This document shows positions 1 to 64,000 of a stretch of DNA of 64,000 nt, in pieces. Under the pieces are notes generated by a model. That model saw nothing but the letters and a program-made list of their open reading frames with translations. It made no database searches and was not told the DNA's origin. Made by a program: the position numbers and the translations under genes. The stretch spans positions 4,682-68,681 of the forward strand of contig CAYXYJ010000006.1 of assembly GCA_964469295.1 (NCBI GenBank), given 5' to 3'. Within the stretch, counting starts at the first letter, position 1; the number at the start of each line of letters is the position of its first letter. The DNA is from an uncultured Candidatus Saccharibacteria bacterium (lineage in GTDB: Bacteria > Patescibacteriota > Minisyncoccia > Phycocordibacterales > UBA918).

Positions 1-2
1 TT

Positions 3-140
3 ATCTATGGTGGGTCGGTTAAACCAGACACTGCCCCAGTGTTATATCGTGATGGTGCGGTTGATGGATTTTTAGTTGGTGGAGCCAGTTTGATCGCTAA
101 AGATTTTTTGGCAATTATTAGCGCTGTTGCCAATTCCTAA
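3..140 (+). CDS. tpiA: triosephosphate isomerase, C-terminal fragment (gene begins upstream of window)
   Basis: Frame ending at TAA 138-140 translates ...[45 protein letters not shown], the conserved TIM C-terminus (GGSVK, LVGGASL); immediately followed by pgk as in many bacteria. Confidence 0.7.
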
Positions 141-151
141 TTTTATCATCT

Positions 152-1279
152 ATGCGAATTATCACCGAAGAAAGAAACTTAAAAGGAAAATACGTTATTG
201 TCCGTTCATCATGTAATGTTCCTTTGGATGACAATGGTCAAGTAACGAACAGGTATCGCCTAAAACGAGCGTTACCAACTTTACAATTTTTACGCGATGC
301 CGGAGCCCGAACTATCCTCTTAGCACACATTGGTCGTGAAGAAACTGATACGCTTCGACCGGTATTTGATGCCTTTTTGACATTAATTCCGATGACGTGG
401 GGTGGTAACGTCGGCAAAGCAGAATTGCTAACAGCACGCAATCAAATGTCTGACGGCGATATTGTTATGGTGGAAAATCTTCGGCAAGATGCCAGAGAAG
501 CCAATAATGATACAACCTTCGCTGCCGAATTGGCCGAATTGGGTGATATCTATGTTGATGACGCTTTTGATAACATTCATCGCGAACACGCGTCAATGGT
601 TGGCATCCCGACACTGTTACCGAGTTTTGCCGGGATTACGTTGGCTGAAGAAGTTGCCCATTTATCAGCCGTGATGACACCACAACCACCAGCGTTACTG
701 ATGCTTGGTGGTGCAAAATTTGAAACGAAGTTGCCACTGATCGAAAAGTATCTTGCGTTGTACGATCAAGTATTTGTGGGTGGAGCGTTGGCTAATGACA
801 TTCTGCTCGCTGATGGTCACACTGTGGGCACATCATTAGTATCCGAGATGTCATTGCGTGGGTTACCATTTTTAATGAGTGAAAAGTTACTCCGTCCGGT
901 GGATGTAGTAGTCACGAGTGAACGGGGTCAACGGACGTGCGCCGTATCAGCAGTAATGGCTGACGAAAAAATTATCGATATGGGTCCAGACACCGTAGCG
1001 ATGTTGGCACCGTATATCACCAACGCTAAAACCATTTTATGGAATGGACCATTAGGGATATATGAAAGTGGTGCGGGGGGGAGTACCGAAGCCGTGGCAC
1101 AGTTGGTGGCAAACAGTGCGGCCATGAGTGTCATTGGCGGTGGCGACACCGTCGCTGCGGTCGAAGCGCTGGGTATTAATGATAAATTTGGTTTTGTTTC
1201 AATTGGCGGTGGTGCCATGTTGACGTTGCTTGAATCGGGAACGACTCCGGCATTGACGGCATTGGGATATCGTCCTTAA
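152..1279 (+). CDS. pgk: phosphoglycerate kinase
   Basis: 375-aa ORF; N-terminal KGKYVIVRSSCNVPLDDNG, LLAHIGRE and the C-terminal hinge/ATP-binding region are PGK-typical. Confidence 0.9.
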   Translation: MRIITEERNLKGKYVIVRSSCNVPLDDNGQVTNRYRLKRALPTLQFLRDAGARTILLAHIGREETDTLRPVFDAFLTLIPMTWGGNVGKAELLTARNQMSDGDIVMVENLRQDAREANNDTTFAAELAELGDIYVDDAFDNIHREHASMVGIPTLLPSFAGITLAEEVAHLSAVMTPQPPALLMLGGAKFETKLPLIEKYLALYDQVFVGGALANDILLADGHTVGTSLVSEMSLRGLPFLMSEKLLRPVDVVVTSERGQRTCAVSAVMADEKIIDMGPDTVAMLAPYITNAKTILWNGPLGIYESGAGGSTEAVAQLVANSAAMSVIGGGDTVAAVEALGINDKFGFVSIGGGAMLTLLESGTTPALTALGYRP

Positions 1280-1298
1280 GTACACGACCGAACCGATA

Positions 1299-1330
1299 CC
1301 AAAAGAACCGCCAAGTAGCGGTTCTTTTGG
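1299..1330. terminator. bidirectional intrinsic terminator between pgk(+) and HIT(-)
   Basis: perfect 13-bp stem ccaaaagaaccgc / gcggttcttttgg with T/A runs on both sides. Confidence 0.6.
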
Positions 1331-1340
1331 TGCGTATTAA

Positions 1341-1760
1341 TTAAGAAAGTGCACGGCTAATCGTGTTTGCAATCTGTATCGATTCATCATCAATATACCG
1401 AATATGGTTTGGAGTGGCGAGTGCATGATCGTGTTTGTTGCGAGGGACTACATGAAAATGAGCATGAAACACTTCTTGGCCAGCCGCTTCGCCACAATTC
1501 ATGATGACATTGACGGCGGTTCCCAATCCTGCCTTGATGAGAGCATTACCCACTTTCTTTGTGGTGTTCATTAAATGTCCGAGGTGCTCAGCATCACCAT
1601 CCAAAATATTGGTAAACGGAATTTTAGGAACAACGAGCGTATGACCTTTGGTGATTGGTTCGATGGTGAGAAAGGCGATAGTGTGTTCGTCTTCATATAC
1701 AATCGCCGCTGGAATTTCACGATTGATAATACGGGTAAAAATTGATGGTTCGGTAGACAT
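1341..1760 (-). CDS. HIT-family (histidine triad) nucleotide hydrolase
   Basis: 139 aa; histidine triad HAHFHVVPR near the C-terminus; overall HinT-like. Confidence 0.85.
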   Translation of the reverse strand: MSTEPSIFTRIINREIPAAIVYEDEHTIAFLTIEPITKGHTLVVPKIPFTNILDGDAEHLGHLMNTTKKVGNALIKAGLGTAVNVIMNCGEAAGQEVFHAHFHVVPRNKHDHALATPNHIRYIDDESIQIANTISRALS

Positions 1761-1791
1761 ATCGTGAATATGGTACCATGAAGCGATTCCT

Positions 1792-3456
1792 ATGACACGT
1801 CCGTATACTGTGGTGTGTAATACTACACCCGAAACTCTCCTGACTGATTTACTCGTGACGCGAGGGGTAATGACCCGTGATGAGCAAGAAGCATTTTGTC
1901 GTCCTGATTATGACAGGCTTCATGATCCGCTGTTGTTGCATGATATGCCGGTGGCTATCAAAAGAATTATGGCAGCCGTTGAAGCAGAAGAACATATCGC
2001 GATTTTCAGTGATTATGACTGCGATGGTATTCCTGGAGCAGTAGTGCTCCATGATTGCTTCACAGCAATTGGACACAAAAATTTTTCCAATGTTATTCCA
2101 CATCGTCACTATGAGGGATTTGGATTGAGTGTCGAAGCGGTGCACAAAATGGCTGATGCGGGAGCAACACTGATTATTACCATCGATTGTGGGACGACTG
2201 ATGTTGAGGCGGTTGCCGTGGCTCGGGAACGTGGCGTTGATGTCATCGTTACTGATCACCATGAACCGGGTGCGATTTTGCCAAACGCAGTAGCGATAGT
2301 AAACCCAAAGTTAGGTGAATACCCCTTTCCACATTTGTGCGGCGCTGGAGTGGCATTTAAAGTCGCTCAAGCGCTGGTGGCAACCGAAAAATTTACGGTA
2401 ACACCTGGTCAAGAAAAATGGTGGCTCGATATGGTCGGAATCGCGACCATTGCTGACATGGTACCACTGGTTGGTGAAAATAGAATTTTGGCTCATTTCG
2501 GATTATTGGTGTTGCGTAAATCTCGCCGACTAGGTCTGCAACAACTGTTACGAAAAAATCGAATTCCGCAACAGTATCTGACCGAAGAAGATATTGGATT
2601 TACTATTGGGCCACGTATTAATGCTGCGTCACGGATGGACGCACCGGAAGACGCGTTTCATTTATTGACCGCAACCGAAGATGTCGTTGCTGGACACTAT
2701 GTTGATCATTTAGAGCGACTGAATACTGATCGCAAAACTGCCGTTGCACTTATGACGCGCGAAATTCATGGACGAATGCGTGATCTCATTGAGGTGCCAC
2801 CGGTGATTGTAATGGGAAATCCATTATGGCGCCCGGCTCTTGTGGGGTTGGCGGCAAACAAATTAGCTGAAGAATATAATAGACCAGTCTTTTTGTGGGG
2901 ACGCGACGGAAATGAAGTGATCAAAGGTTCTTGTCGTAGTGGCAACGATGTCAGTGTTGTGAAGTTAATGGAAGCGACAGCCAGTGCATTTATTGAATTT
3001 GGTGGCCATCATGCGTCTGGCGGATTTTCGGTGTATGAACCACACATCCATACATTGCCAGAGCAGTTGATAGAGATGTACACCCAACTAGGTGCAAGCG
3101 TGACCATTGCTACCGAAACACAAGTAGATGCAGAATTACGGCTACAAGATATCTCTCGTGTGAAGCCCACACTCGCAACCCTGGCACCATTTGGCAGCGG
3201 TCATCATCGTCCCCTCTTTGCGTTTCCGTCGGTACAACCAGTAGTGGTAGAACAGTTTGGCAAGGGGAGTGAACATACCAAGCTGGTGTTCAAAGTCGAT
3301 CGTGACACTATTGAAGGGATAGCTTTTTTTACCACCCCAGATCGTTTCACTCACTCTCCCCAAATCAATGTACCGTGTACAGTGCTTGCTCATATCGAAG
3401 ATAGCTTTTTTGCAGGGCGACGGTCGACCCGTTTACGAATTGTTGATATTGTCTAA
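1792..3456 (+). CDS. recJ: single-stranded-DNA-specific exonuclease RecJ (DHH/DHHA1 family)
   Basis: 554 aa; DYDCDG and DHHEPG (DHH motif) plus GGHHASGG (DHHA1) motifs. Confidence 0.88.
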   Translation: MTRPYTVVCNTTPETLLTDLLVTRGVMTRDEQEAFCRPDYDRLHDPLLLHDMPVAIKRIMAAVEAEEHIAIFSDYDCDGIPGAVVLHDCFTAIGHKNFSNVIPHRHYEGFGLSVEAVHKMADAGATLIITIDCGTTDVEAVAVARERGVDVIVTDHHEPGAILPNAVAIVNPKLGEYPFPHLCGAGVAFKVAQALVATEKFTVTPGQEKWWLDMVGIATIADMVPLVGENRILAHFGLLVLRKSRRLGLQQLLRKNRIPQQYLTEEDIGFTIGPRINAASRMDAPEDAFHLLTATEDVVAGHYVDHLERLNTDRKTAVALMTREIHGRMRDLIEVPPVIVMGNPLWRPALVGLAANKLAEEYNRPVFLWGRDGNEVIKGSCRSGNDVSVVKLMEATASAFIEFGGHHASGGFSVYEPHIHTLPEQLIEMYTQLGASVTIATETQVDAELRLQDISRVKPTLATLAPFGSGHHRPLFAFPSVQPVVVEQFGKGSEHTKLVFKVDRDTIEGIAFFTTPDRFTHSPQINVPCTVLAHIEDSFFAGRRSTRLRIVDIV

Positions 3457-3463
3457 AAGACAC

Positions 3464-3498
3464 AAAACGGGGGGCGCCTGCGGCGCCCCCCGTTTTGT
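3464..3498 (+). terminator. intrinsic terminator after recJ
   Basis: 15-bp GC-rich stem aaaacggggggcgcc / ggcgccccccgtttt followed by T-run. Confidence 0.7.
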
Positions 3499-3512
3499 GC
3501 TATAGTGACACC

Positions 3513-3935
3513 ATGAAAAAAGTTATCTGCTTTACAGACGGGGGAGCGCGAGGTAATCCTGGCCCAGCGGCAATTGGAGTATTTATTACTGACGAACGAG
3601 GAGTCGTATTAAAAGAAGTTGGACAAACGATTGGCAACAGTACAAATAATTTTGCGGAGTACCAAGCCGTTTTAGTGGGACTCGAAACTGTAAAGCAGGT
3701 GTTAGGGAAAGCGACCAAAATTACTGAGGTAGAAATTCGTCTTGATAGCGAATTAGTGAAGAAACAATTGAATCACGAATATCAGATTAAAGAGCCAGGT
3801 CTCGTACCCATGTTTATCGCGATTCATAATCTGCGGGTTTCGAATTTTCCGCACCTCACCCTCACCCATGTGCCACGCGCAGAGAACAAAGAGGCCGACC
3901 GGTTGGTGAATGAAGCTCTTGACGGAAAGCGGTAA
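3513..3935 (+). CDS. rnhA: ribonuclease HI
   Basis: MKKVICFTDGGARGNPGPAAIG... with NNFAEYQAVL and the C-terminal D/E catalytic residues typical of RNase H type 1; start moved to ATG 3513 inside the 3495 ORF. Confidence 0.85.
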   Translation: MKKVICFTDGGARGNPGPAAIGVFITDERGVVLKEVGQTIGNSTNNFAEYQAVLVGLETVKQVLGKATKITEVEIRLDSELVKKQLNHEYQIKEPGLVPMFIAIHNLRVSNFPHLTLTHVPRAENKEADRLVNEALDGKR

Positions 3936-3951
3936 TATACGGTACCGTAAG

Positions 3952-3981
3952 GCACACCCAATTTGGTGGGTGTGCTCTTTT
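3952..3981 (+). terminator. intrinsic terminator after rnhA
   Basis: stem gcacaccca / tgggtgtgc followed by tctttta. Confidence 0.55.
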
Positions 3982-3994
3982 ACAGGGAGATGCG

Positions 3995-4294
3995 ATGAAA
4001 AAGAAGTACTTTACCGAACCCAAGGTGGTGTCGGTTCCGCCTGATCTTGATGTGTCAATGCTTGACACCAGGTCGCTCTGTCATGAGCATTTCAAGCTGG
4101 ATCGAGCCATCGAAAATCGTCCCGATTATTGCCTGGGCGAAGGGTTGTCAATCGCCATCGCCAAGGCAACGAAATGTGCAGTGAAAACGGAAATCGCCAA
4201 ACGAGCGATCGCGGGCGACGTCGTGGCTGTACGCTATGCAAAACAACGTAAGTGGGGCGAGAAGGTCCCCGTGAAGCTGATGGCGGCTGAATGA
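3995..4294 (+). CDS. hypothetical protein (99 aa)
   Basis: ORF preceded by a good SD (agggaga, 6 nt before ATG); no recognisable family; its 3' half begins a GC-rich block. Confidence 0.5.
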   Translation: MKKKYFTEPKVVSVPPDLDVSMLDTRSLCHEHFKLDRAIENRPDYCLGEGLSIAIAKATKCAVKTEIAKRAIAGDVVAVRYAKQRKWGEKVPVKLMAAE

Positions 4295-4619
4295 CCTATC
4301 GCCGGCGGCGGGTGAATCACCGCATCGGACACTTTCGCCACCAGGCGAATGGATCGAAGCGGTGTCAGCTGTTTGTTGCCATCAAACGGTGGTGGCGCGG
4401 ACATTGAAATGATGCGGGGCGCGCGACAGCGCGCCTCCAACCGACCGATCTAGTATCAAAAAGCCTGACGGTCTTTTCTTTTTTTGCCCAAACAATAGTT
4501 TGCGTGTAGTGGTCATTAGGTATAAGCTAAATAGCAGACATGCTTTGCGCGTCTCGAGGGGAGAACGGCATGTCGATAACAAGTAAGAAGTAACAAAAAA
4601 ACGGAGGCTATAATGCCCC

Positions 4620-4893
4620 GCGTTCACATTCCCCATCCCGCCATCCCTCGTCCCGGTGAATCCGGTGACAAGCGGCGGAGGTTTGGTCCTTTCGCCTTTC
4701 GACTCTGAACCCCCAGCGGCTTCCTCTCTGGTGACTGGTATCTAACCAGTCACCATGATGAATGCGCGGCACTGTCGGCAGACATCCGCGTACGACTGCG
4801 GGGGGCATTCCGCTCGATCTGTCCGTTCAAACGGATGGAAGGAATCGCTTCGGCGATTCGCGCCCCGGTCACATTGGCCGGGGCGATTTTGTT
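4620..4893 (+). ncRNA. candidate structured non-coding RNA (unidentified) inside a GC-rich intergenic block 4295-4907
   Basis: No ORF >85 aa in any frame over 600 bp; perfect TATAAT at ~4609-4614; several perfect hairpins (ggtgactgg/ccagtcacc ~4730-4757; gaatcgc-UUCG-gcgattc 4842-4859; cgccccgg/ccggggcg + attttg 4861-4893 = terminator-like 3' end). Confidence 0.25.
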
Positions 4894-4907
4894 ACACTAT
4901 CTAGGTA

Positions 4908-6536
4908 ATGTCTAACCATCTATTTTATAGTTCCGTCATTAGTTTTTTGATTGGAGTAATGATTGGATCATTGTACAACATTGCACTGTTCATTCCGTAC
5001 ATATTTTTAATCGGAGCATTTCTCGGGGCTCTTATCTGGCGCTCACTTCCATCAAGTGAAATAGTTTTTACAAAATTGCTTTTACTATCAATTACCGTTG
5101 TGTGCGGATTGTCAGTAGGAATGTGGCGCTATGCTATCGTAGCCGATCAATTACAAGAGACTGTTTTGAATAATGTCACCAATCAAACCGTTACCATTAT
5201 CGGGACGGTAATCAGAGAGCCAGACCGACGATTAGCGTCATCTCTCGTGACTGTAGAAACTTCTGATACACGGGTACTGGTACGAACTGACCGTAACGCA
5301 AGGGTGGCCTATGGTGATGTGATAGAAGTGACGGGGAAACTGGAAACACCAGAAGATTTTATTACTGAGTATAATCGCATCTTTCCCTATGAGGGATATT
5401 TATTGGCTCGTGGAGTGACTCATACGATGTCATTTGTGGATTTGGTTATCATTGAAAATGGATCGCCGTTTACCATACCGCGGTTTTTGAGTACGTTTAA
5501 GACGTATTTTTTATCACGGTTATCACTTGTATTGCCGGAACCGGCGTATGGACTTGGTGTCGGTATGTTGCTTGGAATCAATGGCTCATTAGGAGAACAT
5601 TTAGACAAAGTATTTCGTACGACTGGCCTTAGTCATATTGTCGTATTGTCTGGATACAACATCATGTTGGTGGTGGCGTTTACTTTATTTGTATTGGGAT
5701 TCGTCTTGCCGTGGCGGTGGCGATTGTGGCTGGCTGGGGTGATGGTAATTGTGTTTGTCGTGATGGTGGGGTATTCGCCAAGTGTCGTGCGTGCTGCGAT
5801 TATGGCGATTATATTTTTATTACTGACAAGTATTGGTCGTCCGTATGATGTGGTGCGAGCACTCGTTATTGCTGCGGGAGTGATGGTGTTTATGAACCCG
5901 TATATTTTGCGGTACGACATTGGTTTCCAATTATCTTGTATGGCGACACTGGGGCTGCTGATGATTACGCCACAACTGGAAATAGCGTTTACCAAATTAT
6001 CAGTGTGGTTATCTGTTCGTACGTTTCTGGCGTCGACGGTGGCGGCGCAGGTCGCCGTGCTTCCACTCGTGCTGTACCATATCGGACAATGGTCGCTTGT
6101 GGCGTTGCCCGCTAACGTTTTAGTGGTGCCGCTGGTTCCGTTGGCGATGCTTGGGACTATGGTGACTGGTGTGGTGTCGCTTCTGTCCGTATCACTGGCG
6201 ATACCGTTGGCGATGATTACCACACTGATTTTGAATACTATGATTATGATTGCCTCATGGCTAGCGTCGTGGCCATTTGCCGCAGTGATAGTGCCGTCAT
6301 TTCCGGCAGTATTGTTGATTCTCATGTATGGCGGTTTGGGATACTTATGGTATTGGTGGCAACAACAATCAACGCAAATAATCAATCACTCCTCAGATAA
6401 TGATATACATGGCTGGACAGTAGAAACTGAAGTCATGGTGCAGTCACGACAGTTGTTGGTAAAGAATGCCACCACCACGTCAATTGACGTGGTGGTGGCA
6501 GAATCAGATTCACCCGAACCAATATTTTTTCGGTAA
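4908..6536 (+). CDS. comEC: ComEC/Rec2 DNA-internalisation channel, N-terminal part (DUF4131 + competence domain), lacking the MBL domain
   Basis: 542-aa polytopic membrane protein; VVLSGYNIMLV ... GYSPSVVRAAIMA ... motifs characteristic of the ComEC competence domain. Confidence 0.8.
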   Translation: MSNHLFYSSVISFLIGVMIGSLYNIALFIPYIFLIGAFLGALIWRSLPSSEIVFTKLLLLSITVVCGLSVGMWRYAIVADQLQETVLNNVTNQTVTIIGTVIREPDRRLASSLVTVETSDTRVLVRTDRNARVAYGDVIEVTGKLETPEDFITEYNRIFPYEGYLLARGVTHTMSFVDLVIIENGSPFTIPRFLSTFKTYFLSRLSLVLPEPAYGLGVGMLLGINGSLGEHLDKVFRTTGLSHIVVLSGYNIMLVVAFTLFVLGFVLPWRWRLWLAGVMVIVFVVMVGYSPSVVRAAIMAIIFLLLTSIGRPYDVVRALVIAAGVMVFMNPYILRYDIGFQLSCMATLGLLMITPQLEIAFTKLSVWLSVRTFLASTVAAQVAVLPLVLYHIGQWSLVALPANVLVVPLVPLAMLGTMVTGVVSLLSVSLAIPLAMITTLILNTMIMIASWLASWPFAAVIVPSFPAVLLILMYGGLGYLWYWWQQQSTQIINHSSDNDIHGWTVETEVMVQSRQLLVKNATTTSIDVVVAESDSPEPIFFR

Positions 6537-6542
6537 TACGTA

Positions 6543-7121
6543 TTACAGCACCCGATTATTTACCACTGACCAGTTTAGATTAGTAAAGAAAGCGTCAATG
6601 TATTGCTTTTTATCAGCGGGCACATAATCACGCATATACGCGTGTTCCCACATATCAAGCGCCAAGACAATATCTAAATCAGCTAATTGTCCAATCTGCT
6701 GTTCATCTACCCACGTTTGTACTAGTTGATCAGTGTGTGGATCGTGATACAACATAGCCCAACCGATACCACGACCAAGAGCAATTCGTTTGAATGACTG
6801 CAACCAATTTTCCAAGCTACCCCATTGTCGTTCAATTAATTCTTTCAATTTCCCGTCAGGCAGTGTCGATGAACCACCTTCCAGTTGGGTAAAGTAGTAT
6901 TCATGATTACGCATGCCACAAAATTCAAACCCCAATCGTCGTTGCATCTCGGTAATAGCGTAGGCGTTTTGTTCGGGATCATTACTGTAGGCATCAATTT
7001 TTTCTTGAATAAGATTGACGTGTTTAACGTATCCAGTATACAGCCCGAGATGGATGTCGATAGATTCTTGGCTAATTCCTGTTAATGGACCGATATCAAA
7101 AGTTAATGGTTCGTAGTGCAT
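6543..7121 (-). CDS. sodA: Fe/Mn superoxide dismutase
   Basis: 192 aa; canonical DMWEHAYMRDY signature and N-terminal HH..H metal ligands. Confidence 0.9.
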   Translation of the reverse strand: MHYEPLTFDIGPLTGISQESIDIHLGLYTGYVKHVNLIQEKIDAYSNDPEQNAYAITEMQRRLGFEFCGMRNHEYYFTQLEGGSSTLPDGKLKELIERQWGSLENWLQSFKRIALGRGIGWAMLYHDPHTDQLVQTWVDEQQIGQLADLDIVLALDMWEHAYMRDYVPADKKQYIDAFFTNLNWSVVNNRVL

Positions 7122-7219
7122 AAAATTATTTTAGCATAGGATGTTATGGATAGTGATACGCGGTAACTGGGTAAGTATTGCACCGGTATCGTTGTGCTCA
7201 TCTTGTATACTGAATCAAT

Positions 7220-8080
7220 ATGAAGTTATCTCTGGTGACGCTACGGCTGTTAGCAATAGGGGTATTAGGCACATCAATATTTTTATTACTGACACCACCC
7301 CGAGCGGTAACGATACATAACCAGCACTTGTCGGTAACATTTTTGGACGTTGGCCAAGGTGACGCGATTTTGATTGAGACGCCAGATGGGGTACAGGTGC
7401 TCATTGACGGCGGACCTGACCGCCGGGTAATGAGTGTACTCGCTGCGGAATTACCTTGGTTTGATCGCACGCTTGATTTAGTAATTGGGACACACCCGGA
7501 TCAGGATCATATTGGCGGATTAGTTGATGTGATTGCCAATTATGAGGTCGGGACCTTATTGGTTACCGAAAATCGTGGTGAAACCATGACAGCAACCGCC
7601 TATCGAGAAGCCATTAACGATGAAGCTGCTTCGGTGGTACTCGCGAGAGCCGGGCAAGTATTCGCACTCGGAGCATCAACCACCTTGCGGGTGTTTTCTC
7701 CGGCGAGTGATCCATCATTTTTGGAAAGCAATACCAGTTCGATTGTGGTGCAGGTGGTATATGGCAACACCACATTTCTATTAACCGGAGATGCTCCGGT
7801 TGGTATTGAAAACTATCTGGCAGCGACCTATGGTGCAATATTACAGAGTGATGTTTTGAAATTAGGTCACCATGGGTCAGATACGTCATCGGGTGAGTTG
7901 TTTCTCGATACGGTACAACCCACGTATGCAGTAGTTTCCGCCGGTCGTGATAACCGCTATGGGCATCCGAACCAAGAAGTGATTGATCGAGTAGTGTCAC
8001 ACCACGCTACTATCTATGCGACTGCCGAAAAGGGAAGTGTTACTTTTGTATCTGATGGTTATACGGTTTGGGTGGAGTAA
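7220..8080 (+). CDS. metallo-beta-lactamase domain protein = detached C-terminal nuclease domain of ComEC, with its own N-terminal signal/anchor
   Basis: VTFLDVGQGDAILIETPDG...THPDQDHIGGL (HxHxDH MBL motif), typical ComEC C-terminal domain; N-terminus MKLSLVTLRLLAIGVLGTSIFLLL is hydrophobic. Confidence 0.8.
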   Translation: MKLSLVTLRLLAIGVLGTSIFLLLTPPRAVTIHNQHLSVTFLDVGQGDAILIETPDGVQVLIDGGPDRRVMSVLAAELPWFDRTLDLVIGTHPDQDHIGGLVDVIANYEVGTLLVTENRGETMTATAYREAINDEAASVVLARAGQVFALGASTTLRVFSPASDPSFLESNTSSIVVQVVYGNTTFLLTGDAPVGIENYLAATYGAILQSDVLKLGHHGSDTSSGELFLDTVQPTYAVVSAGRDNRYGHPNQEVIDRVVSHHATIYATAEKGSVTFVSDGYTVWVE

Positions 8081-8126
8081 CGAGAAAAGTGCGGCGGCCC
8101 GTAGGGCCGCCGCACTTTTCTCGTTA
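8078..8126. terminator. bidirectional terminator (20-26-bp perfect stem) between MBL gene(+) and rpmB(-)
   Basis: cgagaaaagtgcggcggccc gta gggccgccgcacttttctcg, extendable by flanking gagtaa/ttactc. Confidence 0.75.
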
Positions 8127-8130
8127 CTCT

Positions 8131-8373
8131 TTAAATCAATTTAGCTTCCTTTAGTGTCTTGTACGCACCGTTTTTAGCGATAGTACGAAGTCCCTTTGTC
8201 GAAACTGTAATCGTCACCGTCTTTTCAATTTCGGGGACATAGACTCGTCGCTTTTGCAGGTTTGGTGCTCGTTTGGTTTTACCAGAAGGATTAAATTGTG
8301 TCGCACGAGTACGGTTACTGTACTTGCCACCAATTTGGGTTTTCTTACCGGTAATGTCGCATTTCTTTGCCAT
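8131..8373 (-). CDS. rpmB: 50S ribosomal protein L28
   Basis: 80 aa, MAKKCDITGKKTQIGGKYSNRTRAT... matches L28. Confidence 0.9.
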   Translation of the reverse strand: MAKKCDITGKKTQIGGKYSNRTRATQFNPSGKTKRAPNLQKRRVYVPEIEKTVTITVSTKGLRTIAKNGAYKTLKEAKLI

Positions 8374-8476
8374 AAACGTTTATTTAAGTCCCGATATACT
8401 ACCACAAGACATTTATAACGCAAGTGCTAATCAAACCGAGTCGCTATCGCGACCGCGCCAGCGTTCCTTGGTATAC

Positions 8477-8503
8477 TTGATAGATACTATATATATGTAT
8501 AAT
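8477..8503 (+). promoter_or_regulatory. putative sigma70-type promoter for the M50 protease gene (TTGATA-N15-TATAAT, with TG immediately upstream of the -10)
   Basis: ttgata at 8477-8482 and tataat at 8498-8503, 8 nt before the ATG at 8512 (leaderless-like). Confidence 0.4.
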
Positions 8504-8511
8504 AGAACTCT

Positions 8512-9141
8512 ATGGAACCATTAACGATTGTGTTGATTATTGGTTTGGTCATGTCGGTAGTATTGCATGAAGTTGGACATGCCTATGCAGCGTACTTTTT
8601 AGGCGATCCGACGGCGCGGTTGGAAGGTCGGTTATCGGTCAATCCGCTCGTGCATATTGATCCGTTTATGTCTGTTATTGTTCCGGGGTTGTTGCTGATG
8701 TCTGGGTCTCCATTATTATTTGGGGCGGCCAAACCAGTACCGTACAATCCCTATAATTTCCGCAATCAAAAATGGGGAGAAGCCATCGTCGCCGCTGCTG
8801 GCCCGGCGGTTAATCTGCTGTTGGCGGTTATATTTGCTGAGGTGGTGCACGTTGGTACCATGATGGGTCTATCAGAAACATTCATTTCACTGTCAGTTAA
8901 TTTGGTGGTGATGAATATTTTCTTGGCAGTATTTAATTTAGTGCCGATTCCACCGCTTGATGGTTCAAAGATTTTGCCACGGTTTTTGCCGTTTTCTTTG
9001 CGAATGCAATACGATTCCTTACGACGGTGGCTCGAACAAAATGCCTTACTGGCGTTTGGACTGGTTATTTTCTTATTTGTGGTTGTCCTCGGCGATACGC
9101 TCTACCGCATCACCCTCACTATCGCAAACTTGCTTTTGTAA
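8512..9141 (+). CDS. site-2 protease family zinc metalloprotease (peptidase M50)
   Basis: 209 aa, polytopic; HEVGHAYAA (HExxH) in first TM region and a second conserved LDG motif (IPPLDGSKIL). Confidence 0.8.
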   Translation: MEPLTIVLIIGLVMSVVLHEVGHAYAAYFLGDPTARLEGRLSVNPLVHIDPFMSVIVPGLLLMSGSPLLFGAAKPVPYNPYNFRNQKWGEAIVAAAGPAVNLLLAVIFAEVVHVGTMMGLSETFISLSVNLVVMNIFLAVFNLVPIPPLDGSKILPRFLPFSLRMQYDSLRRWLEQNALLAFGLVIFLFVVVLGDTLYRITLTIANLLL

Positions 9142-9232
9142 AGTTATTATGGTAATGTATGTACTCCTGTCAGCGTCCGCTGGTGGGAACTGCTCGAACG
9201 GGTCCTACTGGACCTGCCTCAACAACTTGACC

Positions 9233-9266
9233 CCCTGCGTGCTTTACGCCGGGGGTTCTTTTTGTC
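9233..9266 (+). terminator. intrinsic terminator after M50 gene
   Basis: ccccctgcgt gcttt acgccggggg + ttctttttg. Confidence 0.65.
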
Positions 9267-9306
9267 TTGCAAAATCACAATCGGTGTAGTATTCTACGCG
9301 GGCTTT

Positions 9307-9720
9307 ATGGCAACAATCAATCAATTAACCAAAAAGAAGCGTCGCGATCCAATCTCACGAACCAAAACTGGTGCGCTTGATATGGGCTTTAATTCCATCA
9401 TTAATAAGCCCAATTATTACAGTTCACCGTTTAAGCGTGGGGTATGTACCAAAGTAACCACCAAGACGCCACGTAAGCCGAACTCTGCGATTCGTAAAAT
9501 CGCTCGTGTCCGTCTTAGTAATGGTATGGAGGTTACTGCGTACATTCCCGGCATCAAGCACAATTTGCAGGAACACTCGGTGGTCCTCGTGCGTGGTGGT
9601 CGTGTGAAAGACATTGGCGTGAACTACACTATTGTTCGAGGTAAATACGACGCCACTGGCGTAGCCAATCGAACGATGGGGCGATCACGTTACGGCGCCA
9701 AGAAACCAAAGGCTAAGTAA
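9307..9720 (+). CDS. rpsL: 30S ribosomal protein S12
   Basis: MATINQL... [50 protein letters not shown]; start moved to ATG 9307 within the 9262 ORF; weak TTGCAA promoter-like element at 9267-9295. Confidence 0.92.
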
Positions 9721-10002
9721 GCCGGGATATACCCCATCTGCTTTGTTGCTCGGCGAAAATTTTTGTTCGATGTACAGCTAGTACACCTCACAAAAAATTT
9801 TCTTGAGCACCTCGCATTTGGGGCATCCCCGACTTCCTTAGAGTAAGGAGTCTGAGATTAACCAATCTCAAAAATTAATAGTCTATATTCGCTACAGATA
9901 GCTCGTGGTGTCACACTAAAATGTGAATGACCATTATGCGAAGAATGAAAGAAGGCCTGGCCATACTCTCATTCTTAATTACTCACATTAAGAACTTATA
10001 CA

Positions 10003-10473
10003 ATGCGACGACCAATTAAAAAACGCCCAGTGGTAAAGCCAGATGTACAGTTTGGTTCAACCGAAGTGGAGCGACTAATTAACTACATCATGCTTCGTGG
10101 TCAAAAGGAAACCGCACGCAAGATTGTTTATGCGGCATTTGCTGAAATTAAGGAACGGAAAGATGGTGGTGACCCACTCGAAATCTACCAGACTGCTCTT
10201 CGTAATGCTGGTCCGCTGATGGAAGTACGATCACGACGTGTCGGTGGGGCGAACTACCAAGTCCCGCGCGAAGTGCGTCCAGAACGACGACTCGCGCTCG
10301 CACTCCGATGGATTATTGGAGCGGCGCGTGGTGCCAAGGGTATTCCTATGCACAAAGCGCTGGCCAATGAACTTATTCTCGCAGCTAAAGAAGAAGGAAC
10401 AGCTGTCAAAAAGCGTGATGATGTTCACAAAATGGCTGAGGCTAACCGCGCTTTTGCTCACTTCGCTTGGTAA
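10003..10473 (+). CDS. rpsG: 30S ribosomal protein S7
   Basis: 156 aa, MRRPIKKRPVVKPDVQFGS...GGANYQVPREVRPERR...AHFAW. Confidence 0.92.
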   Translation: MRRPIKKRPVVKPDVQFGSTEVERLINYIMLRGQKETARKIVYAAFAEIKERKDGGDPLEIYQTALRNAGPLMEVRSRRVGGANYQVPREVRPERRLALALRWIIGAARGAKGIPMHKALANELILAAKEEGTAVKKRDDVHKMAEANRAFAHFAW

Positions 10474-10500
10474 ACCACATTCTCGGGAGATAACTTTGTC

Positions 10501-10571
10501 GAAAGCCCTGAAAATTCTGTCACCGTACAATCAGTACGGCTCCAGAATTTTCAGGGCTTTCTTCGCGTTCT
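10501..10571 (+). other. large stem-loop (19-bp perfect stem) directly after rpsG
   Basis: gaaagccctgaaaattctg ... cagaattttcagggctttc with an inner hairpin ccgtac/gtacgg. Confidence 0.6.
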
Positions 10572-10623
10572 CTCTTCGAGAATCGGATTTATCCCCCATT
10601 GACTCAAAAAATGCAAGGCTTTC

Positions 10624-10644
10624 GCCTTGTTTTGCTTGGAAAAT
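10624..10644 (+). terminator. intrinsic terminator
   Basis: caaggc tttc gccttg + ttttg. Confidence 0.55.
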
Positions 10645-10665
10645 CTCTGTTACGAAAAACCGCCC

Positions 10666-10710
10666 GACTGGATATATATTCCAGTCGGGCGGTTTTCTTG
10701 TTCATTTTAT
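10666..10710. terminator. bidirectional terminator (17-bp perfect stem)
   Basis: aaaaccgcccgactgga tatatat tccagtcgggcggtttt. Confidence 0.7.
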
Positions 10711-10800
10711 GATGACAGTTTAAAAATAAAGAACGCCATCCCGAAAGAACCGAGACAGCGTTCTTCTGGGATGACGTTTTGCTGTTGGTGCTGTCACTGG

Positions 10801-11328
10801 TTAAGCGGCCAGTAATTCCTCCCCCTGATCAGGCGTCCAGACCCGATATACGTGTAGGGGTAGAACCAAGGCTTGGCGGGCGATAGCATCGCCCGGGTGC
10901 ACGTGATTCACAAACAGCGTCAGTGGCAAATGGGCAGTCGTCATAGCTTGGTGAATGGCGACCGGATCGGCCCCGTCGCGCCGACCCACTCGACCGCGTC
11001 CGATTTCGACAATCGAGAATTGACGGTCGTTTTGACCGTCTTCGGCATCCCGATACCAGAGGTAATCGAGACCAAAGCGGACAAACTTGTCGCTGTTGTT
11101 CCAACCACCCTGGCCAAGCTTGTGGCAGATGAGCATATGTAGTCGCCGACTAGCGTCGAAGTTGGAACTGAGGATTCCGCCGAGTGTCAGAGGGCTGGTC
11201 AGTTTCAGTTCGGCCGTGAACGGAAGTCCGATGTTGGTGACATCACGCAGCGACGTATTCATGCCGATGATGATGTCTCGTTGGTTGTGTGGTCCGGTAA
11301 TATCACCGGTGTCGTGCCCGATAATCAT
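10801..11328 (-). CDS. hypothetical protein (175 aa), GC-elevated; weak resemblance to Zn-peptidase (H-x-T-G..D) folds only
   Basis: clean ORF with higher GC than neighbours; no confident family assignment. Confidence 0.45.
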   Translation of the reverse strand: MIIGHDTGDITGPHNQRDIIIGMNTSLRDVTNIGLPFTAELKLTSPLTLGGILSSNFDASRRLHMLICHKLGQGGWNNSDKFVRFGLDYLWYRDAEDGQNDRQFSIVEIGRGRVGRRDGADPVAIHQAMTTAHLPLTLFVNHVHPGDAIARQALVLPLHVYRVWTPDQGEELLAA

Positions 11329-11520
11329 AATGCTCTCCCTTTTTGCGGTCCGTCACTATACTATTTTGAATCCATAAAAAGTCAATGCGTGTAATAAAAT
11401 TTCTCTAACCGATTTTATATTGCTTAACAACGGCACTTGCGAACTATATTAGAGTTAGTTTTCCTCATTTCGGTTCGCTGCCTTACAAGGCGGTTTAGGT
11501 ATATGAGGTATACTGGTAGT

Positions 11521-11976
11521 ATGGAAAAAAGTCCGAAAGGGGAAAAGGGGGTGGTGGGGAGCGAGCGAAGCGAGCGCCCGTTGTCGCTCGTGGAAACTCA
11601 GCGACAAGAGGCGTTTGCTTTTGTAATGAGTGAACTTGATCGTCGGTTTCCAATCGAGTTAAAACGAACATTCATTTCTCATGAGAAAGAGTATGCCTTG
11701 ACGAGTGCTGAGGACTGCATGGTGGCGTTTGCCCAACAACACCGCGAAGCGGTGGCGTCATTATACGAAGATATCATTACTCAAAACAATTATCGGGCCG
11801 AACAAGCCACCGTCAAACTACTACAGCTCTTTGAATCATATGAACGAATGGTGGCGTTGTATGCCGAATTACGCAGTTATTATCCCTTGGCCGCAGACGC
11901 TGTCGAGACGAAACTTCCGCCACTTGGTCAAGTAGCGAAACATGCAGAAAAAGTGTGGCAAACGATTACGGATTAA
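11521..11976 (+). CDS. hypothetical protein (~151 aa)
   Basis: ORF 11437-11976; most plausible start MEKSPKGEKG at 11521. Confidence 0.45.
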   Translation: MEKSPKGEKGVVGSERSERPLSLVETQRQEAFAFVMSELDRRFPIELKRTFISHEKEYALTSAEDCMVAFAQQHREAVASLYEDIITQNNYRAEQATVKLLQLFESYERMVALYAELRSYYPLAADAVETKLPPLGQVAKHAEKVWQTITD

Positions 11977-11991
11977 TACGTAGCATCATCT

Positions 11992-13050
11992 ATGACCATT
12001 GATTTTCAAAAAGAAATCGAGATTCATCTCGCACAAATCAAAGCTCTACAGAAACCGTCTGGTGTCTTTACTGCGGCTGCTCATACTGTTGCTACTGGAT
12101 ACGATAAAGCGTGGTTGCGTGATAATTTTTTTACGTCCTTAGGATTTCTAGAAACCGGAGATAGCAACACCGTGACTAAAGTAGCGAAGGCGTTATTGTC
12201 AGTGTTTGTAAAACATAAAGACAAAATTAATTGGGCAATTGAAAACAAACCACATGAAACCTGGCAATATATTCATGCCCGGTTCCATCCGGAAACATTC
12301 GAAGAATATTGGGAAGAATGGGGAAATAGTCAAAATGATGCGGTGTCTGAGGTGCTATATCTCGTCTGTGATTTAGAAATTCGTGGCGTGTCCGTGGCCG
12401 AAACCGCTGACGAACGAGAAATGACGCAAAAAATTATTGATTATTTGGTTCGTCTTGAATATTGGCATGATGCCGATAATGGAATATGGGAAGAAAATAT
12501 GGAAGTCCATGCGTCATCAATCGGCGCTGGCGTAGCTGCCTTAAAATTGGCGGCTATGGTTCCGTGGTTGTCTGTTCCCCCCGAAGCCATTGCCTATGGT
12601 GAAGCCGCTTTACGACATCTATTGCCACGAGAATCACATACTAAATTTGCCGACCTGGCACTGTTGTCGCTTATTTACCCGTTTGCGGTGACGACACCCG
12701 CTGAAACCGAAACGATTTTACGAAATGTTGTGTACCACTTGACGCGCGATCGCGGGGTGATTCGGTATAAACTTGATCGATATTACAATGCGAATGAAGA
12801 TGGTTATAGTGAAGAAGCGGAATGGTGTTTTGGTTTGTCGTGGCTAGCGATTATTTATGCGTTGCGTGGCGAAAAAGAGCGAGCCTGGTACTATTTACGA
12901 CAAGCAAAAAAAACGGTTACGACCCATAATCAAGTGCCCGAACTCTATTTTTCTAACAGTCCAGTGCCAAACGATAATACACCATTAGGATGGTCAGAAA
13001 GTATGTACGTTGTAGCGCTTGAAAAGGTGCGTCAACTTGGCGCTGAATAA
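11992..13050 (+). CDS. glycoside hydrolase family 15 (glucoamylase-like) domain protein
   Basis: 352 aa; AWLRDN, GIWEE, EEAEWCFGLSW, GWSESMY motifs resemble the GH15 (alpha/alpha)6 catalytic domain. Confidence 0.55.
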   Translation: MTIDFQKEIEIHLAQIKALQKPSGVFTAAAHTVATGYDKAWLRDNFFTSLGFLETGDSNTVTKVAKALLSVFVKHKDKINWAIENKPHETWQYIHARFHPETFEEYWEEWGNSQNDAVSEVLYLVCDLEIRGVSVAETADEREMTQKIIDYLVRLEYWHDADNGIWEENMEVHASSIGAGVAALKLAAMVPWLSVPPEAIAYGEAALRHLLPRESHTKFADLALLSLIYPFAVTTPAETETILRNVVYHLTRDRGVIRYKLDRYYNANEDGYSEEAEWCFGLSWLAIIYALRGEKERAWYYLRQAKKTVTTHNQVPELYFSNSPVPNDNTPLGWSESMYVVALEKVRQLGAE

Positions 13051-13091
13051 TGACCTAAAGCCTTTCACCACCCGACAGAAACGACGATTTT

Positions 13092-13742
13092 TTGCTATAC
13101 TACAATTGTATGAAAACGATACATATAATTGTAGTATTGGTGATTATGGTTGGTGTTGGTTTGGCGTTTGGTTATTTTGCCAATGAAGTGAAAGCCCCCG
13201 CTGAACCCGTCGCCGAACAACCAATCGATGAAGGTAACACCACATTTTGTGCCATGGACGCGATGCAGTGTCCGGACGGCAGTTTTGTGGGACGAACTGG
13301 TCCGCACTGTGAATTTGTGTGTCCGGTTACAGACGAAACGATGCCGGCTGATGTTGTGGCAGCGATTGAGGCTTTGGCTGATCGGATTGTAGTAACCTCA
13401 CCATCGCCACTAGCTACTGTCGATGGACCATTAGTGATTACCGGCCAAGCTCGGGGGAATTGGTTTTTCGAAGCCTCTTTCCCGGTGTCATTAGTAAATT
13501 GGGACGGTGTTGTCATTGCTAATGGAATTGCCACCGCTCTTGGGGATTGGATGACGGAAGATTTTGTGCCGTTTACTTCGACCTTAAATTTTGTATCACC
13601 ATACAACGTTGGTGACCCAGCCTATATGGCTAACGGAACTCTTATTTTGGAGCGCGATAACCCATCCGGGTTGCCAGAACATGATGCCTCACTGGAAATT
13701 CCGGTGAGATTTTCACCAACCGCATCTACCACCATAGAATAG
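13092..13742 (+). CDS. membrane-anchored extracellular protein with Cys-rich segment and Gmad2/GerM-like Ig domain (tentative)
   Basis: N-terminal TM helix; CAMDAMQCPDGSF...HCEFVCP; ITGQARGNWFFEASFPVSLVNWDG resembles Gmad2 Ig-like domains. Confidence 0.45.
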   Translation: MLYYNCMKTIHIIVVLVIMVGVGLAFGYFANEVKAPAEPVAEQPIDEGNTTFCAMDAMQCPDGSFVGRTGPHCEFVCPVTDETMPADVVAAIEALADRIVVTSPSPLATVDGPLVITGQARGNWFFEASFPVSLVNWDGVVIANGIATALGDWMTEDFVPFTSTLNFVSPYNVGDPAYMANGTLILERDNPSGLPEHDASLEIPVRFSPTASTTIE

Positions 13743-13891
13743 GTACGCGTATACTAGTACTATACCGTTAGAATATAAATTATTGCATTGTATGGCCAAA
13801 GGAGAATTTAGACACAAAAAAGAAGCCAAAAAACCAAAGAAAGACAAAGTTGATAAAAACAAATCTTCATTACTGTAGCTTTGCGTTTATA

Positions 13892-13925
13892 CCAAAACCA
13901 GCAATCAATTGATTGCTGGTTTTGG
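13892..13925. terminator. palindromic hairpin / terminator
   Basis: ccaaaaccagcaatc aatt gattgctggttttgg (15-bp perfect stem). Confidence 0.55.
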
Positions 13926-13937
13926 TATACTGCTCGT

Positions 13938-14396
13938 ATGCGTCGAATAGTATTGGTGGTGGTAGCTCTGATCATAATTGTGTTGCTGTTGACTGTTGGT
14001 TTTTTCACTGCCAGTTACTTTTTTAGTCAAGGATTAGTCATGGAAGCGACACCAGTACCAACAAGAACAGTGCATACTGATGAATCAATCGTAACCGGGC
14101 AGGGTAGCATTAATACCTTGCCTTCTATTACTGCTGGTGATTACGAATGCGCACTGACATTTTCAGATACTCGCTATGACACGGGCACGGCCTTTATTGC
14201 TAGTAATGCTATCAGAATCGATGCGCTCACAATTGATAATCAAGTAACCAGTCTTGCGAGTACAACCAAATCGATAACATTTTTAGGAGCTTCGTCGTCG
14301 GCAGGAGAAGTGGATACATTACCATATTTTTTACAAGAAGTTGTCCTATATATCTGTCATCCTTGGCAAGTTGATTGGTCAGTTTTTGATTTGTAA
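13938..14396 (+). CDS. membrane-anchored hypothetical protein (~152 aa)
   Basis: start at MRRIVLVVVALIIIVLLL (TM anchor) downstream of the hairpin; remainder of the 13881 ORF. Confidence 0.45.
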   Translation: MRRIVLVVVALIIIVLLLTVGFFTASYFFSQGLVMEATPVPTRTVHTDESIVTGQGSINTLPSITAGDYECALTFSDTRYDTGTAFIASNAIRIDALTIDNQVTSLASTTKSITFLGASSSAGEVDTLPYFLQEVVLYICHPWQVDWSVFDL

Positions 14397-14452
14397 GTGT
14401 TTATAATATTTACCATTTTCAAATGTATAGAAATAGTGTATGGTAAATCCCT

Positions 14453-15931
14453 ATGTCAAGAACTGATGGATTGATTGTGTTTAGTGATGTTTCCTTTGAG
14501 CACGATGCTACTAGGCCAATTTTGCGAGGGGCGAATTTTGTAGTGCGTCGGGGTGCCAAGATGACTCTGATGGGCCAAAATGGCGCTGGAAAAAGTACCA
14601 TTTTTGGTTTGATTTCCGGACAGCTACATGTTGATGGTGGAGATATTAATATTCAACCTCGCACAACCATTGGCATTGCCCGGCAAATTATTCCTCGTGA
14701 CGAGTTGCCATTGACGGTCAGAGAATTTTTTGAACGTTGTTTTTCTGAAAAAGTGTATGACCTCGATCCGCGAATTGATGAAGTGCTCGATATCGTCAAC
14801 CTTACCCCGACGGAAAAGATGAAAGATGAATTCAAGGATAGAATTATCGGCAGTTTTTCTGGTGGCCAGCAAGCGCGGCTCCTCCTCGCATCGGCATTAA
14901 TCCAAAATCCCGATGTGTTATTGCTGGATGAACCGACTAACAATTTGGATGTCGCCGGGATTGCTCATTTGACCGAGTTTTTAAAAGAGTATCGCAAGAC
15001 CGTCCTTGTTATTTCTCATGATGCGGAGTTTCTTAATTCGTTTACTGATGGTGTGTTGTATCTTAACGTGCAAAATCGTCAAGTCGAACAATACAACGGC
15101 AATTATCACGCGGTGTTAAAAGACATTGCGGCTCGGGTAGAAAAAGAGCAACGCCAAAATGCACAACTAGCCAAACAAATTCAAGCGGATAAAGATAAGG
15201 TTAATTTCTTTGCCAGTAAAGGAGGAAAGATGCGATTGGTTGCCAAACGTATGCGTGAAGATATCGAAGAAGCCGAAGAGAATAAAGTGGATGTTCGAAA
15301 GGAAGATCGCACTATTCGACCATTCACAATTGAAACACAAGCGGAAGTACCGCTTGAAGTGGTGCGGTTATCTTCATATAAAGTGATTAAAAATCACCAA
15401 CCAAAAGTTGTGTCATGTGATATTGTGCTCAAACGCGGAACGCATTTACAAATTATTGGGCCAAATGGTATTGGCAAAACAACTCTACTAGAGTCACTGG
15501 CTTCCGGTCGAGCCGAAGGAGAGCAGGTTACACCAGGTGTCAAAATCGGTTACTACCGTCAGGATTTTTCTAATCTTGAATTTGATAAAACGGTATTTGA
15601 AACCCTGATGGATTCCATGTCAAAAAAAATTGAAGAGGATATGCGTTCGATTGCTGCCGGTTTTTTGTTATTTAGTGATGTGATGAAAACCAAAGTTGGC
15701 AATTTGTCTGAAGGACAAAAGGGGCTGGTTGCATTTGCCAAATTAACGATGGAACGACCAGGATTATTAATTCTGGATGAACCAACCAATCATATTAATT
15801 TTCGGCATATTCCGGTGATTGCGACGGCTCTTGATGGATTTAAAGGGGCGATGATATTGGTGTCTCACGTACCAGAATTTGTGGAACAAATTCGGATTGA
15901 CGAAATACTGGATTTGGGGAAAGAGCGGTAA
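14453..15931 (+). CDS. ABC-F family ATPase (two tandem ABC domains, no TM domain; translation-associated EttA/ribosome-protection type)
   Basis: 492 aa; two Walker A (GQNGAGKST, GPNGIGKTT), two signatures (FSGGQQARLLLA, LSEGQKGLVAFA), two Walker B (LLLDEPTN, LILDEPTN). Confidence 0.85.
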   Translation: MSRTDGLIVFSDVSFEHDATRPILRGANFVVRRGAKMTLMGQNGAGKSTIFGLISGQLHVDGGDINIQPRTTIGIARQIIPRDELPLTVREFFERCFSEKVYDLDPRIDEVLDIVNLTPTEKMKDEFKDRIIGSFSGGQQARLLLASALIQNPDVLLLDEPTNNLDVAGIAHLTEFLKEYRKTVLVISHDAEFLNSFTDGVLYLNVQNRQVEQYNGNYHAVLKDIAARVEKEQRQNAQLAKQIQADKDKVNFFASKGGKMRLVAKRMREDIEEAEENKVDVRKEDRTIRPFTIETQAEVPLEVVRLSSYKVIKNHQPKVVSCDIVLKRGTHLQIIGPNGIGKTTLLESLASGRAEGEQVTPGVKIGYYRQDFSNLEFDKTVFETLMDSMSKKIEEDMRSIAAGFLLFSDVMKTKVGNLSEGQKGLVAFAKLTMERPGLLILDEPTNHINFRHIPVIATALDGFKGAMILVSHVPEFVEQIRIDEILDLGKER

Positions 15932-15996
15932 GGCACACACACGAACGCGGGCGTCTACACACATTGTGTGTGGACGCCCGCGTTCGTGTGTGTGCC
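15932..15996. terminator. giant hairpin (~31-bp near-perfect stem, att loop) with (CA)n/(TG)n arms, after the ABC-F gene
   Basis: ggcacacacacgaacgcgggcgtctacacaca att tgtgtgtggacgcccgcgttcgtgtgtgtgcc; one U-G position. Confidence 0.75.
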
Positions 15997-16035
15997 ACAC
16001 TTTGTTATACTAGACACGTTAAGTGGTAAGTCGTT

Positions 16036-17046
16036 ATGAAAAAAATTATTTTTGGTATTATTGGCGTTATTGGTATTGGGATTATTGCTGGCGGTGTCTA
16101 TTGGTTTTTTATGTACGAAGCGCCAAAACCGGAACGACCAAAACGTGATCCAAATTTATGGACAGTGCCCGAAGTAAAATATTCCATGCAAGGAAAAACG
16201 TTTATGGTTCCCAATGAGCCAACCGTCACTGTACCACTTACGTTAGTGGCGCCGAGCACCAAACACGATTACCCAATGGGTCGTTTTACCACCGCCAGTG
16301 GCACAGAAGCGATGCTGTATGTTATGGATGATTTTGTCACTGATGTAATAAACGGAAAACGTGCCGTACCGTTAGTTATAAAATCGGCCGATGGAACTGA
16401 ATCAGTGTATGTTGCCTTGTTACAGGATTTAGGTGGTGATGTAACCCACCTGTCTTCGATATATTTGGATAATCAAATAAAGGTGACAGCTGTTGCCGTC
16501 GATGGCCATACCGTTTCAATACAATATTATGTGCATGACCGCAATCAATCTCTAACGGAAAACCCAACGGTACTTACCACTGCCGTTATTGATGTTGATG
16601 CGGGGACCTTGGTACAAGCCGGACGCAAACCGCGTTCTGAAGAATTCATCGTTACCAAAGAATTTAAGGGTGTATATTATTGGAAAGAAACAGAACTTGA
16701 TGGTGTCAAAACCACACCGTCAAAACCAGAGACATTTTCTTTGACGTTTGATGGTAATCGTATTTCACTTGCCACTGACTGTAATTCAGGATCAGCTGAA
16801 TTCACTCCGCCCACTGGTAGTTCCACTGCGCTTGCCTTTGGGCCAATTGTGAGTACTAAAATGTTTTGTGAGAGTAGCGAGGAAGGTCTGTATTTTGAGG
16901 CAATACGCAACGTGCGATCCTTTGTTGAGTCTGATGATGCGCTCACGTTCACTTTGGAAAACGGTGGTGAGATGGTGTTTGAAAAAAAGAAACAAATTAT
17001 TCAATACGAAAATGATACTGCATCCAGCGCAGTGACGAGCGAATAA
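16036..17046 (+). CDS. membrane-anchored META/HslJ-domain protein
   Basis: 336 aa; N-terminal TM; C-terminal FSLTFDGNRISLATDCNSGSAEF...KMFCESSEEGLYFEAIRNV...LTFTLENGGEMVFEK fits the META (DUF306) domain pattern. Confidence 0.65.
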   Translation: MKKIIFGIIGVIGIGIIAGGVYWFFMYEAPKPERPKRDPNLWTVPEVKYSMQGKTFMVPNEPTVTVPLTLVAPSTKHDYPMGRFTTASGTEAMLYVMDDFVTDVINGKRAVPLVIKSADGTESVYVALLQDLGGDVTHLSSIYLDNQIKVTAVAVDGHTVSIQYYVHDRNQSLTENPTVLTTAVIDVDAGTLVQAGRKPRSEEFIVTKEFKGVYYWKETELDGVKTTPSKPETFSLTFDGNRISLATDCNSGSAEFTPPTGSSTALAFGPIVSTKMFCESSEEGLYFEAIRNVRSFVESDDALTFTLENGGEMVFEKKKQIIQYENDTASSAVTSE

Positions 17047-17064
17047 TAATAGTAGTATCAATCT

Positions 17065-17709
17065 ATGAAATTGCCATTCATTCGAAAGGAGGAAAAATTG
17101 GATACTGTAATCGTGAATGTTTCAGTAATCGCTTTCACAGTTAATGAAGCAACTGTGCAGGTGCTTGTTGACACGATTTCAGCAGACAATCAATCAGCGA
17201 TAGTAATACCAAACGATGTGATGCGGTTGACTGAAACAGCCGCCGACACGAGTAAAAGAATCGTAGCAGAACGGGGACTGCCAATAACTGGATACCAAGA
17301 ACAATTGCATACATTTACCGAACCAAACACTGTCCAAAATCAGCGGGCTATCACCGTTGCTTATATGAACTTGATTCAGCAACCGACAACGACCTCATAC
17401 AAACAGCAAACGACGACGTTTGTGCCGCTGCCAGCACTGAAAACAGTATCAACGGTACAAAGCACCATGATAACCATGGCATTACAACGTTTACGCAATA
17501 ATATTGATATATACATGATGCACATAATGCCGGCAGAATTTACGTTGACTGAGTTGCAGCAGTGTTATCAAATTATTCTGGGGTCAGCTCTTGATAAAAG
17601 AAATTTTCGCAAGAGAATTATCGCGACCAATATGCTTGAAGAAACTGGTGTCAACCGGTCAAATGTCAAACGAAGACCGGCTGGTTTATACCGGTATAAA
17701 AAGGTGTAA
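17065..17709 (+). CDS. NrtR-like regulator (degenerate Nudix domain + C-terminal winged-helix), tentative
   Basis: C-terminal FTLTELQQCYQIILGSALDKRNFRKRI matches the NrtR DNA-binding domain signature; N-terminal IVAERGLPITGYQE looks like a degenerate Nudix box. Confidence 0.45.
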   Translation: MKLPFIRKEEKLDTVIVNVSVIAFTVNEATVQVLVDTISADNQSAIVIPNDVMRLTETAADTSKRIVAERGLPITGYQEQLHTFTEPNTVQNQRAITVAYMNLIQQPTTTSYKQQTTTFVPLPALKTVSTVQSTMITMALQRLRNNIDIYMMHIMPAEFTLTELQQCYQIILGSALDKRNFRKRIIATNMLEETGVNRSNVKRRPAGLYRYKKV

Positions 17710-17727
17710 AACATCAAAGATAATGCG

Positions 17728-18078
17728 CTACAGCGCTGCTCCATTCACGGTTTCAGTGGTAATGGTCGTTTGATTAAAGTTATCGACACAATTCAAATTG
17801 ATGGCCGTCAGATAATTACCGTTACCGTCGTGACCGTGTGAATATGACTGTACGCCACAAGTTTTACAAAACAAATGGTCAATGTGTTTTTTGTTAAACT
17901 GGTATAGTTGCAAATTATTTTCACCTTGTAGCAAAGTAAATTGTGTATCTGGAATGAATGCCAATACAAACCCCTTACGTTTGCAATGACTACAATTGCA
18001 ACGATACGCTGTGGTAATGTCGCCGGTAAATGTGTATTGTATTGCTTGGCAATGGCAACTTCCATGGTATGTTTTCAT
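17728..18078 (-). CDS. GFA (glutathione-dependent formaldehyde-activating / CENP-V-like) family zinc protein
   Basis: 116 aa; HGSCHCQAIQY...CNCSHCKRKG...HLFCKTCG cysteine pattern of PF04828. Confidence 0.75.
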   Translation of the reverse strand: MKTYHGSCHCQAIQYTFTGDITTAYRCNCSHCKRKGFVLAFIPDTQFTLLQGENNLQLYQFNKKHIDHLFCKTCGVQSYSHGHDGNGNYLTAINLNCVDNFNQTTITTETVNGAAL

Positions 18079-18202
18079 ACTAGTAGTATACCAAATTTAG
18101 TAATACTGAAAGATTATCTGATAGTCATTCTTATTGATTCAGTTTTCAACTGATTGGGAGAAGCGTATACTGATACTATTACGGATATTTTGATCATCAA
18201 GT

Positions 18203-19528
18203 ATGTCATCAATCGAGTCAATTGTAGAACGTGTTAAAAATCGGTTTTCTTATCAGCCAACGTTTATACAAGCCGTCGAAGAAGTGTTGGGAACGTTGGC
18301 GTCGTATGTGCAGTCGATTGGTGTCGACGCGGCGATCTATCAACGTATTGAACGACTAGTACTCCCAGAACGCGTTATTTCATTTAAAGTTTTATGGACA
18401 GATAAAACGGGAACAATTCAGTCTAATATTGGATATCGGGTACAGTTCAATTCAGCGCTCGGTCCGTACAAAGGAGGATTGCGTTTTGATCCGTCAGTAA
18501 ATGAAGATGTACTTAAGTTTTTAGGGTTTGAGCAAACGTTCAAAAACGCACTAACGGGGTTGCCGCTCGGTGGGGGAAAGGGAGGGAGTGATTTTGATCC
18601 CAAGGGAAAAACTGAGAGCGAAATTAGAAATTTTTGTCGGGCGTTTATGGTTGAATTACAGCGACACATCGGTAGTGATATTGATGTGCCGGCGGGTGAT
18701 ATGGGTGTTGGCGGCCGCGAAATTGGCTATATGATGGGAATGTATAAAGAACTGGCGCGTACGAGTGAAGGAGTGTTGACGGGTAAAGATCCGGTCATTG
18801 GCGGTTCCTTAGGCCGCACGGCTGCTACCGGTCATGGGGTTGTCTATTTTGCCAAAGCGATGTTACGAGAACAGGGTAAAACTTTGTTAGGAATGCGAGC
18901 GGTGGTATCTGGTTCAGGAAATGTCGCCGAATTTACTGCTCGTAAATTAGTGGAAGAAGGAGCAATTGTACTCACGTTGTCTGATCGGACCGGATACATT
19001 TACAAGGAAGCCGGGCTAACACCATCAGATATTGATGCTATTGTGGCCCACAAGAATACCGGTGGGGCATTGGATACTTTTTCAGCACCCGATATTAGTT
19101 TTTCAGCCACATCGGTGTGGCTGTTGGTTCCCGCTGAAGCTTATTTCCCGTGTGCGACACAAAATGAAATTGATGCGACGGAAGCCGTAGCCATTGCTAC
19201 CACCGCGAAACTGGTAGTTGAAGGGGCGAATATGCCACTCACGAACGAAGCGATAACAGTTCTTCGTGGTGCCCATATTCTCCACGCACCGGGCAAGGCC
19301 AGTAACGCCGGCGGGGTGGCGGTGTCGGGACTGGAGATGGCACAAAATGCTGCCCACTATCCCTGGACGGCCGAGGAGGTGGAAGAAAAATTAGTGGCAA
19401 TTATGGAACGTATCCATGCGCTTTGTGTTGCCGAGGGGACCGAAACGTGGGGTATTGATTATGTCAAAGGCGCCAATATTGCCGGCGCGAAACGGGTGCT
19501 GGCCGCGATGGAGAAATTGGGGTGGTAA
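18203..19528 (+). CDS. gdhA: NAD(P)-dependent glutamate dehydrogenase
   Basis: 441 aa; GPYKGGLRF, LPLGGGKGGSDFDPKGK, dinucleotide-binding VVSGSGNVAEF. Confidence 0.9.
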   Translation: MSSIESIVERVKNRFSYQPTFIQAVEEVLGTLASYVQSIGVDAAIYQRIERLVLPERVISFKVLWTDKTGTIQSNIGYRVQFNSALGPYKGGLRFDPSVNEDVLKFLGFEQTFKNALTGLPLGGGKGGSDFDPKGKTESEIRNFCRAFMVELQRHIGSDIDVPAGDMGVGGREIGYMMGMYKELARTSEGVLTGKDPVIGGSLGRTAATGHGVVYFAKAMLREQGKTLLGMRAVVSGSGNVAEFTARKLVEEGAIVLTLSDRTGYIYKEAGLTPSDIDAIVAHKNTGGALDTFSAPDISFSATSVWLLVPAEAYFPCATQNEIDATEAVAIATTAKLVVEGANMPLTNEAITVLRGAHILHAPGKASNAGGVAVSGLEMAQNAAHYPWTAEEVEEKLVAIMERIHALCVAEGTETWGIDYVKGANIAGAKRVLAAMEKLGW

Positions 19529-19585
19529 AGAATCATGAGAAAAAGTTTGTACGATGTTATTAAAACACCCCTGACGGGGTGGTCG

Positions 19586-19615
19586 AGAGGGCCGGCTTTG
19601 CCGGCCCTCTTCTCA
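19586..19615. terminator. bidirectional terminator
   Basis: agagggccggc ttt gccggccctct. Confidence 0.6.
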
Positions 19616-19753
19616 TTCAACGCGTCGATTGGCTATTTCAGACTGCGGGAGCGTTTTGGCGGACACCTGCAGTTGGTGAACGGCGATCCACCATAAAAGA
19701 CCAATGACAAATAGACTGCCGATACCGATTATTTGTCGCACTTGATTGTTCAT
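19613..19753 (-). CDS. small hydrophobic peptide (46 aa), candidate
   Basis: MNNQVRQIIGIGSLFVIGLLWWIAVHQLQVSAKTLPQSEIANRRVE; strong SD ggagaa 5 nt upstream; below the ORF-track size cutoff; stop overlaps the terminator. Confidence 0.35.
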   Translation of the reverse strand: MNNQVRQIIGIGSLFVIGLLWWIAVHQLQVSAKTLPQSEIANRRVE

Positions 19754-19980
19754 TTGTTCTCCGTTGATGTACTCGTCATATATATACCACAAACAATTTT
19801 ATTTGGCTTGTGAATACGCTTTGTCTATCCCTATTGCCGATTTGTTGCTGATGACGTATAGTACTCGCGCGATGCCCGTTGTGGCATTTTCTTTTCTCAC
19901 GACGCACCCCAATTGCGTTTGGCATAAAAGACGCATGGAGATATTTATACAATTATTCATTTACACACATATATATACGT

Positions 19981-22152
19981 ATGGCAAGAAAGTTTCCCCT
20001 TAATAGAGTTCGTAACTTTGGTATTGTGGCTCACGTCGACGCCGGCAAAACGACCACGTCCGAGCGTGTGTTGTTTTACACTGGTATGACGCACAAACTC
20101 GGTGAAGTGCATGATGGCGCGACGGTGACCGATTGGATGGAACAGGAACGCGAACGCGGTATCACCATTACTGCGGCGGCGATTTCCTGCAACTGGTCAA
20201 AGTCTGATGTCGTTGATCGCAAGGACGAGTCACAGATGTACACCTTTAACGTGATCGACACGCCGGGGCACATTGACTTTACCGCTGAGGTGAAGCGTTC
20301 GATGCGCGTGCTTGATGGTGCGGTCGTTGTATTTGACTCAGTTGCTGGGGTAGAACCACAATCAGAAACCAACTGGGGCTATGCAGACGAGGCAAAAGTA
20401 CCTCGTATTTGTTACATAAACAAGATGGATCGTCTTGGTGCATCTTTTGAAAAGTCGTACCAAAGTATTCTTGATCGTCTTTCAAAGAAAGCCGTACGAG
20501 TACAACTTCCTTGGGGTGCGGAAGACCAGTTGAAAGGGGTGATTGATTTGGTGCGCATGAAAGCGTACACTTTTGAAGGTGAAATGGGGACTACGATTAC
20601 CGAACACGAAATCCCAGCTGAACTCAAAGACGATGCCGAAATGTATCGCGCCGAGTTGATTGAACGAGTGGTTGAACACGATGATGCGTTAATGGAAGCA
20701 TACTTGGCTGGGGAAACGCCGACCCTTGAACAACTCAAGGCGACGCTCCGAAAAGCGGTCATTGCTAACGAATTATTTCCAGTGTTTACTGGCTCATCAC
20801 TAAAAAATATCGGTGTCCAATTGGTGCTTGACGGAGTGGTTGATTATCTCCCCGCTCCGACTGATCTTGAAGCGGTCAAAGGTATTGATCCAAATACCGA
20901 AGCCGAAATTATTCGTAACGCTTCAGATGAAGAACCGTTCTGTGCGTTGGCGTTTAAATTACAAACTGACCCGTTTGTGGGACAGCTCACATTTTTCCGC
21001 GTGTACTCAGGAGTCGTGAAAGCTGGTAGTTACATTTATAATGCCACCACTGGACAAAAAGAACGTCTTGGACGAATTGTACGATTGATGGCTGATAAAC
21101 GAACGGAAATTGAAGAAGTTTACGCTGGTGAAATCGCTGCGGGTGTAGGCTTGAAAGATGTAAAAACCTCGCATACATTGTGTGATGAAGCCCATCCAAT
21201 TATTTTGGAACAAATTGTTTTCCCAGAACCGGTGATTGCGATGAGTGTTGAACCAAAATCAAAGAACGATCAAGAAAAGATGGGAACAGCGCTCAAAAAA
21301 TTGGCTGATGAAGACCCAACCTTCAAAATCTCTACTGATGAAGAAACCATGCAAACGATTATTGGCGGAATGGGTGAGTTGCACCTCGAAATCATGGTTG
21401 ACCGAATGAAGCGAGAATTCAATGTTGAAGCAAATGTCGGAGCGCCACAAGTAGCCTATCGCGAAACGATTCAACGAGAAGCGGAAGCGGAATACAAATA
21501 CATCAAACAATCCGGCGGTCGCGGTCAGTATGGACACGTGAAAATCAAGATTCGTCCAATGGTGGCGCTTGAAGAAGGAAAAGAGCCAGCCAAAAATGTC
21601 ACTCGCGAAGACCACTTTGAATTTGTGAACAACATTAAAGGTGGAGTGATTCCTGGTGAATATATTCCGGCAGTAATGAAAGGGGCTAGAGAAGCGATGG
21701 CACGTGGGTTTGTGGCTGGATACAAAATGGAAGATATCTCAGTCGAATTATACGATGGATCATTCCATGATGTAGACTCTTCAGAAATTGCTTTTAAACT
21801 AGCATCTATCTATGCGTTTAAAGAGGCTGCCGCCAAAGCGGGGGCGGTCTTGCTCGAGCCTGTGATGAAAGTGGAAATTCGGACTCCAGAGCAGTTTATG
21901 GGTGATGTTAACGGTAATATTTCGAGTAAGCGGGGGCAGGTAGAAGGTTTGGGTGAGCTTGGCGACAAGAAAGTCATCACCGCCCAAGTGCCTCTCTCGG
22001 AAATGTTTGGCTATACCAATACATTACGATCTATGACCCAAGGTCGCGCATCAATGACGATGACGTTTGACCACTATGATGTGGTGCCACCAAATATTGC
22101 CGTAGAAATCAAAAAGGCTCGTGGCATGAAAGATGTGGTAGAAGAAGAATAA
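19981..22152 (+). CDS. fusA: elongation factor G
   Basis: starts MARKFPLNRVRNFGIVAHVDAGKTTT (inside the 19879 ORF); full EF-G domain complement, 723 aa. Confidence 0.92.
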   Translation: MARKFPLNRVRNFGIVAHVDAGKTTTSERVLFYTGMTHKLGEVHDGATVTDWMEQERERGITITAAAISCNWSKSDVVDRKDESQMYTFNVIDTPGHIDFTAEVKRSMRVLDGAVVVFDSVAGVEPQSETNWGYADEAKVPRICYINKMDRLGASFEKSYQSILDRLSKKAVRVQLPWGAEDQLKGVIDLVRMKAYTFEGEMGTTITEHEIPAELKDDAEMYRAELIERVVEHDDALMEAYLAGETPTLEQLKATLRKAVIANELFPVFTGSSLKNIGVQLVLDGVVDYLPAPTDLEAVKGIDPNTEAEIIRNASDEEPFCALAFKLQTDPFVGQLTFFRVYSGVVKAGSYIYNATTGQKERLGRIVRLMADKRTEIEEVYAGEIAAGVGLKDVKTSHTLCDEAHPIILEQIVFPEPVIAMSVEPKSKNDQEKMGTALKKLADEDPTFKISTDEETMQTIIGGMGELHLEIMVDRMKREFNVEANVGAPQVAYRETIQREAEAEYKYIKQSGGRGQYGHVKIKIRPMVALEEGKEPAKNVTREDHFEFVNNIKGGVIPGEYIPAVMKGAREAMARGFVAGYKMEDISVELYDGSFHDVDSSEIAFKLASIYAFKEAAAKAGAVLLEPVMKVEIRTPEQFMGDVNGNISSKRGQVEGLGELGDKKVITAQVPLSEMFGYTNTLRSMTQGRASMTMTFDHYDVVPPNIAVEIKKARGMKDVVEEE

Positions 22153-22172
22153 TTCATAGCATCAACGAAAAC

Positions 22173-22201
22173 AAAAATCCGCTATTGCGGATTTTTGTTT
22201 T
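22173..22201 (+). terminator. intrinsic terminator after fusA
   Basis: aaaaatccgc tatt gcggattttt + gtttt. Confidence 0.7.
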
Positions 22202-22274
22202 CCGTAGGAATGAAAATATAATTTTACACAGCATCGTACCAGAGCACGATTTTCATACCGTATACTATAGGTAC

Positions 22275-23444
22275 ATGTTATCTCGTGCCACATATTTTAC
22301 TGTGCAATTTTTATTTTGGGGTTGGTTGTTTATGGTGATGATGATTCCTAAGGCATCGGCTCAATTTGTTGCCCCGGTTGATTTAGATGGCTACGCCTGG
22401 AGTAGTACGGTTGGGTGGATTTCGTTTAACTGCGCGACGGGTGGTTTGACCGGCAATAATATTTGTGCGACCAGTAATTATAAAGTGAGTATAGACGCCG
22501 ATGGTGACGTCAGTGGCTACGCCTGGAGCAACAATGTCGGATGGATTAAATTTGGTGGACTATCGTCTTTTCCTAGTCAGGGCGGTACGTATGCCGGAAA
22601 TGCGCGAGTTGTGGGTTCGTTTCCAAATTATACCTTTGAAGGTTGGGCCCGTGCCTGTGCTGGCACTGATAATCCGACAGTCTCTGAAGCAAAAAACTGT
22701 TCAGTTATGACTCTTAATGATAACAGTGGAAATTGGGATGGCTGGATATCACTTCGCAAAACTACGGCTACGGCATACAGTGTTCGATTGGATCGAACAA
22801 CCGGTATGGCCAGTAACTCCTATGCTTGGGGGAGTACCGTGGTCGGGTGGATTGATATGTCCTCGGTAACATTTGTACCACTTTCGTCATCGCTCAGTGG
22901 TACTGCTTGCCAAATACCGCTTGCAGGTAGTAGTTGCATTGGCCGTTTAACGTGGACGATTCATTCTTCTGCTCCCAGTCCAAGTATCTATAATGTCCGT
23001 ACCAGCAGTAATGTGAGTACGAATTATAGCGGTACCAATCAAACCGTTACCTTAAACCAAGGTAGTACCGAATTTACCGCCCGAACCGGCACTACCGAAC
23101 TACAAAGTGTTACCTTAACTCCGACGTGTGTGGCGGGCACTAGTTGGAACGGGACGGTTTGTGGGACACCACCACCAGTTATCACGATTACCGCGGATCG
23201 TTCAATGGTACGTAACGGCGGTACAGCGCAATTAACTTGGACCATCAATCGCAATCCGCTCGATGATGGTAGCTGTACGGTAGCAGGACCCGGCATCAGT
23301 CAAACCGGTGTAACAACAAATGGATCACAAACGAGTGCTGCCCTCAGTGGTACCAGCAATTTTGACTTTAGTTGTACGGGTACGTATGGAACGGTATCAG
23401 CTCGGGCGACGGTGGAGGTGGTGCCGGTGGTGACTGAAATCTAA
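22275..23444 (+). CDS. secreted W-rich repeat protein (three YAWSxxVGWIxF repeats) with Cys/Thr/Ser-rich C-terminal region
   Basis: signal-peptide-like start MLSRATYFTVQFLFWGWLFMVMMIPKASA; repeats DGYAWSSTVGWISF, SGYAWSNNVGWIKF, NSYAWGSTVVGWIDM; sits between fusA and tuf. Confidence 0.7.
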   Translation: MLSRATYFTVQFLFWGWLFMVMMIPKASAQFVAPVDLDGYAWSSTVGWISFNCATGGLTGNNICATSNYKVSIDADGDVSGYAWSNNVGWIKFGGLSSFPSQGGTYAGNARVVGSFPNYTFEGWARACAGTDNPTVSEAKNCSVMTLNDNSGNWDGWISLRKTTATAYSVRLDRTTGMASNSYAWGSTVVGWIDMSSVTFVPLSSSLSGTACQIPLAGSSCIGRLTWTIHSSAPSPSIYNVRTSSNVSTNYSGTNQTVTLNQGSTEFTARTGTTELQSVTLTPTCVAGTSWNGTVCGTPPPVITITADRSMVRNGGTAQLTWTINRNPLDDGSCTVAGPGISQTGVTTNGSQTSAALSGTSNFDFSCTGTYGTVSARATVEVVPVVTEI

Positions 23445-23848
23445 TGGTTCTATTTTGTATGAAAAATTCAACAATTCAAAAATTAGTTACATTCGGTCTC
23501 GTTATTGTTTTAAGTGGCATTGTTGGTGGATATATTTATTTGGGGATGCAACAAGCTAAAACAGCGGAAATAACCACTACACCAACTGTAGATGAAACTG
23601 GAATCGTGCCAACAACTGATGCTACGACCAACGAGTTGACGCTTGAAGAAAAAACCAAGATGCTAGAAGCCCTCGCTGATCACACTACTAGTTCTGACCG
23701 TCTGTCACCCGAAGAACGAACAGAAATACTGGAAGCACTCGAATCATCCTCAACCGAACCAGATGCGATACCATTGACAGCTGAAGAAAAATTCAGTCGT
23801 TTGCAAAAATTAAACCAGGACGAAAGCGCGTTAGTGGTTCCAGAATAG
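23444..23848 (+). CDS. small membrane-anchored protein (134 aa), translationally coupled (TAATG) to upstream gene
   Basis: N-terminal TM helix, T/E-rich extracellular tail; start overlaps previous stop. Confidence 0.5.
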   Translation: MVLFCMKNSTIQKLVTFGLVIVLSGIVGGYIYLGMQQAKTAEITTTPTVDETGIVPTTDATTNELTLEEKTKMLEALADHTTSSDRLSPEERTEILEALESSSTEPDAIPLTAEEKFSRLQKLNQDESALVVPE

Positions 23849-23858
23849 GAAATATTAC

Positions 23859-23886
23859 TTGCAAATGTAAAGCAATCTGCTACTAT
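23859..23886 (+). promoter_or_regulatory. putative promoter for tuf-rpsJ (TTGCAA-N16-TACTAT)
   Basis: ttgcaa 23859-23864, tactat 23881-23886; followed by ~180-nt leader containing hairpin gcttttta atac taaaaagc (24010-24029). Confidence 0.45.
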
Positions 23887-24068
23887 GGCGAGACCGCCAC
23901 AGCTTTTGGCTGTTGTCGGAGCGATTATATTTGCTCTTTCACACCGTCTTGGTGTCCATTCGTAGCGCGACATTGTTCTCGCGCCGTTACGATTGAACTA
24001 TCAAGCACCGCTTTTTAATACTAAAAAGCAGCTGTGTGCGGATTATTATTTACGTAACAATCAATTTT

Positions 24069-25262
24069 ATGGCTGGTACTTTTGACCGCTCAAAGCCGCA
24101 CGTAAACGTTGGTACTATTGGTCACGTTGACCACGGTAAAACAACGCTCACCGCTGCTATTCTTAATACTCTTAATTCTCGTGGTAATGGTTACAGTGCT
24201 GCGATGAAGGGTGTTGACGAAATCGATAAGGCGCCTGAAGAAAAGGCTCGTGGTATTACTATTTCTCTTTCACACAGTGAATACGAAACACCAAATCGTC
24301 ACTACGCGCACATTGACGCGCCTGGTCACGCTGACTACATCAAAAACATGATTACTGGTGCTGCCCAAATGGACGGTGCGGTACTTGTAGTGGCAGCAAC
24401 AGATGGTGCGATGCCACAAACTCGTGAACACGTATTGTTGGCCAAACAAGTAGGTGTGCCAAACATCATTGTTTTCCTCAACAAGTGTGACATGGTTGAT
24501 GATGAAGAAATGCTTATGCTCGTGGAAGAAGAATTGCGTGAACTCCTTACCAAGAACGGATTTGATGGTGCTAATGCCCCAATCATTCACGGTTCAGGTC
24601 TCCAAGCACTCAATGATCCAGCCAGTAAATGGGGTGATAAAGTGATTGAACTCGTTGATGCGATGGACTCATACTTCCCACTACCAGAACGTCAACTTGA
24701 TAAACCATTCTTGATGCCAGTAGAAGACATTTTCTCTATTGAAGGTCGAGGAACAGTGGTAACTGGTCGTGTCGAACGAGGTGCGGTAAAAGTAGGTGAG
24801 GAAATTGAAATTGTTGGTATTAAAGATACCATGGCTACGACTGTCACTGGTGTAGAAATGTTCAATAAGTCACTTGACCAAGCACAAGCGGGAGACAATG
24901 CTGGTATTTTGCTTCGTGGTACTAAGAAAGAAGACGTACACCGCGGACAAGTATTGGCTAAGAAAGGTTCTGTTACTCCACATACTGAATTTGAAGCCGA
25001 AGTATACGTGCTTTCAAAAGACGAAGGTGGTCGTCACACGCCGTTTTTCTCTGGTTACAAGCCACAATTTTACGTTCGTACTACAGACGTAACAGGAGAC
25101 GTAACGCTTGCTGATGGTGTTGAGATGGTGATGCCAGGAGACACTGCCAAATTCAAAGTTAAGCTCGTAGCGCCAGTAGCGCTTGAAGAGCAACAAAACT
25201 TTGCGATTCGTGAAGGCGGTAAGACTGTTGGTGCTGGTGTTGTCACCAAAATCATTGCGTAG
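24069..25262 (+). CDS. tuf: elongation factor Tu
   Basis: [31 protein letters not shown]...; start at ATG 24069 inside the 24036 ORF. Confidence 0.93.
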
Positions 25263-25302
25263 TCGATTTTCGTCGCAATTACTTTTGTAGCAATAAAACT
25301 GT

Positions 25303-25647
25303 ATGGCAACTACCAAGACATCTAAATCAGCAACTGATACGATCGCGAAACTTCGAATTCGTGTGCGAGCATACGAACACAAGATTCTCGACGCTTCAGT
25401 GAAACAAATCATCGATACCGCTTTGCGTTTTGACGCAAAAGTGGTTGGACCAATTCCACTGCCAACCGAAATCAAGAAATATACCGTTAATCGCTCCACG
25501 TTCGTATATAAAGACGCGCGAGAACAATTCGAAATGCGAATGCATAAACGAGTTATTGATATCTTGAATCCGGGTCCAAAAGTGGTTGAAGCACTCACGA
25601 ATCTGTCATTGCCCTCTGGCGTCAATATTGATGTCAAGATGATGTAA
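25303..25647 (+). CDS. rpsJ: 30S ribosomal protein S10
   Basis: 114 aa; [12 protein letters not shown]...VVGPIPLPT... typical S10. Confidence 0.9.
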
Positions 25648-25867
25648 AGTGAGCCAACGAGCCGTGGGCGACTATGGCGAATTTTCTTCACATTTTCTAT
25701 TCCTAATGAAAATGTGAAGGAGCTCGGTATAATAGTGTCTTGCCTAAAGCGACAATGGCAAACTTTCGCGAGTAATTTGTCCACCTAGGCAAGTTATATG
25801 CGTCGTTCTTTCAAACAGAACACAGTGATGCAACAACAAAAACATTAGAGTTTTGGTTGGTCATACA

Positions 25868-25905
25868 ACACAAAAACCATTCCCTAGGGAATGGTTTTTG
25901 TGTTG
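25868..25905 (+). terminator. intrinsic terminator between rpsJ and rplC
   Basis: acacaaaaaccattccc tag ggaatggtttttgtgt perfect palindrome. Confidence 0.7.
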
Positions 25906-25958
25906 ACGCATCTATTATTTTGCAACGCATAAAGAAATCAAGAATATTTTTGAGCTAC

Positions 25959-25986
25959 TTGCAATAGTTGGAAAATCGGGTATAGT
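25959..25986 (+). promoter_or_regulatory. putative promoter for rplC-rplD-rplW-rplB (TTGCAA-N16-TATAGT)
   Basis: ttgcaa 25959-25964, tatagt 25981-25986; a second TTGCAA-N17-AATATT lies ~40 bp upstream. Confidence 0.45.
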
Positions 25987-26155
25987 AGCGGGAGCTTTTA
26001 AAGACCTACGTTCGTAGAAGGTGCCGATACTATAGGTGCTGGAGAACCACTGGGCACAAATCGCGCTTTTATCGATGCGAGCTTGTGCTTGCGCGATAGG
26101 GCGCGATTTGTTGTGGGGTCAATAAAAAGCCATTTTATTCGATAATCCACACTAA

Positions 26156-26776
26156 ATGAAGTTTATTGTTGGAACCAAAGATCAAATGACTCAAGTCTTT
26201 GATGGTAACGGGGTTTGTCATCCAGCCACGATTGTGCGGGTGTCACCGGCAACTATCACCAAAATTAAGTCAATTGCATCTGATGGCTATGATGCGGTGC
26301 AGATTGCGACCGGATCACAAAAAGATCATCGCATTGCCAAAGCGCAAAAGGGTCAATACGCTGGCGTTGCTGTCGTTCGAGAGTTTCGTCCAAAAGCGAC
26401 ATATGGTGAAACCATGCCGACGTTGGCAACGGGTGATACCATTGATGCGGGGGTGTTTGCTCCAGGTGACACTGTTACCGTCAGTGCGGTATCAAAAGGA
26501 AAAGGATTTCAGGGGGTCGTCAAACGTCATGGTTTTGGCGGTGGACGTCGGTCTCATGGACAGAAACATTCTGAACGTGAACCAGGATCTATCGGTGCTA
26601 CCGGATTCAAACGCGTTATCAAAGGATTGCGCATGGCTGGTCGCATGGGAAGTGATCGAATTACTGTCAAAAATCTCACTGTATTACAGGTAAATCCGAG
26701 CGAGAATCTTCTCCTTATTAAAGGGGCAATTCCGGGTCGAAAAGGATCATTAGTCGAAGTACGCCAAAGCGTCTAA
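26156..26776 (+). CDS. rplC: 50S ribosomal protein L3
   Basis: 206 aa, MKFIVGTKDQMTQVFDGNG... Confidence 0.92.
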   Translation: MKFIVGTKDQMTQVFDGNGVCHPATIVRVSPATITKIKSIASDGYDAVQIATGSQKDHRIAKAQKGQYAGVAVVREFRPKATYGETMPTLATGDTIDAGVFAPGDTVTVSAVSKGKGFQGVVKRHGFGGGRRSHGQKHSEREPGSIGATGFKRVIKGLRMAGRMGSDRITVKNLTVLQVNPSENLLLIKGAIPGRKGSLVEVRQSV

Positions 26777-26787
26777 TTTCCTCACGT

Positions 26788-27468
26788 ATGAATGCAATAA
26801 TCTATACTCCAGAAGGAAAAGAACAAGGCAATATTACGTTGCCGGACAGTGTATTTGGTGTCGTTTGGAATGCCACCTTGGTACATGACGTTGTGGTCGC
26901 TATGCAAGCGAATGCTCGCACGAGTAGTGCCCACACCAAAGATCGTAGTGAAGTCAGTGGCGGCGGTAAAAAACCATGGAAGCAAAAGGGTACCGGCCGT
27001 GCTCGACACGGGTCATCTCGCAGCCCAATTTGGGTTGGTGGCGGTATCGCTCATGGACCACGCAACGAAAAAGACTACAGTGTAAAATTGAACAAAAAAG
27101 TCAAAGCAAAGGCTTTGGCGACGGTATTGTCAAAAAAGCATGCCGATGGAGAAGTTATCTTTGTTGACGGTTTGTCTTTTGATGAACCAAAAGCAGCCAT
27201 GGCAAAAACCATTGTTAAAGCCGTTGCCACGGGGTCAGGAAAAGTTGATCTCGCTACCAAGCGCAAAAATGCCGCTTTGGTGGTCCTCGCCAATCGTGAT
27301 TTGGCAATTGAAAAAAGTTTCCGAAACTTTGGCAATATTGAAGTGGCTCAAGTAAAGGATATTAATCCGGTTGATCTCCTTACGTACAAGTATGTAGTGG
27401 TAACAGCACCAGTGGCTGCCATGGAACAACTTGAAAAACGCGTAGCGGCAGTGACACCACGTAAATAA
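26788..27468 (+). CDS. rplD: 50S ribosomal protein L4
   Basis: 226 aa, ...GGGKKPWKQKGTGRARHGSSRSPIWVGGG... Confidence 0.92.
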   Translation: MNAIIYTPEGKEQGNITLPDSVFGVVWNATLVHDVVVAMQANARTSSAHTKDRSEVSGGGKKPWKQKGTGRARHGSSRSPIWVGGGIAHGPRNEKDYSVKLNKKVKAKALATVLSKKHADGEVIFVDGLSFDEPKAAMAKTIVKAVATGSGKVDLATKRKNAALVVLANRDLAIEKSFRNFGNIEVAQVKDINPVDLLTYKYVVVTAPVAAMEQLEKRVAAVTPRK

Positions 27469-27473
27469 CATAT

Positions 27474-27836
27474 ATGGCATTATTCAGTCGTTCTAAAAAA
27501 GCTTCTGCAGATACTACTACTGCGATTGCTGCAACACAGGCAAAAATCATTGATCGTGATTTGACCTCTGTGATCGTTGCTCCGGTGATTACCGAAAAAG
27601 CAATGATGGGGCACGATCGTCACGTGTACACCTTTTTTGTGCGAAAAGACGCAACAAAACATCTTGTACACGATGCGGTAAAGACGCTGTATGGAGTGAC
27701 GCCGGTGTCTGTAAACATCGTTAACAAATTACCACGCGCCAGCATGTCACGTGCTCGCGGTCGCATTACCAAGGAGTCCGGCTACAAGAAGGCATATGTC
27801 TACTTGAAAGACGGCGATACTATTAGTGTTGCGTAA
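27474..27836 (+). CDS. rplW: 50S ribosomal protein L23
   Basis: 120 aa, ...VIVAPVITEKAM... Confidence 0.88.
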   Translation: MALFSRSKKASADTTTAIAATQAKIIDRDLTSVIVAPVITEKAMMGHDRHVYTFFVRKDATKHLVHDAVKTLYGVTPVSVNIVNKLPRASMSRARGRITKESGYKKAYVYLKDGDTISVA

Positions 27837-27847
27837 TATCATTCGCT

Positions 27848-28708
27848 ATGAAAGCATATAAACCAACATCAGCTGGTCGCCGTGATGCCACGGTTATCGA
27901 GTACAAAAAGAAACTCTCGACCACAAAAAGTACTCCCCGAAAATCATTGACGGTGGGCGGACGCAGTACTGGCGGCCGCAATAATATGGGACGCACCACA
28001 TCCCTCAATCGTGGTGGGGGGAACAAGCGCACCTATCGTCTTATTGATTTCAAATTTGACAAGAAAGAAGTTCCGGCCCGAGTAGAAACCATTGAATACG
28101 ATCCCTATCGTTCTGGCTTTATTGCCTTGGTTGTGTATCGTGATGGTGAACGTCGGTACATTTTGGCACCACAACAGTTATCTGTTGGTGATGAAATCAT
28201 CACTTCAGCCACTGCCAAGCCAAAGATTGGAAATCGGCTCCCGTTAGCGGCAATTCCCGTTGGTACATTTGTATACAATGTTGAATTAAAACCTAACGCT
28301 GGTGCTCGTCTCGGTCGTTCCGCTGGTAACTACGCGGAAGTGGTCGCTCAAGATGGCAATTACACATTAGTGAAATTACCATCAACGGAAATCAGACGAA
28401 TCGTCAATAGTTGCTTTGCCTCAATTGGTGCCGTTTCAAACGAAGAATACCGTTTGGTACAAATTGGTAAAGCTGGGCGCGCTCGTCATATGGGTCTCCG
28501 TCCAAAAACCCGTGGAAGTGCGAAAAATGCCGTTGACCACCCACACGGTGGTGGTGAAGGGCGTGCGCCACGAGGTCATCGTCGAGCTCGTACCAAACAA
28601 GGTCGTCCGGTTGGCAAGGGTCAAAAGACTCGTTCACCAAAGAAACACAGTAACAAGTTTATTGTGGAGCGACGCAAACCTGGTCGTTTGATGACTGCTC
28701 GAAAATAA
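27848..28708 (+). CDS. rplB: 50S ribosomal protein L2
   Basis: 286 aa, ...GRNNMGRTTS...HGGGEGRAP... Confidence 0.93.
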   Translation: MKAYKPTSAGRRDATVIEYKKKLSTTKSTPRKSLTVGGRSTGGRNNMGRTTSLNRGGGNKRTYRLIDFKFDKKEVPARVETIEYDPYRSGFIALVVYRDGERRYILAPQQLSVGDEIITSATAKPKIGNRLPLAAIPVGTFVYNVELKPNAGARLGRSAGNYAEVVAQDGNYTLVKLPSTEIRRIVNSCFASIGAVSNEEYRLVQIGKAGRARHMGLRPKTRGSAKNAVDHPHGGGEGRAPRGHRRARTKQGRPVGKGQKTRSPKKHSNKFIVERRKPGRLMTARK

Positions 28709-28747
28709 AAAGTGTTGCCAGCGGCCAGTTGGCCAAACAAGCAAGCT

Positions 28748-28790
28748 ACAAACATCTCGTACCTACCAAGGACGAGATGTTTGTTTGTAT
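28748..28790 (+). terminator. intrinsic terminator after rplB
   Basis: acaaacatctcgt acctaccaagg acgagatgtttgt + ttgtat. Confidence 0.7.
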
Positions 28791-29221
28791 AGTGGGTAAA
28801 TCTACACCAGTGTAGCTGTCATGATACGTTATACTACACTGACACTAGGAATTTTTATGTCCAGACAATGCCGGATGGCGTGATTACAACAATCTCGCTA
28901 TCGCTGGATTTAATGCGTTTGCGGAAGACGGAAGAGAGGTTTTGTGTACACACGGTAATACCTGTGACAACGAGCAATATCCGTATGGCCAAGGTCTAAC
29001 TTGTTACAATCTCGGGACGTTACAACTCCGTTCACCAAAAATACAACTATTAAATCAATAAAATCTATTTTTGATCGCAATATTCTTTACATTGGATGTA
29101 TTATTTACAATATAGTGCATCCATACTCGACCGTAATCTATATAATTTATTGTGTTTTTGTTATACCCAAAAAAGCAAGTCATAACCACTATTGATGTGT
29201 ATCATTTTGTATAATGATACT

Positions 29222-30031
29222 ATGAAACGCACAAAAATGACTATCCCAGTACTACTGATGGTTTTATTTCTCTTAAATAGTTACCAATTCCTTTCAGCTC
29301 AATGGGCACCACCAACGGCGACGGCCCCGGGTAACAACACTCCCGCACCGGTGAATGTGGGCTCGGCAGCCCAAACCAAAGAAGGTGTTCTTGGTTTGGA
29401 TTCCTTAGCGCTATTTTCTGCGAATCCCCGTGTTCAGTATGTTGATGAGACGGCCGGACAACGTGATTGGTGGACGTATTTAGATAACCAGGTATTCAGT
29501 TTTCTAGCGGATAGAAATGAAGACGGTACCTGGTCTGGTGAATCCCCGTATCCACTGCAAATGTTTGCGAGTACTTCGCCATCAGGTGATTGGGCGCGGT
29601 TTGGTGGTCAAGTACGATCAAATACATTTTGTGATTGGTTAGGTAATAATTGTTTTGCAGCAAGTGATGTCGCTGGTATCGTTAATGGTGGCGTGAGTTT
29701 TTATCCCAATGTTGGAGTGGTGCGTGTTGCTGGTTGGAATTCGTTTCCGTCTAATGCGACGACGTGGCCGGGTGGAACCAGTTTCACACCGGCTGGTTTG
29801 CCCAGTGGCAGTTTTGGCTCAGAATATAATGATGTGACGTTTACTAATGCTAGTTATGACGCTTGTTTTATCACTACAAACTATACACATATCCGTGATG
29901 ATGAACAATTTACTGGTGGTGGTGGTTGTGAGCTGACGCAAGTAAATGCCGGTACCGGAGAATGGCGATTGCGTGCTATGGCCGCAAAACGTAGTGTCAC
30001 TGAATGTAAAGCTAGCTGTATGAGTTTGTAA
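29222..30031 (+). CDS. secreted hypothetical protein (269 aa) with Pro/Asn-rich N-terminal motif and Gly/Trp-rich body, inserted between rplB and rpsS
   Basis: MKRTKMTIPVLLMVLFLLNSYQFLSAQW signal peptide, then APPTATAPGNNTPAPVNVGSAAQTKEGVLGL; perfect TATAAT ~10 bp upstream of the ATG. Confidence 0.65.
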   Translation: MKRTKMTIPVLLMVLFLLNSYQFLSAQWAPPTATAPGNNTPAPVNVGSAAQTKEGVLGLDSLALFSANPRVQYVDETAGQRDWWTYLDNQVFSFLADRNEDGTWSGESPYPLQMFASTSPSGDWARFGGQVRSNTFCDWLGNNCFAASDVAGIVNGGVSFYPNVGVVRVAGWNSFPSNATTWPGGTSFTPAGLPSGSFGSEYNDVTFTNASYDACFITTNYTHIRDDEQFTGGGGCELTQVNAGTGEWRLRAMAAKRSVTECKASCMSL

Positions 30032-30078
30032 TTGATGATTTTGACGAACTTGTTTTCTCTTCCCCCAAATACCAATTT

Positions 30079-30411
30079 TTATTGTTTTGATAAAAACTGT
30101 CCCGGTTTACGTTCGCGTTGATGCCACGTAAATAAGTGAAGGGCTTTATCGTGTTGCAGTGTCGTGATGAGTTGTGGCGCATCATGCGGATTGATAAGAT
30201 GTACGGCAATTTTTTGTACGCCAGTACCAGAGACAATAAGCTCAAAACCGCCGGTCGTAAAAACGGCGGTGATGTGACGTTTCCCCGACCGTTTTCCGTC
30301 AATGATGCCCGGGGCGATCATTTTAATCCCTGGCTGTTTGTAGAGGGCGCGGATTACCACCGCAGCAGTTTCAGTGACGGTAGTATGTTGTCGTCCGCGG
30401 GGTTTAGGCAT
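30079..30411 (-). CDS. hypothetical protein (110 aa); strand choice uncertain (overlapping + ORF 30136-30420)
   Basis: minus-strand ORF has ordinary globular composition; no family recognised. Confidence 0.3.
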   Translation of the reverse strand: MPKPRGRQHTTVTETAAVVIRALYKQPGIKMIAPGIIDGKRSGKRHITAVFTTGGFELIVSGTGVQKIAVHLINPHDAPQLITTLQHDKALHLFTWHQRERKPGQFLSKQ

Positions 30412-30815
30412 CTGAATTAGTATAGCAAGTTGTTCATGATAGCTTTTGTGTTATGCTCTAACTGGTCTTCGCTTCGAAATCCCTAGAACAATTAGCCCTC
30501 GGGAGCCTTCCGGTCCGTAGCTCGGTCAGGTGGAGATGGGGTAGGCGCGAAATGCCCGTATACCTGAGTAGGGGCGTTGACCACAAAACCACCACAGCGG
30601 TGGTTGTTTTTATTGACTTTTTTCTTTATTTCACGTACTATTGCGGACGTTCCAACCTCAATTTTGGTGTCCGTCACCAGAATGAAGTGTCAAAAGGAAG
30701 CAAAACCGAAGCGATGCGTATGGGGATCCCTGTTAAGGCCGGCCGTTACCTGTCTTTACGAGGGATTCTCATCACACCACACAATCATGTGTGGGTTTAT
30801 TTGTAACTAAATAGT

Positions 30816-31160
30816 ATGTCACGATCACTCTATAAAGGACCTTATGTTGACGAAAAGCTCCTCAAGAAGATCGCCGGAAAGAAACCCGGAGAGGGTGGTG
30901 TGATCAAGACCTGGGCGCGAGCAAGTCAAATTGCTCCCGAAATGGTCGGATTCACCTTTGGCGTTCATAATGGAAAAGAGCACATTGCTGTTACTGTCGC
31001 GGAAGAAATGGTAGGACATCGGTTTGGTGAATTCTCACCAACGAAGAAATTCCATCGTCACGGTGGTAAGATGCAAAAAGAACTTGAACAGAAGAAGAAA
31101 GAAGCTGAAATCGCTGCTGCAAAAGCTGCCAAAGCTTCTCCAGCAACTGGTAAGAAATAA
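30816..31160 (+). CDS. rpsS: 30S ribosomal protein S19 (with Lys/Ala-rich C-terminal tail)
   Basis: [18 protein letters not shown]...[18 protein letters not shown]. Confidence 0.92.
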
Positions 31161-31162
31161 AT

Positions 31163-31486
31163 ATGAAAGCAACTCTAAAAAATTATCGCCAGTCACCACG
31201 TAAAGTACGATTGGTTGCTGATGTGATTCGCGGCAAAAAAGTCGCCGTTGCTCAAAACGCTCTTAACTTTGTGGAAAAGCGAGCGGCAGTGCAATTCAGT
31301 AAATTATTGGCGTCAGCGGTGGCGAATGCCAAACAAGCTGGTGCCAATCCAGACCAGCTTATTGTAAAGTTTGTGTCAGTAGACAAGGCGCCAACCTTGA
31401 AACGATTCATGCCACGGGCTCGTGGTTCGGCTTCACGCATTAACAAGCGTTCTAGCCATATTACTATTGAACTCGGTATTAAATAA
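31163..31486 (+). CDS. rplV: 50S ribosomal protein L22
   Basis: 107 aa, ...YRQSPRKVRLVADVIRGKKV... Confidence 0.9.
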   Translation: MKATLKNYRQSPRKVRLVADVIRGKKVAVAQNALNFVEKRAAVQFSKLLASAVANAKQAGANPDQLIVKFVSVDKAPTLKRFMPRARGSASRINKRSSHITIELGIK

Positions 31487-31487
31487 T

Positions 31488-32216
31488 ATGACACACGTAG
31501 CACATCCATATGTACAGCGTGTCGGTATTATCCGCGACTGGAAAAGTCGTTGGTTTACTACCGATCCAAAGCAGTACCGCGAATACATTCGCGTTGACGC
31601 CGAGCTTCGTAAGTATCTCGGCAAGCGCCTCAAAGGCACATCAGTTGACGTCGTTGAAATTGAACGCAATCAAAAGACACTTCGCTTGATTATCAAAACG
31701 GCTCGTCCAGGATTGATTATTGGACGCAGTGGTGAAGGCGCAACGAAACTCAAGAAAGATGTTGATATGTTCTTGCGTAAAGCACAGCTCATTTCAAAAC
31801 CAGAAATTAAGATTGACATCGAAGAAATTCGTTCTCCAGAATCTAGTGCCAACGTCGTTGGACAAATGATTGCAGAAGGACTCGAAAAGCGCATGACATT
31901 TCGTCGGGTGATGAAGCAAACGATTGAAAAAGTCATGGCGAATCGTGATGTGAAAGGAGTTCGTATTAAGCTATCTGGCCGTCTTGGTGGGGCTGATATG
32001 GCTCGCATTGAGGAATTAAAGAAGGGTCGAATCCCTCTACAAACTCTCCGTGCTGATATTGATTTTGCTCGAGTGACGGCTCGGTTGCCGTACGGAGCGA
32101 TTGGTATCAAAGTATGGATTTACAAAGGTGATATCTTTGGTGATCGCAAGGCTGGTCAAGAACAAGCCAAATCACGAGATAACGACACTAGAGATCGTGC
32201 ACCACGTAACCGATAA
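31488..32216 (+). CDS. rpsC: 30S ribosomal protein S3
   Basis: MTHVAHPYVQRVGIIRDWKSRWF... (KH domain); start at ATG 31488 within the 31422 ORF, 1 nt after rplV stop. Confidence 0.9.
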   Translation: MTHVAHPYVQRVGIIRDWKSRWFTTDPKQYREYIRVDAELRKYLGKRLKGTSVDVVEIERNQKTLRLIIKTARPGLIIGRSGEGATKLKKDVDMFLRKAQLISKPEIKIDIEEIRSPESSANVVGQMIAEGLEKRMTFRRVMKQTIEKVMANRDVKGVRIKLSGRLGGADMARIEELKKGRIPLQTLRADIDFARVTARLPYGAIGIKVWIYKGDIFGDRKAGQEQAKSRDNDTRDRAPRNR

Positions 32217-32221
32217 TTGCT

Positions 32222-32659
32222 ATGTTATTTCCTAAAAAAGTAAAACACCGCAAGTGGCAAACTGGCCGCAAAAGCGAAGCAAAATTACAGCGACCAGCGA
32301 CTCGTGGCATTACGGTTGCGTTTGGTGAGTTTGGTCTTCAGGCGACAACCCCATCTCGAGTGCGTTCGAATCAAATCGAAGCGGCTCGTCGCGTTATTTC
32401 TCGCACTATCGGTAAAACTGGCCAAGTTTTCATCCGTATTTTCCCCGATAAACCGGTCACAAAAAAAGCGGCTGAAGTACCGATGGGTAAAGGAAAAGGC
32501 GACCTTGATCACTATGTGTTTGAAGTTGAACCCGGCCGCATCATCTTTGAAGTGAAAGGAGTAACTGAAGAATTGGCACGCAAAGCGTTGCGTAAGTCAG
32601 TGAATAAGTTGCCATTAAAAGCAAAAGTCGTTCACAAAAGTGAAACGATTGCCAAGTAA
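32222..32659 (+). CDS. rplP: 50S ribosomal protein L16
   Basis: 145 aa, MLFPKKVKHRKWQTGRK... Confidence 0.92.
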   Translation: MLFPKKVKHRKWQTGRKSEAKLQRPATRGITVAFGEFGLQATTPSRVRSNQIEAARRVISRTIGKTGQVFIRIFPDKPVTKKAAEVPMGKGKGDLDHYVFEVEPGRIIFEVKGVTEELARKALRKSVNKLPLKAKVVHKSETIAK

Positions 32660-32670
32660 GTACTATTTGT

Positions 32671-32868
32671 ATGAAATACGAAGATATCACAAAAAAGACT
32701 GACTCGGAATTAATCGATACCGTTTTGGCGGCTCGTAAAGAACTTCAGACCGAACGGTTGAAAGATCGTTTCACCAAAAAAGCTTCAATTATTCGCGCCG
32801 CCAAATTGACGGTTGCTCAAGCACTCACTGAGATGAAGGCCAGAGCTCGTCGTGGTGACACCAAGTAA
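32671..32868 (+). CDS. rpmC: 50S ribosomal protein L29
   Basis: 65 aa, ...ELQTERLKDRF... Confidence 0.85.
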   Translation: MKYEDITKKTDSELIDTVLAARKELQTERLKDRFTKKASIIRAAKLTVAQALTEMKARARRGDTK

Positions 32869-32876
32869 TACTGGTT

Positions 32877-33125
32877 ATGACAACAGAAACAGTAAACAAG
32901 GGTCGAGTATTACGCGGAACAGTAGTGTCAACCAAAATGAAAGACACCATCACTGTTGCCGTCGAACGATACGTCATGCACCCAAAGTATAAGAAGTTCA
33001 TGCGTCGTACCAAGAAATTCTTGGTACACGATGCGGGAAATACCGCTAAAGAAGGCACGATTGTTGATATTCAGGAAACTCGTCCGTTATCAAAACGTAA
33101 GCGCTTTACGCTTATTACCAAGTAA
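32877..33125 (+). CDS. rpsQ: 30S ribosomal protein S17
   Basis: 82 aa, ...RVLRGTVVSTKMKDTITVAVERYVMHPKYKKF... Confidence 0.9.
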   Translation: MTTETVNKGRVLRGTVVSTKMKDTITVAVERYVMHPKYKKFMRRTKKFLVHDAGNTAKEGTIVDIQETRPLSKRKRFTLITK

Positions 33126-33137
33126 TTAATTCACGGT

Positions 33138-33509
33138 ATGATTCAACCACAGACAATTGTCCGCATTACGGACAACTCAGGTGCCAAGGTCGGACGTGTT
33201 TTCAAGATTCTTGGTGGTTCAAAAAAGCGTTACGCTGAGCTTGGAGAGATGGTAGTACTGGCTGTACAAACCGCAGAACCTCGCAAAGCGGTAAAGAAGA
33301 AGGATGTCGTATACGGCGTTGTTGTTCGTCAGGTAAAGCCCTATCGTCGTAAAGACGGTTCATATGTGAGCTTTGACGACAATGCCGTGGTACTCGTTGA
33401 CAAAGTAAAAAAAGAGCCGAAAGCAAACCGCGTCTTTGGTCCAATCCCACGCGAACTTGCCGAAGCTGGTTATCAGAAAATCGTCTCATTGGCCCCCGAG
33501 GTCGTGTAG
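33138..33509 (+). CDS. rplN: 50S ribosomal protein L14
   Basis: 123 aa, MIQPQTIVRITDNSGAK... Confidence 0.93.
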   Translation: MIQPQTIVRITDNSGAKVGRVFKILGGSKKRYAELGEMVVLAVQTAEPRKAVKKKDVVYGVVVRQVKPYRRKDGSYVSFDDNAVVLVDKVKKEPKANRVFGPIPRELAEAGYQKIVSLAPEVV

Positions 33510-33527
33510 TCGCCTAAGATACTTCAT

Positions 33528-33839
33528 ATGAAAATCAAAAAAGGAGACACGGTAAAAGTGATTGCCGGCAAAGACAAGGGAAAGACGGGAACAGTGTTAC
33601 TAACACTAGCTGCCACGAATCAGGTTGTTATTGAGGGAGTTAATGTAGCAACGAAACACCAAAAAAATCGTCGGCTTCGTTCCCAAGGACAGATTATTGA
33701 GAAAAGCATGCCGATTGATGCGTCTAATGTAGCTCTGATGGAAGGAAATAAGACCGTTCGTGTGGGCTACATCTTTGACGGTGAAGGGGACAAGCGTAAA
33801 AAAGTACGCGTCGCTCGCCCGAGTGGTAAAAAAATCTAA
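33528..33839 (+). CDS. rplX: 50S ribosomal protein L24
   Basis: 103 aa, MKIKKGDTVKVIAGKDKGKTG... (KOW). Confidence 0.9.
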   Translation: MKIKKGDTVKVIAGKDKGKTGTVLLTLAATNQVVIEGVNVATKHQKNRRLRSQGQIIEKSMPIDASNVALMEGNKTVRVGYIFDGEGDKRKKVRVARPSGKKI

Positions 33840-34384
33840 TGCGTATGGAAACAACAAAACAAAAAATCACTACAGCATTTACTGCCATGAAAGGCACATT
33901 TGGCTATAGTAATGTGATGCAAACACCACGTCTACAAAAAGTCGTTGTGTCAGTTGGTACCGGTCGCGTATCAGATAAGCACCGAGAGGCGTTGATCGTT
34001 GACCGATTATCGGTGATTACTGGACAAAAACCATCAGCCCGTCCGGCCAAGCAATCAATCGCTTCGTTTAAGTTGCGAGAAGGTGAAATCATTGGATATC
34101 AGGTGACATTACGAGGTAGTCGCATGATGCACTTTGTTGATAAACTCATTCATTTGGCATTGCCACAAACTCGCGATTTTCGTGGGCTAAAAGTCACTGC
34201 CATTGATGATATGGGAAATATCACGATTGGCATTAAAGACAACACTATTTTCCCTGAATGTGCAGAAGAAGAGTTAAAAGATGTTTTTGGTCTCGCTATT
34301 ACGATTGTGACAACAGCAAAAAGTAAAGCTGAAGCCGAAGCGTTTTTGCGCCATATTGGCTTGCCATTGCAAAAAGCTGAATAG
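33839..34384 (+). CDS. rplE: 50S ribosomal protein L5
   Basis: 181 aa, ...RLQKVVVSVGTG... Confidence 0.9.
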   Translation: MRMETTKQKITTAFTAMKGTFGYSNVMQTPRLQKVVVSVGTGRVSDKHREALIVDRLSVITGQKPSARPAKQSIASFKLREGEIIGYQVTLRGSRMMHFVDKLIHLALPQTRDFRGLKVTAIDDMGNITIGIKDNTIFPECAEEELKDVFGLAITIVTTAKSKAEAEAFLRHIGLPLQKAE

Positions 34385-34432
34385 CTTTTTAGAAAGCAAA
34401 GAGTTTTGCTTTTAGCTAAGATAGAAATATAC

Positions 34433-34472
34433 AAAACAGCACCGCGGGCGTACGCCCGCGGTGCTGTTTTGC
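34433..34472 (+). terminator. intrinsic terminator after rplE (18-bp perfect stem)
   Basis: aaaacagcaccgcgggcg ta cgcccgcggtgctgtttt. Confidence 0.75.
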
Positions 34473-34636
34473 CGTCTGATAAAAGATAAATAAACTGAAT
34501 AAAGTGCGACTCACTAAGAAGTATTAAAAAGTCAAAAAAGAGCGTCCCATTATTAAAATTAAAGCAGTATAGAAATCGGCCCCTCAAGGTAGAGGGGCCG
34601 AGTCGTTGAGGGACATTTCCCTCGCTGGGGCGGCGC

Positions 34637-35638
34637 TTAGGCGCCAAAGAACGTTCGGGCGAAGATTACGATGATCTGTCCGAAGCCGCGGACGACTTCG
34701 GACGAGACCCCAGTGCCAGACAGTTCGCCGTCGACCGAGACGTTGACATAGACACCGTCGACGCTGCGACCCGAGTTCGTGAGGCGCAGGGTGCCGACGA
34801 TGCCGTCCACCACCGCAAACGGATCTGCCGCCGCAAACGGGTCCGCCCCGCCGACGCCGGGGACGACCAGATTCAGCTGGTATTCCTGCTGGTGGTCAGC
34901 CGCGTCAACGTCGACAAGCGGCATGTTTCCTTCGAGGCGATATGAGATGTCCCCGCACCGAACATCGAACTCCATTTGCCAGGCGCCGTTGGCGTAGGCG
35001 TAGATGGCGTCGCCGGTCCAGCTGCAGGATTCGGTGTTGCCAAGTCCGACGTGCGGGATGGTGAAATTGTCGAACCGGACAGCGTCGAGCGCCGTGTCGT
35101 ATTCGACCGCCTCCCCGCCCGCCGCCGCTTCTTGCAGATTCTCGATCAGCCGCTGCCCGAGGGCAAGGGCCGATGCCGAGGGATTCTCGGGTGCCATGAC
35201 GAGGGAACCACCGAAATGGCTGTTCTCGGCACTGGCGGCCCCGGCGCGCAGGTAGTTTGCCAGGATGGTGGTGGCGTCCGTGTAGCCATCTTCGCCCGCC
35301 AACACGGTGAAGCCGCCGTTGTATTGCAGACGCGGGAGCGTCTGGGCGAGGTTGTTTGGGTTCTTGATGAGCCCGTTGCCGGTTACTGCACAGGCCTCAT
35401 CGACCCGCGACAGCCCGAGCCAGGCCGAGCTGCCGGCCGAGCACTCGATCGTCAGGGCCGTCCTGCCCGAGGCGTCGTCGATGGTGCCGGTAAACCTGTC
35501 ATGCTGGTCGCTGTCGAAAAGGGACGGTTGGTTCACCGTCAGGGTGATATCGGCCGTGACTGGGACGGTCTGGGCCATGATGGGGCCAGCCAGGATAGCC
35601 AGAATCACGCCGGCAACGGCCAAGAAGAGTTTGGACAT
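34637..35638 (-). CDS. secreted hypothetical protein (333 aa), strongly GC-anomalous (~60%+ GC), antisense to the spc operon
   Basis: signal peptide MSKLFLAVAGVILAILAGPIMAQT; Gly/Ala/Asp-rich; local GC far above flanking ribosomal genes; hairpin cggcccctc/gaggggccg just past its stop. Confidence 0.65.
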   Translation of the reverse strand: MSKLFLAVAGVILAILAGPIMAQTVPVTADITLTVNQPSLFDSDQHDRFTGTIDDASGRTALTIECSAGSSAWLGLSRVDEACAVTGNGLIKNPNNLAQTLPRLQYNGGFTVLAGEDGYTDATTILANYLRAGAASAENSHFGGSLVMAPENPSASALALGQRLIENLQEAAAGGEAVEYDTALDAVRFDNFTIPHVGLGNTESCSWTGDAIYAYANGAWQMEFDVRCGDISYRLEGNMPLVDVDAADHQQEYQLNLVVPGVGGADPFAAADPFAVVDGIVGTLRLTNSGRSVDGVYVNVSVDGELSGTGVSSEVVRGFGQIIVIFARTFFGA

Positions 35639-35783
35639 TATTTCCCTTTCCTTTTGTTTGAGAGGCACTTCGGTCAAAGAACCAAAGACCAAGAGCCGGC
35701 GGCAACAGTATCAACAATATATACGTTTGTCAATGGTACGGTACGGCGTCCTCACTGCGGGTTCGGCTTCGCTCCTAAAAACC

Positions 35784-35811
35784 TTGCAAAATAGTACTTT
35801 TCTGGTACTAT
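35784..35811 (+). promoter_or_regulatory. putative promoter for rpsN...secY (TTGCAA-N16-TACTAT) followed by hairpin-rich leader
   Basis: ttgcaa 35784-35789, tactat 35806-35811; leader hairpins ggcgaaac ttc gtttcgcc (~35876-35896) and tcaccg attc gcggtga. Confidence 0.45.
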
Positions 35812-35975
35812 TGTCGTCGAACTGTGCGGTTTTAATTCTTTTTAAGAAAAACCGGATGGTGTGTTGTTTGGGTAGCGGCGAAACTTCGTTTCGCCGCGCT
35901 ATGACCTAAGGAGCATATTTATTAGGGGGCACGTCACCGATTCGCGGTGATACGGCTTCATAACATACAAATCAA

Positions 35976-36161
35976 GTGGCACGAACATCAGTAAAGGTGC
36001 GCGCAGCGCGTACCCCGAAGTATGCTTCACGCGTCGTAAGACGATGTAAGCTCTGTGGGCGAAAGCACGGCTATTTGCGTGATTTTGACATTTGTCGAAT
36101 CTGCTTCCGTGAACTCGCACATGAAGGACAGATACCAGGTATAAAGAAATCATCATGGTAG
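35976..36161 (+). CDS. rpsN: 30S ribosomal protein S14, Zn-binding type Z (61 aa), GTG start
   Basis: [61 protein letters not shown] with CxxC...CxxC. Confidence 0.9.
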
Positions 36162-36550
36162 GCGACGTAATTGGCGATTTCATTATCCGTCTGAAAAATG
36201 CTGGAACAGTTGGTCATGCTAATGTTTCGGTTCCATATTCAAAGCTCCGCCATGCGGTAGCCAAGAAATTGGTAGAGGCTGGATACATTGAATCAGTAGA
36301 GCCAAAAGGCAAAACTACAGCAGAAAAGACGCTTGAGGTCACACTCAAGTACGAAGATGGTGCACATCGTATTAACGGAGTAAAACGCATCAGTAAACCG
36401 GGGCGCCGTTTGTACGCAAAGGTCGAATCTATTCATCAAGTAAAGTTTGGTAAGGGTCATCTCATCCTTTCAACACCGCTTGGCATTCTCACAAATGTGG
36501 AAGCCAAAGCGCAAAATGTTGGCGGTGAGCAACTCTTTATCATTTGGTAA
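36155..36550 (+). CDS. rpsH: 30S ribosomal protein S8
   Basis: 131 aa; overlaps rpsN stop by 7 nt. Confidence 0.9.
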
Positions 36551-36552
36551 TT

Positions 36553-37083
36553 ATGAGTCGTTTAGGAAAACAACCAGTAACAATCCCGGCCGGTGTCGAG
36601 ATATCAGTTACTGACGGAATTTTGACCGTAAAAGGAGCAAAAGGAACGCTCACTCGGACTGTACGAGCTGATGTCACCGTTACCGTTGATAACGGTGTGG
36701 TGACGCTTACCCCAAATAAAACAGAAATGGCGCCCGCATTATGGGGAACATACGCTGCTCATGTCCGCAATATGATTACTGGTGTGAGTACCGGTTTTAC
36801 GAAGATTCTCGATATTGAAGGAGTCGGATACCGCGCTGAAGTAAAGGGAACCGATCTCTCACTCAACATGGGATATTCTCATCCGGTGGTGCTGGCGATT
36901 CCGGCGGGTGTCACGGCTGTAGTAGAGAAGTCAGCGATCACTCTCTCGTCACATGATATTGAATTACTCGGGCAATTTGCAGCTAATGTGCGCAAAGTGC
37001 GTGAACCAGAACCATATAAAGGAAAAGGAATTCGGTATCGTGGAGAGTTTATTATTCGTAAACAAGGTAAGAAGGCTGTCTAG
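36553..37083 (+). CDS. rplF: 50S ribosomal protein L6
   Basis: MSRLGKQPVTIPAGVEISV...; start at ATG 36553. Confidence 0.9.
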   Translation: MSRLGKQPVTIPAGVEISVTDGILTVKGAKGTLTRTVRADVTVTVDNGVVTLTPNKTEMAPALWGTYAAHVRNMITGVSTGFTKILDIEGVGYRAEVKGTDLSLNMGYSHPVVLAIPAGVTAVVEKSAITLSSHDIELLGQFAANVRKVREPEPYKGKGIRYRGEFIIRKQGKKAV

Positions 37084-37095
37084 CCCATCTCTCGT

Positions 37096-37443
37096 ATGGA
37101 AAAAAATCAATACAAGCAGGCAAAGCGCGCTGGCCGACATACCCGGATTCGCGCCAAAATTACTGGCACTGCAGACCGTCCTCGTCTCGCTGTCTTTAAG
37201 AGTAACCGTTTCGTATACGTCCAACTTATTGATGATACGAAAGGGGTAACATTGGCCGCGGCTGATTCACGAAGCCACAAAGGGACCATGACTGAAGGCG
37301 CCGTCGCTATTGGAACGGCAATTGCCAAACAAGCGACTGATAAAGGGATTAAGACAGTTGTTTTTGACCGCGGCGGATTCAAGTATCAAGGACTGATTGC
37401 GGCGTTGGCTGACAGTGCTCGCGCTGGCGGATTGGCGTTCTAA
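37096..37443 (+). CDS. rplR: 50S ribosomal protein L18
   Basis: 115 aa, ...[20 protein letters not shown]... Confidence 0.9.
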
Positions 37444-37475
37444 AACGCATCTTTATTCACATAGACACAATACAT

Positions 37476-38096
37476 ATGTCACAGCAGGAAGCTACAACTG
37501 ATGTTGAAACAACATCACCAGCAGTGGAAGTAACACCCACTCCCGATGCACCGGCTACTGACGCAACGACTGAACGTCGTCCGCGTCGTGGTGGAGATCG
37601 TGGGGAACGTGGATCACGTCGTCCGCGTCGTGGCGGTAGTGCTCGACCGGAACGGACACGTCCGGAGTTTGATCAAAAAATTATCAGTATTCGCCGGGTT
37701 ACTCGTGTGATGGCCGGCGGACGTCGCTTCAGTTTTTCTGTTGCTATCGTTTGCGGTGATAAACGCGGTCGAGTTGGTGTTGGTATCGGCAAAGCCGGTG
37801 ATACCCAACTGGCGATTGAAAAAGCCGTCCGTGATGCGAAAAAGCACATGATTACCATCCCAATGAACAAGGATAGTCACATTCCGCATGACGTTCATAC
37901 TAAATATGCGTCAACCGAGGTGATGATTATGCCAGCACCGGGCCGAGGATTGGTGGCTGGTTCGTCGGTACGAACCGTACTTGAATTGGGAGGAGTCAAA
38001 GATGTTACTGCGAAAATTTTCTCTCGCAGTAAAAACAAACTTAACAATGCTCGCGCTGCTGTCGAAGCGCTCAAGCTTTTAAAGAAGTCAAAATAA
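37476..38096 (+). CDS. rpsE: 30S ribosomal protein S5 with ~60-aa low-complexity (T/P/A/R-rich) N-terminal extension
   Basis: core ...IISIRRVTRVMAGGRRFSFSVAIVCGDKRGRVGVGIGKA...; rplO follows directly, no rpmD (L30) gene. Confidence 0.9.
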   Translation: MSQQEATTDVETTSPAVEVTPTPDAPATDATTERRPRRGGDRGERGSRRPRRGGSARPERTRPEFDQKIISIRRVTRVMAGGRRFSFSVAIVCGDKRGRVGVGIGKAGDTQLAIEKAVRDAKKHMITIPMNKDSHIPHDVHTKYASTEVMIMPAPGRGLVAGSSVRTVLELGGVKDVTAKIFSRSKNKLNNARAAVEALKLLKKSK

Positions 38097-38097
38097 T

Positions 38098-38547
38098 ATG
38101 CAGCTTCATGAACTTACTCCGGCAACAATCCGGAAGACAGCCAAGCGCATTGGACGTGGTGGTAAGCGCGGCAAGACGTCTGGTCGTGGTGGAAAAGGAC
38201 AAACCGCTCGTGCTGGTAACAGTACTCGTCCAGAAATGCGTGATTTTATCAAGAAATTGCCAAAGCTTCGTGGTCATGGTGTGAACCGTGCGGCGACAGT
38301 AAACGCCGAACGAGTGCGAGCTATCGCGGTTAATGTCTCAACTTTAGACGCCGCGTTTGCAGCAGGTGATACCGTCACTCCAAAAACTTTGGTGGCCATG
38401 AAAGTAACGACATTGGTGGCAAAACGAGCGCCAAAAGTAAAAATTCTTGCTACTGGCGAGATCACCAAAGCGCTCACCATTGAGGGGTGCGACATATCGG
38501 CAACGGCCAAGACAAAAATTGAAAAAGCTGGCGGAAAGGTGCTTTAA
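38098..38547 (+). CDS. rplO: 50S ribosomal protein L15
   Basis: 149 aa, ...GRGGKRGKTSGRGGKGQTARAG... Confidence 0.9.
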   Translation: MQLHELTPATIRKTAKRIGRGGKRGKTSGRGGKGQTARAGNSTRPEMRDFIKKLPKLRGHGVNRAATVNAERVRAIAVNVSTLDAAFAAGDTVTPKTLVAMKVTTLVAKRAPKVKILATGEITKALTIEGCDISATAKTKIEKAGGKVL

Positions 38548-38565
38548 TCGTTACAATAGTCTCAT

Positions 38566-39843
38566 ATGCAAACCTTTCTTCGCAAACTGCACATTATCTT
38601 TACCGACGAGACTATTCGTAACCGTGTACTCTTTGTCTTTGGAGCTATTGTCATCTTTCGCTTGCTCGCAGCGATACCAATTCCTGGTGTTGACCAAGCA
38701 GTATTGCAGCAGTTTTTTGCGAATAATCAATTTCTCGGTCTTCTCAACATCTTTTCTGGTGGCGGGTTATCTAATTTGTCGATTGTTATGCTTGGAGTTG
38801 GGCCGTTTATTACGGCCTCGATTATCATGCAGCTCATGACCGTGATGTCTCCCCAAATGAAGTCTCTTTACACAGAAGAGGGTGAGGCTGGGCGCGCTAA
38901 ATTTACTCAAATTAGTCGCCTGTTGTCGTTGCCACTCGCGATTCTACAAGGGTTTGGCTTCCTCATGTTGCTCGAAAGTCAAGGAGTAGTCGTTCATTTG
39001 ACTACCTTTGATTTCGCGCTCAATGTGATTTTGGTGGTGGCTGGGGCAACGCTTCTCATGTGGGTAGGTGAATTGGTGACCGAATATGGTATTGGTAACG
39101 GCGTATCAATGATTATCTTTGCCGGTATTCTTTCGGGATTGCCAGCGACGATCAGTCAATTGATTTTCAGTTTTGACGCTGCCCAATTACCACTATATAT
39201 TGGTTTCCTATTCCTTACTCTTGGGGTGATGTATGCCGTAGTAGTGATGACTGAAGCCGAGCGAGTGGTGCCAATCACTCACGCTAAACAAAGTCGTGGA
39301 AATCTGATGCTCACCACAGCTGGTAATAATTCATATTTGCCACTGCGCCTTAATCAAGCTGGAGTTATTCCCATCATCTTTGCGCTATCAATTCTCTTAT
39401 TCCCACAAATGGTATTGAATATCTTGTCAGGATTTGGAATTGGTTGGGTAGTGACCGCAAATGATCTGGTGACACGGTTTATGAATAATCCGATATGGTA
39501 CGGTGGAACGTATTTTGTGTTGGTATTCTTCTTCACTTTCTTCTATACGGCAGTGACGTTTGATCCGGATGCTATTGCGAAAAACCTTCAACGAAATGGA
39601 GCCTTTATTCCAGGTATTCGTCCCGGTGATCACACCGCCGAATATCTTGGTAATCTCATTACCCGATTGACTCTTGTCGGCGCTGGATTCTTGGCAGTGA
39701 TTGCGGTGTTACCGATTGGTTTACAACAGGCGACTGGTATTGCAGCGCTTGCTATTGGTGGTACGGCAGTACTCATTATTGTGAACGTGGTACTTGACCT
39801 CATTCGACGACTCGACACACAAACATCGCTTCGTGAGTACTAA
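38566..39843 (+). CDS. secY: preprotein translocase subunit SecY
   Basis: 425 aa, 10-TM pattern, ...GVGPFITASIIMQLM... Confidence 0.92.
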   Translation: MQTFLRKLHIIFTDETIRNRVLFVFGAIVIFRLLAAIPIPGVDQAVLQQFFANNQFLGLLNIFSGGGLSNLSIVMLGVGPFITASIIMQLMTVMSPQMKSLYTEEGEAGRAKFTQISRLLSLPLAILQGFGFLMLLESQGVVVHLTTFDFALNVILVVAGATLLMWVGELVTEYGIGNGVSMIIFAGILSGLPATISQLIFSFDAAQLPLYIGFLFLTLGVMYAVVVMTEAERVVPITHAKQSRGNLMLTTAGNNSYLPLRLNQAGVIPIIFALSILLFPQMVLNILSGFGIGWVVTANDLVTRFMNNPIWYGGTYFVLVFFFTFFYTAVTFDPDAIAKNLQRNGAFIPGIRPGDHTAEYLGNLITRLTLVGAGFLAVIAVLPIGLQQATGIAALAIGGTAVLIIVNVVLDLIRRLDTQTSLREY

Positions 39844-39965
39844 TTTCGCACTCTGCTTTGTCGCAACTGCAATTTTGTTAGTCGCCGTATATTGAATACG
39901 TCTTCTTCAAAAATCTTTTTGCTTCGTGCATAGTATCGAAATTACTACCGCTAAGAAACATTAGG

Positions 39966-40003
39966 GAAAACACAAAAGACCCCGCGGGGTCTTTTGTGTT
40001 TTC
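39966..40003. terminator. bidirectional terminator (18-bp stem)
   Basis: gaaaacacaaaagacccc gc ggggtcttttgtgttttc. Confidence 0.7.
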
Positions 40004-40007
40004 CATT

Positions 40008-40640
40008 CTAATACTGATTCTTAAATGAATACCCGGCTGGAATGGCGCTCCATTCCTGTTTCCATACTTCAGTGACCAGCCATCGCCGGTAATTGTCGTA
40101 GACGGTTAACGCAACGGTTTGGGGTGAGTGTCTTGACGTATCAATGATTAAATCAAAATGCGCTAAATCGTAAGGATCAACGTGGTACATATGGCGAAAT
40201 CGCTGTCGCTCTTCCTCCATGCGGGTACGTACTTGTTCGGTGACGTTGGCGAGGGAACTTGTCCCTTCACCCGCGCCACTGCGAGCGGTATTGGTCACTG
40301 CGTCAGTGTAGATACGGGCGGTGGCGACTTCGATATCCAAATCGAGATAGACTTTAAATGATTCGGGAATCCAATAAAATCCTAGTCGAGAATCAACCAC
40401 AATGTCCTTTTTGGTACGTAAGTCACGCAGTCGTTCATCGACTGCTTCATCTAACGCTTGATCGCTGTTAGCGCGTGCATTGTATTCTGATAACGACATA
40501 CCGCTTTTGGCGAGAATTTGTCGTACCATATCACCCGAAGAATGGCGGGTATACGACAACATTTCGGCGACCTTGTCAGCCGTTGATGATTTGCCACTAC
40601 CGGGTTTGCCGGAAATGGTAATGATATGTTTGCGCTGCAT
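40008..40640 (-). CDS. P-loop NMP kinase, cytidylate-kinase-like
   Basis: ITISGKPGSGKSST P-loop and VVDSRLGFYWIP block resemble Cmk / AAA-family (d)NMP kinases. Confidence 0.6.
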   Translation of the reverse strand: MQRKHIITISGKPGSGKSSTADKVAEMLSYTRHSSGDMVRQILAKSGMSLSEYNARANSDQALDEAVDERLRDLRTKKDIVVDSRLGFYWIPESFKVYLDLDIEVATARIYTDAVTNTARSGAGEGTSSLANVTEQVRTRMEEERQRFRHMYHVDPYDLAHFDLIIDTSRHSPQTVALTVYDNYRRWLVTEVWKQEWSAIPAGYSFKNQY

Positions 40641-40704
40641 ACAGGCATCATATCATGATTATTCGTTGATTGCAGAATACAGAAAAAATTGTTACCGTTG
40701 TGGC

Positions 40705-41277
40705 ATGATAGCACCGACAAAATATAAAAGTATTGTCTTGATGGGAAAAATTTGTTCAGGTAAGGGTACCCAAGCCCATTTAATTTTGGAACAGTTTGGA
40801 GGCGTACAATATTCTAACGGAAATAAAGTACGCGAAGCAGCCACTTGGCCAACTGTGTTTGGTGCAAAAATGAAAGCGATGTATGAAAATGGTTTATTAA
40901 TGCCTGAATGGATCGCTTCGTATTGGATGACGGGTGCTCTGGTAAATCAACCAGAAACCGAATGTATCATTTTTGAAGCAGTAGCCAAAAAACCTAATGA
41001 AGCAGAGTTGTTTCATGAAATCCACCAATGGATTGATCGACCATATATTGTCTTTAATTTACATATAAGTGATGAAGTGGTGAGATCGCGGAGTGCGATG
41101 CGTGCTCGAGATGCGGTTGATTCGCCCAAATCGGTGGAAAGACGGTTGGAGGAATATTATACGTACACTGCCAAATCAATTGAATTTTTTCGGGAAAAGG
41201 GAACCTTAATTGACATTGATGGTTCGGTCGCTGTACCCGAAATTCAGGCGCACATTTTTAATGTATTACAATCGTAA
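40705..41277 (+). CDS. adenylate-kinase-family paralog (divergent; lacks the DGFPRT motif)
   Basis: SIVLMGKICSGKGTQAHLILEQFGG P-loop in ADK format; start at ATG 40705 inside the 40480 ORF (upstream part overlaps the minus-strand kinase). Confidence 0.55.
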   Translation: MIAPTKYKSIVLMGKICSGKGTQAHLILEQFGGVQYSNGNKVREAATWPTVFGAKMKAMYENGLLMPEWIASYWMTGALVNQPETECIIFEAVAKKPNEAELFHEIHQWIDRPYIVFNLHISDEVVRSRSAMRARDAVDSPKSVERRLEEYYTYTAKSIEFFREKGTLIDIDGSVAVPEIQAHIFNVLQS

Positions 41278-41280
41278 AAT

Positions 41281-41874
41281 ATGGATAGCAAAACAATCAT
41301 TTTTATTGGTCCGCAAGGCAGTGGGAAAGGAACTCAAATTGAAAAATTAAAAGAGGTGCTAGAGGCATCTGATCGCCGTCGTGTTGTTGATATTCAAACG
41401 GGGCGACGATTTCGAGCACTCGCTGCTACTCAAGAAACCTTTGCTGAGGATAAAATCGCTGCGACGTTGCAAACGGGTATTCTGCAACCCGATTTTATTA
41501 CCACCGTGTTGTGGGGCCGAGCCATGCTTGACCAACTTGATGATAAAAGCCATCTCCTCATTGATGGATTTCCGCGTACAGTCAAGCAAATTCCCGATCT
41601 TGACGACGCGTTTCGTTTTTTTGATCGAGGGGTAGTTGAAGTTATTAATTTGGTAACGCCAGAACTTGTGGTGCGGTCACGAATGGAAAATCGTGCACGG
41701 CAAGATGATACGGCTGATTCAATTGAAGAACGATTGCGTTGGTATCGTGAAGAAACCTTGCCAGTAATTGATTATTATCGTCATCGTCCCAATACGATGG
41801 TCCACGATATTGACGGGACTCTTTCGATTGATGATGTCCACCAGGCTATTGTCACGGTTCTTAAAGTAGGGTAA
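41281..41874 (+). CDS. adk: adenylate kinase
   Basis: IIFIGPQGSGKGTQ, LLIDGFPRTVKQ, short-LID type; 3 nt after the paralog. Confidence 0.85.
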   Translation: MDSKTIIFIGPQGSGKGTQIEKLKEVLEASDRRRVVDIQTGRRFRALAATQETFAEDKIAATLQTGILQPDFITTVLWGRAMLDQLDDKSHLLIDGFPRTVKQIPDLDDAFRFFDRGVVEVINLVTPELVVRSRMENRARQDDTADSIEERLRWYREETLPVIDYYRHRPNTMVHDIDGTLSIDDVHQAIVTVLKVG

Positions 41875-41892
41875 GGTAGCCTTAATTATAGT

Positions 41893-42669
41893 ATGGCCAT
41901 CACTAAAAAAACTGCCGCCGATATTGCGGTGCTTCGCGAAGCGGGGGCGATTTTGGCTCGAATATTAAAACAATTAGGTGATGCGGCGGTGTCTGGGGTT
42001 TCAACCTTGGAACTAGATGATTTGGCAATGACAATGACCGAAGAGTACGGGGTGGAACCGGTGTTGCTTGGCTACCATCCCACGTTTGCCCCGATGCCGT
42101 ATCCCGCCGCCGTGTGTATTTCAGTAAATGATTGTGTGCAACATGGTATTCCGTCCGCTGACGTGATGTTGAAAGAAGGTGATGTGGTTAATATTGATAT
42201 GTCTATTGGTTACAAAGGCATGATAGTTGACTCGGGGATTACCGTTGGTGTGGGGGAAATTTCCAAAGAAGCGTCATCCCTGATTGCCTGTACCCGTGAG
42301 GCGCTTGCTCATGCGATCAAAGCCGCCAAACCTGGCAATCATATTGGTGACATTAGTCACGTAATTGAGGAGTTTGTAAAAAGTCGAGGTATGAATCCGG
42401 TTGAAGTATTGTGCGGTCATGGGGTGGGGTATGCCATTCACGAAGAACCATTAATTCCAAACGTTGGTAAAGCCGGTACCGGGGAGAAAATAGAGGTAGG
42501 GCATGTATACGCGATAGAACCGATTGTGAATTTGGGCAAAGCCGATGTGTATTTTGATGACGAAGGCGATGGATACAGTGTGTATACGACCGATGGATCA
42601 TGGAGTGCGCATTTTGAACATACGGTGGTGGTGACTGAGCATGGCGCGGAAATACTAACAAAATTATAA
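41893..42669 (+). CDS. map: methionine aminopeptidase type I
   Basis: 258 aa; M24 pita-bread metal ligands (D..D..H..E..E pattern), canonical position after adk. Confidence 0.9.
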   Translation: MAITKKTAADIAVLREAGAILARILKQLGDAAVSGVSTLELDDLAMTMTEEYGVEPVLLGYHPTFAPMPYPAAVCISVNDCVQHGIPSADVMLKEGDVVNIDMSIGYKGMIVDSGITVGVGEISKEASSLIACTREALAHAIKAAKPGNHIGDISHVIEEFVKSRGMNPVEVLCGHGVGYAIHEEPLIPNVGKAGTGEKIEVGHVYAIEPIVNLGKADVYFDDEGDGYSVYTTDGSWSAHFEHTVVVTEHGAEILTKL

Positions 42670-42686
42670 GCAGTCATGGGGTCCCA

Positions 42687-42736
42687 AAAAGGCCGCCGAA
42701 GAATTGGTCGCAACCAATTCTTCGGCGGCCTTTTCT
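42687..42736 (+). terminator. intrinsic terminator (22-bp perfect stem) after map
   Basis: aaaaggccgccgaagaattggt cgca accaattcttcggcggcctttt. Confidence 0.8.
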
Positions 42737-42934
42737 TCTGCTCATTTGTATAATTTTTGCTCCCCTGTATGATAGGTGTGTTGGAAGTCCGGCTGTTGTC
42801 CCCCTGTTGGGCCTCTAACACATATCCCTGTTGGACTTGGCCGCGCGTTACGTGTCATCATGACAAACGCGTGGCTCTTTTTATTTTCTGGTTTCTGTGC
42901 TACAGTTTTAGCGTTATTTTATAATCTTTTCGCT

Positions 42935-43537
42935 ATGAAACCTCCACACCAAGAACGCACCTTTGTTATTCTAAAGCCTGATACGGTCCAACGTTCACTG
43001 ATGGGTGAAGTAATCCGCCGTTTTGAACAAACCGGGCTCAAATGTACCGCAATGAAGATGTTTGTGGCTGACGAAGCGCGTTTATTTCAACATTACAACA
43101 AAGATGAAGCTTGGTTTTTGAAAAAGGGTAATGGGATTATCGAGAATCTCAAAGCCGCCGGAAAGTCAGTCGAAAAAGAAGCGATTGAGTATGGCAAAGA
43201 CATCATTCGTGCCAATGCCAAATACATGAGCGCCGCACCAGTAGTGGCCATGGTGTGGGAAGGAAATCAGGCAGTGGCCGTCATTAAAAAGCTCGTTGGT
43301 TCAACGGAACCGGCAACCTCTGATGTTGGTACGATTCGTGGCGATTACACCATTGATTCATATGCACATTCGGCATATGAAGATCGGGCGGTTCGCAATT
43401 TGATTCATTGTTCTGATGCTCCGGAAGAAGCCGAACGAGAAATTGCATTATGGTTGACTGATGCTGAAATCATGAATTACATTACTGCCCAAGAACGCAT
43501 CATGTATGATGTAAATATGGATGGGTTGGGAGAATAA
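42935..43537 (+). CDS. ndk: nucleoside diphosphate kinase (long variant with internal insertion)
   Basis: ERTFVILKPDTVQRSLMGEVIRRFE...NLIHCSD (active-site His); start ATG 42935 (alternative 42860 would add an N-terminal hydrophobic segment). Confidence 0.75.
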   Translation: MKPPHQERTFVILKPDTVQRSLMGEVIRRFEQTGLKCTAMKMFVADEARLFQHYNKDEAWFLKKGNGIIENLKAAGKSVEKEAIEYGKDIIRANAKYMSAAPVVAMVWEGNQAVAVIKKLVGSTEPATSDVGTIRGDYTIDSYAHSAYEDRAVRNLIHCSDAPEEAEREIALWLTDAEIMNYITAQERIMYDVNMDGLGE

Positions 43538-43550
43538 GTAGTAAACAATA

Positions 43551-43588
43551 AAAAGTCGCCGGCCACTTTAGGGGCCGGCGACTTTTTG
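43551..43588 (+). terminator. intrinsic terminator after ndk
   Basis: aaaagtcgccggcc ... ggccggcgactttt. Confidence 0.7.
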
Positions 43589-43803
43589 CTATACTTTAGT
43601 GGGGACGGCATCACGTATGTTCCGGTTATATAACACGCAGGGTTGCCTGTAGTCGCGAGGAGTAATGAGAATTCGCAAGAAATTTCAGACACGAATCGGA
43701 AAGGGTGCCCACCTAGAATTATTCTAGGAGCATGCGTCTGTCGTTCCCACGAAAAAATGCCTCATGAGGCATTTTTTCGTGTGAGTGGACATGGTAGCAT
43801 AGA

Positions 43804-44181
43804 GTGATGCGAAGTATCTATATCATTACTGTTGTGTATGGATTGCAGTTTGCGCTCCTTCATGTATTAGCAGAATTCTTTGAATTGTACTGGCGGTACG
43901 AGTGGCTGGATATTCCCATGCATATTTTTGGCGGTATTTTATTGATGCTTATTATTGGTTCGTTGATTACAATGCGTATACTCCCGTATCGCTTTTTTGA
44001 GACGTGGCGTTTACCACTCGTATTAGCCCTAGTATTAGGGGGATGGGAACTCTTTGGTATTATGCGGTACAGTGGTTTAAAATCTGGATTTTGGTTTGAT
44101 ACTTCACTTGATTTACTGTGTGGTACAGTTGGTCTTGCCTTGGGGCATAGTATTGTTACTTCTTTACGAAAGGTAGGATAA
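43804..44181 (+). CDS. small polytopic membrane protein (125 aa), hypothetical
   Basis: four predicted TM helices; no family recognised. Confidence 0.45.
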   Translation: MMRSIYIITVVYGLQFALLHVLAEFFELYWRYEWLDIPMHIFGGILLMLIIGSLITMRILPYRFFETWRLPLVLALVLGGWELFGIMRYSGLKSGFWFDTSLDLLCGTVGLALGHSIVTSLRKVG

Positions 44182-44186
44182 ATTTT

Positions 44187-45557
44187 ATGAAAAGTATTTT
44201 GGGATTTTATGGTGGAGTAGGGAGTGTAACCGGAGCGAATTTTATGCTTGATACCGGCGGGGCAGCCTTTCTTCTTGATTGTGGCCTGGTACAAGGCGAT
44301 CGGTTTGTGTCTAGCAAAAATGGTGATCCCTTTGTGTATGATCCCGCGCACGCTGATGTGCTATTGGTGACGCACGCGCACGCCGATCATATTGGGCGAA
44401 TTCCAAAATTGGTGAAAGATGGCTTCATCGGTACAATCTATTCGACTCATCCCACCAAAGATTTAGCGGCGGTAATGTTGCGCGATGCTTTAAAGGTGAT
44501 GGAGTACGAGCATGAACGCTACGGGTACGCGATCATTTACGATGGAACCGATATTGATACAGCGCTATCATTGTGGCGCACGGTTGATTACCATGAAACG
44601 ATAGCCTTACCAGATGGCGTGAGTGCATATTATAGTGATGCCGGACATATTTTGGGATCGGGTATGGTACATCTGGAACGAAACGGTAAAAAGATTGTCT
44701 TTACAGGGGATATTGGGAATGTTCCGCAACCATTACTCCAAGCGCCAGAAATTCCAACCGGTTACGATTATCTGGTCATGGAAAGCGTGTATGGTGATCG
44801 AGTCCATGAACAAGTTGAAGAGCGGACTGAATTATTAAAACACCATATTCTAGAAACCGTACAAAAAAATGGCACATTAATCATTCCGGCGTTCTCTTTG
44901 GAACGGACTCAGGGAATGTTACTCGAGATTAATAATCTGGTCGAAACCAAACAAATCCCCACTATCCCGGTATTTCTCGATTCACCACTGGCGATTACGG
45001 TCACCGATATTTATCGCCGTTACACTAGCTATTTGTCACCAGCAATCCAAGCGCAAATTACTAGCGGCGATGACATTTTTAATTTTGGCGGATTATCGTT
45101 TACCAAAACTGTAAAAGAATCGTATGAGATTGACGAAATAAAGGGTGTAAAAATTATTATTGCAGGATCAGGAATGAGTCACGGCGGCCGAATTCAGCGA
45201 CACGAACAACAGTATCTCGATGATCCCAAAACCACGGTTCTGCTAGTTGGTTATCAAGCGACCGGGAGTATTGGCCGGATTCTCCAGGACGGTGCCAAGA
45301 AAGTAACAATTGACGGCAAAGTCGTGAAGGTAAAAGCGCGTATCGCTCGCATTGCGGGGTATTCTGGTCATGCTGATCGCGATCAGTTGGTGAATCTGGT
45401 CGCTTCTGGCGCGGAAACGCCAGAAGCAATCAAGCAAATATTTGTCGTCATGGGTGAGGAGCGATCGTCGCTGTTTCTGACGCAACGATTACGCGAATAT
45501 TTGGGCGTACGCGCGGTAGCGCCGGATGAAAATGAAGAGGTAGAGATAGATTTTTAG
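44187..45557 (+). CDS. MBL-fold beta-CASP ribonuclease (RNase J / CPSF-like)
   Basis: 456 aa; LVTHAHADHIGRIP (HxHxDH), downstream beta-CASP region and C-terminal RNA-metabolising MBL domain signature. Confidence 0.75.
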   Translation: MKSILGFYGGVGSVTGANFMLDTGGAAFLLDCGLVQGDRFVSSKNGDPFVYDPAHADVLLVTHAHADHIGRIPKLVKDGFIGTIYSTHPTKDLAAVMLRDALKVMEYEHERYGYAIIYDGTDIDTALSLWRTVDYHETIALPDGVSAYYSDAGHILGSGMVHLERNGKKIVFTGDIGNVPQPLLQAPEIPTGYDYLVMESVYGDRVHEQVEERTELLKHHILETVQKNGTLIIPAFSLERTQGMLLEINNLVETKQIPTIPVFLDSPLAITVTDIYRRYTSYLSPAIQAQITSGDDIFNFGGLSFTKTVKESYEIDEIKGVKIIIAGSGMSHGGRIQRHEQQYLDDPKTTVLLVGYQATGSIGRILQDGAKKVTIDGKVVKVKARIARIAGYSGHADRDQLVNLVASGAETPEAIKQIFVVMGEERSSLFLTQRLREYLGVRAVAPDENEEVEIDF

Positions 45558-45560
45558 AAC

Positions 45561-45598
45561 AACAAAAGCCCCGCGCCGTAGGCGCGGGGCTTTTGTTC
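45561..45598. terminator. bidirectional terminator between RNase(+) and rplT(-)
   Basis: aacaaaagccccgcgcc gta ggcgcggggcttttgtt. Confidence 0.75.
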
Positions 45599-45599
45599 G

Positions 45600-45944
45600 T
45601 TACTTCACTGCTTCAACCACTCGTTTGAAAGCATCTGGTCGTTCGGCGGCCAAAGTGGCGAGTACCTTACGATCGAGCTTAATCCCTTTTGTATTCATCA
45701 GATTGATGAAGCGACTGTATTTGATATCAAAGGTAGCAAGGGCAGCGTTGATACGGACAGTCCAGAGACGACGAAAGTCGTTCTTTTTGTCTTTGCGGTG
45801 GGCAAAGGCATGGAGTTGCGCATGGTAGATTGCTTCTTTGGCAACTCGCTTTTTCTTGGAGCGTTGGAGACGGTAGCCTTTTACTTGATCAAGGATATTG
45901 CGCCGCCGCTTTTGGGCCATAAGGCCTCCTTTAACACGAGACAT
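45600..45944 (-). CDS. rplT: 50S ribosomal protein L20
   Basis: 114 aa, MSRVKGGLMAQKRRRNILDQVKGYRL... Confidence 0.9.
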   Translation of the reverse strand: MSRVKGGLMAQKRRRNILDQVKGYRLQRSKKKRVAKEAIYHAQLHAFAHRKDKKNDFRRLWTVRINAALATFDIKYSRFINLMNTKGIKLDRKVLATLAAERPDAFKRVVEAVK

Positions 45945-45945
45945 A

Positions 45946-46164
45946 TTATTTGGTGATAGTTTCGATTATTGTCTTGGCGCCCATTCCTGGGAGGAAACGA
46001 CGACTAATGCGCTTGCTAAAGTTAAGGAGCTGGGTGCGCTTGCGACGAAGTCGTTGCTGGCCAGTTTGGCGGGCGTTAAAGTGGTTTTGTCCAGGTTTAC
46101 GGGCAACAACTTTGCCGTTTTTGGTCACTTTGACACGCTTCGTGAATGATTTGTTCGTTTTCAT
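45946..46164 (-). CDS. rpmI: 50S ribosomal protein L35
   Basis: MKTNKSFTKRVKVTKNGKVVARKPGQNHFNA...; internal start of the 45946-46266 ORF. Confidence 0.8.
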   Translation of the reverse strand: MKTNKSFTKRVKVTKNGKVVARKPGQNHFNARQTGQQRLRRKRTQLLNFSKRISRRFLPGMGAKTIIETITK

Positions 46165-46327
46165 CCCGTAAGAAATTAGGTTGCTAATGAAAGATAATTG
46201 ATCGGGTTGCCAAAAAGGGAATTGGCAAGGTGGGAGAAATATACCGTACTTTGCGGAAAATATCAATAGGATTGCCGTTAGGGAAACAAACAGCCGCCAG
46301 GGGCCATGGCCCCTGGCGGCTGTTTGT

Positions 46328-47050
46328 TTAAATCAACCCACCGGCTAGTAATTCATCCAAATCTTTCTTTTTGTTCTTTTGTGGTTGAACGGCTGCTTTC
46401 TTCGTTTCAACGATAGGTTTGGCGGCATCTTTTAGTTTTTGTACTTTTGTTCCCGGCATTCGTTCGAGCGTCGTGGTGTAGCCCTTGGGACTTTTTTTCA
46501 CCTCGTCGGCTATTTTATACTCGGTAGGGATAATTTTGAGAAAACGATCTAGCCGTTCTTTCAAAAAGGCAGGTTCCATGTATTTATAGCGACCCCAAAG
46601 GAAGAGATCAACTTTAACCCGGTGACCCTCTTCGAGCCACTCAGCCACTCGACTGGCTTTGAGTAATTGATCGTTATCACCAGTGCCAATTTTTACCTGG
46701 ACACTCTTGGTTTCGGTGACATGTGATTTCGCCTTCATTTCACTGGCTTTGCGACCGCTGTCGTAACGGAATTTTCCGTAGTCCATGATTTTCGCAACGG
46801 GAGGGTTGGCGTTTGGACTAATTTCAATAAGGTCGAGATTCAATTCATCAGCCTTAGTCAAGGCATCAGCAACCGACAGTACACCAAAATTTTCACCCTC
46901 TGGACCAACGACACGTAACTCTTTCGCCTTAATGGCGTGATTAATGCGGGTTTTTACTTTAGGGGTGTATGGACTTTTGTTTGGTTGCAAATTATTTTGG
47001 CTTAAGAGGTAAACGTCACGTCTGGGCAGTGTGGAGTTAATTAATCCCAA
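46328..47050 (-). CDS. infC: translation initiation factor IF-3 (non-ATG start; exact start uncertain)
   Basis: ...RINHAIKAKELRVVGPEGENFGVLSVADALTKADELNLDLIEISPNANPPVAKIMDYGKFRY...; ORF-track start is TTG; IF-3 classically uses AUU/AUA. Confidence 0.85.
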   Translation of the reverse strand: MGLINSTLPRRDVYLLSQNNLQPNKSPYTPKVKTRINHAIKAKELRVVGPEGENFGVLSVADALTKADELNLDLIEISPNANPPVAKIMDYGKFRYDSGRKASEMKAKSHVTETKSVQVKIGTGDNDQLLKASRVAEWLEEGHRVKVDLFLWGRYKYMEPAFLKERLDRFLKIIPTEYKIADEVKKSPKGYTTTLERMPGTKVQKLKDAAKPIVETKKAAVQPQKNKKKDLDELLAGGLI

Positions 47051-47420
47051 TTCGTAGCGGAACTATACCATAAAAGGGTTTTGTTGCAATCAAGATTAAA
47101 TCGTTAAATATGAAAAGGCGCGCTGGCGCGCGCCTTTCGGTTCCCTAGTTGGAATTCATACCTTCATCGGCAACGGTCTGTCTTCCTCAGTTTCGTCGTA
47201 CCGCGGATCGGCTCCCGGCCGTCGTTGGGCATAATGCGCTCCAGGGGCACTGACTCCTCCCCAGGTAGAACATCCTGTCCTCTACCCGACTGACGAATCC
47301 CTCCCCACGGGAACCGACTTATCTACGTCTGTCATTTTTCTTCTCACCTTGTTTTCTGCCTACCCCCACAATAGGAGTGGCAATCAGTTCACTGTATACC
47401 GGCTGTGGTACGTCGTCAAC
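47051..47420 (-). promoter_or_regulatory. long structured 5' leader of infC-rpmI-rplT with attenuator-like terminator; candidate L20-responsive leader
   Basis: ~370 nt non-coding; on the minus strand the hairpin aaggcgcgcgccagcgcgcctt (47113-47140) is followed by UUUUCAUAUUU ~60 nt before infC. Confidence 0.35.
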
Positions 47421-48245
47421 TTACTGCTGTTTACGTGCACGACGTGGTATGACATATGCGGTAGTCTGCTGATAGGCTTGATACGCTTCGGGGTATCTCA
47501 ATAACAATGATCGCTCCATCATAACACTAGTGATATGTAATATGTACAGCACCAGTGCTAGACTCATTAGTCCAAGGTATCCATACGGTACGGGCCAGGC
47601 AATGATGATTAATCCGCTCCACAGCATTATTTCACCAAAATAATTGGGATGCCGACTGTGCCGGAATAGTCCCGTGCTTAGAAGGGGTTGGCTAAGAGGA
47701 ATATTCTCAAATGAGTGGTGGTATTTTTTCATCAAAAAATGATCAAGTTGCCAGTCAGCAATGGTTTCGTACAGTAATCCGATACACACAATTGTTATAC
47801 CAATAACCGTGTACCAACTACCAAGCACTTTTCCGGCGCTGAGAGCGATAAGAAATGGCATACCAAGGAGTATCATCATTGCCATTTGCGCGATATAAGA
47901 TCGCATATACACACGAGCGAGTGGCCAATCAGTGTGAGGCATTATCCACCGTTGTCGCCAGGTAACGGATGATGTTGCGTGACCGTGGCGCCGCTGTTTA
48001 ATATATGCACGAAATCCCAGACGAAGCGCCCATATGGTCATGAGAGTAGCAATCAAGACCGCTAATGGCGTCATCGTGTTACTAATAATTATCGTACCAA
48101 TTGCACTGAGAGCAACAAATGGTGCATACCACACATCAGTAATTGTGTGATTATGGCGCACTGTCGCCAGCAAAAACGCAAATGTCACCAGTGTAAAGGC
48201 GATAAGACCAAAAAGAAGTGTGTTGATAAAGAGGGTATCAAGCAT
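47421..48245 (-). CDS. polytopic membrane protein of the ICMT / DUF1295 / steroid-5alpha-reductase-like superfamily
   Basis: 274 aa; C-terminal RHSRHPNYFGEIMLWSGL motif typical of this family. Confidence 0.6.
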   Translation of the reverse strand: MLDTLFINTLLFGLIAFTLVTFAFLLATVRHNHTITDVWYAPFVALSAIGTIIISNTMTPLAVLIATLMTIWALRLGFRAYIKQRRHGHATSSVTWRQRWIMPHTDWPLARVYMRSYIAQMAMMILLGMPFLIALSAGKVLGSWYTVIGITIVCIGLLYETIADWQLDHFLMKKYHHSFENIPLSQPLLSTGLFRHSRHPNYFGEIMLWSGLIIIAWPVPYGYLGLMSLALVLYILHITSVMMERSLLLRYPEAYQAYQQTTAYVIPRRARKQQ

Positions 48246-48263
48246 ATGTATTTAGTGTAGCAG

Positions 48264-48932
48264 ATGCTAGAATACCTGCATATGCCACGGGCGAGTATGT
48301 CGACAACTGAAGAAGATATCATTGCACCCAAAAAGCGCGCGCCGCGTAAGCGGCCGGTTGCTTCAAGTGATGCTTCTATTGCTGAGGATAAACCAAAACG
48401 AGCGCGCAAGCCCCGAGTGCCGGTTGTTCATGAACAAGAGCGGGTGCATAACACTGCGTCAGAATCAAATAATGAACCAACACGTACCGAACGCAAGGCA
48501 CCAACCGCTATTCGTGGTGAGCGCGAAGCCCATCAACGGTCATCTCGAGCCTTGTGGGGGGCGTTGGTGTTTTTTGGAATAATGTTTGGTGTGGCGGCAT
48601 TTATTGGCTTTTCAGATCAAGGCACCATTGACGTCGTGGCGGTAGTGAATGAACGGAACGAACGAATCAGTCGTGGCGAAGTCCGGGATGGAGAAAGTGC
48701 GACGGCCGTATCAACATCAATTGATGAACGACCAAATGGCGGGTTGGTGCCCGCAGCAGTACCAACCACGCCACCGACTGATACCACGGTAAACGAACCG
48801 GCAACAACCGCCTCTTCAAGTGAAGCGACTACTACCATTAATGGTACGACTGAACAAATAAACGACACCGCCACTACTGAACCAGTAAACGAAGAAGCGA
48901 ATAGTGAAACACCAAGCACCGATGCCTCTTAA
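48264..48932 (+). CDS. low-complexity membrane-anchored hypothetical protein
   Basis: basic N-terminus, one TM helix (ALWGALVFFGIMFGVAAFIGF), T/E/A-rich tail. Confidence 0.4.
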   Translation: MLEYLHMPRASMSTTEEDIIAPKKRAPRKRPVASSDASIAEDKPKRARKPRVPVVHEQERVHNTASESNNEPTRTERKAPTAIRGEREAHQRSSRALWGALVFFGIMFGVAAFIGFSDQGTIDVVAVVNERNERISRGEVRDGESATAVSTSIDERPNGGLVPAAVPTTPPTDTTVNEPATTASSSEATTTINGTTEQINDTATTEPVNEEANSETPSTDAS

Positions 48933-48950
48933 CCAGAAAATAGCTGTATG

Positions 48951-48988
48951 ATAACAAGACGCGGCCACTAGTGGCCGCGTCTTGTTAT
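48951..48988. terminator. bidirectional terminator
   Basis: ataacaagacgcggccac ta gtggccgcgtcttgttat. Confidence 0.75.
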
Positions 48989-48990
48989 GG

Positions 48991-49389
48991 TTACTGTCGT
49001 TTGGCGACACATTTTTCGCAACGACATTGTTTGGGCTTGATGTATGTATTCCAAAATTCTTTTCCGTAATCGTAGGATAACTCCTCGCCGGGCTTAATGG
49101 TTCTTTTTGCATAAATATAAATATGTTTTTCGGTGTCATCAATTTCGGGATAACAATTAGGACGACAAGAATGATTGATGTACCGGGCAGTATTTTCACG
49201 CCCTTTTCCATCAACAGTATAGCGATCGTTGATTTCAAAAAGGTATTGACCGCCGCGCTGGTTCGCTTCATCGGCAGTAATTTTTTCGCCCGTATATTCA
49301 ATCACAAAGTCACCTTTTTTGATGAGTTCAACCGCAAAAAGACCCAGACCATGGCTCCCGCGTTTTACGATGACTGCTGCTGATTTCAT
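48991..49389 (-). CDS. SET-domain protein (putative protein lysine methyltransferase) with post-SET Cys cluster
   Basis: 132 aa; GLGLFA, IEYTGE, YLF, NTARYINHSCRPNC, GEELSYDYG and C-terminal CRCEKC match SET/post-SET. Confidence 0.8.
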   Translation of the reverse strand: MKSAAVIVKRGSHGLGLFAVELIKKGDFVIEYTGEKITADEANQRGGQYLFEINDRYTVDGKGRENTARYINHSCRPNCYPEIDDTEKHIYIYAKRTIKPGEELSYDYGKEFWNTYIKPKQCRCEKCVAKRQ

Positions 49390-49483
49390 ACGGCAGCGAG
49401 TATACCATACAATTGTTATTTGTTGGTACCTGTAAACAGGGGTGAGCGAGTGTGACTACAAAATCTTGATATACTACTGTCGT

Positions 49484-51838
49484 ATGGTTGATGCTCTTTC
49501 AAAATATATTCGTGCTGCTGATTATTTATCGGCGATTCAAATTTACTTACAAGATAATTTTTTATTGTCATCGTCGTTGTCAGCCGAAGATATTAAATCG
49601 CGGCTGTTAGGACACTGGGGTACGTGTCCGGGTATTAATTTTACGTATGCTCATTTGAATCGAGCAATCATTGCGCATGATCTCGATATGCTTTTTGTAT
49701 TGGGGCCAGGACATGGATTTCCAGCCATTCAAGCCAATTTGTTTTTAGAGGGGACGCTCAGTCAATATTATCCAGATATTCCGCGCTCTGCAAATGGTAT
49801 TGCGATTATGGCGGGTAAATTTAGTTGGCCATATGGCTTTCCCAGTCACAGTAACCCAGAAGCTCCGGGGGTGATATTAGAGGGTGGGGAGTTGGGGTAT
49901 TCGTTGGCCACGGCTTACGGCGCAGTGCTGGATAATCCTCGACTTATCGCGGCGTGTTTGGTTGGTGATGGTGAAAGTGAAACTGGCCCGACGGCGACTG
50001 CCTGGCATTGCAACAAATTGGTTGACCCAGCTACGAATGGTGCCGTTTTACCAATCCTTCATTTAAATGGGTACAAAATTTCTGGACCAACTATCTATGG
50101 TCGAATGAGCGATGAAGAATTAACGGCACTCTTTACTGGATATGGCTACGAGCCGGTCATTGTTGACGCGTATACGACCGATACTATCCATGAACGAATG
50201 ATGACGGTACTTGATGAAGCGATTGCTTCCATTCAATTTACCCAGCATTGTGCTCGTGAAGGTACCCTCCATAAGCCGCCAAAGTGGCCAATGATTATTT
50301 TACGAACCCCCAAAGGGTGGCATAGTATTGATCAATTAGAAGGGAAGCGACTCGAAGACAACCATGCTTCACATCAAGTGATTGCTGAATTTGCCAAAAC
50401 TAACGATGTTCACCTAACCGCGTTGGCTAATTGGTTGGCTTCATACCATTTTTCTGATTTATTTGTTGATGATTCGTTCATTGATGAAATTGAATCACTG
50501 GTGCCGGCGTCACACCGACGAATGGGGAATAATGCTCATGCTCATGGTGGTATCCCGCATTACCAGCCACTTCATTTACCGTTAGTGAGCAACTATACGT
50601 CAAATAGCACCTGTAATTTAGATGATCCAATTTGTGGCATGGAAAGTAGTATGGAAAAAATCGGCGCGTACCTCAGGGACGTTATGATTGAAAACGAAAG
50701 CACTCGGAATATCCGACTGTTTTCGCCAGATGAAACGTATTCCAATAAAATTCACGCTGTATTTGAGGCTACCAAACGAACATTTCTTTGGCCTCTAAAA
50801 CCATGGGACAAAGATATTGCTCGTGATGGGCGAGTGATTGAAATGTTGTCCGAACATACCCTGCAAGGGATGTTGCAAGGCTATATTTTAACTGGACGGC
50901 ACGGATTATTGGTTTCGTATGAAGCGTTTGCTCAGGTAATCGCCAGCATGACCGATCAATATGCGAAGTTTTTGAAAATTGCGCGAGAAGTATCGTGGCG
51001 TGGTACGACCGCGTCGCTTAATTACATTTTGACGTCAACCGGCTGGAGACAAGAGCATAATGGTTTTTCTCACCAGAATCCGGGGTTTATCGACGGCGTG
51101 TTGCAACGGCAAAGTGATTTCACGAATGTTTATTTTCCCGCTGACGCCAATTTAGCGTTGACAACATTTGCGCGGATGCTCGCCAGTGAACAACAAATTA
51201 ACGTCATGGTGTGCGAAAAGCGACCACTACCAATTTGGCGAACAACCGCCGAAGCGGTACGCGATATTGAGTCAGGCATTGCGGTGTGGGATTTTGCATC
51301 TGATGATGATCCCCATATGGTGTTTGCCTCGGCTGGTGATTATCCAACTCAAGAAACTCTCGCGGCGATTAGTATCGTGCGTCGCGAAATCCCCGCTTTT
51401 CGGATGCGGTATGTCAATATCAATGCCCTGTCTGGTCGAGGATTGGGGAATTCAACCCATCGCGTTCTCCGTCATGAATTTGCCGATTATTTTACTGATA
51501 ATCGCCAGGTCCGGATTAACTTTCACGGGTACCCACAAACAATAAAACAAATTTTATTTGATTATGGCTGCGACGCTAACCGGTTTGTTGTGCATGGCTA
51601 TGAAGAAAGCGGATCGACCACCACGGCGTTTGACATGATGGTACGAAATCATGTGGATCGGTACCATCTGGCCATGGAGGCTTTTGCGATTGCTGAAGAT
51701 GAACGTGTCATTAGTGCCGAAGAAGCTCGACGGCTAAAGACTATCTACGAAGCAAAATTAGCGGATCACCGAGCTTATATTATTGAATATGGTGATGATC
51801 CGCTTGATATTACTAATTGGGCATGGGAATCACGTTAG
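49484..51838 (+). CDS. xfp: xylulose-5-phosphate/fructose-6-phosphate phosphoketolase
   Basis: GHWGTCPGINFTYAHLNR..., EGGELGYSL TPP-binding signatures; ~785 aa. Confidence 0.9.
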   Translation: MVDALSKYIRAADYLSAIQIYLQDNFLLSSSLSAEDIKSRLLGHWGTCPGINFTYAHLNRAIIAHDLDMLFVLGPGHGFPAIQANLFLEGTLSQYYPDIPRSANGIAIMAGKFSWPYGFPSHSNPEAPGVILEGGELGYSLATAYGAVLDNPRLIAACLVGDGESETGPTATAWHCNKLVDPATNGAVLPILHLNGYKISGPTIYGRMSDEELTALFTGYGYEPVIVDAYTTDTIHERMMTVLDEAIASIQFTQHCAREGTLHKPPKWPMIILRTPKGWHSIDQLEGKRLEDNHASHQVIAEFAKTNDVHLTALANWLASYHFSDLFVDDSFIDEIESLVPASHRRMGNNAHAHGGIPHYQPLHLPLVSNYTSNSTCNLDDPICGMESSMEKIGAYLRDVMIENESTRNIRLFSPDETYSNKIHAVFEATKRTFLWPLKPWDKDIARDGRVIEMLSEHTLQGMLQGYILTGRHGLLVSYEAFAQVIASMTDQYAKFLKIAREVSWRGTTASLNYILTSTGWRQEHNGFSHQNPGFIDGVLQRQSDFTNVYFPADANLALTTFARMLASEQQINVMVCEKRPLPIWRTTAEAVRDIESGIAVWDFASDDDPHMVFASAGDYPTQETLAAISIVRREIPAFRMRYVNINALSGRGLGNSTHRVLRHEFADYFTDNRQVRINFHGYPQTIKQILFDYGCDANRFVVHGYEESGSTTTAFDMMVRNHVDRYHLAMEAFAIAEDERVISAEEARRLKTIYEAKLADHRAYIIEYGDDPLDITNWAWESR

Positions 51839-52998
51839 TCATCAATCCAGGTAGCTCTTCAAAAAAGTATTCGGTCTTTCAAGATGAAAGACCGGTAGCG
51901 AGTTTTCGGTTTGAAAAGACCGGTGACGGATACGAAATCTGCCGTGATATTAATGGTATTGCCCCGCATTGTGAAGGTGTGCCGGCAGAAACGTTTGGGA
52001 CCGCTTTACGCCAGGTAATTGACGCGTTGCTGTTACATAAAATAATACAGCGCATTCCTGACATCAACCGAGTAGGAATACGGATTGTGGCGCCAGGTAC
52101 ACGTTTTGCGCAACACGAGCGAATCGATGAAGCCTATGTAATGCGGCTGCGAGAAATCGAAGCGAGTGCCCCCTTACATCTCCCATCGACTATCCGTGAA
52201 ATCGAACAAGCGATGCAAGAATTACCGGAAGCTATTATTGTGGGTGCGTCAGATAGTGCATTTCATCATACTATTCCGATACCGGCGCGGATGCCAGCCA
52301 TTGATTGGACTGATATTAAAACCTATGATCTACAGCAGTTTGGCTATCATGGGTTATCGGCAACCGCCGTCCTGGATTCTTTGACGTCAGGAAATAAAAG
52401 TCTGCCATCACGACTCATTGTGGCTCATATTGGTAGCGGGGTGAGTCTAACAGCTATCAAAGATGGAAAAAGCATCGACACGACCATGGGATATGGTCCG
52501 GCCAGTGGCGTGATGATGGGCACGCGAACGGGTGACATTGACCCCAGTTTATTAATTGAACTGATGCGGGTAAAAAATATGAATATTGATGAGGTAACGA
52601 AATATGTACAACAGCAAGGTGGATTTTTTGGGTGGACAGGTATTGCTGATTTTCGGTTACTCCTCGATCGCTATGCGCATCGTGAAGAAATGGTAGTATT
52701 GGCGTTTTTAAAATGCCAATACCAAATTCGCAAAACTATTGGCGCTTTTACTGCTGCTCTGGGGGGGTTGGATGCGATGGTGTTAACGGCGACGGCGATG
52801 GAACGTAGTCCAGCGCTCCGATTAATATTATTTGGACAACTACAAGATATGGGGATTGTAATTGATGAAGCAATTAATGATACCTTGATAAATCATGACG
52901 GTGTCATCAGTCAGTCTGGCAGTCACGTGACGGTCATGGTCCAACGAACAAATGAAGCCAGAACCATCGCAAAAATTGTCTCGGACGTCACCAAATAA
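51817..52998 (+). CDS. ackA: acetate kinase
   Basis: LVINPGSSS(K) N-terminal motif, VAHIGSGVSLTAI, GTRTGDIDP; start overlaps xfp 3' end by 16-22 nt. Confidence 0.85.
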   Translation: MGMGITLVINPGSSSKKYSVFQDERPVASFRFEKTGDGYEICRDINGIAPHCEGVPAETFGTALRQVIDALLLHKIIQRIPDINRVGIRIVAPGTRFAQHERIDEAYVMRLREIEASAPLHLPSTIREIEQAMQELPEAIIVGASDSAFHHTIPIPARMPAIDWTDIKTYDLQQFGYHGLSATAVLDSLTSGNKSLPSRLIVAHIGSGVSLTAIKDGKSIDTTMGYGPASGVMMGTRTGDIDPSLLIELMRVKNMNIDEVTKYVQQQGGFFGWTGIADFRLLLDRYAHREEMVVLAFLKCQYQIRKTIGAFTAALGGLDAMVLTATAMERSPALRLILFGQLQDMGIVIDEAINDTLINHDGVISQSGSHVTVMVQRTNEARTIAKIVSDVTK

Positions 52999-53841
52999 TT
53001 ACATTGCTCCCATTACGATACTAACGTCAGTCAACGATACCCGCCCGTCATCATTTAAATCACCAGCACTATTTCCGGTGGTGAGATAGAGCAATATTTG
53101 ACTCACATCCGCAATTGTCACCAATCCGTCATCGTTTACGTCACCTCTTAAAGAATTCGTCCGAACGGTGATAGCACTTTTGCTCCGAGATAATCCCAAA
53201 GTATTTGCGTTAGCGATAACTGTGTATTGGCCGGTTGCTAAATGACCGAGATCAACCGCGGTGCCCAATCCGTTGTGTTCAAGAATGGCGGCATCAACAA
53301 ACCAAACAGCAGCGTCCCCGGCTGCTATGGTGCGAAAGGTAATGGTTAATAAATCACCCTTTCCAACAAATCCGCCAGAAACCGTGGTGCCGCCCGCGAA
53401 GTTGATGGTACCGTCACCATTTTTGTACCAGGGTTCCTCCGCCCACAAATCAGCAATTGACGTGTTGTAGTCAATTTTATCAACGACAAGTTTTGAGCCA
53501 TCAAAGTGCACGTTACCCATAAATACATTAACGGGTACCTGACTTTCAATCTGTACAGTAACGGTAAAGGTCCCATCGATATTGGCAACAGCAGCGCTCG
53601 GCGACAAAGTAATACTCGCGATTGGTGATGTTGTGTCGTTGGCGACGAGCAAGTAACTCACACCGGATAAAAACGCTACCAATACTCCAGCAATTAATGT
53701 GGCTGGAATAATAGAACCACGAGTATAGCCATGCATGGTATATACAGTATGCCATAATTTAGGCATAAATGGTGGTTTGGTGTGTTGTGTGGGTGTATAT
53801 AGCGACACCGGCTCCCTCACTACATACTTGTCTACCATCAT
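52999..53841 (-). CDS. membrane-anchored surface protein with a cohesin-like domain and two C-terminal dockerin type-I repeats
   Basis: TM anchor (IIPATLIAGVLVAFLSGVSYLLV); cohesin-like GTFTVTVQIESQVPVNVFMGNVHFDGSKLVVDKIDY...GDLLTITFRTIAAGDAAVWF; dockerin repeats GDVNDDGLVTIADVSQIL and GDLNDDGRVSLTDVSIVM. Confidence 0.7.
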   Translation of the reverse strand: MMVDKYVVREPVSLYTPTQHTKPPFMPKLWHTVYTMHGYTRGSIIPATLIAGVLVAFLSGVSYLLVANDTTSPIASITLSPSAAVANIDGTFTVTVQIESQVPVNVFMGNVHFDGSKLVVDKIDYNTSIADLWAEEPWYKNGDGTINFAGGTTVSGGFVGKGDLLTITFRTIAAGDAAVWFVDAAILEHNGLGTAVDLGHLATGQYTVIANANTLGLSRSKSAITVRTNSLRGDVNDDGLVTIADVSQILLYLTTGNSAGDLNDDGRVSLTDVSIVMGAM

Positions 53842-53868
53842 TCGTATCTGGTACGATTACTATAGGGA

Positions 53869-54321
53869 GTGCTTTTATTTACATTAAATAGTATACATAA
53901 TCGTATGGACAACAACATGGAATCAGAAGCTCATTCAACTGAAGAACAAACCACTGCTCATAATACGCAGACGTCGGTAGATGATAAAATCACAACATCG
54001 TCTACGGCATCAACACCCGACACGAGTAATCAGATGCTTTTTGGTATATTGGCCTATATTGGTATTTTGGTTATTATTCCTTTTTTGATGGCAAAAGACG
54101 ATACGTTTGTTCGTTTTCATATCAAACAAGGATTGGTGTTGTGTTGTGGTTGGCTCATTTTATGGGTGGTCGGGAGCATGCTATGGATGTTGTTACCGAT
54201 TATTTGGTTGGTAAATTTGTTCTTGCTCGTACTCGCTATTATCGGTATCGTGAATGTGGTGCAACACAAAGAAGCTCCACTCCCGTTGGTTGGACACTTT
54301 GCCGACAAAATTTCAATATAA
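53869..54321 (+). CDS. small membrane protein, DUF4870-like (start may be 53905)
   Basis: ILAYIGILVIIPFLMAKDDTFVRFHIKQGLVL motif. Confidence 0.5.
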   Translation: MLLFTLNSIHNRMDNNMESEAHSTEEQTTAHNTQTSVDDKITTSSTASTPDTSNQMLFGILAYIGILVIIPFLMAKDDTFVRFHIKQGLVLCCGWLILWVVGSMLWMLLPIIWLVNLFLLVLAIIGIVNVVQHKEAPLPLVGHFADKISI

Positions 54322-54341
54322 GCCTCTTTACTCCGTAGAAA

Positions 54342-54376
54342 ACACCAAAAGACCGGTCTAACCGGTCTTTTGGTGT
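54342..54376. terminator. bidirectional terminator
   Basis: acaccaaaagaccggt cta accggtcttttggtgt. Confidence 0.75.
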
Positions 54377-54429
54377 ATATGGTGTTCAGGTAATTTTTTC
54401 CTCTTGTCGCTGACGAGAGGGAAAAATAT

Positions 54430-55053
54430 TTAATTTGGTAATTGGGCTGATTGTCCTACGGTGTCAATGAGTGCAGCAAGTGGGAAATTACCTTGTTCCG
54501 CTTCACAAATGGCAATTTGTTCGTCCGGATAATTTTGACATTGTGGGAAGCGAACCGCAAAAATCATCGTTAAAAATTGATCATCTTTGGGATAAGTAAT
54601 TTGATAACTCTTGTAGACGCTTCCGGCTGCTCCTGCAGCAGTTTCCCAAATGCAGTACGAGCGTCCATTAACGGTCATGGTACTGGAGGTGGCACCAGAC
54701 ATGGCCTGTGTTTGTGCATCTAATTGACAGCTAGTAAAAGTACTGCTGTTAATAAAGCGCGGCGGCCATTCAGCTAACGTGACATATTGATAGGGAAGTG
54801 TCGTTGGGTAGGTAAAACTAATATCACTTTTTTCATCCACCGCTTGCTCCATTGTAAGGTTGTTCGGTAGCGCAACAGTGATCGCACCATCATGAGTGCC
54901 GGTAGCCGATTCAGATTCATTGTTTTGATTGGTATGTGTGATCGACTCAGTGTTACTGGGTATGTCCGTGCCCGGAATTGGTGTTCCTCGCATTATCATA
55001 ATACATCCAATGAGTGCCAATAAAGCAGCCACAAGAAATATTATTTTTTTCAT
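54430..55053 (-). CDS. putative lipoprotein (207 aa), hypothetical
   Basis: MKKIIFLVAALLALIGC lipobox-like signal. Confidence 0.55.
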   Translation of the reverse strand: MKKIIFLVAALLALIGCIMIMRGTPIPGTDIPSNTESITHTNQNNESESATGTHDGAITVALPNNLTMEQAVDEKSDISFTYPTTLPYQYVTLAEWPPRFINSSTFTSCQLDAQTQAMSGATSSTMTVNGRSYCIWETAAGAAGSVYKSYQITYPKDDQFLTMIFAVRFPQCQNYPDEQIAICEAEQGNFPLAALIDTVGQSAQLPN

Positions 55054-55210
55054 ATAGTTAGTATACCAAATACAAAAATCGTCACACGTTCTCTGTGACG
55101 AGAGTAGGATTTTAGAAACTCCTCTAGAAAAGCCTTCTCTCGCTCTAAAATAAAATGACCTTCAAATTTACCCCATTACCAAGTGTGGTTATCTGACGAT
55201 TCTTTAAAAG

Positions 55211-55240
55211 AAAAAACTAGCAGTTACGCTAGTTTTTTCT
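55211..55240. terminator. bidirectional terminator
   Basis: aaaaaactagc agttac gctagtttttt. Confidence 0.65.
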
Positions 55241-55536
55241 GGCTCAATCAATTGTGACAGAGAAATAGGATTTGGAACTACCGAAATATCGCCAGGAATA
55301 AAGTTATTTCAAGCAATTGAAGCCAGTGAATTCCAGGATGTGGAAGTATACTCAGTTACTTTGAACTTTTACCAGAGAACATTGTGTGGCAACACGATAT
55401 GGAAAACTACATCGAAAGCTACCATTTGAGCCAGTATGTACAAGCTAAAAATAGCCTAGAGAACATAGCGATGTAATGCGCGTGGAGTAATAACACCAAT
55501 TCTCTTGAACTTTATATAAATGGTAGAATAAGGGTA

Positions 55537-55812
55537 ATGCAACCGCCTAAGAAAAAAGACAATCTCACTGATCTAGTAGACGTGGCAACTTCACAGAGCG
55601 ATAGTACACCAAGCGTGCCACTTAAAGATGGTGAAGCTATAACACCAACAGGAGAGGTGGTTACTATGGGCACAGAAGCTGAAGATAGGGAACTTACAAA
55701 CCTAGCTCGCAAACTTCTAAGATGGGCAAAGGCAAAGCGAAAGGCTCGAGAGATAGCTATAGCGAGAGCATTGGAAAAACACCCAAAGCAACCTCCTCGT
55801 ACGGGTCAGTAG
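55537..55812 (+). CDS. hypothetical small protein (91 aa)
   Basis: ORF only; basic C-terminus. Confidence 0.3.
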   Translation: MQPPKKKDNLTDLVDVATSQSDSTPSVPLKDGEAITPTGEVVTMGTEAEDRELTNLARKLLRWAKAKRKAREIAIARALEKHPKQPPRTGQ

Positions 55813-55905
55813 CTTTAAGGTGGAAGGGGTTGGTCATTCTTGTAAATAAAAAGAAACCGCCTGACCTGTGAAAGCCAGGAGGCTTCTTTGGTCGGCGGTT
55901 GCTGG

Positions 55906-56127
55906 TTACTGGAACAGGGCGAAGACAGGCGACAGAAGAAAGTCGCCGATGAAGCCGAGTATCCAGAAGATGAAACCGATGAACGGAACGGCGAAGCTTG
56001 CCGTCAGGAAGCGTCCAGGGATGGACTGCACTTTGTGTCTGTTCACCTTGATGCTCCCGAAAAAGGTCGCACCAAGGATGAAGACTGCCCACACGATGAG
56101 GGCGATGGTCACCATTGTCATTTTCAA
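55906..56127 (-). CDS. small two-TM membrane protein (73 aa), in high-GC block
   Basis: hydrophobic ORF; competing overlapping ORFs on both strands look like GC artefacts. Confidence 0.35.
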   Translation of the reverse strand: MKMTMVTIALIVWAVFILGATFFGSIKVNRHKVQSIPGRFLTASFAVPFIGFIFWILGFIGDFLLSPVFALFQ

Positions 56128-56651
56128 TCTTCGTCAGTTGATGAGGGGGGAACTTTCAATAATAAGTATAGCATAAAGTATGCAAAAGTCAAGCATTTCA
56201 AGCAGAATAGGCTTTTTTTTGGTAAAATAGCGCTATGGAATACCTCTCTACTCCAACAGAGCAAACAATCAATGCTGGTACTTGCTTAGCATCGTATGTG
56301 GGTGAGTAAAGCACCACTAACCTTTAAGGAGTTTTCTGAGATTATGGACAAGATACCCGGTGATATTAAGAAAGTTCAATCAACAACAGAGAAACACGCT
56401 TATATTGCACCTATCTTCTTGAACTTTTCTGTAAGTGCAAAAAAGGTAGAAAATTACACGTTAAAACAGCCTTTTGAGGGGCTGTCTTAACGAGAAATTA
56501 TCTGAATGTGGAAATCATTGAACGAAGTTAAAACCTCATTGATTGAAATGGAGTGTGCAAATTTCTTGAAAGTAGTGGATTTGTGGTGAAAAAAGAAAAG
56601 CCCCACGAGTGTGAATCGTGTGACTCTTCTCGTGAGGCCCGCAGGTCGCCG

Positions 56652-57239
56652 TTAGGCGGCCTTGGCGAACATCGCATGGCTCGGGAGATGCTTGAGCGCC
56701 ATGGCCAGCGCCGTGATGGCCGTCATGATCTCGAGCATCTTCCATGCCGGGATCTCGAGCATGACGTCGGCCTTGCCATCGGTCGAGTCGGTCGAGACAG
56801 ACTCGAGTTCCTCGAGCGTCGAGCAGATCTTCTCGCCATCATAGTAGGTGGCGTCGTGCCGCCCGAAGGTCGACTCGAGCACGTGCTTGGCGAAACCATC
56901 CCAGTCCTGCGGCGTCGGTATCGGCCGCAGCATGCCCTCGCCCAGATACTTCTTGAAGGCGTCGAGCACGAGGTGCGTGATGCCGCCGTCCGGCTTGTAG
57001 GACTGGAACGGATCGGCGGACGTGAGGCGGGCATCAAAGCCGGCCATGGCGGCCGTTTCCGACATGTAGGTGTCGCTGTTGTTGCTGTTGAAGATCGGTT
57101 CACCCGTTTCGGAGTCGCTGTCCTGCTCGAGGTAGCTCACGGTGTAGACCTTGAGGCCGTGGTATCCGGCGTAGCCGTCCGTGACGTCGAGATGGAGCAT
57201 GTCGCCGTTATCGAAGGTATGCGATTTCAGATCGGTCAT
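56652..57239 (-). CDS. hypothetical protein (~195 aa), GC-anomalous, adjacent to tmRNA 3' end
   Basis: start MTDLKSHTF at 57239; ~60% GC gives rise to overlapping spurious ORFs on both strands. Confidence 0.5.
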   Translation of the reverse strand: MTDLKSHTFDNGDMLHLDVTDGYAGYHGLKVYTVSYLEQDSDSETGEPIFNSNNSDTYMSETAAMAGFDARLTSADPFQSYKPDGGITHLVLDAFKKYLGEGMLRPIPTPQDWDGFAKHVLESTFGRHDATYYDGEKICSTLEELESVSTDSTDGKADVMLEIPAWKMLEIMTAITALAMALKHLPSHAMFAKAA

Positions 57240-57384
57240 TGACCAAGTCCTTCCAGTTGGGTTGAAACTGCGATAATAATACACTAAATACTAAAAAAGT
57301 CAATAGTAGGTTCTAATTTCCATACATCTCTCTGAAAATACACAAAACGAGCCTTATAAAATAAGGCTCGTTTTGCTTCAGATT

Positions 57385-57781
57385 TGGTGGAGATGGGGAG
57401 AATTGAACCCCCGTCCGAATCATGGTGTCCGCGTGACTCTACAGTGCGTAGACTTCTTTTTGATTTAAACAATTGACCTAGAAAAAAGACAAAACAGTCA
57501 ATCATCGAGTTTTAAGAAATTCAGTTCCTTATGAAAACGACACAAGAAACCAGAGCTTCATGGCTATTTCACCCGCATCCCGTATGAAGCCTCGGGGAAG
57601 CGAGCGTCGCAGCGGCGAGCGTAAGGTTACGCTACAGCGGGTGCGAATCCAAACGCGTTCGCGTAAGGACTTGGTACGCTATTCTTTGCACGTACAGGTA
57701 CCTGAGTTTTTCTAAGTGATCTCAGGCGGCACTTACACTGCACACGGGGACGACGCATAACCGTCGATGCCTAGCATCCCC
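57385..57781 (-). ncRNA. ssrA: transfer-messenger RNA (tmRNA, SsrA), ~397 nt, CCA encoded
   Basis: minus-strand reads 5'-GGGGATGCTAGGCATCGACGG...GGACGGGGGTTCAATTCTCCCCATCTCCACCA-3' (tRNA-like acceptor/T-arm); internal tag frame GCAAAGAAT...GCACCCGCTGTAGCGTAA = (AKNSVPSPY)ANAFGFAPAVA*. Confidence 0.85.
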
Positions 57782-57913
57782 ACTCAATATGCAAATCATT
57801 TGCATTATTCCATAGTGAGTAGGAACGGCGTCATGTAGTGATGACGCGCGCATGGGGAGAATCTTTCGAAAATATAAGCAAAGGTGGCAGACGGCCTTAC
57901 GGCCGTCTGCTTG

Positions 57914-58270
57914 TCACTGGCGCAACGGGTGACAACTATCGACTCCGAAGTCAGCTCCGCGCGGCACCGCTCGGGGTTGGATGATTCCGATGTCGTCCGC
58001 GGTAATTTCCTCATGTTTCTTCGTCGGAGCTTCCGCGGCACTCAGGTACTCTCTGAGTGCTTTCTGGTTAATGTTTCCATCTACCAGAATACCTTCGCGA
58101 TGAAGTCTCAGCCTGTCTGCATCAGTCAGGCTTGCAACACCAGATTGACCCATGAGGTGAAGCCAGTGATAGGCGTCGCAATTTCCGTCAATTCCATACA
58201 CACTTTTCTCCCTTTTTACAGTTACTAATTTCAGTCCAGATAGATGGGTGGGTGGGCGAATGAACGCCAA
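57914..58270 (-). CDS. hypothetical protein (start uncertain: 58270 or internal Met at 58153)
   Basis: ORF between tmRNA and the IR-flanked ORF; N-terminal coding region overlaps the left IR. Confidence 0.35.
   Translation of the reverse strand: MAFIRPPTHLSGLKLVTVKREKSVYGIDGNCDAYHWLHLMGQSGVASLTDADRLRLHREGILVDGNINQKALREYLSAAEAPTKKHEEITADDIGIIQPRAVPRGADFGVDSCHPLRQ
58223..58248. repeat. left arm of a perfect 26-bp inverted repeat (tactaatttcagtccagatagatggg)
   Basis: exact reverse complement of 58608-58633. Confidence 0.9.
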
Positions 58271-58281
58271 CCCACAGTTCG

Positions 58282-58563
58282 TCAGTCGGATTCGAGCCAG
58301 GCTTCAACCCAGGTCTTGAGGGCTTCAATCGGATCCTCGTCATCTTCTGGGGCCCTTTTGATGACGAGGAGGACGTCAACAAAAAACTCTCGTTTCTCTC
58401 GCCCTTTTTCTTGGTACCGCTCGAGCACCAGGTCGAGGTCTGCGGCAATGGTGAGAGTTTCCTCATCAACAAGCAGTCCGCCGAGCGCGCTTGGGAGCTC
58501 GATGAGGTCTTTCCCGCGTTCTTGACCGCGGATAATTTCGATTACGGTCGCTATTTCGACCAT
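58282..58563 (-). CDS. hypothetical acidic protein (93 aa) bracketed by the 26-bp inverted repeats
   Basis: MVEIATVIEIIRGQERGKDLIELPSALGG...; sits upstream of the 57914 ORF; could be an antitoxin-like partner (speculative). Confidence 0.4.
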   Translation of the reverse strand: MVEIATVIEIIRGQERGKDLIELPSALGGLLVDEETLTIAADLDLVLERYQEKGREKREFFVDVLLVIKRAPEDDEDPIEALKTWVEAWLESD

Positions 58564-58607
58564 CTGTCTCTCTCCTGTTTGTGTCTGATGGGTCTTGTTA
58601 TCATGTG

Positions 58608-58633
58608 CCCATCTATCTGGACTGAAATTAGTA
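58608..58633. repeat. right arm of the 26-bp inverted repeat; overlaps the last two codons and the stop of smpB
   Basis: cccatctatctggactgaaattagta; smpB TAA (58628-58630) lies inside the repeat. Confidence 0.9.
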
Positions 58634-59074
58634 TTGTGATTTTAAGGTACGATCAATGTCTCGTTTCACGTCGCGCTCTTTGATGCTCTCACGCTTGTCA
58701 GCTTTCTTTTTGCCGCGTGCGATTCCAATCGAAATCTTGATATTCCGTCCACTATTGTACAATGATAACGGGACACACGTCAACCCCTGCCGTTCCGTTT
58801 TCAATTCGATAGTTGCAAGTTCTTTTGGTTTTAATAATAGTTTGCGAGCCCGTTCCGAATCGTATGATTTGGCGGTGTTAATTGGCTGCCATGCCGGTAC
58901 GCTTGTCCCAACCAAAAAAGCCTCTTTTCCGCGTACTTTAATATATCCACCATCAATCTTTACCCGCCCTTGTCGGATTGATTTCACTTCCGTACCGAGC
59001 AGCACCAAACCTGCCTCGAAAGTTTCGAGGATTTCGTAATCGAAATGGGCGCGTTTGTTGGTGGCGTAGCTCAT
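58628..59074 (-). CDS. smpB: SsrA-binding protein SmpB
   Basis: 148 aa, MSYATNKRAHFDYEILETFEAGLVLLGTEVKSIRQGRVKIDGGYIKV... Confidence 0.9.
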   Translation of the reverse strand: MSYATNKRAHFDYEILETFEAGLVLLGTEVKSIRQGRVKIDGGYIKVRGKEAFLVGTSVPAWQPINTAKSYDSERARKLLLKPKELATIELKTERQGLTCVPLSLYNSGRNIKISIGIARGKKKADKRESIKERDVKRDIDRTLKSQY

Positions 59075-59195
59075 ATATATGTACGTCGTTACTATACCGC
59101 GACAATCGGGAAAAGGTAAGGGAAAGCGGGCGGGCGAAGCCCGCCCGCCAATAACATCTCGCTATTTAACCGAGTTTCTGTATAATGGCAACACT

Positions 59196-61223
59196 ATGTC
59201 TGAATTAGAAAAGAATCAACCAGATACCGAAGAAACAACCAGTGGTGAACCGGCATCACAACCACCAAAAATCAAAAAAACCTCCCGCGAGAAAATTACT
59301 ACCCTGCGTAAGCAGGTACCGGTCGGGCCGGGTAATTTCTGGAACAATATCCTCTCGACCGTATTGTTCCTGATTTTAATTATGGCCGCCTTTTCGTATC
59401 TGACCGATCATCAATCAAAACCTGAAGAACTTACGTTATCGCAAGTGGTTGAGCAGGTTAAAAAAGGTGAAGTCAAAGAAATCGTTGTGCGAGGAAGTGA
59501 CCTAGAGGTAACCTATAAAGATGAGTCTCGCACTCGCGGTGAAGCGAAGCGCGAAACTGACGCTGCTGTCTCTGAAACCCTTACCAACCTCGGAGTCACT
59601 GGCGAACAATTAGCGGCGGTCACGATTGATGTCCAGCGCGAAACAGGCTTTATGTACTGGCTCGGAGTATTTTCGCCAATTCTCATTCCGCTACTATTTC
59701 TTGGCGTTCTCTTGTGGTTTTTGACTCGATCAGTAAAAGGTGCGGGGATGCAAGCCTTAAGTTTTGGTAACAGCAAGGCCCGTATGATTGACCCGAATGA
59801 CACCAGTAAAAAAGTGACATTCAAGGATGTGGCTGGGGCCAAAGAAGCGAAACAAGAACTGGAAGAAATTGTTGATTTCTTAAAAAATCCTAAAAAATTC
59901 ATTGATATTGGCGCCGAGATTCCGAAAGGTGTCATGATGATGGGAGCACCCGGAACGGGGAAAACATTACTGGCGCGCGCGGTTGCGGGTGAAGCCGGAG
60001 TCCCGTTCTTTTCGATTTCTGGTTCGGAGTTCGTTGAAATGTTTGTGGGGGTGGGTGCGTCGCGAGTACGTGACCTATTCCAAATGGCCAAGAAAAATGC
60101 GCCCGCGATTATCTTTGTTGATGAAATTGACGCGGTCGGTCGGGTGCGTGGTACTGGTATGGGCGGTGGAAATGATGAGCGTGAACAAACGCTTAACCAG
60201 ATTTTGGTAGAAATGGATGGCTTTGAGCCAAATGCCAAGGTAATTGTGATGGCGGCGACTAACCGTCCGGATGTGCTTGATCCGGCATTGTTGCGTCCGG
60301 GTCGTTTTGATCGACGGGTGACGATTGATTTACCGGATCGTAAAGACCGGCGAGAAATTCTCGGAGTACACGCTCGTAAAAAAGCTTTGGCTGAAGATGT
60401 AAATTTAGAAATCATCGCGCAACGCACACCAGGATTTTCTGGTGCCGAGTTGGCCTCACTCATGAATGAGGCAGCGATTTTGGCAGCCCGTGAAGGGCGG
60501 AAAACACTCAGTCAATTTGATATCATTCGTTCAATTGAAAAAGTAATGTTAGGTCCAGAACGAAAGAGTCATGTTATGAGTAAACGGGAACGACTCGTTA
60601 CGGCATATCACGAAGTTGGCCACGCGTTGGTGGCGTCGGTACTTGAATATGCTGACCCAGTCCAAAAGATTTCGGTCATCTCACGCGGACGGGCAGCGGG
60701 ATACACCTTAAAGTTACCGGACGAAGATCGAAAAATGCATACGAAGAAAGAATTCCTGGATGATATTGCGATGACCCTTGGCGGGTATGTGGTAGAAGAA
60801 ATGGTCTTTCAAGATTTATCTACTGGTCCAAGTAACGATTTACAAGTCGTTGCGAATTTGGCTCGTGATATGGTTACTAAATATGGTATGAGCGACACTC
60901 TTGGTCCGGTCGCGTTTGAAGGTACTGGCGGTCGGTTGATTGGCGGTGGAGTGAGTGAAGATCGTGGTTATTCACCACAAGTGGCCAAAGCGATTGACGA
61001 TGAAGTGACTCGCATCATTGAAGAGGGTAAAGTGCGGGCGCGAGAAGTGCTTACCAAATATCGTGCGGCCTTGGATTCAATTTCTCATAAATTAGCCGAA
61101 GTGGAAACGCTTGAACGAGATGAATATGAGGCGTTGCTCAAAGAAGCGGGAGTGCCGATTAATGATGTGTACGAAAAACGACGACGTGAGGACGAAGCAG
61201 ATCCATCAAGTGTATTAGAGTAG
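59196..61223 (+). CDS. ftsH: ATP-dependent zinc metalloprotease FtsH
   Basis: MSELEKNQ... two TM helices, AAA module [34 protein letters not shown] zinc site; TATAAT at 59181-59186 just upstream; start inside the 59079 ORF. Confidence 0.92.
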
Positions 61224-61236
61224 TACTACCACGACA

Positions 61237-61276
61237 GAAACCGACGCGAGCTACGCTCGCGTCGGTTTCGTTTGTG
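61237..61276 (+). terminator. intrinsic terminator after ftsH
   Basis: gaaaccgacgcgagc tac gctcgcgtcggtttc + gtttgtg. Confidence 0.75.
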
Positions 61277-61303
61277 ATACAATTTTTGCATACGCAAAAT
61301 AAT

Positions 61304-62824
61304 ATGAAAATATCTTTTTTGGTAGCGATTATGATTTGTCTGCCGATGGTGGCGGATGCGCAACTGTTTGATCGCGATTTGCAACCTGGTGATTCGGGAA
61401 TGGCAGTGAGAGAACTGCAAAAAGTATTAAATAAGGACACTGAAACGCAGGTTGCTCTTTCTGGTCCGGGTGTGCCAGGTAGCGAGACTGAATATTTTGG
61501 TCCGGCGACCAAACAGGCGGTGATTCGTTTTCAGGAAAAATATCGAACAGAGATACTTGAGCCAATTAAACTCACAACCGGTACTGGTTATGTGGGCAGA
61601 CTGACACGATTGCTATTAGAACGTTTGGCCGAAGATCTGGGAACGCCAGTATCAACTAGTACTGTGGTAGCACAAAACACCGAAACTACTACAGTACTAT
61701 TTGATGCGATAACTGAACTGAGTCCAGCGCTGACGGAAAAATCATTTACCGTGATCAACGAAATGCCAACTGCCAGTCAGGGTGGACTCGGTTGTGTGAT
61801 CTCATATACAAACCAGTCGAGCAAGAGCACCACCATTACCGGACAGGCGGTGGCGCGTGCGCAGCAAAAGGACGGAAAGTGGACACTGGGTGAATTGTAT
61901 CTCTTTAATAATTTTTGCCAAAAAGGCCAGCTACGAAATCAAAAGGCGGGAGTCGTGTTGCATGTAACTGAAAACGGTAAACAGCAGAAAATGGTTTATC
62001 TTGGTCCTAATCGTATTAATTTGGCTTTTCGATCTGCGGAAATATGGAAATCATATTTCGGTGGCTATTATTTCCGCGACCCGAAGCGTACTGGAGATGC
62101 GCAGATTCCACGTTGGCCGATGATGCTCTTCGGACGACGGTTGGATGAGTATACGACGTTATCGAGCTATAACAAATTGATTCTTTCGCTCGAGGTGACA
62201 CCTCGGGTTGTCAATTCAACACAGAAAAATGTGAAAGGCACTGCTCCGACTGGAGCAGTGACTACCTATAGTGAACGAAATCACGCTGCTCGCTTTCGCA
62301 TGAATTTGCCAGTGCAGTGGCGTTCTTCGGCGTGTGACACGGCCGCAAAACGTTTTGCAGAACCAAAATTATGCGCTCCCTACGGTCGTATTCTATGGAT
62401 TACGCTCCAACTGATGGATGACCGTCCGAATTTAGCTTTTCGTAATGAAGGTGAGACGATTTTTGATGAAGGTTCTGGTGAATATATTATGCAAATTGAT
62501 ATGCGTGAATATATCCAAAACGGCAAAAAATTGACCACCAATCCATTTTTTGATGTTGGTAAAACCACTTCATTACAAGGAGATGTGCTGCCGGCATTAA
62601 AACGCGCGGTCTTGAAAGCAGAAGCCAAAGGTATGGCGGAAGGTGATGAGGCTAAATATATTGCTCCGCGGTTAACCGTGAACGGTCGTAAGGAAACGGA
62701 TGCTGAATATCTGGCACACTTTGGTCTTAATTCAATCAATATCGGCTACGAAACGACTGGTTTGTCCCATTTGAATTACGAGATTTCAAAATATAATCTG
62801 GTTGGGGTGAAAGTGCAACAATAA
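61304..62824 (+). CDS. secreted protein with N-terminal peptidoglycan-binding (PG_binding_1-like) domain and large uncharacterised C-terminal domain
   Basis: signal peptide MKISFLVAIMICLPMVADA; LQPGDSGMAVRELQKVLN...YFGPATKQAVIRFQEKY matches PGBD pattern. Confidence 0.6.
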   Translation: MKISFLVAIMICLPMVADAQLFDRDLQPGDSGMAVRELQKVLNKDTETQVALSGPGVPGSETEYFGPATKQAVIRFQEKYRTEILEPIKLTTGTGYVGRLTRLLLERLAEDLGTPVSTSTVVAQNTETTTVLFDAITELSPALTEKSFTVINEMPTASQGGLGCVISYTNQSSKSTTITGQAVARAQQKDGKWTLGELYLFNNFCQKGQLRNQKAGVVLHVTENGKQQKMVYLGPNRINLAFRSAEIWKSYFGGYYFRDPKRTGDAQIPRWPMMLFGRRLDEYTTLSSYNKLILSLEVTPRVVNSTQKNVKGTAPTGAVTTYSERNHAARFRMNLPVQWRSSACDTAAKRFAEPKLCAPYGRILWITLQLMDDRPNLAFRNEGETIFDEGSGEYIMQIDMREYIQNGKKLTTNPFFDVGKTTSLQGDVLPALKRAVLKAEAKGMAEGDEAKYIAPRLTVNGRKETDAEYLAHFGLNSINIGYETTGLSHLNYEISKYNLVGVKVQQ

Positions 62825-62847
62825 GTAGGAATCTTTCTATAGTCTTG

Positions 62848-62921
62848 TCCGTGTGCCTGGACTCGAACCAGGGGCCACAGAGGTATAAGCTCTGCGCTCT
62901 AACCAACTGAGCTACACACGG
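62848..62921 (-). tRNA. tRNA with anticodon UAU (AUA-reading tRNA-Ile-like), 74 nt, no encoded CCA
   Basis: minus strand: CCGTGTG-TA-GCTC-AGTTGGTTA-GAGC-G-CAGAG-CTTATAC-CTCTG-TGGCC-CCTGG-TTCGAGT-CCAGG-CACACGG-A; perfect 7/4/5/5-bp stems, U33, A37, A73. Confidence 0.75.
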
Positions 62922-62998
62922 ATGGTTGTTGCCTACTATACCGCGAATTTCACTTTGACTCAATTCATGTATACTGAGGAGAGAAAGGAGTATGCCCC

Positions 62999-63232
62999 AT
63001 GAAGGACAGGTATGTTTCGACGGCGATGGCAACGGTATTGCTGTGGGTGACTGCCCAGCGACCATTTGCCCAGGTGTCTTTGATACCAGTCTGGCAATTT
63101 TATTTGTACAATATGCTCATCGTTGTGTTCATATATGAACACGTTGATCCGATAACGAAAAAAATCATTGGCTATAGCGTTGGTCCAGATGAATGGCCAC
63201 GTGATCCTGATTATTTTGATGGGTACTATTGA
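62999..63232 (+). CDS. small secreted hypothetical protein (77 aa)
   Basis: strong SD (aaggag, 8 nt before ATG), signal-peptide-like N-terminus, followed by terminator. Confidence 0.45.
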   Translation: MKDRYVSTAMATVLLWVTAQRPFAQVSLIPVWQFYLYNMLIVVFIYEHVDPITKKIIGYSVGPDEWPRDPDYFDGYY

Positions 63233-63235
63233 ATG

Positions 63236-63273
63236 AAAAAGGCGGTGGGGTTTTATACCCCACCGCCTTTTCA
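63236..63273. terminator. bidirectional terminator
   Basis: aaaaaggcggtggggt ... accccaccgcctttt. Confidence 0.75.
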
Positions 63274-63280
63274 AAACATG

Positions 63281-63910
63281 TTAAATTTCGACTACCATGT
63301 CAGGTAGTGGTTTCCGTACTTTGGCATAGTGTTGCCAGGCGTCATCCGGATGTCGATAGCCAAGCGCTAGAGCAACGGTCGCATGTAAGTGTTTCTGGTC
63401 GAGATGCAGAAGCTCGTTAAATTTTTCGACTGAAAAGCCGGTCATGGCGTGGTTGTCGATATGTAGTTCCGATGCGGCTACCATCATGGTGCCAAGTGCG
63501 ATGAACGCTTGTTCTTTCGACCAGGCGAGGCGTGCTTCTGGTGTCCGGTTCAATAAGTCGCCAGTCATGGTTGCTTCAAACCCGGCCAGGGTGCCGGCCG
63601 GAAGTTGTCGGGTCGTCTCGGTACGGGTGACAAATTCATGGATGTAGGCTTCGTCGATATCGGTACGAGCGGCTAAAATTATGAGGACGCTGTTTTTGGC
63701 AAAATGTTCTTGGCCATACGCGTGTTCGACTAACGAATCTCGTACGGCTTGGTCTTTTACCACCACGAGCGCAAACGGTTGCAGGCCGTATGCTGTCGCG
63801 GCGAGATTTCCTGCAGATAAAATTGTTTCTAAATCTGACGGAGAGATTTCTTTGCTCGTATCAAACTGTTGTGTAGCGTAACGCCACTGTAAATTTTCGA
63901 TAATTGACAT
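63281..63910 (-). CDS. nitroreductase-family NAD(P)H oxidoreductase
   Basis: 209 aa; N-terminal RYATQQFDTSKEISPSDLETILSAGNLAATAYGLQPF and overall pattern of the nitroreductase fold. Confidence 0.75.
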   Translation of the reverse strand: MSIIENLQWRYATQQFDTSKEISPSDLETILSAGNLAATAYGLQPFALVVVKDQAVRDSLVEHAYGQEHFAKNSVLIILAARTDIDEAYIHEFVTRTETTRQLPAGTLAGFEATMTGDLLNRTPEARLAWSKEQAFIALGTMMVAASELHIDNHAMTGFSVEKFNELLHLDQKHLHATVALALGYRHPDDAWQHYAKVRKPLPDMVVEI

Positions 63911-64000
63911 AGATATGCATTATACCCCTGTGGGGTATAAGTGCAAGTGGTCGATTATTCCATATGAAGCGTTGCGCCGATTTTGGCGACCCGATCGGCA

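Follow-up and report, generated by a model that had tools for sequence, protein, structure and literature searches.

The smpB-ssrA locus of the 64,000-nucleotide stretch of DNA analyzed here (the window) carries a predicted long-range helix in the sense RNA that begins on the smpB stop codon, closes the orfA cistron in a 359-nt loop, is stacked at its 3' side against a GC-rich hairpin, and stops 21 nt short of orfB. Comparison with related genomes shows that this predicted helix is an inherited cis-acting RNA structure common to about 30 related species. We consider it reasonably probable that the conserved helix acts in an icaR-like manner, tying orfA translation and transcript survival to the translation of smpB. 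The features of the locus are listed in Table 1.

Table 1. Features of the smpB-orfA-orfB-ssrA unit, in the order of transcription
Feature	Coordinates	Strand	Description and evidence
smpB	58628..59074	-	First gene of the unit, 148 aa; last sense codon and TAA lie in arm 1; Pfam SmpB, 2e-49
Arm 1	58608..58633	-	5' strand of the predicted RNA helix, UACUAAUUUCAGUCCAGAUAGAUGGG; outer end lies over the smpB stop
Mini-ORF	58601..58612	-	AUG GGC ACA UGA; start inside arm 1, stop overlaps the next AUG (AUGA); read from the sequence and relay analysis
Upstream ORF	58551..58604	-	Predicted, 17 codons, overlaps the orfA start codon; relay analysis
Local copy of arm 2	58587..58592	-	CCCAUC, identical to the start of arm 2 (6 nt), 15 nt past arm 1; could pair with the inner end of arm 1 as an alternative small hairpin
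orfA	58282..58563	-	Helix-enclosed cistron, 93 aa, acidic; SD-like GGAGAGAG upstream; ORF list, family alignment
GC-rich hairpin	58249..58274	-	10-bp stem, 6-nt loop, 3' end flush with arm 2; in the MFE fold
Arm 2	58223..58248	-	3' strand of the predicted RNA helix, CCCAUCUAUCUGGACUGAAAUUAGUA; inverted-repeat search, covariation, MFE fold
orfB	57914..58201	-	95 aa, GTG start, P0007 in public data; RBS GGGAG at 58208-58212; starts 21 nt past arm 2
GC-rich hairpin past orfB	57887..57910	-	Just past the orfB stop; possible terminator, or possible processing signal ahead of ssrA; from the sequence, unflagged in the terminator scan
ssrA (tmRNA)	57385..57781	-	Last gene of the unit, tag AKNSVPSPYANAFGFAPAVA; ARAGORN; Rfam RF00023, 93.8 bits
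Terminator	57342..57376	-	Strong intrinsic terminator 3' of ssrA; terminator scan

The initial annotation had described an exact 26-bp inverted repeat with 359 bp between its arms, set between smpB and the tmRNA gene and enclosing a 93-codon ORF. Each of these elements was recovered: the arms are exactly complementary over 26 nt, both flanking genes were identified, and the ORF lies within the repeats on the minus strand. When the 26-nt arm motif was searched for with up to three mismatches allowed, the whole window gave two matches, both of them the arms, and 100 shuffles gave none; the repeat is non-random. It is the sole long-distance perfect inverted repeat of the 64 kb, the remaining ones being hairpins with loops of 0 to 5 nt. 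Two details of the proposed arm positions changed. The right arm does overlap the end of smpB, and the overlap comprises the last sense codon (TAC) and TAA, 6 nt, rather than two codons and TAA. For the left arm to reach into the 5' part of the second ORF, that ORF has to be extended to a TTG at 58270; with the public gene start, the GTG at 58201, there is no such overlap. With this start and its ribosome-binding site, arm 2 is intergenic.

The minus strand was scanned for promoter- and terminator-like sites, and none was flagged from the smpB stop to ssrA. The terminator 3' of ssrA is the only convincing terminator-like site downstream of smpB on this strand; the remaining sites lie inside smpB, inside ssrA, or upstream of smpB. 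Since no promoter or terminator was flagged between the smpB stop and ssrA, and since a strong terminator follows ssrA, a single transcript running from smpB to ssrA is plausible. The hairpin just past orfB may end transcription, in which case ssrA would be transcribed separately. Arm 2 and the hairpin beside it were also considered as an intrinsic terminator, and this candidate was rejected, being unflagged in the scan and having no U-tract. The locus adjoins ftsH, and the GC content of the arm-to-arm segment is 50 to 56%, compared with about 45% in smpB and ftsH.

Folding of the 431-nt RNA of the window locus gave a minimum free energy (MFE) of -163 kcal/mol (z = -6.7), with both the 26-bp closing helix and the GC-rich hairpin present in the MFE structure. 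A purine-rich stretch and an AUG (58612-58610) lie at the inner end of arm 1. In the predicted structure, the helix covers this RTG-containing motif together with the points at which short upstream ORFs leading to orfA begin, and the SD-like sequence and AUG of orfA itself are uncovered, 45 nt inside the loop. An Rfam scan of positions 56000 to 60000 at E values up to 1 returned the tmRNA and one unrelated match below threshold, and no family for the segment from arm to arm.

An equivalent architecture was found at the equivalent position in about 30 related Kaiserbacteria/Paceibacteria-type genomes; the SmpB proteins of the relatives are 50 to 74% identical to that of the window. The shared layout runs from arm 1, on or beside the smpB stop, through a loop of 94 to 473 nt to a GC-rich hairpin set against arm 2, which is followed by a small gene or ssrA. 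Among 85 related loci, an inverted repeat anchored at the smpB stop beat all 255 random anchors (null maximum, 27) in 38, and about 30 of those 38 have the long-loop architecture. In 24 of the 30 loci, arm 1 begins at a position between -5 and +3 nt relative to the final base of the stop codon; arm length ranges from 17 to 27 bp, with a median of 22. Over the 30 loci, the arms contain 632 Watson-Crick pairs, 24 G.U pairs, and 18 mismatches. In 22 aligned loci, 93.1% of cells were paired, compared with 38 to 48% when the partner was slid, a percentage that is inflated because the arms of each locus were taken as its best inverted repeat and that draws on related species, which are non-independent observations. 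Both-sided changes were present in 21 of the 22 aligned arm pairs, and none of 500 shuffles reached the observed values. Arm sequences differ from species to species and remain complementary.

Conservation extends beyond the pairing of the arms. The inner 11 nt of arm 1 are kept in sequence as well, with RTG in most loci, and reading frames opened in this half of the arm reach orfA directly or through overlapping stop-start junctions. The geometry of the mini-ORF (RUG, two or three codons, and a UGA overlapping an AUG) recurs in loci L011, L014, L015, L092, and L029; the reading frame of this putative relay of short upstream ORFs is not kept in every locus (for example, L012, L015, and L018). 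On the arm-2 side, a homologue of the GC-rich hairpin scored above the 95th percentile of the null in 28 of 30 loci, with zero gap to arm 2 in 26 of 30. A local partner of at least 6 nt is present in 7 of the 30 loci, whereas shuffled sequences gave a mean of 0.46 such loci and at most 4; this partner covaries with the arm (CCCATC, ACCATC, and ACCGTC). In nearly all loci, the loop holds a sense ORF of at least 40 codons with an SD-like sequence. One locus, L044, retains the helix and hairpin around a loop of 94 nt. This loop can accommodate no more than a 35-codon ORF, which extends into arm 2, and the helix may therefore serve some purpose unconnected with orfA.

Conservation of the site follows descent. 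The element occupies the same site in almost all relatives whose SmpB is at least about 61% identical (the exceptions are L025, L026, and L054), and short smpB-ssrA spacers are common only in more distant relatives. Arm sequences are most alike between loci with similar SmpB proteins.

Several readings at the level of DNA were weighed against these data. Internal mismatches of the arms were counted with strand-symmetric scoring, and on the coding strand 24 were G.U, 2 were A.C, and 16 were of other kinds (binomial P of about 5e-6). The 24 G.U against 2 A.C indicate selection on the sense RNA rather than on DNA, and, like the lack of flagged promoter- or terminator-like sites between the arms, this gives indirect support to both arms lying on one RNA. 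One proposal of the initial annotation, an mRNA-level duplex serving as an RNase III substrate and gating the enclosed ORF, fits this asymmetry and the covariation of the arms. Another was an inverton, in which the repeats would be the sites of an invertase that flips 58249-58607 and so switches the expression of orfA and perhaps orfB. Known invertons do have pairs of inverted repeats of 20 to 30 bp set a few hundred bp apart, and the window repeat falls in that size range. However, orientation is identical across about 30 species, with the hairpin on the arm-2 side and the sense ORF in the loop, and is the same in two independent assemblies of the window species (L001 and L093). The preference for G.U is not predicted for a DNA site bound by protein, one arm lies over the stop codon of an essential gene, and no other copy of the motif was found in the window or in the public collections searched. 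The initial annotation had seen no transposase or invertase in the window, and a Pfam scan of 51 window ORFs agreed, finding no recombinase, integrase, or transposase domain. We regard inversion as very improbable.

A miniature inverted-repeat element (MITE-like) carrying orfA, inserted in the smpB stop region and possibly duplicating a TA target, is scarcely credible. In its favor are the terminal inverted repeats, the difference in GC content noted above, and a TA at both ends, which would agree with an empty site CAA-TAA-CTGTAAAAAGGGAG; being self-complementary, TA may be no more than a part of the repeat. Small size, terminal inverted repeats, and a TA at both ends are likewise traits of MITEs and of TA-duplicating elements of the IS630/Tc1 type. 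Unlike these, the locus element is single copy in the collections searched. Further copies of the 26-mer were absent from the rest of the window. The exact 26-mer was unmatched among 185,579 species genomes, JGI metagenomes contained no match to a 23-mer with a single degenerate position, and the arm motif was not found in viral contigs. A looser 18-base pattern gave 48 metagenome matches, all attributable to chance and all without a partner arm and without smpB. The element also occupies a single orthologous site throughout about 30 species, its arm similarity tracks SmpB similarity as expected of vertical inheritance, and the window ORFs scanned showed no transposase. Import of the smpB stop codon by the element was rejected, since the SmpB proteins of relatives end in KSQ-stop or KSQY-stop with or without an overlap. 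A two-gene cassette inserted at the smpB-ssrA junction is tenable only in a limited sense, the spacer being a variable slot for small genes; the arrangement itself is old and vertically inherited.

The protein enclosed by the helix was examined by homology. An exhaustive search of 1.84 billion proteins yielded an OrfA family of 15 representatives, the alignment of which contains an invariant G, G, L, and W together with conserved motifs. The AlphaFold model of OrfA has four helices (pLDDT 92), and OrfA is predicted to be a soluble four-helix protein, with family members of about 90 to 115 aa. None of 16 OrfA family members reached a Pfam threshold, that of PF05635 (23S rRNA intervening-sequence protein) included. 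OrfA matched nothing in PADLOC, and its best values against the PDB were an E of 0.17 or worse by sequence and above 2 by Foldseek. A word-indexed protein search with OrfA and with OrfB returned only the queries themselves, and neither OrfA nor SmpB had an exact match in the contig index. Every family member with a retrievable contig lies directly after smpB and within such a helix. Four loci were found through OrfA protein homology, independently of the repeat, and all have smpB, the bracketing repeat, and orfA. Most loop ORFs in the wider set have no detectable homology to OrfA. OrfB had no match in Pfam and has a weak homologue at the equivalent position in L032 (tblastn E value, 6e-4). An ORF in L011 has a YG[IM]DGN-like start that resembles orfB, by eye only.

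These features suggest how the helix might operate. Arm 2 would mask the inner half of arm 1, which is rich in purines and carries a start codon and from which short overlapping frames would lead into orfA. Because arm 1 starts on the smpB stop codon, a ribosome terminating on smpB would have to melt the outer turn of the helix. Left paired, the two-turn duplex would be a substrate of a double-strand-specific RNase such as RNase III; RNase III substrates are near-perfect double-stranded RNA of about two helical turns (at least 20 bp), and the predicted duplex, 26 bp here, is of this kind. Translation of orfA and survival of the transcript would thereby be coupled to ongoing translation of smpB. 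Before arm 2 itself is transcribed, its local copy may keep arm 1 occupied. Two features weigh against this mechanism: the helix leaves the SD-like sequence and AUG of orfA itself exposed, and the arm's purine-rich motif (GGUGG or GAUGG) falls short of a perfect Shine-Dalgarno sequence. A stricter version, with arm 1 as a true Shine-Dalgarno and arm 2 as a mimic of the 16S 3' end, was tenable only in part: AGAAAGG would pair with the 16S tail, and the core is GGUGG or GAUGG, not GGAGG, so the arm is described here as SD-like. A motif scan found no RNase III signature in the 64-kb window, which is a part of the genome only.

Two other readings keep the helix at the level of RNA. A possible, though unlikely, alternative is that the helix is solely a stalk for processing or stability, with no role in initiation or coupling, at which an RNase cut separates the smpB mRNA from the downstream RNAs or by which ends are protected. 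The clustering of arm length at two helical turns, the near-perfect pairing, the stable hairpin stacked on arm 2, and the small loop of L044 are all consistent with this, and there is a parallel in rRNA precursors, whose flanking sequences pair into long stems that RNase III cleaves (PMC6582327). The window also encodes a beta-CASP/RMMBL protein with domains of the RNase J/CPSF type, a candidate 5'-end-dependent RNase J that a paired 5' end would resist. However, a stalk leaves unexplained the sequence conservation of the inner half of arm 1 with its RTG, the placement of arm 1 on the smpB stop, and the covarying local partner past arm 1, and it is not needed for release of the tmRNA, since RNase P makes tmRNA 5' ends (PMC3985003). 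It is quite improbable that the arm-to-arm segment is instead a structured noncoding RNA, made up of a variable domain, conserved internal hairpins, and the closing helix, in which the loop ORFs are incidental or secondary. One subclade (L009, L010, L016, and L018) does conserve the nucleotides of its flanks (45 nt past arm 1 and 35 nt before arm 2) around a middle that differs, and the lack of OrfA homology in most loop ORFs would suit such an RNA. Against it stand the conservation of OrfA as a protein with invariant residues and a confidently predicted fold, the sense ORFs with SD-like sequences in nearly all loops, and the absence of any Rfam match.

Long-range pairing of this kind has precedents. 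In Staphylococcus aureus, the 3' untranslated region of icaR pairs with its Shine-Dalgarno region, blocking initiation and forming an RNase III substrate (PMC3868564), and anti-SD-like sequences hundreds of nucleotides downstream pair with ribosome-binding sites in vivo (PMC12697547). As in icaR, a sequence 3' of the cistron would pair with one 5' of its start, hundreds of nucleotides away on the same mRNA, and the pyrimidine-rich 3' partner resembles an anti-SD. The duplex here is 22 to 26 bp, in contrast to the short UCCCCUG core of icaR; it lies within an operon, its 5' strand overlies the stop of the gene before it, and it has a stacked hairpin and a local alternative partner. It is also conserved with covariation over a class-level clade, and its effects on translation and cleavage are predicted ones.

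In the hok mRNA (tac-fbi), pairing of the 5' and 3' ends closes off roughly 400 nt containing a small ORF. The main hok ORF is overlapped by, and coupled to, a leader ORF, and a local metastable hairpin holds the 5' element until its 3' partner is made. The locus shares with this type I toxin-antitoxin system, hok/sok, the end pairing, an overlapping leader ORF, and a local hairpin. OrfA is acidic and predicted to be soluble, whereas hok encodes a small hydrophobic toxin; the locus element is chromosomal, syntenic with smpB, and nonmobile, and no antisense RNA is known for it. Intervening sequences of 23S rRNA are excised by RNase III, and some carry a small ORF. The segment described here is instead a protein-coding mRNA cistron between smpB and ssrA, and OrfA has no match to the 23S intervening-sequence protein family. 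That distinction also separates it from the RNase III stalks of rRNA operons (PMC6582327), which like the locus have inverted repeats flanking a long segment and stems of at least two helical turns, and whose cleavage by RNase III excises that segment. In arfA, RNase III cleavage removes the stop codon and creates a nonstop mRNA (PMC3989581, PMC10107115). An RNA structure of the RNase III type in a gene tied to trans-translation is common to arfA and this locus, but here smpB and orfA both retain their stops, which are placed beyond the predicted cleavage region or on its outer margin.

Bacterial mRNAs seldom contain conserved helices of 22 to 26 bp that surround a whole protein-coding cistron, and the comparative support is unusually clean here. 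For genome scans, the locus is a caution that a perfect inverted repeat around a gene is not necessarily an inverton or a MITE, and counts of G.U and A.C mismatches across relatives distinguish RNA-level from DNA-level repeats. The helix is placed between two universal components of ribosome rescue, SmpB and tmRNA, in minimal-genome organisms in which little regulatory RNA has been described. If the proposed mechanism is true, it would provide a compact coupling of an accessory gene to the translation of the preceding gene and to the processing of an mRNA-tmRNA precursor. A further proposal, which we hold to be distinctly unlikely, is that orfA forms a translation-licensed module of trans-translation: OrfA, possibly together with OrfB, would act with SmpB-tmRNA as a partner or regulator and would be made only by ribosomes that had completed smpB and opened the helix, and cleavage of the unmelted helix would set the ratio of smpB mRNA, orfA mRNA, and pre-tmRNA from a single precursor. 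The OrfA family, unannotated and strictly syntenic with smpB, is a candidate accessory factor of trans-translation in CPR bacteria.

The sequence TACTAATTTCAGTCCAGATAGATGGG at 58223-58248 is matched perfectly, in reverse complement, by 58608-58633 across a gap of 359 nt, which bears out the exact 26-bp inverted repeat reported in the initial annotation. No third copy of the arm was found in the window at up to 3 mismatches, and 100 shuffles gave 0 matches. The pair is the sole long-distance perfect inverted repeat of the 64 kb, the remaining perfect inverted repeats being hairpins with loops of 0 to 5 nt. Perfect palindromic hairpins with arms of 19 to 26 nt and loops of 0 to 4 nt lie at 8075-8129, 13888-13929, 25866-25905, 34432-34471, 39965-40004, 42687-42734, 46284-46329, and 48951-48988; they are unusually long and perfect and are probably (bidirectional) terminators. 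The initial annotation was correct that the end of smpB lies inside an arm, but the overlap covers one codon with the stop rather than two. The overlap that it described between the other arm and the second ORF exists solely in an unlikely TTG-extended version and not for orfB with its GTG start. The rest of the window contains housekeeping genes (a ribosomal protein cluster, EF-G, EF-Tu, SecY, and IF3), and ftsH is divergent from smpB. Cluster look-ups and the related loci assign the window to a Kaiserbacteria/Paceibacteria-type bacterium of the Candidate Phyla Radiation. In line with the original statement that the window has no transposase or invertase, no recombinase, integrase, or transposase domain was detected in the 51 ORFs scanned.

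Features of the smpB-ssrA region and other loci discussed in the text (window positions)
Feature	Position	Strand	Remarks
ftsH	59079-61223	+	Divergent neighbor of smpB
smpB	59074-58628	-	Pfam SmpB, 2e-49
Arm 1 (5' strand of repeat)	58633-58608	-	Takes in only last codon TAC and TAA stop of smpB
orfA	58563-58282	-	93 codons, acidic
GC-rich hairpin	58274-58249	-
Arm 2 (3' strand of repeat)	58248-58223	-
orfB	58201-57914	-	95 codons; RBS GGGAG; GTG start; P0007
GC hairpin after orfB	57887-57910		Might be a transcription terminator
Palindrome ATGCAAATCATTTGCAT	57789-57805		Perfect, 17 nt
tmRNA gene (ssrA)	57781-57385	-
Strong terminator	57376-57342	-
210-codon ORF	56652-57284	-	62% GC
tRNA-Ile gene	62847-62921	-	TAT anticodon
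beta-CASP/RMMBL protein gene	44187-45557	+	Metallo-beta-lactamase, RNase J/CPSF type

For comparison, we took 80 smpB loci whose SmpB proteins were 50 to 74% identical, all from species-representative genomes. In these relatives ssrA usually lies behind smpB on the same strand, with a spacer of 1 to 3346 nt. Closer relatives have an inverted repeat at the equivalent position, with arm 1 on or just past the smpB stop and arm 2 94 to 473 nt downstream. Using a strand-symmetric repeat score and a null of 255 random anchors within the same loci (null maximum, 27), 38/85 loci scored above the 99th percentile of the null, and about 30 of those 38 had the long-loop architecture. Across the 30 loci, arm length was 17 to 27 nt (median, 22) and the median loop was 355 nt; one locus, L044, has a loop of just 94 nt. 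Arm 1 started -5 to +3 nt from the end of the smpB stop codon in 24 of the 30, and in 28 a GC-rich hairpin abutted arm 2 at its 5' end, with a gap of zero in 26. Six loci of one subclade (L009, L010, L016, L018, L053, and L070) share a conserved ATCGAGCAGTCGA within the hairpin just 5' of arm 2 as well as 45 conserved nt after arm 1, including a small CCGG-AAAG-CCGG hairpin. Both are missing from the window; some lineages may have a more elaborate form of the element.

The arm sequences vary by species yet remain complementary (window, CAGTCCAGATAGATGGG; relatives L015, TAGTTACAGAAAGGTGGT; L018, CACTTCAGAAAGATGGT; and L070, CACTACAGCAAGACGGT). In a 22-locus alignment, 93.1% of cells were paired, versus 38 to 48% with the partner slid by 1 to 3 columns; both-side changes occurred in 21/22 pairs, and 0/500 shuffles attained the observed values. 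Since covariation alone would also fit paired protein-binding DNA sites, mismatch types within the arms were counted on the coding strand with symmetric scoring. Alongside 632 Watson-Crick pairs there were 24 G.U, 2 A.C, and 16 other mismatches. DNA sites would be expected to show G.U and A.C equally often (binomial P ~5e-6, for species that are related and events that are not fully independent). In these arms the direction of the excess is unambiguous, and it indicates selection on the sense RNA. Folding of the 431-nt window RNA gave -163 kcal/mol (z = -6.7), and the fold included the stacked hairpin as well as a closing helix of 26 bp. In L001, an independent assembly of the window's species, a single C-to-U change in arm 1 would convert a G-C pair to G.U if arm 2 is unchanged. 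Covariation, G.U bias, and predicted fold thus support the mRNA-level duplex, one of the readings first proposed, and what the comparison demonstrates is a long-range helix in the sense-strand RNA, inherited vertically, that encloses the first small gene after smpB.

The DNA-level readings in the initial annotation, an inverton or a repeat-flanked mobile element of the MITE kind, are disfavored. The polarity of the element, with the hairpin beside arm 2 and a sense ORF in the loop, is identical in all loci. Two independent assemblies of the window's species, L001 (SRR26424594, ~99% identical) and L093 (ERR2586217, 100% identical), contain one arm each, both in the window orientation. Neither breaks at an arm, where inversion would predict a break. 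These Logan assemblies of different sequencing runs end inside orfA at 58371 and 58394, at most 24 nt apart and adjoining a 10-bp internal inverted repeat (CCTCGTCATC/GATGACGAGG); strain variation and a coverage drop are possibilities. The single orientation, together with the lack of a recombinase domain in the 51 window ORFs scanned, argues against an inverton. A mobile element is opposed by the lack of extra arm copies: the 26-mer was absent from the 185,579 species genomes searched, JGI metagenomes had 0 matches to a 23-mer with one degenerate position, and viral contigs had 0 to a loosened 18-base pattern. The 18-base pattern had 48 metagenome matches, all without a partner arm and without smpB, which by our estimate is in the range of chance expectation for a collection of that size. 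Nor did such an element bring its own stop into smpB: SmpB of relatives ends in KSQ* or KSQY* with or without arm overlap, and therefore the stop codon was not imported by the repeat.

OrfA had no match in a word-indexed protein search. Among 1.84 billion representatives, 15 homologues were identified (E down to 7e-21), sharing the motifs G.D.IE.PS..GGIFVDDET...AADME.V and DP.E....WL. All four homologues with retrievable contigs (L089 to L092), a test set picked independently of the repeat, immediately follow smpB, with repeat arms of 21 to 25 nt and 91 to 100% complementarity on either side. Two loop ORFs also match the profile of the family, that of L012 and, weakly, that of L011; loop ORFs of loci beyond these belong to other families or have diverged past recognition. 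OrfA represents a new family of small proteins whose genes are syntenic with smpB.

In the inner half of arm 1, conservation extends to the sequence and not only to pairing (consensus, AGAAAGGTGGT; window, AGATAGATGGG). Almost every locus has ATG or GTG there, the base before TG being only A or G. Reading frames that start at this codon reach orfA directly in L009, L010, L016, and L032, and in other loci via short ORFs in which each stop overlaps the next start. In the window, AUG GGC ACA UGA leads to a 17-codon ORF and then orfA; in L014, VVQ* leads to 22 codons and then orfA, and L089 and L029 are similar. The reading frames are suggestive of a relay into orfA. A local copy of the first 5 to 8 nt of arm 2 is located 5 to 30 nt past arm 1. 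Copies of at least 6 nt occurred in 7/30 loci (shuffled mean, 0.46) and of at least 5 nt in 15/30 (shuffled mean, 2.75), and the copy covaries with the arm (CCCATC, ACCATC, ACCGTC), which points to an alternative hairpin between arm 1 and the local copy. The downstream gene's RBS lies 13 to 45 nt past arm 2, and in several loci the tmRNA lies 38 to 108 nt past it. No promoter-like or terminator-like sites were flagged on the coding strand from the smpB stop to ssrA.

Several features of the neighborhood were also recorded. Because FtsH degrades SsrA-tagged proteins, the cluster of ftsH, smpB, and ssrA is functionally coherent; the divergent ftsH is shared with at least one relative (L090). The tRNA-Ile gene is a few kilobases from smpB, as in L017, L042, L044, L045, L055, and L058. 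Upstream of the tmRNA, the 17-nt palindrome stops 8 nt short of the 5' end and could serve as an operator or belong to an ssrA promoter or a processing signal. Integration is common at the 3' side of ssrA. The 210-codon ORF right after the ssrA terminator exceeds the ~45% GC background and may be foreign DNA; homologues 91% identical occur on >20 Kaiserbacteria-type contigs in another neighborhood, beside a His_Phos_1 gene. In L012, tmRNA-like sequence spans ~2400 to 3370, where spurious ORFs cluster with those inside other loci's tmRNA genes. ARAGORN called no tmRNA in this locus, and a LAGLIDADG-like ORF (2928-3368, minus strand) adjoins the tmRNA-like sequence. L012 may carry an intron-interrupted tmRNA gene; tmRNA introns occur almost only in Bacillota, according to one study (10.1101/2025.07.03.662931).

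The duplex spans two helical turns, and about two helical turns is the size required by RNase III. The main rival to a regulatory role is a pure processing or stability stalk, for which rRNA processing stalks provide the RNase III comparison (PMC6582327). The beta-CASP/RMMBL protein is relevant because a helix-held 5' end would resist a 5'-end-dependent RNase. By analogy, we infer that the helix acts like the icaR 5'-3' UTR interaction, in which pairing of a 3' sequence to the initiation region stops initiation and makes an RNase III substrate (PMC3868564). In vivo action over hundreds of nucleotides is also known for long-range anti-SD pairing (PMC12697547). No Rfam family matched the element, and literature searches on smpB/ssrA with RNase III and on tmRNA in Patescibacteria yielded no description of it. 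The element is a new variant of long-range mRNA pairing or of a dsRNA processing stem. Under the proposed regulatory mechanism, a terminating ribosome would have to melt the outer turn of the helix, because the 5' strand begins on the smpB stop codon, and orfA expression and transcript fate would thereby be tied to smpB translation.
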